This document shows, in pieces, positions 1 to 32,000 of a DNA stretch of 32,000 nucleotides. Every line of letters begins with the position of its first letter. The stretch's first letter is position 1. This stretch comes from Tannockella kyphosi (GTDB lineage: Bacteria > Bacillota_I > Bacilli_A > Erysipelotrichales > Coprobacillaceae): assembly GCF_021054785.1 (NCBI RefSeq), contig NZ_CP088239.1, positions 420,001 through 452,000 of the forward strand, read 5' to 3'. The notes below the pieces were generated by a model. It saw only the letters and a list, made by a program, of their open reading frames with translations. It ran no database searches and was not told the DNA's origin. A program made the translations under genes and the position numbers.

Positions 1-467
1 TTTTATATGCTAGTAAGGAAGTATTTCAAAACGCTAATTATATTTTAATAGAACATTTAGAAAATAAAAAAGAAACAATTTCTTTTATGGAGAAGTTTGT
101 TGCGTCTTTAGGATTTAAAAGTGTTAAAATTATGTCTCCAGAAGCACATGATGAGATTATCTCTTTTACTTCTCAATTGCCTCATGCGATTGCTGTTGCA
201 TTAATTAATAGTGATCATCAAAAATATGATACAGTAAAATATATTGGAGATTCTTATCGTGATTTAACAAGAATTGCAAATATTAATGAAGATTTGTGGG
301 CTGAGTTATTTTTAAATAATAAAGAGTATTTATTACAGTCAATTGCTTTGTTTGAAAAGGAACTAGATGAAATAAAAGACTTCATTCATACTAAAGATGA
401 ACAAGGATTAAAAGAAAAATTCAGAGAATCTTCTCTTCGTCGTCAAAATTTAGAAAAAAAGTTTTAA
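1..467 (+). CDS. tyrA: Prephenate dehydrogenase, C-terminal part (5' end lies outside the window)
   Basis: The frame is open from nt 3 with no upstream stop, so the ATG at 87 is internal. The block SPEAHDEIISFTSQLPHAIAVALINS matches the conserved xxHDxxxAxxSHLPHxxAxAL signature of the TyrA dimerisation domain. Stop TAA 465-467. Confidence 0.8.
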   Translation, partial: LYASKEVFQNANYILIEHLENKKETISFMEKFVASLGFKSVKIMSPEAHDEIISFTSQLPHAIAVALINSDHQKYDTVKYIGDSYRDLTRIANINEDLWAELFLNNKEYLLQSIALFEKELDEIKDFIHTKDEQGLKEKFRESSLRRQNLEKKF

Positions 468-472
468 AATAG

Positions 473-503
473 AAAAACTAACTTGAAAAGGGTTAGTTTT
501 TTT
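473..503 (+). terminator. Rho-independent terminator after tyrA
   Basis: Stem AAAAACTAAC (473-482) pairs with GTTAGTTTTT (492-501), 9-nt loop, runs into a T-tract. Confidence 0.7.
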
Positions 504-564
504 AAATGTCAATGTTGTAGCGGTTACATTCTTGAAAAAGCTTATAATATATACCTTTTTACAC

Positions 565-578
565 GTTAAATATTTAAC
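565..578. promoter_or_regulatory. Candidate Rex operator (perfect palindrome GTTAAATATTTAAC) upstream of rnfC
   Basis: 14-bp perfect inverted repeat. It matches the core of the clostridial-type Rex box TTGTTAA-N4-TTAACAA (GTTAA-N4-TTAAC identical, outer 2 nt on each side differ). It lies about 17 nt downstream of a TATAAT hexamer (543-548) and 137 nt upstream of the rnfC ATG. Confidence 0.45.
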
Positions 579-714
579 TTGAAGTTAGACAATTGCTTGT
601 TAAAAAATTAATTATGAATTCTTGAAAATATAGATAAAATCTATGTTTTTAGGTATTGAATTTGTGAAAATAGAGGAGTATAGTTTAATTATAAGAGGAT
701 TTGGGGAGGTATTT

Positions 715-2034
715 ATGAAGCATCTTAGTTTTGAGGGTGGAATCCATCCTGGTGATTTTAAAGATATCGCTAAAAACCATGAAATAAAGGAAGTTTTACC
801 TGGTGATATTGTTCTTATTCCATTATCACAACATATTGGAGCTCCCGCTATACCTTTAGTGGAAAAGGGGGATGAAGTATTAGTTGGTCAACTAATTGCA
901 GAAGCTGGAGGGTTTGTTTCGGCTAATGTGCATTCTAGTGTATCAGGTAAAGTGAAGGGGATAAAAAGTAGTTTTAGTACTACTGGCTTTCAAGTTCAAT
1001 GTATTGAAATTGAAAACAATCATCTATATGAACATGTTTCTTTTGATTCTAGGTTGTTGGAAAATGTAGAAAAGGAAGAAATATTAGAACGTATTAAAAA
1101 TGCTGGTGTTGTTGGTATGGGTGGAGCTGGTTTTCCTAGTCATGTTAAACTTGCGCCTAAAAACCCAGAAGCAATTGATTGTTTGATTGTGAATGCAGCA
1201 GAGTGTGAACCTTATATTACAGCTGATTATCGTTGTATGTTAGAAGCTAGTGATGAATTTTTGTTAGGGATAGAAGTTGTTTTAAAATTGTTTGATAAAG
1301 CAGTAGCTTATATAGGTATTGAAGATAATAAAATGGATTGTATTGCACTATTACAAGATAAGTGCAAGGATAAAGATAATATTAAGGTAATTCCTTTAGT
1401 AACTAAATATCCTCAAGGAGGAGAAAGACAATTAATTCATGCAATTACAGGTCGTAAGTTAAATAGTTCGATGTTACCTAATGATGTTGGATGTATTGTA
1501 AATAATGTAGAAAGTTTTATTGCTATAAAAAAAGCGGTTATCGATGGTATACCAGCTTATCAAAGAATATTGACTTTATCAGGTGATTGTTTACAATCTC
1601 CTGGTAATTATCTAATTTCGGTAGGGATGACACATCAAGAGTTAATTGATCAAACGGGAGGATTTGTTCTAACACCTAGTAAAATCATTAGTGGTGGACC
1701 AATGATGGGATTTAGTATTTTCCATTTGGATACTCCTTTTACTAAAACATCTTCTTCAATTGTTTGTTTACATGAAGATGTTGTATCCATGTGCGAAAGT
1801 AGTGTTTGTATTAATTGTGGACGTTGTGTTTCTGTTTGTCCAAGTAAATTAGTTCCATCTCGTCTTGCTAAGGCAGCTGAAAATGGGGATCAACAAGGAT
1901 TTATGGATTATCATGGATTAGAATGTATTGAATGTGGTAGTTGTTCTTATGTTTGTCCGGCTAAAAAACATTTAAAACAATCTATTAGTAATGCAAAGAA
2001 ACAAATAATTGCTAAGAATAGGGGGAAAAAGTAA
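715..2034 (+). CDS. rnfC: Rnf electron transport complex subunit C (NADH-binding, 2x[4Fe-4S])
   Basis: Start moved from the ORF-track 643 to ATG 715, which follows a GGGGAGG RBS; the product then begins MKHLSFEGGIHP, typical of RnfC. GMGGAGFP nucleotide/FMN motif. Two ferredoxin motifs, CINCGRCVSVCP and CIECGSCSYVCP. First gene of the rnfCDGEAB order. Confidence 0.93.
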   Translation: MKHLSFEGGIHPGDFKDIAKNHEIKEVLPGDIVLIPLSQHIGAPAIPLVEKGDEVLVGQLIAEAGGFVSANVHSSVSGKVKGIKSSFSTTGFQVQCIEIENNHLYEHVSFDSRLLENVEKEEILERIKNAGVVGMGGAGFPSHVKLAPKNPEAIDCLIVNAAECEPYITADYRCMLEASDEFLLGIEVVLKLFDKAVAYIGIEDNKMDCIALLQDKCKDKDNIKVIPLVTKYPQGGERQLIHAITGRKLNSSMLPNDVGCIVNNVESFIAIKKAVIDGIPAYQRILTLSGDCLQSPGNYLISVGMTHQELIDQTGGFVLTPSKIISGGPMMGFSIFHLDTPFTKTSSSIVCLHEDVVSMCESSVCINCGRCVSVCPSKLVPSRLAKAAENGDQQGFMDYHGLECIECGSCSYVCPAKKHLKQSISNAKKQIIAKNRGKK

Positions 2035-2978
2035 TGGAACATCAATATCATATTTCATCTTCTCCACATATTCGTGATACGTTAACTACAAATAAAATTA
2101 TGCAGTATGTTATCTTAGCCTTATTACCTACCACATTATTTGGGGTTGTTTACTTTGGGTTAGATGCCGTGATTTTATTAGTACTAACTATTGGAAGTAC
2201 TGTATTTTTTGAATATTTTTATGAAAAAATATTACATCTACCAATAACTATTAAAGATGGTAGTGCATTTTTAACAGGATTATTATTAGCGATTAACTTA
2301 CCTGTAAGTGCTCCTTGGTGGATAGGTATTTTAGGTGGTGCATTTGCAATTGTTGTTGTTAAAATGTTGTTTGGTGGTTTAGGACAAAATTTTATGAATC
2401 CAGCATTAGGTGCTAGATGCTTTTTGGTGATCTCGTTTACTAGTTATATGACAGATTTTAGTTATGATGCTTTTAGTGGTGCTACACCACTAGCAGAGTT
2501 GAAAACAGATGGGATATTGTCTTCTTTTGATTTGATGGATTTGTTTGTTGGGACAATACCTGGAACAATTGGTGAAACTTCAGTGATTGCAATTTTACTA
2601 GGAGCAGCTTTCTTAGTTTATAAAAAGGTTATCAGACTTACGATACCTGTAAGTATATTAGTTTCTTTTAGTGCTTTTATTTTATTGTTTGGTAGTTCTT
2701 CGCTTGATATTCATTATCTTTTATGTCAATTATGTTCAGGAGGAATTATGTTAGGTGCTTGGTTTATGGCTACTGATTATGTTACTTCTCCAATTAGTGA
2801 TCAAGGTAGAATCATCTTCGGGATTATTATAGGTTTGTTAATTGGTATTTTTAGGATTTTTGGAGCATCTAGTGAAGGTGTTTCTTATGCGATTATTTTT
2901 GCTAATTTATTAGTACCTCTTATTGATAAAATATCTATTCCTAAGCCTTTTGGAAAAGGAGGGCCTAAAAATGGATAA
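2034..2978 (+). CDS. rnfD: Rnf complex subunit D (membrane, FMN-carrying)
   Basis: Polytopic membrane protein of the NqrB/RnfD type. Flavinylation motif FSGATPLA is present. ATG overlaps the rnfC stop (TAATG). Confidence 0.93.
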   Translation: MEHQYHISSSPHIRDTLTTNKIMQYVILALLPTTLFGVVYFGLDAVILLVLTIGSTVFFEYFYEKILHLPITIKDGSAFLTGLLLAINLPVSAPWWIGILGGAFAIVVVKMLFGGLGQNFMNPALGARCFLVISFTSYMTDFSYDAFSGATPLAELKTDGILSSFDLMDLFVGTIPGTIGETSVIAILLGAAFLVYKKVIRLTIPVSILVSFSAFILLFGSSSLDIHYLLCQLCSGGIMLGAWFMATDYVTSPISDQGRIIFGIIIGLLIGIFRIFGASSEGVSYAIIFANLLVPLIDKISIPKPFGKGGPKNG

Positions 2979-3579
2979 GTCAATGATTAAAAATACAGTT
3001 ATTTTAACATGTATTACATTAATAGCAGGTTTAGCCTTAGGGATTACTTATGAAGTAACAAAAGAACCTATTGCTAAAGCAAATGAAGAAGCAAAGCAAG
3101 AAGCTTATTTAGAGGTTTTTAGTAGTGCTAGTTATTTTGAAGAAATGGATATTGATTTAGAGGAAGTGAATAATATAATAGAGGTAACTTATAGTTCAAA
3201 GACTATGGATGAAATAATGTTGGCTTATGATCAAGATGATTTTGTAGGATATGTTTTTACGATTACTAGTCATGATGGATATGGTGGAGATATTACTTAT
3301 TCAGTCGGAATAACAAAGGAAGGCGTTGTAAATGCAATATCTATTTTATCGATAAGTGAAACGGCGGGACTAGGAATGAATGCTACTGAAGATGCATTTA
3401 AAGATCAGTTTAATGAAAAAGTTGTGGATAGTTTTGAGGTTGTGAAAACGACAGTTAGTGAAGATAATCAAATTCAGGCAATTAGTGGAGCAACAGTTAC
3501 TAGTGAAGCAGTGACTAGTGGTGTTAATGCTTGTTTGTTATGTTTTGAAGATATTTTAGGAGGATTTAACAATGAATAA
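2971..3579 (+). CDS. rnfG: Rnf complex subunit G (extracytoplasmic FMN-binding)
   Basis: Start moved to ATG 2971, preceded by AAAGGAGGG; the product begins MDKSMIKN followed by one TM helix. FMN_bind domain with the ISGATVTS flavinylation motif. The ORF-track start at 2923 lies inside rnfD and has no RBS. Confidence 0.9.
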   Translation: MDKSMIKNTVILTCITLIAGLALGITYEVTKEPIAKANEEAKQEAYLEVFSSASYFEEMDIDLEEVNNIIEVTYSSKTMDEIMLAYDQDDFVGYVFTITSHDGYGGDITYSVGITKEGVVNAISILSISETAGLGMNATEDAFKDQFNEKVVDSFEVVKTTVSEDNQIQAISGATVTSEAVTSGVNACLLCFEDILGGFNNE

Positions 3580-4234
3580 ATGTGTAGAACGTTTAAATAA
3601 TGGTCTAGTTAAAGAAAATCCTACGTTTGTATTAATGTTAGGGATGTGCCCAACATTAGCAGTTACAACAAGTGCTATCAATGGATTAGGGATGGGACTT
3701 ACTACGACTGTAGTTTTGGTTATGTCAAATCTAATGATTTCAATGTTACGTAAGATTATTCCTTCGAATCAAAGGGTACCAGCTTTTATAGTAGTGGTTG
3801 CTTCATTTGTAACAATGGTTGAATTTTTATTGGAAGGATTTGTCCCTTCGCTATATGATTCACTAGGTATTTATATACCGTTAATTGTAGTTAATTGTAT
3901 TATTCTAGGAAGAGCAGAGAGTTATGCTTCTAAAAACCCAGTTATTCCATCTATCTTTGATGGATTAGGAATGGGCTTAGGATTTACTTTAGGGTTAACA
4001 AGTATTGCAATGGTTCGAGAAATATTGGGAAATGGAACGATCTTTGGACAAACGATTATGCCTAGTTTTTATGAACCGATTACGATTTTTGTTTTAGCAC
4101 CAGGAGCATTCTTTGTGGTAGGGTGCTTAACAGCATTTCAAAATAAAATGAAAACAAAAAATAAACTAACCGATAAATTAGCATGTAACCAAGGATGTTT
4201 AACATGTGCTAATAAATGTGCTAGTCATAAATAG
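3572..4234 (+). CDS. rnfE: Rnf complex subunit E (membrane), with a Cys-rich C-terminal tail
   Basis: NqrD/RnfE-type membrane protein. Conserved intramembrane cysteines LGMCPTLAV and VVNCIILGR. AGGAGG RBS. Unusual tail CNQGCLTCANKC. Confidence 0.93.
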   Translation: MNKCVERLNNGLVKENPTFVLMLGMCPTLAVTTSAINGLGMGLTTTVVLVMSNLMISMLRKIIPSNQRVPAFIVVVASFVTMVEFLLEGFVPSLYDSLGIYIPLIVVNCIILGRAESYASKNPVIPSIFDGLGMGLGFTLGLTSIAMVREILGNGTIFGQTIMPSFYEPITIFVLAPGAFFVVGCLTAFQNKMKTKNKLTDKLACNQGCLTCANKCASHK

Positions 4235-4248
4235 GGGGAGGAAATAAT

Positions 4249-4824
4249 ATGGAAAATATATTAGCGGTGACAATTGGTGCTGCCCTCGTAAATAATGTAG
4301 TACTTAGTCAGTTTTTAGGGTTGTGTCCTTTTTTAGGGGTTTCTAAAAAAGTAGAAACGGCACTAGGAATGGGTGGAGCAGTTATTTTTGTATTAACATT
4401 GGCTTCTTTTGTAACTAGTGTGATTTATCAGTTTGTATTATCTCCACTAGGTTTTGAGTTTTTACAAACGATTGTATTTATTTTAGTGATTGCATGTTTA
4501 GTACAGTTTGTAGAAATGTTTTTAAAGAAATCAATGCCTAGTTTGCATTTATCATTGGGTGTTTATTTACCTTTAATTACTACAAACTGTGCAGTATTAG
4601 GTGTTGCTATTACGAATGTACAAAATGGTTATTCTATTATGCTTTCTGTTGTAAATGGATTCTTTACAGCAATAGGTTTTACGATTGCAATAGTGATTAT
4701 GGCAGGTATTCGTGAACGAATTGAATATAATACCTTCCTACCTTCTTGGAAAGGAACTCCGATTGTGCTAATTACCTCAGGGTTAATGGCAATAGCCTTT
4801 TATGGCTTTTCGGGATTAATTTAG
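4249..4824 (+). CDS. rnfA: Rnf complex subunit A (membrane)
   Basis: NqrE/RnfA-type membrane protein. Conserved cysteines LGLCPFLGV and TTNCAVLG. GGGGGAGG RBS. Confidence 0.93.
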   Translation: MENILAVTIGAALVNNVVLSQFLGLCPFLGVSKKVETALGMGGAVIFVLTLASFVTSVIYQFVLSPLGFEFLQTIVFILVIACLVQFVEMFLKKSMPSLHLSLGVYLPLITTNCAVLGVAITNVQNGYSIMLSVVNGFFTAIGFTIAIVIMAGIRERIEYNTFLPSWKGTPIVLITSGLMAIAFYGFSGLI

Positions 4825-5631
4825 GTGATGACAATGGATATAATGACAATAATAATGACTGCTATCATTGTAGCAGGAATAGGATTATTTATTGCTATCT
4901 TTTTAGAAGTTGCTGGAAAGAAGTTATATGTTGAGGTAGACGAAAGGGTGGAAGCAATTACCCAAGAATTGCCAGGTAATAATTGTGGTGGTTGTGGATA
5001 TCCAGGATGTGCTAATTTAGCGGGTGCAATTGTGGATGGTAATGCTAAAATTGATGGTTGTCCAGTTGGTGGAAGTAGCGTAGCGGCAATGATTGGTGCA
5101 ATTATGGGCCAAGATGCGACACAAAAAGAACCATTGGTTGCATTTGTTCATTGTGGTGGTACATGTGATAAGGCAAAACAAGACTATGTATATACGGGTC
5201 AAGCTAATTGTCAGATGGTAAAAACAATCGCAAATGGTGGACCTAAAACATGTAATTATGGATGCTTAGGTTTTGGAACATGTAAAGATGCTTGTTCTTT
5301 TGGTGCTATTGAAATTGTTAATGGCATAGCAGTAATTAATAAAGATTTATGTAAAGCATGTGGGCAGTGTGTTGGTGTTTGTCCACAAGGATTAATTTCA
5401 TTAGTAAAACAAAAAGAATCAACAAAGGTGGTTTGTAATTCAAAAGGAAAAGGAAAAGAAGTAATGGTTAGTTGTACAGTTGGTTGTATAGGCTGTGGAA
5501 TGTGTGCTAGGGTTTGCGAGCAAGGGGCCATTACGATGGTAGATAACTTACCAGTTATTGATGAAGATAAATGTACTCATTGTGGATTATGTATTGAAAA
5601 GTGTCCAAAAAAATGTTTAAAAGAAATATAG
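4825..5631 (+). CDS. rnfB: Rnf complex subunit B (polyferredoxin, ferredoxin-facing)
   Basis: N-terminal TM helix, then a CGGCGYPGC cluster motif. Several CxxCxxCxxxCP ferredoxin motifs follow (CKACGQCVGVCP, CIGCGMCARVCE, CTHCGLCIEKCP). GTG 4825 or ATG 4828 sits directly after the rnfA stop. Confidence 0.9.
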   Translation: MMTMDIMTIIMTAIIVAGIGLFIAIFLEVAGKKLYVEVDERVEAITQELPGNNCGGCGYPGCANLAGAIVDGNAKIDGCPVGGSSVAAMIGAIMGQDATQKEPLVAFVHCGGTCDKAKQDYVYTGQANCQMVKTIANGGPKTCNYGCLGFGTCKDACSFGAIEIVNGIAVINKDLCKACGQCVGVCPQGLISLVKQKESTKVVCNSKGKGKEVMVSCTVGCIGCGMCARVCEQGAITMVDNLPVIDEDKCTHCGLCIEKCPKKCLKEI

Positions 5632-5652
5632 CTAGTTAGTCACTAGCTATAT
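5626..5652. terminator. Bidirectional terminator hairpin shared by rnfB and apbE
   Basis: Perfect 11-bp inverted repeat ATATAGCTAGT / ACTAGCTATAT with a 5-nt loop. The stop codons of both convergent genes (TAG 5629-5631 on +, TAG as CTA 5643-5645 on -) lie inside the stem. Confidence 0.7.
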
Positions 5653-6617
5653 TTTAATAAATTTTCATTTGTTTGAGTAATTTGATAATCTTTATCAATA
5701 AAGATAGCCTCTACATTATCAAGACTTTCTATTAATGTTATTGCTTGGTTTAAACCAAGTGATAAACAAACGGTACTTAATACATCTGCTTGTAAAGAAT
5801 TATCACAGATAATAGTAACACTCAGTAAATCATTGTCGATAGGATAACCGGTATAAGGATCTAAAATATGATGATATATAGTGTCATTGCTTTCAAAATA
5901 TCTTTCATAAATACCAGAAGTAACAACAGATAAATCATTTATTTCTAAATAACCAATCATTTCATTTTCTTCAAAAGGAACTTGTATCGCAATATTAAAA
6001 TTATTTTTATCCGTATTTTGACCAATAGTAAGAATATTCCCACCTAAATTAATAATAGCACTCGTAACACCATTATCTTGTAGATAAATCTTTATTTGAT
6101 CACTAATATAGCCTTTTGCAAGAGCTCCTAATTCAATACTTGCTTGGCTATTTAATAAAGTGACATCATTTCCTTCTATTTGAATACAAGTGTAATCCAC
6201 TAGTGTGATAGCTTCCTCTATTTCTTCTTGACTAGGGACACTAGGATCTTCTCCTGTAAAGTCCCATAAATCACTTAATGGTTTCACTGTAATATCAAAC
6301 ATTCCATTAGTTAATTGACTATATTCAATAGCTGTTTGTAATAAATAAATAGTTTCATCACTAAGACTAACTGTATTACCATTAGCATTATTTAAGATAC
6401 TAACTTCACTAGTCTCAATACTTTGAGACCAAAGACTTTCATAATATGCACAGATATCAATAGCACCATCTAATAAGGATTCATCATCACTGTCATATAT
6501 TTGAATTGTGATAATTGTATCTAATAAAAAAGCACTCTTTGATATAGGGTCACTTTGAGAACAACCAGTTAGATGGATGGTTATCAAACAAAGTAAGATA
6601 ATATTTATTTTTCTCAT
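5643..6617 (-). CDS. apbE: FAD:protein FMN transferase (ApbE/Ftp family) lipoprotein
   Basis: Lipobox LTGCSQ after a signal peptide. ApbE-like blocks (FDITVKPL, LGALAKGY, GGN, HHILDPYTGYP). Adjacent to rnf, whose D and G subunits carry SGAT flavinylation motifs. Confidence 0.9.
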   Translation of the reverse strand: MRKINIILLCLITIHLTGCSQSDPISKSAFLLDTIITIQIYDSDDESLLDGAIDICAYYESLWSQSIETSEVSILNNANGNTVSLSDETIYLLQTAIEYSQLTNGMFDITVKPLSDLWDFTGEDPSVPSQEEIEEAITLVDYTCIQIEGNDVTLLNSQASIELGALAKGYISDQIKIYLQDNGVTSAIINLGGNILTIGQNTDKNNFNIAIQVPFEENEMIGYLEINDLSVVTSGIYERYFESNDTIYHHILDPYTGYPIDNDLLSVTIICDNSLQADVLSTVCLSLGLNQAITLIESLDNVEAIFIDKDYQITQTNENLLKYS

Positions 6618-6706
6618 GAAATCACTTCCTTTTTAATATTATATCATGTTTCAAAGAAGCTTGGGCAATATTATAAAAATGTGTTAAACTTAAAAAGAGG
6701 TATAAA

Positions 6707-7057
6707 ATGAAAAGAAATGATTGGATATTAATAATAGGAATAGTTTTACTAGCAAGTATCGTATCTTTATACTTAGTTGTTTTCACGTCGCCAGGAACTA
6801 GTGTTATTATTAGTGTACAAGGAGAATTCTTTGGGGAATATGATATTACAGAAAATCAAGAAATAGTAATTGATGACTGTAATGTGATTTGTATTGAGGA
6901 TGGAAAAGTATCCATGGTGAGTGCTGACTGTCCTGATCATTTATGCATTCAACAAGGTGAAATAGAATTGGTGGGAGAAAGTATTATTTGTTTACCAAAC
7001 CAGGTAATCGTTAGTATCGAAGGAAATGATACACAAATTGATGCAGTTGCAAAGTAG
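6707..7057 (+). CDS. NusG domain II-containing small membrane-anchored protein (formerly DUF1312)
   Basis: 116 aa. N-terminal TM anchor and a beta-rich body carrying CPDHLC ... ICLPN, as I recall for the NusG_II family that usually pairs with Gx transporters. Family call is from memory. Confidence 0.65.
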   Translation: MKRNDWILIIGIVLLASIVSLYLVVFTSPGTSVIISVQGEFFGEYDITENQEIVIDDCNVICIEDGKVSMVSADCPDHLCIQQGEIELVGESIICLPNQVIVSIEGNDTQIDAVAK

Positions 7058-7065
7058 GTGAGAAA

Positions 7066-7551
7066 ATGACAAAAAAAATAACTAGTGTTGCAATGTTTGC
7101 TTGTGTCGCATTACTTTGTAGCTATATAGAAATGATGATACCAAACCCTTTTGCAATGCAAGGGATAAAATTAGGATTGGCCAATAGCGTGGTGTTATTT
7201 AGTATTTATTACTTCTCTTTTCGAGAAGCATATATGATTAGTGTAGTAAGAGTGGTTTTAGTTAGTCTTCTTTTCGGTAGTTTCTTTGGTTTGGCGTTTA
7301 GTTTAGCGGGATGTACGATTAGTATGATAGCGATGTATTTGGCTTATCGTAGTAAGTTATTTAGTATCGTAGGAAATAGTATAATAGGTGCTGTTTTTCA
7401 TAATATTGGGCAATTGTTAGTAGCAATGATTTTATTAGAGAGTATTTCTGTCATTTATTATTTTGTTGGTTTGTTAATAAGTGGTGTTATTAGTGGATGC
7501 TTGATAGGATTGCTCTGCCAAAAGGTAGTAAAACAAATAAAAAGACAATGA
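7066..7551 (+). CDS. Gx transporter family protein (often mis-annotated as heptaprenyl diphosphate synthase component I), ECF-S-like membrane protein
   Basis: 161 aa, 5-6 TM helices. Begins 9 nt after the NusG_II gene. The GIKLGLAN / FHNIGQL blocks are typical of this family. Call is from memory. Confidence 0.65.
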   Translation: MTKKITSVAMFACVALLCSYIEMMIPNPFAMQGIKLGLANSVVLFSIYYFSFREAYMISVVRVVLVSLLFGSFFGLAFSLAGCTISMIAMYLAYRSKLFSIVGNSIIGAVFHNIGQLLVAMILLESISVIYYFVGLLISGVISGCLIGLLCQKVVKQIKRQ

Positions 7552-7571
7552 TTATTCAATCGTTGTCTTTT
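7540..7571. terminator. Bidirectional hairpin between the Gx-transporter gene and the MATE gene
   Basis: AAAAGACAA (7540-7548) pairs with TTGTCTTTT (7563-7571), 14-nt loop. It spans the abutting stop codons of the convergent genes. Confidence 0.5.
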
Positions 7572-8910
7572 TCAGTTTGAATATAAATAAGTTAATGACG
7601 ATAAATAATAAAGATCCCTTACATATCGTAGAAATGGATACTGCCCACCAAACTCCATTTAAACCTAGTGCAGTACTACACAATATCATTGCCATTGGGA
7701 TACGTAATCCAGTACAAACTGTACTAATAATAGCAGGATATGCTGTTTTACCAAAAGCATTCAACGTCCCGGTTGATAATATCTCATAACACATAAATAA
7801 TTGAGAAACACTTAAGATTACTAAATAATCAACACCCATTTGAATTACTTCTGGTTCTGTTAAGAAAATAGAGATAATTGGTTTTGATCCAAAGAATAAT
7901 AATAAACTAGCAAAGATTCCAATAGCACCTAAAATAAGTGCAGATTGATAAAATCCTTTCACAGCCCTTTTTATATTTTTAGCACCATAGTTTTGAGCTA
8001 CAAAACTATTCACTGCAATAGCAAAGCCATCCGCGGTCATCCAAGAAATAGATTCTATTTGAGATCCAATTCTTTGAACTGCAATTGCTTCATCTCCAAA
8101 ACTAGCAACAATTTTAGATAAATAAATAGAAATCAAAGGAAATACAGTATTTTGTAATGTTGTTGGAAATCCTAATTTGATAATTTTTAAACATTTTTCA
8201 CCACTTGGTAAAGAAAACAAATGAACATGATTAAATAAATGTGTATCTTTATATGCATGATAAGCAAGAATACTAAAAACAATAAATTGAGCAGTTACAG
8301 TAGCAATGGCTGCTCCTAAAACACCTAATGTTGGAAAACCAAACCAACCAAATATTAAAATAGGGTCCATAATAATATTAAATACTAAACCAACAGTAGT
8401 AGCCATAAATGGGGTTTTACTATCTCCAGTAGTAGTAATTAATGCTGTTAATAATTTACTTAATAAAGAAAAACAAATAAGTCCACCTGTCACTTGAATA
8501 TAGGCAATAGAATCTAAAATGATATCTTGACTTGATAACTCAAAGAAACCAACTAATGGTTTAGCAAAAAAGAAATACAAACACCCTAATAGAAAACTAA
8601 CTAAAAAACTCAAACAAATAGCGGCATGTGCAAAATCAGCTGCTTCTTTTATCTTTTTAGCTCCTAAGTTTTGTGCAACATAAACTTGACCACCTAATTG
8701 TGCAATCGTATGAATACCTTGGCTCAACCAAATGAATAATCCTCCAGTACCAATACTTGCTATTGCTCCAGCACCTAATTTACCAATCCATACCATATCA
8801 ATCAAATTATAAGCCATTTGTAAAAAGCTCATTCCCATTAAGGGTAATGACAATTTTGTTAAAGAAATGGCAATCGGGCCATTTAATAAATCAACTCTTT
8901 TTTTAGACAT
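7552..8910 (-). CDS. MATE family efflux transporter
   Basis: 452 aa, 12 predicted TM helices. The N-terminus LLNGPI...LPLM...L.Q..YNLIDMVWIGKLG is the MatE signature, and the internal repeat VAQNYGAKN echoes VAQNLGAKK. GAGGAAG RBS. Confidence 0.9.
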   Translation of the reverse strand: MSKKRVDLLNGPIAISLTKLSLPLMGMSFLQMAYNLIDMVWIGKLGAGAIASIGTGGLFIWLSQGIHTIAQLGGQVYVAQNLGAKKIKEAADFAHAAICLSFLVSFLLGCLYFFFAKPLVGFFELSSQDIILDSIAYIQVTGGLICFSLLSKLLTALITTTGDSKTPFMATTVGLVFNIIMDPILIFGWFGFPTLGVLGAAIATVTAQFIVFSILAYHAYKDTHLFNHVHLFSLPSGEKCLKIIKLGFPTTLQNTVFPLISIYLSKIVASFGDEAIAVQRIGSQIESISWMTADGFAIAVNSFVAQNYGAKNIKRAVKGFYQSALILGAIGIFASLLLFFGSKPIISIFLTEPEVIQMGVDYLVILSVSQLFMCYEILSTGTLNAFGKTAYPAIISTVCTGLRIPMAMILCSTALGLNGVWWAVSISTICKGSLLFIVINLFIFKLKKTTIE

Positions 8911-9020
8911 CTTGTACTTCCTCTTTTCATCTCAACTATTATATAGCTAGACTGTTTAAATGTAAATACATTGTTAGAATCAAAGGTTTTATATATTAAA
9001 CAAAAAGTTTAAAAAAACTA

Positions 9021-9048
9021 TTGCTTTTTGTCTAGAAGGAAGTATAAT
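9021..9048 (+). promoter_or_regulatory. Sigma-A type promoter for the XRE-cupin regulator / pot operon
   Basis: TTGCTT (9021-9026), 16-nt spacer, TATAAT (9043-9048). Confidence 0.5.
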
Positions 9049-9105
9049 ATGTTTGTTCGATAAATAAAACAAATAGTTCTATTAATGAAACAAGGAGGAA
9101 GATGT

Positions 9106-9639
9106 ATGGAAATAGGTGCGAAGATAAAACGGTTAAGATTAGCGAATCATTTAACGTTAGAAGAACTTGCAAATCGTAGTGAATTGACAAAAGGTTTTTT
9201 ATCTCAATTAGAAAGAGACTTAACATCCCCTTCGATTACTACATTAGAGTATATTCTAGAAGCCCTTGGTACAAACCTCCAAGAGTTTTTTAATGAAAAG
9301 CAGGAAGAACAAATAGTTTTCAAAAAAGATGACTTTTTTGAAAATGAACAATCAGGATATACAATATCGTATATTGTTCCTAATGCTCAAAAGAATGAAA
9401 TGGAACCAATTTTATTATCGCTTGATTCTGGTGCTACATCGATGGTTTTAGAGCCAGATGACGGACAAGAGTTTGGATATGTTATCCAAGGAAAAGTAAG
9501 TTTAAACTATGGAGAAAAAGTGTTAACTTTGCGTAAAGGGGAAACTTTTTATATTAAAAGTGGTTTAAGACATTTTATAAAAAATACAGGAGATAGTGTG
9601 GCTAAGGTGATCTGGGTATCAACACCACCAATATTTTAA
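9106..9639 (+). CDS. XRE-family HTH transcriptional regulator with a C-terminal cupin domain (PuuR-like)
   Basis: Start moved to ATG 9106, after AGGAGGAAG. The [35 protein letters not shown] is XRE type. The C-terminal G.E.GYV..G......G......GE.FY......H...N pattern is a cupin. Confidence 0.85.
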
Positions 9640-9650
9640 GGAGAATAACA

Positions 9651-10694
9651 ATGGCAAAATTAATTGAATTAAGTAATCTTACAAAAGAATACGATGGTCA
9701 AGTAGTTTTAAAGGGTATTCATTTAGATATAAATGAAAAGGAATTTGTAACATTACTTGGTCCTAGTGGTTGTGGAAAAACAACGACACTTAGAATTTTA
9801 GGTGGATTTGAAGAAGCGAATAGTGGAACAGTACTTTTTAATGGTCAAGATATGGCAACACTACCACCACATAAAAGAGAATTAAATACAGTATTTCAAA
9901 AATATGCTTTATTTCCACATATGAATGTATTTGATAATATAGCATTTGGTTTAAAAATTAAAAAATTAGATAAACAAACAATTGATTTTAAAGTCAATAG
10001 AATGTTGAAATTAGTAAATCTAGAAGACTATGGGAAAAGACAAATTAATCAACTTTCAGGTGGTCAACAACAACGTGTTGCTATTGCTAGGGCATTAGTT
10101 AATGAACCAAAAGTATTATTATTAGATGAACCTTTAGGAGCATTGGACTTAAAATTAAGAAAGTCAATGCAATTAGAATTAAAAAATATTCAAAAAGAAG
10201 TAGGAATTACTTTTGTATATGTTACACATGATCAAGAAGAAGCATTAACGATGTCAGATACAATTGTAGTAATGAATGAAGGAGCAATTCAACAAATAGG
10301 GTCACCTATTGATATTTATAATGAACCTGAGAATCGTTTTGTAGCACAGTTTATAGGAGATTCAAATATAATTGAAGGTACTTTTGTAAAGGACTTTTTG
10401 GTGAATTTTGATGATGTTAATTTTGAATGTGTTGATAAAGGATTTGATGAAGGACAAGAGATAGATATTGTTATTCGTCCTGAAGATATTGATATTGTAG
10501 AAGTGGGTAAAGGGAAAATAAGAGGAGTAGTATCTTCTATTGTATTTAAGGGAGTACATTATGAAATAATGGTTACTTCTAATATTCGTGAATATAAAAT
10601 ACATACAACAGACATAAGTGAACTAGGGAAAACAGTAGAATTAGATTTCTGGCCAGAGGATATCCATGTAATGGATAAATTAGGAATGTATTAA
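9651..10694 (+). CDS. potA: Spermidine/putrescine ABC transporter, ATP-binding protein
   Basis: Walker [10 protein letters not shown], signature LSGGQQQRV, Walker B LLLDEP, and the C-terminal TOBE-like domain typical of PotA. Confidence 0.93.
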
Positions 10695-11536
10695 TGAAAC
10701 ATTTTAAAAAATTAATAGGTCCTTATTGTTTTTGGTTGTTTGTATTAACATTTGTTCCAATGTTACTTATTCTATTTTATGCATGTGTAGAACAAGGGAC
10801 TGCAATTACTACATTTTCGTTTACGTTAGATAATTTTGCAAAGTTTTTTGATCCTGTTTTTGTAGCTGTTTTGGTTCGTTCTTTTTTTATTGGAATTGTT
10901 ACTACGGTTATTTGTTTGTTAATAGGCTATCCAGTAGCTTATGCTATTACTAAGTTTAAAGAGTCAACACAAACAATACTTATTTTGTTGATTACTTTTC
11001 CGACTTGGATTAATTTATTGATGAGAACTTATGCTTGGATTAGTTTGCTTAGTAAAAAAGGTATTATTAATAGTTTTCTTGCAAGTTTAGGTTTACCGGT
11101 ATTTGATTTGTTATATACGGATTTTGCAGTTGGTATTGGGATGGTTTATAATTTTTTACCATTTATGATTTTACCTATTTATACTGTTTTATCAAAAATG
11201 GATCATTCTTTATTGGAGGCTAGTAATGATTTAGGGGCTAGTCCAATGGCTACTTTTCGAAAAATTACGTTACCTTTATCTTTTAGTGGGGTGTTGACGG
11301 GGATTACCATGGTTTTTTTACCGGCTATTTCATCGTTCATTATTCCTAAGTTATTAGGTGGAGGACAATATACTTTGATTGGAAGTTTTATAGAAACACA
11401 ATTTATTACAATTGGGAATTGGCACTTTGGTAGTGCGATATCTTTGATATTGGCTTCATTGGTAATTCTTGCAATGGCTTTGATGCATAGATTAGAAAAA
11501 TATGCGGATAGTTCTGTTGCTGGGGAGGATCGATAA
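10694..11536 (+). CDS. potB: Spermidine/putrescine ABC transporter permease
   Basis: BPD-type permease with the EAA loop (LEASNDLGASPMATFRKITLP). Start overlaps the potA stop (TAATG). Confidence 0.9.
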   Translation: MKHFKKLIGPYCFWLFVLTFVPMLLILFYACVEQGTAITTFSFTLDNFAKFFDPVFVAVLVRSFFIGIVTTVICLLIGYPVAYAITKFKESTQTILILLITFPTWINLLMRTYAWISLLSKKGIINSFLASLGLPVFDLLYTDFAVGIGMVYNFLPFMILPIYTVLSKMDHSLLEASNDLGASPMATFRKITLPLSFSGVLTGITMVFLPAISSFIIPKLLGGGQYTLIGSFIETQFITIGNWHFGSAISLILASLVILAMALMHRLEKYADSSVAGEDR

Positions 11537-12345
11537 TGAAAAAATCAAAAAAAATACCTAGTATTGCATTAATTAGTGCATTGATTTTCTTTTTATATTT
11601 GCCACTTGTTATTATGGCTATCTTTTCTTTTAATGATTCTACTTCTTTATCTGTTTGGGAAGGATTCTCATTTTGTTGGTATGCTGATTTAATTGATAAT
11701 TCTAGCATGATCGATGCAATTAAAGTTTCTTTATCAGTAGGCATCATTGCTACTTTTGTTTCTGTAGTATTAGGAACTATGACAGCAATTGGTTTATCAA
11801 AGAATAAAAAGGTAGTACGTAGTATGCTTTTACAAGCAAATAATATTCCTATTATGAATCCTGAAATTGTTACAGCAGTTTCATTAATGATATTCTTTTC
11901 CTTTTTAGGAATGGAAAAAGGTTATACGACTTTACTTTTAGCACATATTGCTTTTTGTACACCGGTTGTTATAACGAATGTTTATCCAAAAGTAAAGCAG
12001 TTAGACCCTAATTTAGCGGATGCTGCAATGGATTTAGGCGCTAGCCCATTTCAAGCTCTTATTAAGGTAATTATTCCACAAATTAAGCCAGGGATTTTTA
12101 CGGGAGCTTTAATGTCTTTTACAATGTCGTTTGATGATTTCATTATTTCGTACTTTGTGACAGGAAATGGGGTTGAAAATATATCGATTGTTATTTATAA
12201 CATGACAAAAAGAACAAATCCTAGCGTGTATGCATTATCAACAATTGTATTAGTTGTTGTCTTGTGTGCTGTTCTTATTGGAACAATTGTTCCAATGATG
12301 GTAAAAAAGAGAAGGAGATTAGTTAGAAATGAACAAAATGTTTAA
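11536..12345 (+). CDS. potC: Spermidine/putrescine ABC transporter permease
   Basis: Second BPD permease with the EAA loop (ADAAMDLGASPFQALIKVIIP). ATG overlaps the potB stop. Confidence 0.9.
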   Translation: MKKSKKIPSIALISALIFFLYLPLVIMAIFSFNDSTSLSVWEGFSFCWYADLIDNSSMIDAIKVSLSVGIIATFVSVVLGTMTAIGLSKNKKVVRSMLLQANNIPIMNPEIVTAVSLMIFFSFLGMEKGYTTLLLAHIAFCTPVVITNVYPKVKQLDPNLADAAMDLGASPFQALIKVIIPQIKPGIFTGALMSFTMSFDDFIISYFVTGNGVENISIVIYNMTKRTNPSVYALSTIVLVVVLCAVLIGTIVPMMVKKRRRLVRNEQNV

Positions 12346-13378
12346 AATGTTTTTAGCGAGCTTACTAGTAGTTGGGCTTACAGGTTGTGGAAGTAGTGAT
12401 AGCGACAAAGAAACTTTAAAAGTATTTAACTGGGGAGAATACATTGATGAAGATGTCTTAGATGCTTTTGAAGAGGAATATGATTGTAACATTATTTATG
12501 AAACATTTGATACAAATGAATCAATGTATGTTAAATTACAAGGTGGTAATTCTTATGATGTAATGATTCCATCAGAATATATGATTGAGAAATTAATTGA
12601 AGAAGATTTGATTCAAGAAATTGATATGTCTTTAATGACAAATTTAGATGGATTAAACCAAGATGTTTTATATCAAGATTTTGATCCTGAAAATGTATAT
12701 TGGGTTCCTTATTTCTGTGGAAATGTAGGAATTGTTTATGATACTACAATTGTGGATCAAGAGGATGTAGAAGAAGGTTGGAGTCTTTTAATGAATGAAA
12801 AATATGCAGGAAACATTTATATGTATAACTCTGTAAGAGATTCATTTATTCCAGCATTAAAATCATTAGGATATTCTATGAATAGTACGGATGAGACTGA
12901 AATTGCAGAAGCAGCACAATGGTTGATAGACCAACGTGAAATAATGGATCCTGTATATGTTGGGGATGAAGTTATTGATAGTATGATTCGTGGTGAAAAA
13001 GCAATTGCTGTATTATATTCAGGAGATGCAGCAACGGTATTGGCTGAAAATGAAGATATGGCATTCTATTTACCAGAAGAAGAAGGAACTAACTATTGGT
13101 TTGATGGTATGGTTTTATCAAAAGATTGCGAAAATGTAGAATTAGCTACTGCATTTATGAATTATATGATTAGTGATGAAGTTGCATTATTAAATACATT
13201 GGAAGTAGGTTACTATAGTACAAATGTATATGCTGCAAGCGTAGCGTCACAAGATGAATTTGTTGGAAATGATGCATATTCTTTCGTGATTGGTGAAAAT
13301 GATGAGTGTTTTGCTTATCAAAGCCAAGAAATAATTGAATTATATAGTAGTTATTGGGAAAAAATATTAACTCAATAA
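12329..13378 (+). CDS. potD: Spermidine/putrescine-binding lipoprotein
   Basis: Lipobox LTGCGS. PotD-like blocks (LKVFNWGEYI, YDVMIPSEYM, WVPYFCG, NYWFDGM). Confidence 0.9.
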   Translation: MNKMFKMFLASLLVVGLTGCGSSDSDKETLKVFNWGEYIDEDVLDAFEEEYDCNIIYETFDTNESMYVKLQGGNSYDVMIPSEYMIEKLIEEDLIQEIDMSLMTNLDGLNQDVLYQDFDPENVYWVPYFCGNVGIVYDTTIVDQEDVEEGWSLLMNEKYAGNIYMYNSVRDSFIPALKSLGYSMNSTDETEIAEAAQWLIDQREIMDPVYVGDEVIDSMIRGEKAIAVLYSGDAATVLAENEDMAFYLPEEEGTNYWFDGMVLSKDCENVELATAFMNYMISDEVALLNTLEVGYYSTNVYAASVASQDEFVGNDAYSFVIGENDECFAYQSQEIIELYSSYWEKILTQ

Positions 13379-13410
13379 TAAAAAAAGCAACTGAAAAGTT
13401 GTTTTTTTTA
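13379..13410 (+). terminator. Rho-independent terminator after potD
   Basis: AAAAAAGCAAC-TGAAAA-GTTGTTTTTTTT; a short AT-rich stem plus a T8 run. Confidence 0.5.
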
Positions 13411-13419
13411 TTATTTTAT

Positions 13420-13456
13420 GTCGTTTGTGATAAAAAAACGTCGTTTGTGATAAAAA
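13420..13456 (+). repeat. Perfect 17-bp direct repeat GTCGTTTGTGATAAAAA x2 with a 20-bp period; candidate LytTR operator
   Basis: Copies at 13420-13436 and 13440-13456. The second copy overlaps a weak -35 (GTGATA 13447-13452), 17 nt from TAAAAT (13470-13475). It lies about 100 nt upstream of the LytTR regulator ATG. Confidence 0.9.
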
Positions 13457-13552
13457 GTGGAATTTATACTAAAATAGTAGTATTATGATAAATAACGTTC
13501 AGTTTGTGTGGTATTGAATTGAATGGAATTTAAAAAATATGGGGAGGATTAT

Positions 13553-14260
13553 ATGCGTATATTAATGATAGACGATGATCGAAGTTTTTTAGATAAATTA
13601 GAACCGATGGTTATCTCTGCTTTTAAGACAATTATTTCAAATGTAAGTGTTAGTACTATTAGTACACAATTTTCAGATAATATTAATATTGATGATTTTG
13701 ATATATTTTTAATTGATATTCATTTAAATGATTCTCATACAAATGGTCTGAAGATTGCTTCTAGAATACGTCAAGTTAGTGAAGAAAAAATTATTGTTTT
13801 TATTTCTAGTAAGACAGGGTTAATGCATCGATCATTAGAGGTACAACCATTATATTTTGTTAGAAAAGCGCATTTAGAAGCAGATTTAGATAAGTTGGTA
13901 TTAATAGTAAATAGAAGATTAAGTAAAAAATTTATGATGACAGTATTTGATTATAATGGAAGAAGAATGTCTTTGTTTCATAATGATGTATTATATGCGG
14001 AGTCGTTTGGACATCATATTGTATTACATACAGTAAGTGGTGAGTTAGATTTTAGGATGAGTTTTTTAGATTTCTTTGAAAAGTTTCCAGAAATTAATTT
14101 TTTACAGATTCATAAATCATATGCTATTAATTTAGATAAGGTAGTAAAACTGCAAAAACAAACAGTGGTTTTGGATAAAGATATTACGCTGACAGTAGGT
14201 AGAAAATATGCAATTGAGTTAGAGGAAAAGTACAAAGAAGATTTGTTTAAAAAATTATAA
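13553..14260 (+). CDS. LytR/AlgR (LytTR) family response regulator, with no adjacent histidine kinase
   Basis: Start moved to ATG 13553, after GGGGAGG. The receiver begins MRILMIDDD, with the phospho-acceptor context IFLIDIHL and a later FISSKT. The C-terminal LytTR domain contains VLYAES....V.LHT and FLQIHKSYAINLDKV. Confidence 0.85.
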   Translation: MRILMIDDDRSFLDKLEPMVISAFKTIISNVSVSTISTQFSDNINIDDFDIFLIDIHLNDSHTNGLKIASRIRQVSEEKIIVFISSKTGLMHRSLEVQPLYFVRKAHLEADLDKLVLIVNRRLSKKFMMTVFDYNGRRMSLFHNDVLYAESFGHHIVLHTVSGELDFRMSFLDFFEKFPEINFLQIHKSYAINLDKVVKLQKQTVVLDKDITLTVGRKYAIELEEKYKEDLFKKL

Positions 14261-14331
14261 TTTTTTTCTTAAGAAAAACAATGCTATAGCTACAAAAAGC
14301 AAAAATCGTATAAAAAACATAGAAATAATAA

Positions 14332-14360
14332 TTGCAATGCAAGTAAAGATATGATATTAT
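14332..14360 (+). promoter_or_regulatory. Upstream promoter (P1) of the tRNA operon
   Basis: TTGCAA (14332-14337), 17-nt spacer, extended -10 TGATATTAT (14352-14360). Confidence 0.55.
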
Positions 14361-14432
14361 AAACTAGCTGAAACAAGCCACTATCTGGTTAAAGTTTATA
14401 GCAAAAAAACAGTTTAATAATTCAAAATATAC

Positions 14433-14461
14433 TTGCATTTATTATTTCGTTAGTTTATAAT
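14433..14461 (+). promoter_or_regulatory. Proximal promoter (P2) of the tRNA operon
   Basis: TTGCAT (14433-14438), 17-nt spacer, consensus TATAAT (14456-14461). It sits 30 nt upstream of tRNA-Cys. Confidence 0.7.
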
Positions 14462-14490
14462 AAATAAGCAACGTGTTAGAAGATAATGAT

Positions 14491-14565
14491 GGTTCCATGG
14501 CCAAGTTGGTAAGGCTACAGACTGCAACTCTGTCATCATCGGTTCGAGTCCGGTTGGAACCTCCA
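14491..14565 (+). tRNA. tRNA-Cys: tRNA-Cys (anticodon GCA)
   Basis: Acceptor GGTTCCA/TGGAACC, anticodon loop CTGCAAC, T-arm GGTTCGAGTCC, discriminator T, encoded CCA. Confidence 0.92.
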
Positions 14566-14570
14566 ATGTT

Positions 14571-14659
14571 GCCCAGGTGGCGAAACTGGTAGACGCACAG
14601 GACTTAAAATCCTGCGGACCTTAAAATCCGTGCCGGTTCGATTCCGGCCCTGGGCACCA
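14571..14659 (+). tRNA. tRNA-Leu: tRNA-Leu (anticodon TAA)
   Basis: Acceptor GCCCAGG/CCTGGGC, anticodon loop CTTAAAA, long variable arm, T-arm GGTTCGATTCC, encoded CCA. Confidence 0.92.
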
Positions 14660-14695
14660 TTTAAAATTATGAAATCAAAAAAGTTTAAAAAGTTC

Positions 14696-14724
14696 TTGCA
14701 ATGGTTATACGGCTGTGATAAGAT
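14696..14724 (+). promoter_or_regulatory. Internal promoter in the Leu-Arg spacer of the tRNA operon
   Basis: TTGCAA (14696-14701), 17-nt spacer, extended -10 TGATAAGAT (14716-14724), inside the unusually long 89-nt spacer. Confidence 0.55.
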
Positions 14725-14748
14725 GATTAAGCGTTCCGGTTTCAACTT

Positions 14749-14825
14749 GCGCTAGTAGCTCAACTGGATAGAGTGCTTGACTACGGATCAAGAGGTTGTG
14801 GGTTCGATTCCTGCCTAGCGCGCCA
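14749..14825 (+). tRNA. tRNA-Arg: tRNA-Arg (anticodon ACG)
   Basis: Acceptor GCGCTAG/CTAGCGC, anticodon loop CTACGGA, T-arm GGTTCGATTCC, encoded CCA. Confidence 0.92.
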
Positions 14826-14834
14826 ATTATATTT

Positions 14835-14911
14835 CGGGAAGTAGCACAGCTTGGTAGTGCACCTGGTTTGGGACCAGGGGGTCGCAGGTTCAAATCCTGT
14901 CTTCCCGACCA
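14835..14911 (+). tRNA. tRNA-Pro: tRNA-Pro (anticodon TGG)
   Basis: Acceptor CGGGAAG/CTTCCCG, anticodon loop TTTGGGA, T-arm GGTTCAAATCC, encoded CCA. Confidence 0.92.
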
Positions 14912-14933
14912 TTTAAAATTTATACCAAGTAAT

Positions 14934-15009
14934 GGGGCCTTAGCTCAGCTGGGAGAGCACCTGCCTTGCACGCAGGGGGTCAGCGGTTCGATCCCGCTAG
15001 GCTCCACCA
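14934..15009 (+). tRNA. tRNA-Ala: tRNA-Ala (anticodon TGC)
   Basis: GGGGCCTTAGCTCAGCTGGGAGAGC with the G3:U70 identity pair, anticodon loop CTTGCAC, encoded CCA. Confidence 0.93.
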
Positions 15010-15031
15010 TTATTAATGTTTACGCCATGAT

Positions 15032-15108
15032 GGCGGGGTAGCTCAGTTGGCTAGAGCAATCGGTTCATACCCGGTCGGTCGGGGGTTCGAATCCCTTCCC
15101 CGCTACCA
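15032..15108 (+). tRNA. tRNA-Met: tRNA-Met, elongator (anticodon CAT)
   Basis: GGCGGGGTAGCTCAGTTGGCTAGAGC, anticodon loop TTCATAC. The body resembles the Bacillus elongator tRNA-Met (from memory). Encoded CCA. Confidence 0.85.
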
Positions 15109-15146
15109 ATTTTTTAAAAGGTGCCCCAGGTACGAAACAACAACAA

Positions 15147-15223
15147 GGACCCTTAGCTCAGTTGGTTAGAGCTACCGGCTCATAACCGGTCGGTCGTTGG
15201 TTCGAGTCCAACAGGGTCCACCA
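15147..15223 (+). tRNA. tRNA-Ile: tRNA-Ile2 (anticodon CAT, lysidine-dependent); assignment over Met is by body similarity
   Basis: The GGACCCTTAGCTCAGTTGGTTAGAGC body and CTCATAA loop resemble Bacillus tRNA-Ile2(CAU) as I recall it. Encoded CCA. The tRNA call is solid; the isotype is less so. Confidence 0.75.
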
Positions 15224-15235
15224 ATTTAATATCGC

Positions 15236-15328
15236 GGAGGTTTACCCAAGCCCGGCTGAAGGGATCGGTCTTGAAAACCGACAGGGGATGAAAGTCCCGC
15301 GGGGGTTCGAATCCCTCAACCTCCGCCA
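15236..15328 (+). tRNA. tRNA-Ser: tRNA-Ser (anticodon TGA)
   Basis: Acceptor GGAGGTT/AACCTCC, anticodon loop CTTGAAA, long variable arm, T-arm GGTTCGAATCC, discriminator G, encoded CCA. Confidence 0.92.
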
Positions 15329-15360
15329 TTTTTAAAAAAGTAAATAGAGTATTATATTAT

Positions 15361-15437
<77 letters not shown>

Positions 15438-15441
15438 TTAT

Positions 15442-15518
15442 GGTCTGGTAGTTCAGTTGGTTAGAATGCCGCCCTGTCACGGCGGAGGTCGCGGGTTCGA
15501 GTCCCGTCCAGACCGCCA
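15442..15518 (+). tRNA. tRNA-Asp: tRNA-Asp (anticodon GTC)
   Basis: Acceptor GGTCTGG/CCAGACC, anticodon loop CTGTCAC, T-arm GGTTCGAGTCC, encoded CCA. Confidence 0.92.
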
Positions 15519-15522
15519 TAAT

Positions 15523-15598
15523 GGCTCCATAGCTCAGTCGGTAGAGCAGAGGATTGAAAATCCTCGTGTCGCTGGTTCGATTCCGGCTGGAGCCACCA
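15523..15598 (+). tRNA. tRNA-Phe: tRNA-Phe (anticodon GAA)
   Basis: GGCTCCATAGCTCAGTCGGTAGAGC, anticodon loop TTGAAAA, T-arm GGTTCGATTCC, encoded CCA. Confidence 0.92.
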
Positions 15599-15605
15599 TT
15601 TAATT

Positions 15606-15628
15606 GTATCGTTTGATACTTTTTTTTT
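15606..15628 (+). terminator. Terminator of the tRNA operon
   Basis: GTATC-GTTT-GATAC followed by T9. Confidence 0.65.
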
Positions 15629-15644
15629 ACAAAAAAATAGTTAG

Positions 15645-15666
15645 AAAAAGACTGGATATCCAGCCT
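15645..15666 (-). terminator. Terminator of glmS
   Basis: On the minus strand: GGCTGG-ATAT-CCAGTC followed by TTTTTCT, immediately after the glmS stop. Confidence 0.6.
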
Positions 15667-17481
15667 TTATTCGACAGTTACTGACTTAGCAAGGTTACGA
15701 GGTTTATCAACATCGTAGCCTTTTAATTTTGAAGCATGATATGCGATAAATTGCATTGGTATTGCTGCAACAATTGGCATTAATGATGGATGTACTTCTG
15801 GTAAATAATAAGTAGCATAAGTTCCTTCTACTTTGTTAGGTTTCGTTGTTATTAAAATAACATCACCACCTCTAGCAATTGTTTCTTGAATATTACTAAT
15901 TGTTTTCTTAATAATGTTTGGTTGTAGTGCTAAAGCAATTACAGGACTTGTTTTTTCTATCAAAGCAATAGATCCATGTTTTAATTCGCCAGCAATATAA
16001 CTACTTGCATGGATATAAGAAATTTCTTTTAATTTTAATGCACCTTCCATCGCAGTCGGAAAATCTAATCCTCTTCCTAAAAAGAATGCATAATGATATT
16101 GAATTACTTTTTTTGCATAATTTTTAAAAATATCACTATCTTTTATTACTGTTTTTAGAATGGTTGGTATTTCTTGTAGTTCTGTTAATAGTTGATTATC
16201 TATTAATTGATTTGTTTTCTCTTGATACATATATTTTGATAACAATAATAGAGTTGCTATTTGGGTGGTGTAAGCTTTCGTACTTGCAACTGCAATTTCT
16301 AAGTTTGCACAAGTATAGGTAGTATAATCACTTGTTCTAGCAATCGATGAAGATAGCACGTTAACAATTGATAGTGTCGTAGCACCTTTGCTTTTGGCTA
16401 GTTTTAGTGCAGCTAATGTATCTGCTGTTTCACCTGATTGGGATATAAAGATAGCTAGTGTATGTTGGTTAATAATTGGATCATTGTAGCGAAACTCCGA
16501 AGCAACAGTGCAACTAACAGGTATTTGTAAATCCTTTTCCATTATGTCTACAATACTTAAACCAGCATGATAGGCAGTACCGCATCCAACGATATAAACA
16601 CGTTGGAATTCTTTTACTTTTTTGTCTAAATCTTTTAGTTCTTTGAAGAAAATTTTATTTTCTACAATACGACCTCTTAATGTTTCTTGTAAAGCAAATG
16701 GTTGTTCATATATTTCTTTTAACATAAATGATTCATATCCATCCATTTGTGCTGTTTGATTATCATAAGCAATAAAAGTAGGCTCTTTGATAATAATATT
16801 TTGTTCTAAATCATAAAAAGTTATCTTTCCTTTTTCAACTCTAGCAATCTGATAATCATCCATAAAATATACATTTTTACTATAATCTAAAATAGCAGGT
16901 ATATCACTAGCTACATAACTAGCGTTGGCATCACAAGCTAGCACGATAGGACTATCTTTTTTAACAACATACATACAATCTTTATCACTCGCCACCATAA
17001 TACATAATGCATAACTTCCTTCTAATTTTGGTATTACATGATTGATTGTTTCCAACATATTTCCATTATCATATTTATCTAATAGATGTACAATTACTTC
17101 ACTATCAGTCATTGATAAGAATTCATAACCATCTTTTATTAGTTCTTCTTTTAAAATACTATAATTTTCAATAATACCATTGTGTACTAATGAAATCGTA
17201 TTGTTCTTATTACAATGAGGATGTGAATTTTCATCACAAGGAACTCCATGAGTAGCCCAACGAGTATGACCAATCCCCATATATCCAACTTGTTTACTTT
17301 CTTTTAATGCTTCCATAAGATTTACTAATTTTCCTTGTTTTTTAGTTGTAACAAACTGATTTTCATGATTTAAAATAGTGATACCTGCTGAATCATAACC
17401 TCGATATTCTAATTTACTTAATCCTTGTATTAAAAAATCTACTGCATTGTTATTACCTATATAGGCACTAATTCCACACAT
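15667..17481 (-). CDS. glmS: Glutamine--fructose-6-phosphate aminotransferase (isomerising)
   Basis: Start trimmed to the ATG giving MCGISAY, because the mature N-terminal Cys nucleophile is obligatory in class II amidotransferases. AAGGGGAA RBS. Two SIS domains. The C-terminus ...DKPRNLAKSVTVE is the canonical GlmS end. Confidence 0.95.
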   Translation of the reverse strand: MCGISAYIGNNNAVDFLIQGLSKLEYRGYDSAGITILNHENQFVTTKKQGKLVNLMEALKESKQVGYMGIGHTRWATHGVPCDENSHPHCNKNNTISLVHNGIIENYSILKEELIKDGYEFLSMTDSEVIVHLLDKYDNGNMLETINHVIPKLEGSYALCIMVASDKDCMYVVKKDSPIVLACDANASYVASDIPAILDYSKNVYFMDDYQIARVEKGKITFYDLEQNIIIKEPTFIAYDNQTAQMDGYESFMLKEIYEQPFALQETLRGRIVENKIFFKELKDLDKKVKEFQRVYIVGCGTAYHAGLSIVDIMEKDLQIPVSCTVASEFRYNDPIINQHTLAIFISQSGETADTLAALKLAKSKGATTLSIVNVLSSSIARTSDYTTYTCANLEIAVASTKAYTTQIATLLLLSKYMYQEKTNQLIDNQLLTELQEIPTILKTVIKDSDIFKNYAKKVIQYHYAFFLGRGLDFPTAMEGALKLKEISYIHASSYIAGELKHGSIALIEKTSPVIALALQPNIIKKTISNIQETIARGGDVILITTKPNKVEGTYATYYLPEVHPSLMPIVAAIPMQFIAYHASKLKGYDVDKPRNLAKSVTVE

Positions 17482-17694
17482 TATTTCTATTCCCCTTTTC
17501 TTTATTTGTATGTCCAATTGATGATAGACATACAGTAGTCATAGTATATGTAAAGGGCTATATAAATACAATAGTATTACAGATTATGAACAGCTTGTTA
17601 CAGGATATGAATTAATAATTTTATAATATGAAAATGGTTGTTTAATTGATTATTATAATGTAAACTAAAACAGTAAAATAGATGGAGGAAAGAT

Positions 17695-18531
17695 ATGTTA
17701 AAAGTGTTAATAGGCGGTATAGCTGTAGGGATGGCGAATATCATTCCAGGTGTAAGTGGTGGTACAATGATGGTTGTACTTGGAATATTTAATCAAGTAA
17801 TGGATTCAATTAGTGGATTGTTTTCTACTAAGGAAACCAATCGTAAACAACATGTGATGTTTTTATGTTTTTTAGGGTTAGGAGCATGTATTGGTTTGGT
17901 TGTTTTTGCGAATGTTTTAGAGTTTTTGTTTGGGAAGTTTCCTGATCAAACAATGTATTGTTTTGTGGGGATGGTTGCTTGTTCGATTCCTTCATTAATA
18001 AAAAAAGAAATGAGTGGTGATAAGTTTGAAGCGATTCCTTTCTTTATAGGGTTTGTAGTCATTTTTGGGATTAGTTATTTTGCACCAGAGAAGATGGATA
18101 CTGTTATTACTGAATTTCCACCGATTTCCATTATTTATATACTAACTATGATTTTTATAGGAATGATTGCTGGTGGGGCAATGTTTGTACCTGGTGTTAG
18201 TGGGAGTATGATTTTATTAATTATTGGTAAATATTATTTATTTAAGTCATTACTTGCGAATGTTACATCTTTTGAAATTGATATTTTAGTACCATTAGCA
18301 TTTATGATGATTGGTATTTTATTAGGGATTGTGCTTAGTTCAAAAGTAACAGGTCACTTTTTAAAGACAAACCATAGTACTACTATGAATTTTGTTTTAG
18401 GATTAGTAGTTGCTAGTAGTATTGTATTAATTCCATTTAGTGCAACTTATGATATGTATTTAATTGTTACAAGTGTAATTGCCGTTGTTATCGGTGGAGT
18501 TATTGTTTTGTTATTAGAAAAGATTGCTTAG
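17695..18531 (+). CDS. DUF368 family membrane protein (family reported as undecaprenyl-phosphate translocase PopT)
   Basis: Duplicated signature IPGVSGGTMMVVLG and VPGVSGSMILLIIG in a roughly 9-TM protein. GGAGGAAAG RBS. Confidence 0.85.
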   Translation: MLKVLIGGIAVGMANIIPGVSGGTMMVVLGIFNQVMDSISGLFSTKETNRKQHVMFLCFLGLGACIGLVVFANVLEFLFGKFPDQTMYCFVGMVACSIPSLIKKEMSGDKFEAIPFFIGFVVIFGISYFAPEKMDTVITEFPPISIIYILTMIFIGMIAGGAMFVPGVSGSMILLIIGKYYLFKSLLANVTSFEIDILVPLAFMMIGILLGIVLSSKVTGHFLKTNHSTTMNFVLGLVVASSIVLIPFSATYDMYLIVTSVIAVVIGGVIVLLLEKIA

Positions 18532-18540
18532 GAGAGAAAG

Positions 18541-19464
18541 ATGAAAAAGAAAATTGGGATAGGGTTTCTTGTAATAATCATGGTTTATGCTTTGTTACAA
18601 GTAGTTCCTTATGGAAGTGGAGTTGAAACTACACCATTTAAAGTGGAACAAGGCGAAGCACCTTTGGTTATTGCCCATGGTGGAGCAAAATTATTATATC
18701 CAGAAAATACGGTTTATGCTTTTGAAAATGTATATGATATGGGTGTAGATGTATTAGAAACAGATTTATGTTTAACAGCAGATGGACAATTGATTACTCA
18801 TCATAATTTAACAATTGATGATTATACAAATTATAGTGGTTATGTTAATGATTATACATATGATGAATTAAAAGAGATGAATTATGGTTATAATTTTGAA
18901 TCTTTAGATGGAGAATATGTATATAGAGATACTACAGATGAAGAATTATTAGCACAATTAGTACCAATGGAAGTACAAGATATGTTTACTCGTTATGGAA
19001 CAGATGTTTTATATATTATGGAAATCAAAGATGATGGAGAAAATGGAAAAATAGCTGCTGATTTATTAAATGAGTATATTGTTACTTATGGGTTACAAGA
19101 ATATGTTTGTGTTGCTTCTTTTGATGAAGAAACATTAGCTTATTTTAATGAGATTAAGGATCCTAGTATTATTACTTCGATGGATGAACCAACTGCTTAT
19201 GATTTTATTATTTCGAATTTAGTAGGATATGGATTCTTTATGGATTTTGATGCAGCAGGATTACAATTACCGTTAGAACAATCAGGAATTGATTTAACAA
19301 ACTTTTATGTAATGTATAAAATACATCACAATAATATGTTTGTTCATTATTGGACAATTAATGATTATGATGACATGATTATGTTAATTGAAAAAGGGGC
19401 TGATGGAATTATTACGGATCGTCCTGATTTGTTATTTGAAGCTTTAGAAGAAATGGGTTATTAA
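18541..19464 (+). CDS. Membrane-anchored glycerophosphodiester phosphodiesterase family protein (GDPD)
   Basis: N-terminal TM anchor. GDPD catalytic blocks VIAHGGA...PENT and VDVLETDLCLTADGQLITHHN. C-terminal GADGIITDRPD. Confidence 0.88.
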   Translation: MKKKIGIGFLVIIMVYALLQVVPYGSGVETTPFKVEQGEAPLVIAHGGAKLLYPENTVYAFENVYDMGVDVLETDLCLTADGQLITHHNLTIDDYTNYSGYVNDYTYDELKEMNYGYNFESLDGEYVYRDTTDEELLAQLVPMEVQDMFTRYGTDVLYIMEIKDDGENGKIAADLLNEYIVTYGLQEYVCVASFDEETLAYFNEIKDPSIITSMDEPTAYDFIISNLVGYGFFMDFDAAGLQLPLEQSGIDLTNFYVMYKIHHNNMFVHYWTINDYDDMIMLIEKGADGIITDRPDLLFEALEEMGY

Positions 19465-19487
19465 GCATCTTAGGATGCTTTTTTTTA
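19464..19487 (+). terminator. Rho-independent terminator after the GDPD gene
   Basis: AGCATC-TTAG-GATGCT followed by T8. Confidence 0.75.
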
Positions 19488-19604
19488 ATGTCTCGACAAA
19501 CAACGAGTACTTTTTTAAATAAGATGGCATAAAATAAAAAAACATACAGGAATAAAAAGTAATTTAGTACTTATGTTACGTATGTTTTAATAAGGAGGGA
19601 TTTT

Positions 19605-20123
19605 ATGAGTATTCAAAGTAGTTTGTTAGAAATAGAGAAGTCTTTGTGTAATTTAGAGAAAACAGGAGTGTATGATGTTGAAAAATTTGGACATTCACTT
19701 ATTCATTTAACTAGTCAGTTGGAGTATTTTTATTGTCATTTGGTAAAAGATGGAAAGGGGAGTATTGATACGACTTATTATCGTGTACCAACAAGACCAT
19801 CAGCACATCAATTAGCGTATTTTAATATTGGAAGAGGGTTTCCAAAAGAATTAATGGATGGACATTGGTGTTATGTATTAAAAGATCTGGGATATAAGAT
19901 GTTAGTAGTACCGTGTACATCAATTAAAAGCTCGGTATGTAATCCGGAATTTGAAATGGATATTAAAATAAAAATGGGAAATGAATATACGAGTAGTAGA
20001 ATTCAGCTTAGTGATATTCGTTCAATAGATATGCAACGCTTAGATTTAAGAAAGCCGTTTTGCGAAGTTTTAACTGATAAGCAGGATATTGTTGAGTTTA
20101 TAGGTAATAATTTATTGAAATAA
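19605..20123 (+). CDS. MazF/PemK-like (CcdB/MazF fold) protein with a roughly 65-aa N-terminal extension; no adjacent antitoxin gene
   Basis: The C-terminal ~105 aa follow the MazF/PemK block order. AYFNIGRGFPKELMDGHWCYVL compares with (D)VYxxDLxxxxGxExxGxRPxLVI. LVVPCTS compares with xxxPxTS. RIQLSDIRSIDMQRL compares with xxxxxQIRTIDKxRL. AAGGAGGG RBS. Family call is by eye only. Confidence 0.6.
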   Translation: MSIQSSLLEIEKSLCNLEKTGVYDVEKFGHSLIHLTSQLEYFYCHLVKDGKGSIDTTYYRVPTRPSAHQLAYFNIGRGFPKELMDGHWCYVLKDLGYKMLVVPCTSIKSSVCNPEFEMDIKIKMGNEYTSSRIQLSDIRSIDMQRLDLRKPFCEVLTDKQDIVEFIGNNLLK

Positions 20124-20148
20124 AAAAGACAGCAGATTGCTGTCTTTT
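20124..20148. terminator. Bidirectional terminator shared by the MazF-like gene and ackA
   Basis: 11-bp stem AAAAGACAGCA / TGCTGTCTTTT with a 3-nt loop. A/T tracts on both sides. It overlaps the ackA stop codon. Confidence 0.75.
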
Positions 20149-21337
20149 ATAGTTCTAATAAACGATTAGTATCTCTTGCGATAACTAATTCTTCATTTGT
20201 AGGAATTACATAGATTTTAACTTTTGATTCCGGTTTCGTAATTAAACGTTCTCCTGAACCATTTTCATTTGCATCATCATCTAATACGATACCAAAAGCA
20301 TCTGTTAATAAATCGATAATACCTTTTCTAGCAAACGCTGAATTTTCACCAATACCAGCAGTGAAACAAATAGCATCAACACCACCTAAAGCTACAAAGT
20401 AACGTCCTATATAAGCAATAACACGACGATAGAAAATATCAATCGCTAATTGAGCTCTTTCATTACCTTCGTTGGCAGCTTGTTGAATATCACGGAAATC
20501 ACTAGATACACCAGAAACTCCTAATAATCCAGATTCTTTATTTAACATTGTAATTAACTCTTTCATATCCATACCAACTACTTCAATTAAATAGTCTAAT
20601 ACCGAAGGATCTAAATCTCCTGAACGAGTTCCCATCATAATACCAGCTAATGGAGTGAATCCCATAGAAGTATTTAAAGATTTTCCATTTTTAACCGCAC
20701 TTAATGAACCACCAGCACCTAAATGAGCAACAATTATTTTTGATTCTTCAGGATTTCCTAATAAATCAATAGCACGTTGAGAAACATAGTAATGACTAGT
20801 TCCATGTGCTCCATACTTACGTACGTTATGTTCTTCATAGAATTTGTAAGGGATTGGATAGATAAAACATCTTGGTTCCAATGTTTGGTGGAATGCAGTA
20901 TCAAATACTGCAACAGCACCAGCTGAAGGAATTGCTTCTTTAAAAGCATAATATCCAGTTAAGTGAGCTGGGTTATGTAACGGAGCTAACTTTTTCAATT
21001 CATCAATATGAGCTACTACTTGATCATTAATTACTACTGACTTATCATAATATGCTCCACCTTGAACTACTCGATGTCCTACACCTTTAATGTCTTCTAA
21101 AGAGTCTACAATTTTATTTTCAATTAATGTATCCAATAATAAATGTACAGCTACTTTATGATCTTTAATTGGTAATGTTTTAACTTCTTTTTTACCACTA
21201 TATTTAATTGTGAAGATAGCATCTTCGAAACCAATTCTTTCTACTACACCAGATGTGATAACTGATTCATCATTCATTTCAAATAATTGAAATTTAAGAG
21301 AAGAGCTACCAGCGTTTACTGCAATAACTTTTGCCAT
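20147..21337 (-). CDS. ackA: Acetate kinase
   Basis: MAKVIAVNAGSSSLKFQLF N-terminus, HRVVQGG, AFDTAFHQT, HLGAGGS, FTAGIGENS, IPTNEE: the full acetate/propionate kinase motif set. AGGAGG RBS. Confidence 0.95.
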   Translation of the reverse strand: MAKVIAVNAGSSSLKFQLFEMNDESVITSGVVERIGFEDAIFTIKYSGKKEVKTLPIKDHKVAVHLLLDTLIENKIVDSLEDIKGVGHRVVQGGAYYDKSVVINDQVVAHIDELKKLAPLHNPAHLTGYYAFKEAIPSAGAVAVFDTAFHQTLEPRCFIYPIPYKFYEEHNVRKYGAHGTSHYYVSQRAIDLLGNPEESKIIVAHLGAGGSLSAVKNGKSLNTSMGFTPLAGIMMGTRSGDLDPSVLDYLIEVVGMDMKELITMLNKESGLLGVSGVSSDFRDIQQAANEGNERAQLAIDIFYRRVIAYIGRYFVALGGVDAICFTAGIGENSAFARKGIIDLLTDAFGIVLDDDANENGSGERLITKPESKVKIYVIPTNEELVIARDTNRLLEL

Positions 21338-21402
21338 AATTATACCTCCTATTTATGTCTAGCTAATTATAACATTAAATTGTCGAAAAATAAAAGGAAA
21401 CG

Positions 21403-21430
21403 TTGTAAAATTTTGTTAAATATGTATAAT
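21403..21430 (+). promoter_or_regulatory. Promoter of the TPP riboswitch-thiT transcript
   Basis: TTGTAA (21403-21408), 16-nt spacer, extended -10 TGTATAAT (21423-21430). Confidence 0.6.
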
Positions 21431-21435
21431 GTTAA

Positions 21436-21520
21436 TGAGCCGGGGGCGCGAAAGCTGAGATAGGTGTTGCCTAGTCCCTTACGATCTGATCTGGATAATG
21501 CCAGCGTAGAGAGAGCAAAT
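21436..21520 (+). promoter_or_regulatory. TPP (THI-box) riboswitch aptamer
   Basis: Contains the conserved CTGAGA ... CCCTTACGATCTGATCTGGATAATGCCAGCGTAGAGAG core, which compares with the consensus CUGAGA...ACCCUUUGAACCUGAUCUGGAUAAUGCCAGCGUAGGGAA. A thiamine transporter gene lies downstream. Confidence 0.88.
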
Positions 21521-21531
21521 GAGTTTTTTAT

Positions 21532-21563
21532 GCTTTCTTGGTTAATACTGAGAAAGTTTTTTT
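21532..21563 (+). terminator. Putative riboswitch-controlled attenuator terminator
   Basis: CTTTCT (21533-21538) pairs with AGAAAG (21551-21556), followed by T7, between the aptamer and the thiT RBS. The stem is short and AT-rich. Confidence 0.45.
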
Positions 21564-21599
21564 ATTTGTCTAGGCTCTTGAAGAAAGAGGAGAAGAAAG

Positions 21600-22118
21600 A
21601 TGAAATTTGAATTAACAACAAAAAACATGGTTTATGTAGCAATTTTTGCAGGGCTACAATTGGTGTTAGAATTTTTAACACAATTAACACCACAAATGCC
21701 ACAAGGAGGAAATATCTCATTTTCATTAGTAGTTATTATTTTATGTAGTTATTTAATGTCTTGGAGTTATGGGGTATTGGTGTCGTTAGTATGTTTAGGA
21801 TTACATTTTGTATTAGGATTTGCAACTTATTATGGAATGGCATCATTGATGTTTGACTATGTGATTCCAATGATTTTAGTTGGATTAACTGGAATAATTC
21901 CACTAGTACATATTAAAAATAAAATATTTCCGATAAGTATTATAATTATCATGGTGTTAAAAACAATAAGTCATTTATTATCAGGGTGGTATGCATTCCA
22001 AACACCACTTATTGGGAATTTAACATACAATTTACCATATAATATTGCAACATGTATTGCTTGTTATATTTTATTTATTTTATTATATCCAAGATTAAAA
22101 AATCAGTTTAAAAAATAG
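21600..22118 (+). CDS. thiT: Thiamine ECF transporter S component ThiT
   Basis: 172 aa, 6 TM helices. ThiT-like PQGGNISF motif. Directly downstream of a TPP riboswitch. Confidence 0.85.
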   Translation: MKFELTTKNMVYVAIFAGLQLVLEFLTQLTPQMPQGGNISFSLVVIILCSYLMSWSYGVLVSLVCLGLHFVLGFATYYGMASLMFDYVIPMILVGLTGIIPLVHIKNKIFPISIIIIMVLKTISHLLSGWYAFQTPLIGNLTYNLPYNIATCIACYILFILLYPRLKNQFKK

Positions 22119-22141
22119 AAAACTTCGGTTTTCTTTTTTTA
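22117..22141 (+). terminator. Rho-independent terminator after thiT
   Basis: AGAAAAC-TTCG-GTTTTCT followed by a T-run. Confidence 0.75.
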
Positions 22142-22201
22142 TTATAAAAAGTTTCTTGTTTAAAATATTGATGCTTTTATTGAAAATATGGGTGGTAAGC
22201 T

Positions 22202-22229
22202 TTGAACAATGTCTAAATTTGTGTATAAT
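22202..22229 (+). promoter_or_regulatory. Promoter of the DUF402-tsaEB-rimI-tsaD-rex operon
   Basis: TTGAAC (22202-22207), 16-nt spacer, TATAAT (22224-22229). Confidence 0.6.
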
Positions 22230-22256
22230 AGTAATGTTATGAAATGAGGGAAAGTT

Positions 22257-22790
22257 ATGTTAGATTCAATCACTGGAAAGAAAGTATTAATCCATTGTTA
22301 TAAACACGATGGGAGTGTCCATCGTAGTTGGTCAAAGGGATTTGTATTAGAAGAAACACCAGATCACTTTATTGTTATCAATAATAAAACATTAGTGACC
22401 GAATCAGATGGGCGTATGTGGCATACCAGAGAGCCTGCTATTTGTTATTTTCCAAAGAATAAATGGTATAATGTTATTTGTATGATTCGTAAAACTGGGG
22501 TATATTACTATTGTAATATTGCATCACCGACATTGTATGATGGACAAGCTTTAAAATATATTGATTATGATTTGGATTTAAAGGTATTCCCTGATCAAAA
22601 GTATCGTATTCTAGATGAAGAAGAATATCGTGTACACGCTAAACAAATGAATTATTCATCTCAATTAGATCAAATATTAAAAAAACAATTAGAGATACTT
22701 ATTGAATTAGCTAAAAATCAGGAAGGTCCTTTTAAAAAGAGCTTTACAGAACATTGGTATCATATATACCAAGATTTAACTGAACATTAG
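22257..22790 (+). CDS. DUF402 (UPF0374/YgaC-like) protein, probable nucleoside tri/diphosphate phosphatase
   Basis: 177 aa. The blocks HCYKHDGSVHRSW...YYCNIASP...IDYDLDLKV match the Firmicute UPF0374 family as I recall it. Confidence 0.75.
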   Translation: MLDSITGKKVLIHCYKHDGSVHRSWSKGFVLEETPDHFIVINNKTLVTESDGRMWHTREPAICYFPKNKWYNVICMIRKTGVYYYCNIASPTLYDGQALKYIDYDLDLKVFPDQKYRILDEEEYRVHAKQMNYSSQLDQILKKQLEILIELAKNQEGPFKKSFTEHWYHIYQDLTEH

Positions 22791-22798
22791 GAGATAAT

Positions 22799-23245
22799 AT
22801 GGAAATTATAGTAACTTCTTTAGAAGAAAGTATAAAATTAGGAGAAAAATTAGGTACTGTTTTACATCCGGGTATGTTGATAACATTAAGTGGTGATTTA
22901 GGGGCAGGAAAAACTACATTTACAAAAGGAATAGCTTTGGGTTTAGGTGTTCAACAAATTGTAAATAGTCCTACTTTTACAATTTTAAAACAGTATACTG
23001 GAAACTATCAATTATCACATTTTGATGCTTATCGTTTAGAAGGCCAAGAAGATGATTTGGGATTTGAAGAAATTTTTGAGAGTGATGATGTTTGTGTTGT
23101 GGAATGGGCTAATTTTATTGAGGATATTTTACCTGAAGAACGTTTAGAAATCATAATTAAAAAAATAGATGAAACAAGTCGTTGCTTTGTTTTGAAGGCA
23201 ATTGGACAAAGATATCATGAAGTTTGTAAGGAGTTAGAAAGATGA
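22799..23245 (+). CDS. tsaE: tRNA t6A37 biosynthesis ATPase TsaE
   Basis: GDLGAGKTTFTKG Walker A, SPTFT, HFDAYRL, EW motifs. Confidence 0.92.
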   Translation: MEIIVTSLEESIKLGEKLGTVLHPGMLITLSGDLGAGKTTFTKGIALGLGVQQIVNSPTFTILKQYTGNYQLSHFDAYRLEGQEDDLGFEEIFESDDVCVVEWANFIEDILPEERLEIIIKKIDETSRCFVLKAIGQRYHEVCKELER

Positions 23246-23847
23246 AAGCATTAGTGATGGATACATCGAATAGTTACTTAGTAGTAGCTTTATTTATAGA
23301 TGATCAATGTGTGGAAAAAATTCAAGAAAAAGGAAATCGTAAACAATCAGAAAATGCATTATTATACACTAAAAATATATTAGAAAAACATAATTTAACA
23401 ATGCTTGAATTGGATCAAATGATTATTACGATTGGACCTGGTTCTTATACAGGTGTCCGTGTAGCATTGACAATCGCTAAAACATTAGGGACTCTAACAA
23501 ATATTCAAATTAAGGTTGTTTCTTCACTTTTAGTTTATGCTGGTGACAAAAAGGCAATAAGTATATTAGATGCTAGAAGTAAGAAGGTGTTTTTAGGAGT
23601 ATATGATCAAGGGGTTTGTAAACAAGAAGAACAATTGATGTTACTAGAAGATGTTTCTACTCTTTTACAACAGTATCCTGATTTTGAAGTAGTTGGAGAT
23701 GTTGAGTTGTTAGGGAATGAAAGGGTAGAAGTGGATTTAGCGAATCATATTTATTTAGCTTCTTTGAAGGTAGAGGTAGTTGATAATATGGATACTCTTG
23801 TACCTGTTTATATGAAAGAGGTTGAGGCTAAAAAGTTATGTTTATAA
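23242..23847 (+). CDS. tsaB: tRNA t6A37 biosynthesis protein TsaB
   Basis: The N-terminus ALVMDTSN and GPGSYTGVRVALTIAK are TsaB hallmarks. ATGA overlap with tsaE. Confidence 0.9.
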   Translation: MKALVMDTSNSYLVVALFIDDQCVEKIQEKGNRKQSENALLYTKNILEKHNLTMLELDQMIITIGPGSYTGVRVALTIAKTLGTLTNIQIKVVSSLLVYAGDKKAISILDARSKKVFLGVYDQGVCKQEEQLMLLEDVSTLLQQYPDFEVVGDVELLGNERVEVDLANHIYLASLKVEVVDNMDTLVPVYMKEVEAKKLCL

Positions 23848-24296
23848 CGAAGGCTTTGTTAGAAGATATTCCTTCAATTTATAGAATGGAAAAAGATATT
23901 TTTCCATTTGCATGGCAAGAAGAAGATTTTGTTTATGAAATTAGTGAAAATCCATTCTCTTCTATTTATATATTAGAAAATGATAAGGAACTAATTGGTT
24001 ATATAGGGGTTTGGGATTTGTTGGATCAAATTCAAATAACAACCATTGCAGTTAAAGAAGAATATCGTAAATTAGGATATGCTAGTAAGTTACTACAATA
24101 TTGTATTGATTTATCTGATCAAAAAGGTTATCAAATGATGAGTTTAGAGGTTAGAATATCGAATAAAAAGGCGATAGCACTTTATCAAAAATATAATTTT
24201 GAAATACAAGCAATTAGAAAAGCGTATTATCAAGATAATCATGAAGATGCTTATTTAATGGTTAGGAATAAAAAGGAGGAAGAAATATGTCGTTGA
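23838..24296 (+). CDS. rimI: Ribosomal-protein-alanine N-acetyltransferase (GNAT)
   Basis: GNAT motif A (IAVKEEYRKLGYASKLL) and the C-terminal YYQDNHEDAYLM. Canonical position between tsaB and tsaD. Confidence 0.88.
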   Translation: MFITKALLEDIPSIYRMEKDIFPFAWQEEDFVYEISENPFSSIYILENDKELIGYIGVWDLLDQIQITTIAVKEEYRKLGYASKLLQYCIDLSDQKGYQMMSLEVRISNKKAIALYQKYNFEIQAIRKAYYQDNHEDAYLMVRNKKEEEICR

Positions 24297-25318
24297 TTTT
24301 AGCAATTGAATCAAGCTGTGACGAAATGGCGATGGCAGTATTGAAAGATGAACGTACTTTTTTATCATCTGTTATTGCTTCTCAAATAGATGTCCATGCA
24401 ATGTATGGGGGAGTAGTCCCGGAAATTGCTAGTCGAAAACATGTAGAATGTGTATCGATTGTATTAAAAGAAGTGTTAGAAAAAGCAAATATTGCAATCG
24501 AAGATATTGATGCAGTAGCTGTTACCAAAGGACCAGGATTAGTTGGATCTTTGCATATTGGGTTACAGGTAGCAAAAACAATTTCTTTAGCTTTTGATAA
24601 ACCATTGATAGGAGTTCATCATATAGCAGGTCATATTTATGCTAATAATTTTGAAAAAGAAATGATTTATCCACATATGTCATTAGTGGTAAGTGGAGGA
24701 CATAGTGAATTGGTTTTAATTAAGGCACCTTTTCAATTTGAGATTGTTGGGATGACTTTAGATGATGCAGTAGGAGAAGCTTATGATAAAGTAGGACGTG
24801 TTTTACAACTACCTTATCCTGGTGGACCTGTTATTGATAAAATGGCAGCTAGTGCGATTCCTACTTATGATTTACCGAATCCATTGAATGATGGTTCTTA
24901 TAATTTTTCTTTTAGTGGATTAAAGTCAGCAGTTATTAATTTACATCATAATGCTACTCAAAGAGGGGAAGTTTTAAATAAGGAAGAATTAGCTGCTTCT
25001 TTTCAAAAGGTTGTTCTAACAACATTAATTAATAAGACAATGGCAGCTTGTCAAGAATTTGGGGTAAAAGAAATCTCGATTGCTGGCGGAGTAAGTGCAA
25101 ACCGTGGTCTTAGAAAAGCAATGCAAGAAGCAGTAGATCGAAGAGAAGGGTTGAGTTTATCACTACCACCAATGTCTTGTTGTACGGATAATGCAATGAT
25201 GATTGCATTAGCGGCCAAACAAATGTATGATAATAATGTGTTTAGTAGTATTGATTTATCGGTAAGACCAAATTTGAATTTAGAGGATGAAACGATAGGA
25301 GGTAATGATAATGGATAA
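24287..25318 (+). CDS. tsaD: tRNA N6-adenosine threonylcarbamoyltransferase TsaD
   Basis: ILAIESSCDE N-terminus, metal ligands HHIAGH, VSGGHSEL, GEAYDKVGR, GGVSAN. Confidence 0.95.
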   Translation: MSLILAIESSCDEMAMAVLKDERTFLSSVIASQIDVHAMYGGVVPEIASRKHVECVSIVLKEVLEKANIAIEDIDAVAVTKGPGLVGSLHIGLQVAKTISLAFDKPLIGVHHIAGHIYANNFEKEMIYPHMSLVVSGGHSELVLIKAPFQFEIVGMTLDDAVGEAYDKVGRVLQLPYPGGPVIDKMAASAIPTYDLPNPLNDGSYNFSFSGLKSAVINLHHNATQRGEVLNKEELAASFQKVVLTTLINKTMAACQEFGVKEISIAGGVSANRGLRKAMQEAVDRREGLSLSLPPMSCCTDNAMMIALAAKQMYDNNVFSSIDLSVRPNLNLEDETIGGNDNG

Positions 25319-25937
25319 AAAAATATCGAAAGCAACAATGTCACGTTTTCCAATTTATTTAAAAGCATTACGTAAAATGCAACATGAAGGGAAAGAAGTA
25401 TGTTTATCAAGTGAGTTATTTGATGCGACAGGTATTCAAGATACAACGGTTAGACGAGATTTTACCTATTTATCTAAAACAGATAATTTTGGTCAAAGAG
25501 GTAGAGGATATGATGTGAAACATTTAATTGATGGACTAAGTGAAGTACTTGGATTAGGGTTGGATGAAGAAATTATTTTAATTGGGATTGGAAATTTAGG
25601 TAGTGCAATCCTTAAATATAATCGTTGGCAATATACAGTAGGAAAAATTGTTTGTGGTTATGATAAAGATAAAAACAAAGAAGGGGAACGTTTTGGAGTT
25701 AAGTTATTTTCAATAGATGATTTAGAAGCAACTTTCCCATCTGATTGTAAGATTGCGATTTTAGCAATATCTGAAAATGTTCAAGAAACAGTAGATCGTT
25801 TAATGGATTTAGGTATTAAAGGGATTGTTGATTTTACTCATAGCCATTTTACAGTAAGACCTGGGGTTGATGTTCAGGCAGTAGATGTAGTAGTAGCAAT
25901 TCAAGAGTTAGTTATTAAAATGAATAGTGAACAATAA
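25311..25937 (+). CDS. rex: Redox-sensing transcriptional repressor Rex
   Basis: The block ISKATMSRFPIYLKALRKM is the Rex winged-helix signature. Rossmann GIGNLGSA. ATG 25311 chosen because it lies 8 nt after GGAGG; ATG 25305 is also possible. Overlaps the tsaD stop. Confidence 0.9.
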   Translation: MDKKISKATMSRFPIYLKALRKMQHEGKEVCLSSELFDATGIQDTTVRRDFTYLSKTDNFGQRGRGYDVKHLIDGLSEVLGLGLDEEIILIGIGNLGSAILKYNRWQYTVGKIVCGYDKDKNKEGERFGVKLFSIDDLEATFPSDCKIAILAISENVQETVDRLMDLGIKGIVDFTHSHFTVRPGVDVQAVDVVVAIQELVIKMNSEQ

Positions 25938-25940
25938 TTC

Positions 25941-25970
25941 TTGATTAATAGAAAATAAAAAGTATATAAT
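25941..25970 (+). promoter_or_regulatory. Promoter of asnS
   Basis: TTGATT (25941-25946), 18-nt spacer, TATAAT (25965-25970). Confidence 0.5.
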
Positions 25971-25993
25971 AAATAAAAATAGGAGGATGAATC

Positions 25994-27385
25994 ATGTTTG
26001 AGTTTAAAACAGTTAGAGAATTGTATGAAATGTTCTTATATGGTGAATTAATGGAGTTAGAAGGCTTAGAATATATTGAATTAGAAGGTTGGGTTCGTAC
26101 AAATAGAAATAGTGGTAAATTAGGTTTTATTGCATTGAATGATGGTACATATTTTAAAAACCTACAAATCATTTATTTAGAAGAAGGAATTAAGAACTTT
26201 GAAGAGGCAGGTAAGTTATCAACAGGTTCAGCAGTACGTGTTGTTGGTAAATTTAAACTAACACCAGATGGAAAACAACCATTTGAATTAGAAGCAACAG
26301 AATTAGAAGTATTAGGGAAATGTGATGATGACTATCCTTTACAAAAGAAACGTCATACAATGGAATATTTAAGAGATATCCCTCATTTACGTCCTCGTAC
26401 GAATACATTTATGGCAACATTTAGAGTACGTTCTCTATTAGCTATGGCGATTCATGAATTCTTCCAAAGCCAAGGTTTTGTTTATGTTCATGCTCCAATT
26501 ATTACAGGAAATGATGCAGAAGGAGCTGGAGAATGTTTTAAAGTTACCACAAGAGATGATGGAAACTATGAAGAAGATTTCTTTGGAAAACAAGCTAGTT
26601 TAACAGTATCAGGACAATTACATGTAGAATCTTTTGCAATGGCATTTCGAGATGTTTATACATTTGGTCCAACTTTCCGTGCAGAAAATTCAAATACAAG
26701 TACGCATGCAAGTGAATTCTGGATGATTGAACCAGAAATTGCTTTTGCGGATTTAGATGATGATATGGATTTAATTGAAGATTGTTTGAAATACTGTATC
26801 CAATATGTTTTGGATAATGCTCCTGCAGAAATGGAATTCTTAAACAATTTTGTTTGTCCTACAAAAGATTTATTAGAAAGACTTCAAACTGTTGTTGATT
26901 CTAAATTTACTCGTTTAGATTATTCAAAAGCAATTGATATATTGAAAGAATCAGGTAAGAAGTTTAAATTCCCAGTCGAATGGGGAGTGGATTTAGCAAC
27001 TGAACATGAACGTTATATTTGTGAAGAAGTAATTAATGGACCAGTTTTCTTAACAAACTATCCTAAAGATATTAAAGCTTTCTATATGCGTATGAATGAT
27101 GATAATAAAACAGTGGCTGCTTGTGACTTACTGGTACCAGGAATTGGCGAGTTAGTAGGTGGTAGTCAAAGAGAAGAACGTTATGATCTTTTAGAAAAAC
27201 GCATGGAAGAAATGAATGTAGAAAAAGAAACGTTAGAATGGTATTTAGATTTACGCCGTTATGGTGGTGTAAAACATGCTGGTTTCGGTATTGGATTCGA
27301 ACGTTTAGTGATGTATATGACAGGAACTGCGAATATTCGCGATGTGTTACCATATCCTAGAACACCTCGTAATCTTAAATTTTAA
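25994..27385 (+). CDS. asnS: Asparagine--tRNA ligase
   Basis: Class IIb aaRS. N-terminal OB fold, motif 2 [21 protein letters not shown], motif 3 [13 protein letters not shown] length of 463 aa is typical of AsnRS. AGGAGG RBS. Confidence 0.95.
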
Positions 27386-27389
27386 TACG

Positions 27390-27420
27390 ATATTCCTTTG
27401 GAAACAAAGGAATATTTTAT
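27390..27420 (+). terminator. Hairpin/terminator after asnS
   Basis: 11-bp stem ATATTCCTTTG / CAAAGGAATAT with a GAAA loop, then TTTTATT. It ends only 23 nt before the next ATG. Confidence 0.65.
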
Positions 27421-27438
27421 TAAGGAAGGAGAATTATA

Positions 27439-28902
27439 ATGCATCAAATTGATATAATAAATACTTATCTTCATTTATTACACCGTAGTGATCGTGTTTT
27501 CTTGTATCGTATGTTTGATAGCTACGAACATTTAACTACCATGCAAGCTTGGGTACAAGAAAATGATATTGACTTACCTTTTATTCATCGAATAGATAGT
27601 GATATGTTTGCAATTAGCCAAAAAGCTCGTAGTTTTTTAAAACTACAAGCAATGATGCATTATCCTTGTGTTCAAGAAGTAGAACGTTGGGTAGAATCAC
27701 AAAATGAATTGTATCATGTTGTCTTTTTACCTAGTGTGATGGAAGAACATTTATTAAATAAATGTTTCACATCGAAACAGTGGATTGATCAATATCAAAG
27801 AGATAATGTTCACAATTTATATATTAATGATTTAGAAGAATGGAAGATGTTATCTTTTAATGCACCGAGTAGTTCTTTTTTTGAAGCATTATATAAAATT
27901 GATAATTGGCCAGGGCTTTTAGTTACTAAAAAGGAAAAAAAAATATTTATACCTGTTAGCAATCAAGAGGATATTGATGATGTATTTTCTTTAATAGAAC
28001 AAGAAAAGATATTTGATAAAGAAAAGCCAGTGGAAGATGCAATGTATATTATGCATTTAAGTGATTTACATTTAGGTCCTAAAAGTAAGAAAAAAGGGTT
28101 GAGTGTATTATGCGATAGTATTGATTCTTTTTCTAAAAGAGTGAATTCTTCTGTTCCTTTACAATTTATTATTACAGGTGATTTAATGAATTCACCTAAT
28201 AAAAAAGCAATTGCTAGTGTTACTTATTTTTTACGTTGGTTAAAGAGAAAACACCATGGTTGTGTTACTTATGTTTTGGGTAATCATGATGTATTGTTTC
28301 ATGGTTTAAATATCATGAGCTCTCCTAAAACACGTATTATTGCTTCTTTGTTAGAAGATGAATTAGTAGTTAATGAACAACAAAAAGTAATTTATATAAA
28401 AATTAATTCAGTATTAGGCGGTAATCTTGCTAGAGGAAAAATTGGTAAAAAACAATTAATGGATATTGAAGAAGAATTAGATATGGTAGATAATTTGGAA
28501 GAATATACTTTAATAGCACTTGTACATCATCATGTATTGCCTATTGAAAAAGATGATTTTTTAAAGCGTAAATGGCATGAAAAGATATTTATTCATCGGA
28601 TTATTGAAAGTAGTAAAGTATTAAAAGATAGTGAGTATTTTATTGATTGGTTAAAGAGTAAGGGTATTTGTTATGTTTTTCATGGGCATAAGCATTTGCC
28701 ATATTTTAATCATAGTGATGATTTGTATGTTGTTGCAGGAGGATCTTCTTGTGGTGGAGGCGTTAATGAAAGGAAAAGTCGCTATTTGAGTTATAATGTA
28801 GTGAAGTTTGATCCGATTAGTAAACAAATGAAATATTGTTTTATTTGTTATGATGATATAACTAAATTAGAGAGACAAAGAGTGAAGGTACACTTGTTTT
28901 AG
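27439..28902 (+). CDS. Calcineurin-like metallophosphoesterase domain protein with an unassigned ~200-aa N-terminal region
   Basis: The C-terminal ~285 aa carry the complete MPE motif set in order: SDLHLG (DxH), ITGDL (GD), LGNHD (GNHD), LVHHH (H), FHGHKH (GHxH). I recognise nothing in aa 1-200. AAGGAAGGAG RBS. Confidence 0.8.
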   Translation: MHQIDIINTYLHLLHRSDRVFLYRMFDSYEHLTTMQAWVQENDIDLPFIHRIDSDMFAISQKARSFLKLQAMMHYPCVQEVERWVESQNELYHVVFLPSVMEEHLLNKCFTSKQWIDQYQRDNVHNLYINDLEEWKMLSFNAPSSSFFEALYKIDNWPGLLVTKKEKKIFIPVSNQEDIDDVFSLIEQEKIFDKEKPVEDAMYIMHLSDLHLGPKSKKKGLSVLCDSIDSFSKRVNSSVPLQFIITGDLMNSPNKKAIASVTYFLRWLKRKHHGCVTYVLGNHDVLFHGLNIMSSPKTRIIASLLEDELVVNEQQKVIYIKINSVLGGNLARGKIGKKQLMDIEEELDMVDNLEEYTLIALVHHHVLPIEKDDFLKRKWHEKIFIHRIIESSKVLKDSEYFIDWLKSKGICYVFHGHKHLPYFNHSDDLYVVAGGSSCGGGVNERKSRYLSYNVVKFDPISKQMKYCFICYDDITKLERQRVKVHLF

Positions 28903-28911
28903 GAGAGGGAT

Positions 28912-30300
28912 ATGAAATTAGTTGATAAAATGAAAGATGAAAGTCTAGGGATGGCTTTATTATATGGTTTTACAAAAGGTGCTAACAAAGTAGAGATGGA
29001 TGTCTATGATGTGGTTTTACCACTTGTGTATAATGATATGTTTCGTAAGGCTTTGATTAAAGAAGAATCTGTTCAAGAGGCTATTGCTTTTTGTGTTTCT
29101 AAGAAGTTGTTGTTCTTGAAAAACTTATTAAATGATATCGAAGAGACAAAAGAAATGACTGCAAGAGCATTAGCGATGGCTATGATTGGACAACTTTTAG
29201 AATATCCGATGGAAGATGGCGTTGTATATGGGAAATGTGTTGAGGGAGCAAAAGTTTTGGATTTTAATGAAATGGAAACTTTAGGAAGTTACTTTTCTGG
29301 AAAATCAAAAGAGGAAGTGTTGGCATGTTTTGAATCGCCGATACCAAAGATTGTTTTTTTAGATAGTGAGACATTAGGGAATGATGTGGATTTATCAGGA
29401 TTGTCAAAACTAGGAAATGTTGTTTTACAAACAAAAGATACAAGTATGGAACAAAGAAAAGAAGCAATGAAGGACGCTAATATCATTATTTCTAATAAAA
29501 TTGTTTTGGAACCAATGTTGCTAGCGAATGCTAAAAAGGTAGAACTAATTTGTGTTACTGCGACAGGTTATAATCATGTGGAAATGAGATATTGTAAAAA
29601 ACATGATATTACAGTTTGTAATGTAAAAGGTTATTCTACTAATAGTGTTGTTCAGCATACGTTTGCGCTACTTTTAAATTTATATAATAAGATTCCTTAT
29701 TACCATCAGTATATTGATAGTGGGAATTATAGTACTAGTTCTCTATTTAGTCATTTTGATTATGTTTTCCATGAATTGGATGGTAAAAAATGGGGTATTG
29801 TTGGAATGGGAGATATTGGCCAAAAGGTAGCAATGATTGCTACTGCTTTTGGGGCGGATGTTCAATATTATTCAACTAGCGGTAAAAACCAAGGACAATC
29901 TTATCCATGTGTTGACTTAGACATTTTGCTACAAACTAGTGACATTATTAGTATCCATGCACCTTTCAATGAAGCAACTGAGAATTTGTTTAATAAAGAA
30001 ACTATTTTTAAAATGAAAAAAGGTTCTTATTTAATTAATGTAGGTCGTGGAAAAATTGTGGATGAACAAGCAGTAGTGGATGCGTTGAATGAAAATATTC
30101 TTGCGGGAGTAGGTCTAGACGTATTTGAAAAGGAACCATTTTATGAGGAAAGTCCATTGTTAACTATAAAGGATCCAAACCGTCTTGTGATGACACCACA
30201 TATTGCATGGGCAGGAATTGAGACAAGAAATCGTGTAGTAGAAGAGGTTTGTTTGAATATTTCTAGTTATTTACTAGGAAATAAAAGAAATGCGTGTTAA
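28912..30300 (+). CDS. Fusion protein: unassigned ~145-aa helical N-terminal domain plus a complete NAD-dependent D-isomer-specific 2-hydroxyacid dehydrogenase (glycerate dehydrogenase-like)
   Basis: From K146 (KIVFLD...) the sequence is a full-length D-2-HADH. It has GIVGMGDIGQKVA (GxGxxG), VGRG (catalytic Arg), DVFEKEP (Glu) and PHIAWA (His). There is no stop or plausible internal start/RBS at the junction. GGAGAGGG RBS, 9 nt after the upstream stop. Confidence 0.8.
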   Translation: MKLVDKMKDESLGMALLYGFTKGANKVEMDVYDVVLPLVYNDMFRKALIKEESVQEAIAFCVSKKLLFLKNLLNDIEETKEMTARALAMAMIGQLLEYPMEDGVVYGKCVEGAKVLDFNEMETLGSYFSGKSKEEVLACFESPIPKIVFLDSETLGNDVDLSGLSKLGNVVLQTKDTSMEQRKEAMKDANIIISNKIVLEPMLLANAKKVELICVTATGYNHVEMRYCKKHDITVCNVKGYSTNSVVQHTFALLLNLYNKIPYYHQYIDSGNYSTSSLFSHFDYVFHELDGKKWGIVGMGDIGQKVAMIATAFGADVQYYSTSGKNQGQSYPCVDLDILLQTSDIISIHAPFNEATENLFNKETIFKMKKGSYLINVGRGKIVDEQAVVDALNENILAGVGLDVFEKEPFYEESPLLTIKDPNRLVMTPHIAWAGIETRNRVVEEVCLNISSYLLGNKRNAC

Positions 30301-30315
30301 TCATGCATTTTTTGT

Positions 30316-30344
30316 TTGTAATGTGATTTTAATTATGATATAGT
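30316..30344 (+). promoter_or_regulatory. Promoter of the DEAD-box helicase gene
   Basis: TTGTAA (30316-30321), 17-nt spacer, extended -10 TGATATAGT (30336-30344). Confidence 0.55.
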
Positions 30345-30370
30345 GTCTAGGTTACTTGAAAGGAGAAAAG

Positions 30371-31966
30371 ATGAGTATAAGCAAATTTGAAGAATTAGGT
30401 TTAAGTGTAGAAGTGTTAAAAGCAATCGAAGATATGGGGTTTGATACTCCTTCTAAAATCCAGGAACAAGCGATTCCTGTTGTATTAGAAGGGAAAGACG
30501 TTATTGGCCAGGCGCAAACTGGAACTGGTAAAACCCTAGCTTTTGGAGGGGGATTGTTGTCAAACGTATATCCAAGTAAAAATAGATTACCACAAGCGAT
30601 TATTTTATCGCCAACAAGAGAATTAGCGATGCAAATTCATGAAGAAATGCAACGTATTGGGAAATACAATGGAAGTCGTATGACTTGCGTATTTGGTGGA
30701 AGTGATATCGAAAGACAAATTAGAGATTTGAAAAAAGGTGTGGATATTGTAGTAGGTACACCTGGTCGTGTTATGGATTTAATGCGTCGTAAAGCTTTAA
30801 GATTATCAGATGTTCGTTATGTAGTTTTAGACGAAGCTGATGAAATGTTAAATATGGGGTTTGTAGAAGATATTGAAACTATTTTAGATGATGTTCCTGA
30901 AGAACGTCAAACTATTTTATTCTCTGCTACAATGCCACAAGCAATAAAGGTTATTGCTAGTCATTATATGAAAAAAGATCATGAACATATTGCTATTGCA
31001 GCAAAAACTAGAACTGCATCTACTGTAAAACAATCTTATTATGAAGTAAAACAAAAAGATCGTTTTGAAGCATTATGTCGTTTGATTGATGTAACACATG
31101 TAAGTGCGGGGATTATTTTCTGTCGTACAAAAAGAAGTGTAGATGAAGTTTGTGAAAACATGCAAAAAGCGGGATATAGTGTAGAAGCAATGCATGGAGA
31201 TTTAACACAAAATCATCGTATGAATACATTACGTAAATTTAAAAATGGAACTATTAAATTCTTAGTTGCTACTGATGTTGCAGCTAGAGGGATTGATGTT
31301 GAAAATGTAAGCCATGTTATAAATTATGAGTTACCTCAAGATATTGAGTCATACATTCACCGTATTGGTAGAACGGGTCGTGCTAATAAAGAAGGTTTAG
31401 CCTACAGTATTATCACACCAAGAGAAAAGAGTTTCTTAGGACAAATTCAAAGGGTAACAAATAGTAAAATTGAAAAACAAGAAATTCCAACATTTTCACA
31501 AATTGAACAAGCAAGAATGGATCATTTATTATCAGAAGTAGAAGATGCAATCTTTGCCGGGAAACATAAAAAGTTTAAAACAATGGTAAATGAAATTGAT
31601 CCAGCTATGGTTTTAGATTTTACAGCAGCACTATTACAAATGCATTATCAAGATAAACCAGGGTATGGATATACTCGTGAGTCACTTAGTAGTGCAGAAT
31701 CATCAAATGGTCGTAAAAAAGGTTCTAAATATGCTCGTATTTTTATTACAGCAGGAACAATGGATCGTGTAAAAGTCCCACAAATTATTAGCTTTTTCTG
31801 TGATAAAGCAGGGATTAGTAAAGATGATATTGGAGCAATTGATATTAAGAGAAAATTCTCTTTTGTTGATTTAAATCCAAAAGTAGTAGAACAAGTTATT
31901 GAAAATTGTAATCATAAGAAAATAAATAATCGTAAGATTGATATTGAAATTGCAAATAAGAAATAA
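30371..31966 (+). CDS. DEAD-box ATP-dependent RNA helicase with a C-terminal DbpA-type RNA-binding domain
   Basis: Start moved to ATG 30371, after AAAGGAG. Motifs in order: Q-motif F..LGL......GF..PS.IQ, AQTGTGKT, PTRELA, DEAD (LDEADEML), SAT, HRIGRTGR. The C-terminal ~75 aa (ARIFITAG...ISKDDIGAIDI...SFVDL) look like the DbpA/YxiN RRM-like domain. Confidence 0.9.
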   Translation: MSISKFEELGLSVEVLKAIEDMGFDTPSKIQEQAIPVVLEGKDVIGQAQTGTGKTLAFGGGLLSNVYPSKNRLPQAIILSPTRELAMQIHEEMQRIGKYNGSRMTCVFGGSDIERQIRDLKKGVDIVVGTPGRVMDLMRRKALRLSDVRYVVLDEADEMLNMGFVEDIETILDDVPEERQTILFSATMPQAIKVIASHYMKKDHEHIAIAAKTRTASTVKQSYYEVKQKDRFEALCRLIDVTHVSAGIIFCRTKRSVDEVCENMQKAGYSVEAMHGDLTQNHRMNTLRKFKNGTIKFLVATDVAARGIDVENVSHVINYELPQDIESYIHRIGRTGRANKEGLAYSIITPREKSFLGQIQRVTNSKIEKQEIPTFSQIEQARMDHLLSEVEDAIFAGKHKKFKTMVNEIDPAMVLDFTAALLQMHYQDKPGYGYTRESLSSAESSNGRKKGSKYARIFITAGTMDRVKVPQIISFFCDKAGISKDDIGAIDIKRKFSFVDLNPKVVEQVIENCNHKKINNRKIDIEIANKK

Positions 31967-32000
31967 TTCACATTAAAGGAAACTAATGGCACTATAAATA

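Follow-up and report, generated by a model that had tools for sequence, protein, structure and literature searches.

Locus organization

In the window, the 32,000-nucleotide stretch of Tannockella kyphosi DNA analysed here, two forward-strand genes that we refer to as the cassette are flanked by asnS and by the gene for a DEAD-box helicase (Table 1). The coordinates, shared strand and 9-nt gap given in the original prediction for this locus are borne out by the ORF calls and by the junction itself, which reads TAG (28900-28902), GGAGAGGG, AT and the ATG of ORF2 (28912); the overlap of the ribosome-binding site with the ORF1 stop indicates that translation of the two genes is coupled.

Table 1. 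Features of the cassette and its surroundings (window coordinates)
Feature	Position	Strand	Remarks
Promoter-like site TTGATT-18-TATAAT	25941..25970	+	5' of asnS
asnS (asparaginyl-tRNA synthetase)	25994..27385	+	conserved neighbour 5' of cassette; context
asnS terminator/attenuator hairpin	27380..27425	+	core stem 27390-27400 / 27405-27415, then TTTTATT
ORF1, 487 aa	27439..28902	+	N-terminal regulatory region (putative), then Calcineurin-CE-like metallophosphoesterase
ORF1 aa 1-88, predicted seven-helix bundle	27439..27702	+	lineage-specific, fastest-evolving part
ORF1 aa 89-195, predicted thioredoxin-like alpha/beta subdomain without CxxC	27703..28023	+	conserved motif D-x-W157-P158-G159
ORF1 aa 200-487, metallophosphoesterase core	28036..28899	+	all metal ligands invariant; inter-motif segment NS..GNLARGK[IV]G..QL, family-specific
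Ribosome-binding site GGAGAGGG	28902..28909	+	overlaps ORF1 stop codon
ORF2, 462 aa	28912..30300	+	D-2-hydroxyacid dehydrogenase with fused MC3 adaptor domain
ORF2 aa 1-143, MC3/LmuC-family 'middle component' domain of ABC-3C (type II Lamassu)	28912..29340	+	
ORF2 aa 146-462, NAD(P)-dependent D-2-hydroxyacid dehydrogenase (PRK08410 type)	29347..30297	+	GxGxxG, R379, E408, H430 conserved
Terminator-like hairpin over ORF2 stop	30285..30313	+	
DEAD-box helicase (DEAD, Helicase_C, DbpA domains)	30356..31966	+	3' neighbour

The hairpin behind asnS, predicted to end 23 nt before the ORF1 ATG, was confirmed by its folding energy (-19.3 kcal/mol, z = -6.0; 23 nt from the end of the core stem to the ATG), and a hairpin with a U-tract is kept 3' of asnS in nearly all relatives, with differing sequences. 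No usable promoter was found in the 53-nt asnS-ORF1 spacer of this window, in which the only promoter-like site 5' of the cassette, the one before asnS, is the sole plausible driver of its expression. The claim that there is no room for a dedicated promoter thus stands for the window but not as a rule, as in many relatives the interval from the asnS terminator to the first cassette gene contains a TGnTATAAT box, so that dependence on read-through from asnS cannot be generalised.

At the other end, the transcription unit stops at the hairpin over the ORF2 stop codon. The helicase, which is outside the module, has a promoter-like site of its own (30316-30344) and directly follows the cassette in only about 13 of the 64 relatives. 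As originally predicted, a search around the cassette in the window found neither an integrase nor a transposase and no significant repeats on its flanks, and the GC content of the cassette resembles that of its neighbours, with ORF1 slightly lower (0.26-0.30 vs 0.30-0.35); nor were other defence genes or mobile elements found near the locus.

Domain composition of the two proteins

The Pfam Metallophos domain covers aa 202-420 of ORF1, and D209, H211, D248, N282, H283, H363-365, H415, H417 and H419 are invariant among 49 homologues, which upholds the earlier reading of a motif-intact calcineurin-like metallophosphoesterase. For ORF1 and every relative tested, the best NCBIfam match is DS9_1_antiphage (55-83 bits, vs at most about 48 bits for other families), and ORF1 aligns by hhalign with a PUA-Cal protein from viral contigs over 235 columns that include the inter-motif segment (97.3%, E 2.8e-11), while aa 1-188 gave no alignment with PUA-Cal. 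Judged by sequence, the nearest characterised family of the core is Calcineurin-CE (DS-9A/MisA/PUA-Cal, DS9_1), and placement in that clade is likely, though unproven because the DS9_1 score of ORF1 itself (55 bits) falls far under the model's 420-bit cut-off and because the core motifs are common to all metallophosphoesterases. Among PDB sequences, motifs I-III match Mre11 and SbcD best (E about 1e-7), but the core scores 55 bits as Calcineurin-CE vs 18 bits as SbcD. A structure search returned Rv0805, GpdQ and SMPDL3A as the nearest solved phosphoesterases; GpdQ is a glycerophosphodiesterase and Rv0805 a cyclic-nucleotide phosphodiesterase. Calcineurin-CE relatives convert dNDP to dNMP and NAD+ to NMN and AMP (10.64898/2026.01.15.699771), and lower NAD+ in vivo (10.1101/2025.11.05.686725). 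By analogy with these nearest characterised relatives, ORF1 would be expected to hydrolyse nucleotide or NAD pyrophosphate bonds, and the nuclease or cyclic-nucleotide hydrolase of the original prediction appears less likely.

The N-terminal region of ORF1, about 200 aa that had been called unassignable, indeed holds no Pfam domain but can now be described as a predicted helical bundle followed by a putative thioredoxin-like subdomain. Residues 1-88 match no known domain. For aa 89-195, two fold libraries gave only thioredoxin-fold proteins, with weak matches (E about 0.005-0.02, target TM about 0.5-0.6); S139, P143, F147, A150, W157, P158 and G159 are conserved, and since this subdomain is also present in distant Bacteroidota homologues, it belongs to a conserved unit with the core. 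A Pfam scan with E up to 1 found no CTD family in ORF1, hhalign gave 0.2% for the N-terminal region against a CTD7 effector, and no LmuA chain was among the matches listed in a fold search against the PDB.

In ORF2, the N-terminal domain alone scores 24.8 bits with Pfam MC3 (gathering score 23.2 bits), and 9 of 9 family members match this model. The family aligns with canonical MC3 over 137 columns (hhalign 99.3%, E 9.6e-21), its profile finds bona fide stand-alone MC3 proteins among 1.84 billion representatives, and the top PDB sequence match, with an alignment from end to end, is chain 9hqu_D of LmuC. These profile comparisons identify aa 1-143 as a genuine homologue of MC3/LmuC. An N-terminus of about 145 aa that was rightly described as unannotated, but also as unassignable, has therefore been placed, and the proposal that the N-terminal regions serve as adaptors or sensors gains support for ORF2, where the relative is the Lamassu adaptor. 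MC3 and the first dehydrogenase strand lie only a few residues apart. The Pfam 2-Hacid_dh domains span aa about 146-458, and aa 146-456 match the NCBIfam PRK08410 (NF006263) model over its whole length with 404.8 bits (cut-off 389 bits). In 120 homologues, conservation of G298/G300/G303, R379, E408 and H430 is 98% or higher. The NAD-dependent D-2-hydroxyacid dehydrogenase recognised earlier is, by these residues, catalytically intact, and it is presumably dimeric.

Distribution, synteny and selection

Across 64 species-level genomes of Coprobacillaceae, the ORF2 fusion directly follows the phosphoesterase gene in 43, and in three others the ORF is just as long but its N-terminus has diverged (46/64 together). 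The start of ORF2 falls within -95 to +17 nt of the phosphoesterase stop, the pair usually lies 3' of asnS, and the locus is syntenic in more than 10 genera of the family, beside rex and asnS. The gene-neighbourhood check suggested alongside the original prediction thus found homologues of both genes syntenic across relatives; neither N-terminal region is a housekeeping domain, and public annotation in relatives ('metallophosphoesterase' and 'D-2-hydroxyacid dehydrogenase', with the N-terminal MC3 unmentioned) names no metabolic operon. Component loss also occurs. In at least two lineages (L010/L011 and Kandleria L038/L042) the phosphoesterase is tightly coupled to a plain dehydrogenase without MC3, and in Beduini (L041/L044/L049) and L056 it stands alone at other loci, so MC3 is dispensable for the role of the phosphoesterase.

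All domains of the pair are under purifying selection, with omega values of 0.04 for the phosphoesterase core, 0.05-0.11 for the dehydrogenase, 0.05-0.23 for MC3 and 0.12-0.26 for the N-terminal region of ORF1; selection on the catalytic core is almost as strong as on asnS. Synonymous divergence of the phosphoesterase gene is 2.5-3 times that of its neighbours in two genera. The pair is a vertically inherited, family-wide locus, in an arrangement ancestral to Coprobacillaceae, and not the recent insertion that the word "wedged" in the original prediction may suggest. Homologues outside the family are rare; they occur as solo genes, in mobile or defence-like surroundings. For instance, a Chitinophagaceae homologue covering ORF1 aa 89-478 (hhalign 100%, E 1e-61) is flanked by two pairs of integrase and IS91 transposase, and a Tangfeifania homologue adjoins a trypsin-like peptidase and a HigB/HigA pair. 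Occurrences on phages and plasmids amount to one weak phage match and one plasmid lineage.

Possible roles of the pair

The anatomy of the pair is solid, whereas its mechanism is one that we infer. By its sequence, the module joins parts otherwise known from anti-phage systems to a metabolic enzyme. Our leading explanation, tentative and somewhat short of an even chance, is that of a conflict-derived effector-adaptor-enzyme complex, fixed in the core genome, in which MC3 serves as tether and the dehydrogenase gates a nucleotide or NAD hydrolase. MC3 would tie the phosphoesterase to the dehydrogenase dimer, by analogy with LmuC, which bridges effector and scaffold in Lamassu. The phosphoesterase, like PUA-Cal, MisA and DS-9A, would hydrolyse nucleotides (dNDP/NDP) and/or NAD(H) at their pyrophosphate or phosphoester bonds, and might be restrained or released depending on the state of the dehydrogenase with respect to cofactor (NAD(P)H/NAD(P)+) or substrate (2-oxoacid), with a ligand of the ORF1 N-terminal region as a possible second input. 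The output could be an exapted role in stress or nucleotide homeostasis or else abortive-infection defence, between which the family-wide fixed locus favours exaptation. A conflict origin is supported by the mobile and toxin-antitoxin settings of the Chitinophagaceae and Tangfeifania homologues, and the originally predicted conflict or stress module gains support from the MC3 domain and, independently, from the Calcineurin-CE-like core.

Several observations weigh against this explanation. Tight coupling of ORF1 and ORF2 is by itself no proof of a complex; MC3 is missing in some coupled lineages and ORF1 has no recognisable LmuA-type docking domain; the DS9_1 score is below its cut-off and the nearest solved structures are Rv0805, GpdQ and SMPDL3A; and vertical, family-wide conservation beside housekeeping genes is atypical of defence systems.

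The same conservation bears on the proposal that the pair is an active abortive-infection system against phages or plasmids, in which the ORF1 N-terminus or the dehydrogenase senses a cue, the core depletes NAD+ or (d)NTP, and the MC3-dehydrogenase restrains the effector or clears its ligand, as HAD/MisB does in Metis. Leaving the dehydrogenase aside, each of the two other parts finds its closest characterised relatives solely in defence systems, and the sequence of sensor-sized N-terminus, Cal core and coupled partner-enzyme gene mirrors DS-9/Metis. Furthermore, the sensor-like region of ORF1 is the fastest-evolving part, the raised synonymous divergence of the phosphoesterase is expected under allelic exchange, components are sporadically lost among relatives, and homologues outside the family have mobile or toxin-antitoxin surroundings. 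We nevertheless regard current defence as unlikely, given a fixed, syntenic position beside asnS without defence genes or mobile elements nearby, near-asnS levels of purifying selection on the core, weak PADLOC matches (E 1e-5 and 1e-3) and no more than one weak phage match and one plasmid lineage.

Strong purifying selection at a stable core-genome site would also suit an ordinary metabolic or housekeeping operon, with phosphoester hydrolysis followed by 2-hydroxy/2-oxo acid redox on the resulting or a related acid and MC3 as an inherited appendage, at most structural. The dehydrogenase is a bona fide PRK08410 type with intact catalytic residues, its coupling to the phosphoesterase survives the absence of MC3, and the structural neighbours of the core include GpdQ and Rv0805. 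This account nonetheless seems quite improbable to us. MC3 is under purifying selection and its fusion is kept in 46/64 genomes, which shows that it is not a decaying remnant; the phosphoesterase also occurs solo, and as mobile cargo in other phyla, and its best sequence relatives are conflict effectors. A literature search found no pathway joining such a phosphoesterase with a D-2-hydroxyacid dehydrogenase, and we know of none that links a calcineurin-like phosphoesterase with this N-terminal region to such an enzyme.

ORF2 might instead be a DNA-binding regulator of ORF1 or other genes, in which an HTH-like MC3 binds DNA and the dehydrogenase, only a few residues away, senses NAD(H) or a 2-oxoacid, much as eukaryotic CtBP, a D-2-hydroxyacid-dehydrogenase fold, is thought to sense NADH. 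Models of LmuC do resemble HTH transcription factors, and LmuC contacts dsDNA (PMC12663957), but these contacts are to the backbone, inside an SMC complex, and not sequence-specific, a search near the cassette found no operator-like repeat, some lineages lost MC3 with the operon otherwise unchanged, and the full catalytic residue set kept in ORF2 suggests enzyme turnover over pure sensing, all of which leaves this idea very unlikely.

Comparison with known systems

The closest organizational parallel to the proposed effector-adaptor-enzyme complex is type II Lamassu (ABC-3C, MC3 class), in which canonical MC3 genes lie between those of the CTD7 effector and DUF3732/LmuB and overlap them. The cassette likewise has a middle component of the LmuC/MC family that follows an effector-like gene, (near-)overlapping as in canonical operons carried by Rhizobium, Agrobacterium Ti and Brucella plasmids, and its order of effector, middle component and third component matches type II Lamassu, with a fused dehydrogenase in the place of the SMC-like ATPase LmuB. 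Moreover, LmuA variants include phosphoesterase effectors (10.1101/2025.06.23.660979). Unlike in Lamassu, however, MC3 and a dehydrogenase form one protein, ORF1 has its effector domain at the C-terminus instead of the N-terminus and without CTD7 or another recognisable LmuA docking domain, and the locus is fixed and vertically inherited, whereas Lamassu genes are patchy and reside in mobile elements or defence islands. A tblastn search with three LmuB proteins found no LmuB/DUF3732 ATPase in the window and 73 related loci (982 kb; best E 0.87). With this ATPase absent from the loci searched and no recognisable docking domain in ORF1, the cassette was rejected as a Lamassu system.

Its resemblance to PUA-Cal-HAD, type I Metis (MisA-MisB) and DS-9 lies in a two-gene operon whose second gene encodes a partner enzyme. 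Like PUA-Cal and DS-9A, ORF1 has about 200 N-terminal residues before a core of about 285 aa, likely of Calcineurin-CE type in ORF1, and its metal ligands D209/H211 compare with D207/H209 in DS-9A and PUA-Cal (a protein of about 486 aa). Its N-terminus, in contrast, is not PUA-like and has neither the VWWGWW nor the TPxYY motif, its partner is the MC3-dehydrogenase and not a HAD phosphatase, no HAD gene was found in the neighbourhood of the cassette, and the locus belongs to the core genome, unlike those of DS-9 and Metis. With no PUA domain and no HAD partner, identity with Metis was rejected too.

A calcineurin-fold phosphoesterase gene with an LmuC-type module right after it also recalls SbcD/Mre11-SbcC/Rad50, the proposed ancestor of Lamassu; LmuC is proposed to have arisen by a split of the SbcD nuclease domain from its C-terminal domain (PMC12663957). 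Yet no SbcD similarity is reported for the short Lamassu systems, the group of MC3 (PMC12663957), the ORF1 core is nearer to Calcineurin-CE, and an SbcC/Rad50 partner is missing; this resemblance is probably coincidental. ORF2, for its part, differs from standard PRK08410/NF006263 D-2-hydroxyacid dehydrogenases by the extra 143-aa MC3 domain.

As originally predicted, our literature searches found no described system built from this pair or combining these parts, and the adaptor domain of ORF2 has so far been reported only in Lamassu anti-phage systems. The boldest form of the effector-adaptor-enzyme reading, which we consider rather unlikely as it stands, is that an active, dimeric dehydrogenase reads the redox or 2-oxoacid state of the cell, and that this state, in place of DNA ends, gates a Calcineurin-CE-type NAD- or nucleotide-degrading enzyme through an LmuC adaptor detached from its SMC ATPase, as a core-genome function across this family of gut bacteria. 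If true, ORF2 would be the first LmuC-family protein working outside Lamassu, and the cassette would represent immune parts domesticated for metabolic-state control of nucleotide or NAD pools or, conversely, immunity wired to central metabolism.

Domain architecture of the two proteins

In ORF2, the second gene of the pair, the N-terminal 143 residues are, by sequence comparison, an MC3 domain, that is, the LmuC middle component of type II Lamassu. Initial matches were marginal (Pfam MC3, E 1.7e-4; PADLOC LmuC, E 9.5e-4), and the identification is based on a Pfam score, a profile search, a profile-profile comparison and a PDB sequence match. Taken alone, the domain scores 24.8 bits against a Pfam gathering score of 23.2, and all nine family members tested match the same model. 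A family profile of 26 diverse members, run exhaustively against 1.84 billion representative proteins, retrieved 50 proteins in all; those outside the ORF2 family are stand-alone proteins of 153-165 aa and unambiguous Pfam MC3 members (E 1e-19 to 1e-34). When the ORF2 MC3 set was compared with the canonical MC3 set, the two profiles aligned over 137 columns with 99.3% probability (E 9.6e-21). In the PDB, the family profile has as its top sequence match an LmuC chain of known structure, aligned along its full length; taken alone, this match is weak (E 0.17).

The rest of ORF2 (aa 146-456) is a complete D-2-hydroxyacid dehydrogenase (NCBIfam PRK08410, 404.8 bits against a cut-off of 389). Its Rossmann motif, G298-x-G300-x-x-G303, shows at least 98% conservation across 120 homologues, as do the catalytic R379, E408 and H430. 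All of the best 120 ORF2 homologues are fusions and, where named, are annotated as dehydrogenases only. The MC3 domain has been missed in several hundred proteins publicly annotated as plain 'D-2-hydroxyacid dehydrogenase'.

ORF1, the phosphoesterase, was modelled with confidence (AlphaFold pLDDT 84 overall and 91.7 for the isolated aa 1-198) and divides into three parts (see table). The metal ligands of its core (D209, H211, D248, N282, H283, H363-365, H415, H417 and H419) are all invariant among 49 homologues, and the structural neighbours of the core are Rv0805, GpdQ and SMPDL3A. For the middle part, two independent structure libraries returned thioredoxin-fold proteins only, as weak matches (E 0.005-0.02); it has no CxxC motif and carries a conserved D-x-W157-P158-G159 motif. 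Among the best structural matches of ORF1 is also the 481-residue chain B of PDB 9a6c, from an integrative model of Bacillus subtilis 'YydD-YydB' (E 1.2e-8 over 333 aligned columns).

The best sequence family of ORF1 and of every relative tested is NCBIfam DS9_1_antiphage, at 55-83 bits, far under the model's equivalog cut-off of 420 bits; other families reach about 48 bits at most. Proteins of PUA-Cal type, recovered from viral contigs with a back-translated published PUA motif, score on the same model at 530 bits in one case, above the cut-off, and just below it at 402.9 bits in another (L127). L127 can be aligned with the profile of the ORF1 family along the entire core (97.3% probability, E 2.8e-11, 235 columns), and this alignment takes in the distinctive segment between motifs III and IV. 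Two candidate identities for the N-terminal region were rejected: a PUA domain, as no alignment to the PUA region of L127 was obtained for aa 1-188, and an LmuA docking domain, for which hhalign against a CTD7 effector gave a probability of 0.2%.

A 537-aa protein from Chitinophagaceae aligns to ORF1 aa 89-478 (100% probability, E 1e-61) and differs at its extreme N-terminus; the thioredoxin-like subdomain and the core thus form a conserved unit, to which the helical bundle is added as a variable module.

Locus layout and expression

The original prediction had placed both ORFs correctly, and its reading of the asnS terminator hairpin as ending 23 nt before the ORF1 start holds for the end of the core stem. 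At the junction (TAG-GAGAGGG-AT-ATG), 9 nt separate the stop codon of ORF1 from the start of ORF2, and the ribosome-binding site overlaps that stop codon.

Features of the locus, as positions in the window or as residues (aa) of the ORF1 protein
Feature	Position	Strand	Length	Remark
Promoter-like site of asnS	25941-25970			Upstream of asnS
asnS	25994-27385	+		Ends in strong hairpin
ORF1	27439-28902	+	487 aa	Phosphoesterase
ORF1, part 1	aa 1-88			Seven-helix bundle (AlphaFold model)
ORF1, part 2	aa 89-195			Alpha/beta subdomain, thioredoxin-like (AlphaFold model)
ORF1, part 3	aa ~200-487			Metallophosphoesterase core (AlphaFold model)
ORF2	28912-30300	+	462 aa	MC3-dehydrogenase fusion
Terminator-like hairpin	30285-30313			Overlaps ORF2 stop
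Promoter-like site	30316-30344			After the hairpin at the ORF2 stop, 5' of DEAD-box helicase gene

The hairpin at the 3' end of asnS is stable (-19.3 kcal/mol, z = -6.0 against shuffles), and in the 53-nt spacer between asnS and ORF1 there is nothing besides this hairpin, a ribosome-binding site and a short U-tract. Nearly all relatives keep a hairpin of terminator type immediately 3' of asnS, even though its sequence turns over. In many relatives (L010-L045) an extended -10 box, TGnTATAAT, lies just 3' of the asnS terminator and 5' of the phosphoesterase gene, giving their cassettes a predicted promoter of their own. This box is absent from the window and from Catenibacterium, where spacers measure 42-53 nt, and expression in Tannockella kyphosi therefore probably comes by read-through from the promoter-like site of asnS. 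The earlier proposal of read-through from asnS is accordingly probable for the window but does not hold in general.

Ordinary housekeeping genes surround the cassette (tsaE/B/D, rimI, rex, asnS, ackA, thiT), and GC content is about 0.30 throughout the window, slightly lower in ORF1, in line with the similarity to neighbouring genes noted by eye. Several candidate features of the cassette were discarded. The repeats found around it are short and at chance level, which rules out flanking repeats or mobile-element scars. Rex operators were searched for because rex sits just upstream, and the three matches, with two or three mismatches each, are fewer than expected by chance and none is nearby. 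An RNA leader or riboswitch was likewise rejected, as an Rfam scan placed no RNA element near the cassette and its matches in the window, tRNAs and one TPP riboswitch, lie elsewhere. These are a plus-strand cluster of 11 tRNA genes at 14491-15598 (Cys, Leu, Arg, Pro, Ala, three Met, Ser, Asp, Phe) and a TPP riboswitch at 21432-21530 (59.4 bits), upstream of a gene for a ThiT/YuaJ-type thiamine transporter (21600-22118).

Two further observations were made within the coding regions. On the minus strand at 27625-27650, inside the poorly conserved helical-bundle part of ORF1, lies a terminator-like hairpin with an 11-bp stem and a T-run. The two copies of a 34-nt direct repeat with 71% identity (28422-28455 and 30036-30069) encode, in that order, NLARGKIGKKQ, which is the inter-motif segment specific to the phosphoesterase family, and NVGRGKIVDEQ, the catalytic-arginine motif of the dehydrogenase; the resemblance is probably due to chance.

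Distribution and variation of the module

Full-length homologues of ORF1 are abundant in Coprobacillaceae (416 clusters, the named ones being Thomasclavelia, Coprobacillus and Longibaculum), and 64 loci turned up when 185,579 species genomes were scanned; these were classed by tblastn and ORF analysis. MC3 and dehydrogenase share one ORF of 454-486 aa at 43 of the 64, and three others carry an ORF about as long whose N-terminus has diverged. Five were scored as a phosphoesterase followed by a plain dehydrogenase, one of them (L050) cut by a contig end and the four intact ones falling into two lineages (L010/L011 and the Kandleria-like L038/L042). One locus looks pseudogenised, and the remaining 12, without a downstream dehydrogenase, comprise contig ends, outliers from other phyla and solo phosphoesterases at other loci (the Beduini-like L041/L044/L049, and L056). 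The tight coupling of the two genes is conserved, since ORF2 starts within -95 to +17 nt of the phosphoesterase stop. The upstream neighbour is asnS in most loci, while the helicase lies downstream in only about 13. Bacteria common in the human and animal gut, including Thomasclavelia, Faecalibacillus, Catenibacterium, Longibaculum and others, carry the module as a fixed part of their core genome.

Stand-alone MC3 genes adjoining the phosphoesterase (L001-L006) could be taken as the ancestral state, a reading ruled out by the single base that separates them from the fusion, which is the rule. In this Faecalibacillus-like lineage, the apparently stand-alone 148-aa gene results from a homopolymer variant at the domain junction, A8 (L001:8415-8425) against A9 (L024:8865-8876), which splits the fusion into this MC3 gene and a separate gene of 298 aa for the dehydrogenase. 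Present on at least 24 contigs from different samples, the A8 form is a real variant, and the tract is possibly phase-variable; the window has no equivalent homopolymer at 29290-29380.

Beyond the family, searches of plasmid and phage collections returned almost nothing similar. The gene of the Chitinophagaceae homologue (6443-8056) lies on a contig of a MAG (L068:1830-10459). Together with an unannotated 141-aa ORF upstream of it, the gene is flanked on either side by a tandem pair of integrase (tyrosine-recombinase) and IS91/Y2-transposase genes, an arrangement that looks like a composite transposon. A Tangfeifania homologue adjoins a trypsin-like peptidase and a HigB/HigA pair.

Selection and recombination

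Within four genus-level groups with unsaturated synonymous sites, omega was 0.016-0.037 for asnS, 0.039-0.047 for the phosphoesterase core, 0.045-0.107 for the dehydrogenase, 0.046-0.234 for MC3 and 0.12-0.26 for the N-terminal region of ORF1. Since values are low in every part, all parts are functional, with the ORF1 N-terminal region the least constrained. In Catenibacterium (L057-L064) and Faecalibacillus-like genomes (L022-L030), the phosphoesterase gene has a median synonymous divergence of 0.5-0.74, which is 2.5-3 times that of the flanking asnS (0.21-0.25) and the MC3 domain (0.19-0.32) of the same genome pairs, which suggests recombination or allelic exchange confined to this gene. Mirror-tree partial correlations between domains are all high (0.50-0.86), reflect co-inheritance and do not discriminate between models. 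As candidates for an MC3 docking surface, positions that change in both MC3-less lineages were mapped; they are few and lie mostly in the core (G220, E307, I309, V311, N329, I388, K443, D472), and the set rests on two independent losses only.

Interpretation and comparison with known systems

Taken together, the module is well supported as a Calcineurin-CE-like effector-type enzyme with a novel N-terminus and, in the next gene, a Lamassu MC3 domain joined to a dehydrogenase predicted to be active. The original prediction knew of no described system built from these parts, and our literature searches agree, having found no LmuC/MC3-dehydrogenase fusion, no Lamassu parts without LmuB and no account of this phosphoesterase family. 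By analogy with the bridging role of LmuC, the MC3 domain would most likely tether ORF1 to the dehydrogenase dimer, and the cofactor or substrate state of the dehydrogenase, together with the ORF1 N-terminal region, may control a hydrolase that acts on nucleotides or NAD. The MC3-less phosphoesterase-dehydrogenase lineages and the solo phosphoesterases speak against a strict complex model. A link to NAD(H) fits with, and is not established by, the NAD+-cleaving activity of the closest characterised relatives and the NAD(P)-dependent partner.

Because the locus is fixed and family-wide, it has more probably been domesticated for a cellular role than kept as a classical mobile defence system. 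An immune function is nevertheless possible, given the fast-evolving N-terminus, the 2.5-3-fold synonymous divergence of the phosphoesterase and the sporadic losses of components. We regard the module as a variant of the Calcineurin-CE two-gene effector modules, built with Lamassu-type adaptors; that it is instead a new type of metabolically gated system has a real but minority chance.

In Lamassu, LmuC links the effector docking domain to the LmuB dimer and also touches DNA; LmuC/MC proteins have been described from Lamassu systems alone, and others who searched specifically for LmuC homologues elsewhere obtained none (PMC12663957). Canonical MC3 genes (Rhizobium, Agrobacterium Ti and Brucella plasmids) lie in overlapping operons that run from an effector with a C-terminal CTD7 through MC3 to DUF3732/LmuB, with restriction, TIR, PIN and integrase genes among the neighbours. 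The window and 73 related loci (982 kb) hold no LmuB/DUF3732 or CTD7 homologue (best E 0.87). In the validated defence system DS-9, which has two genes, a metallophosphatase is paired with a HAD phosphatase (PMC13092281). Systems with this architecture have also been studied as PUA-Cal-HAD (10.64898/2026.01.15.699771) and as type I Metis (10.1101/2025.11.05.686725), and Calcineurin-CE cores of this type convert dNDP to dNMP and NAD+ to NMN and AMP; depletion of dNTP or NAD+ by such effectors was demonstrated only recently. Like DS-9A (D207/H209, about 486 aa), ORF1 has some 200 N-terminal residues before a core with D209/H211, in 487 aa.

The module nonetheless belongs under neither heading: LmuB and an LmuA docking domain, which define Lamassu, are both missing, as are the PUA domain and the HAD partner that define PUA-Cal-HAD/Metis. 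It combines LmuC-type and Calcineurin-CE-like parts with the defining sensor of neither parent system, and in place of a sensor stands the NAD-dependent dehydrogenase. If these parts form a complex, they would offer a tractable case of defence adaptors and effectors rewired to new inputs or domesticated, and would also suggest that redox or 2-oxoacid metabolism is connected with how nucleotide or NAD pools are controlled.
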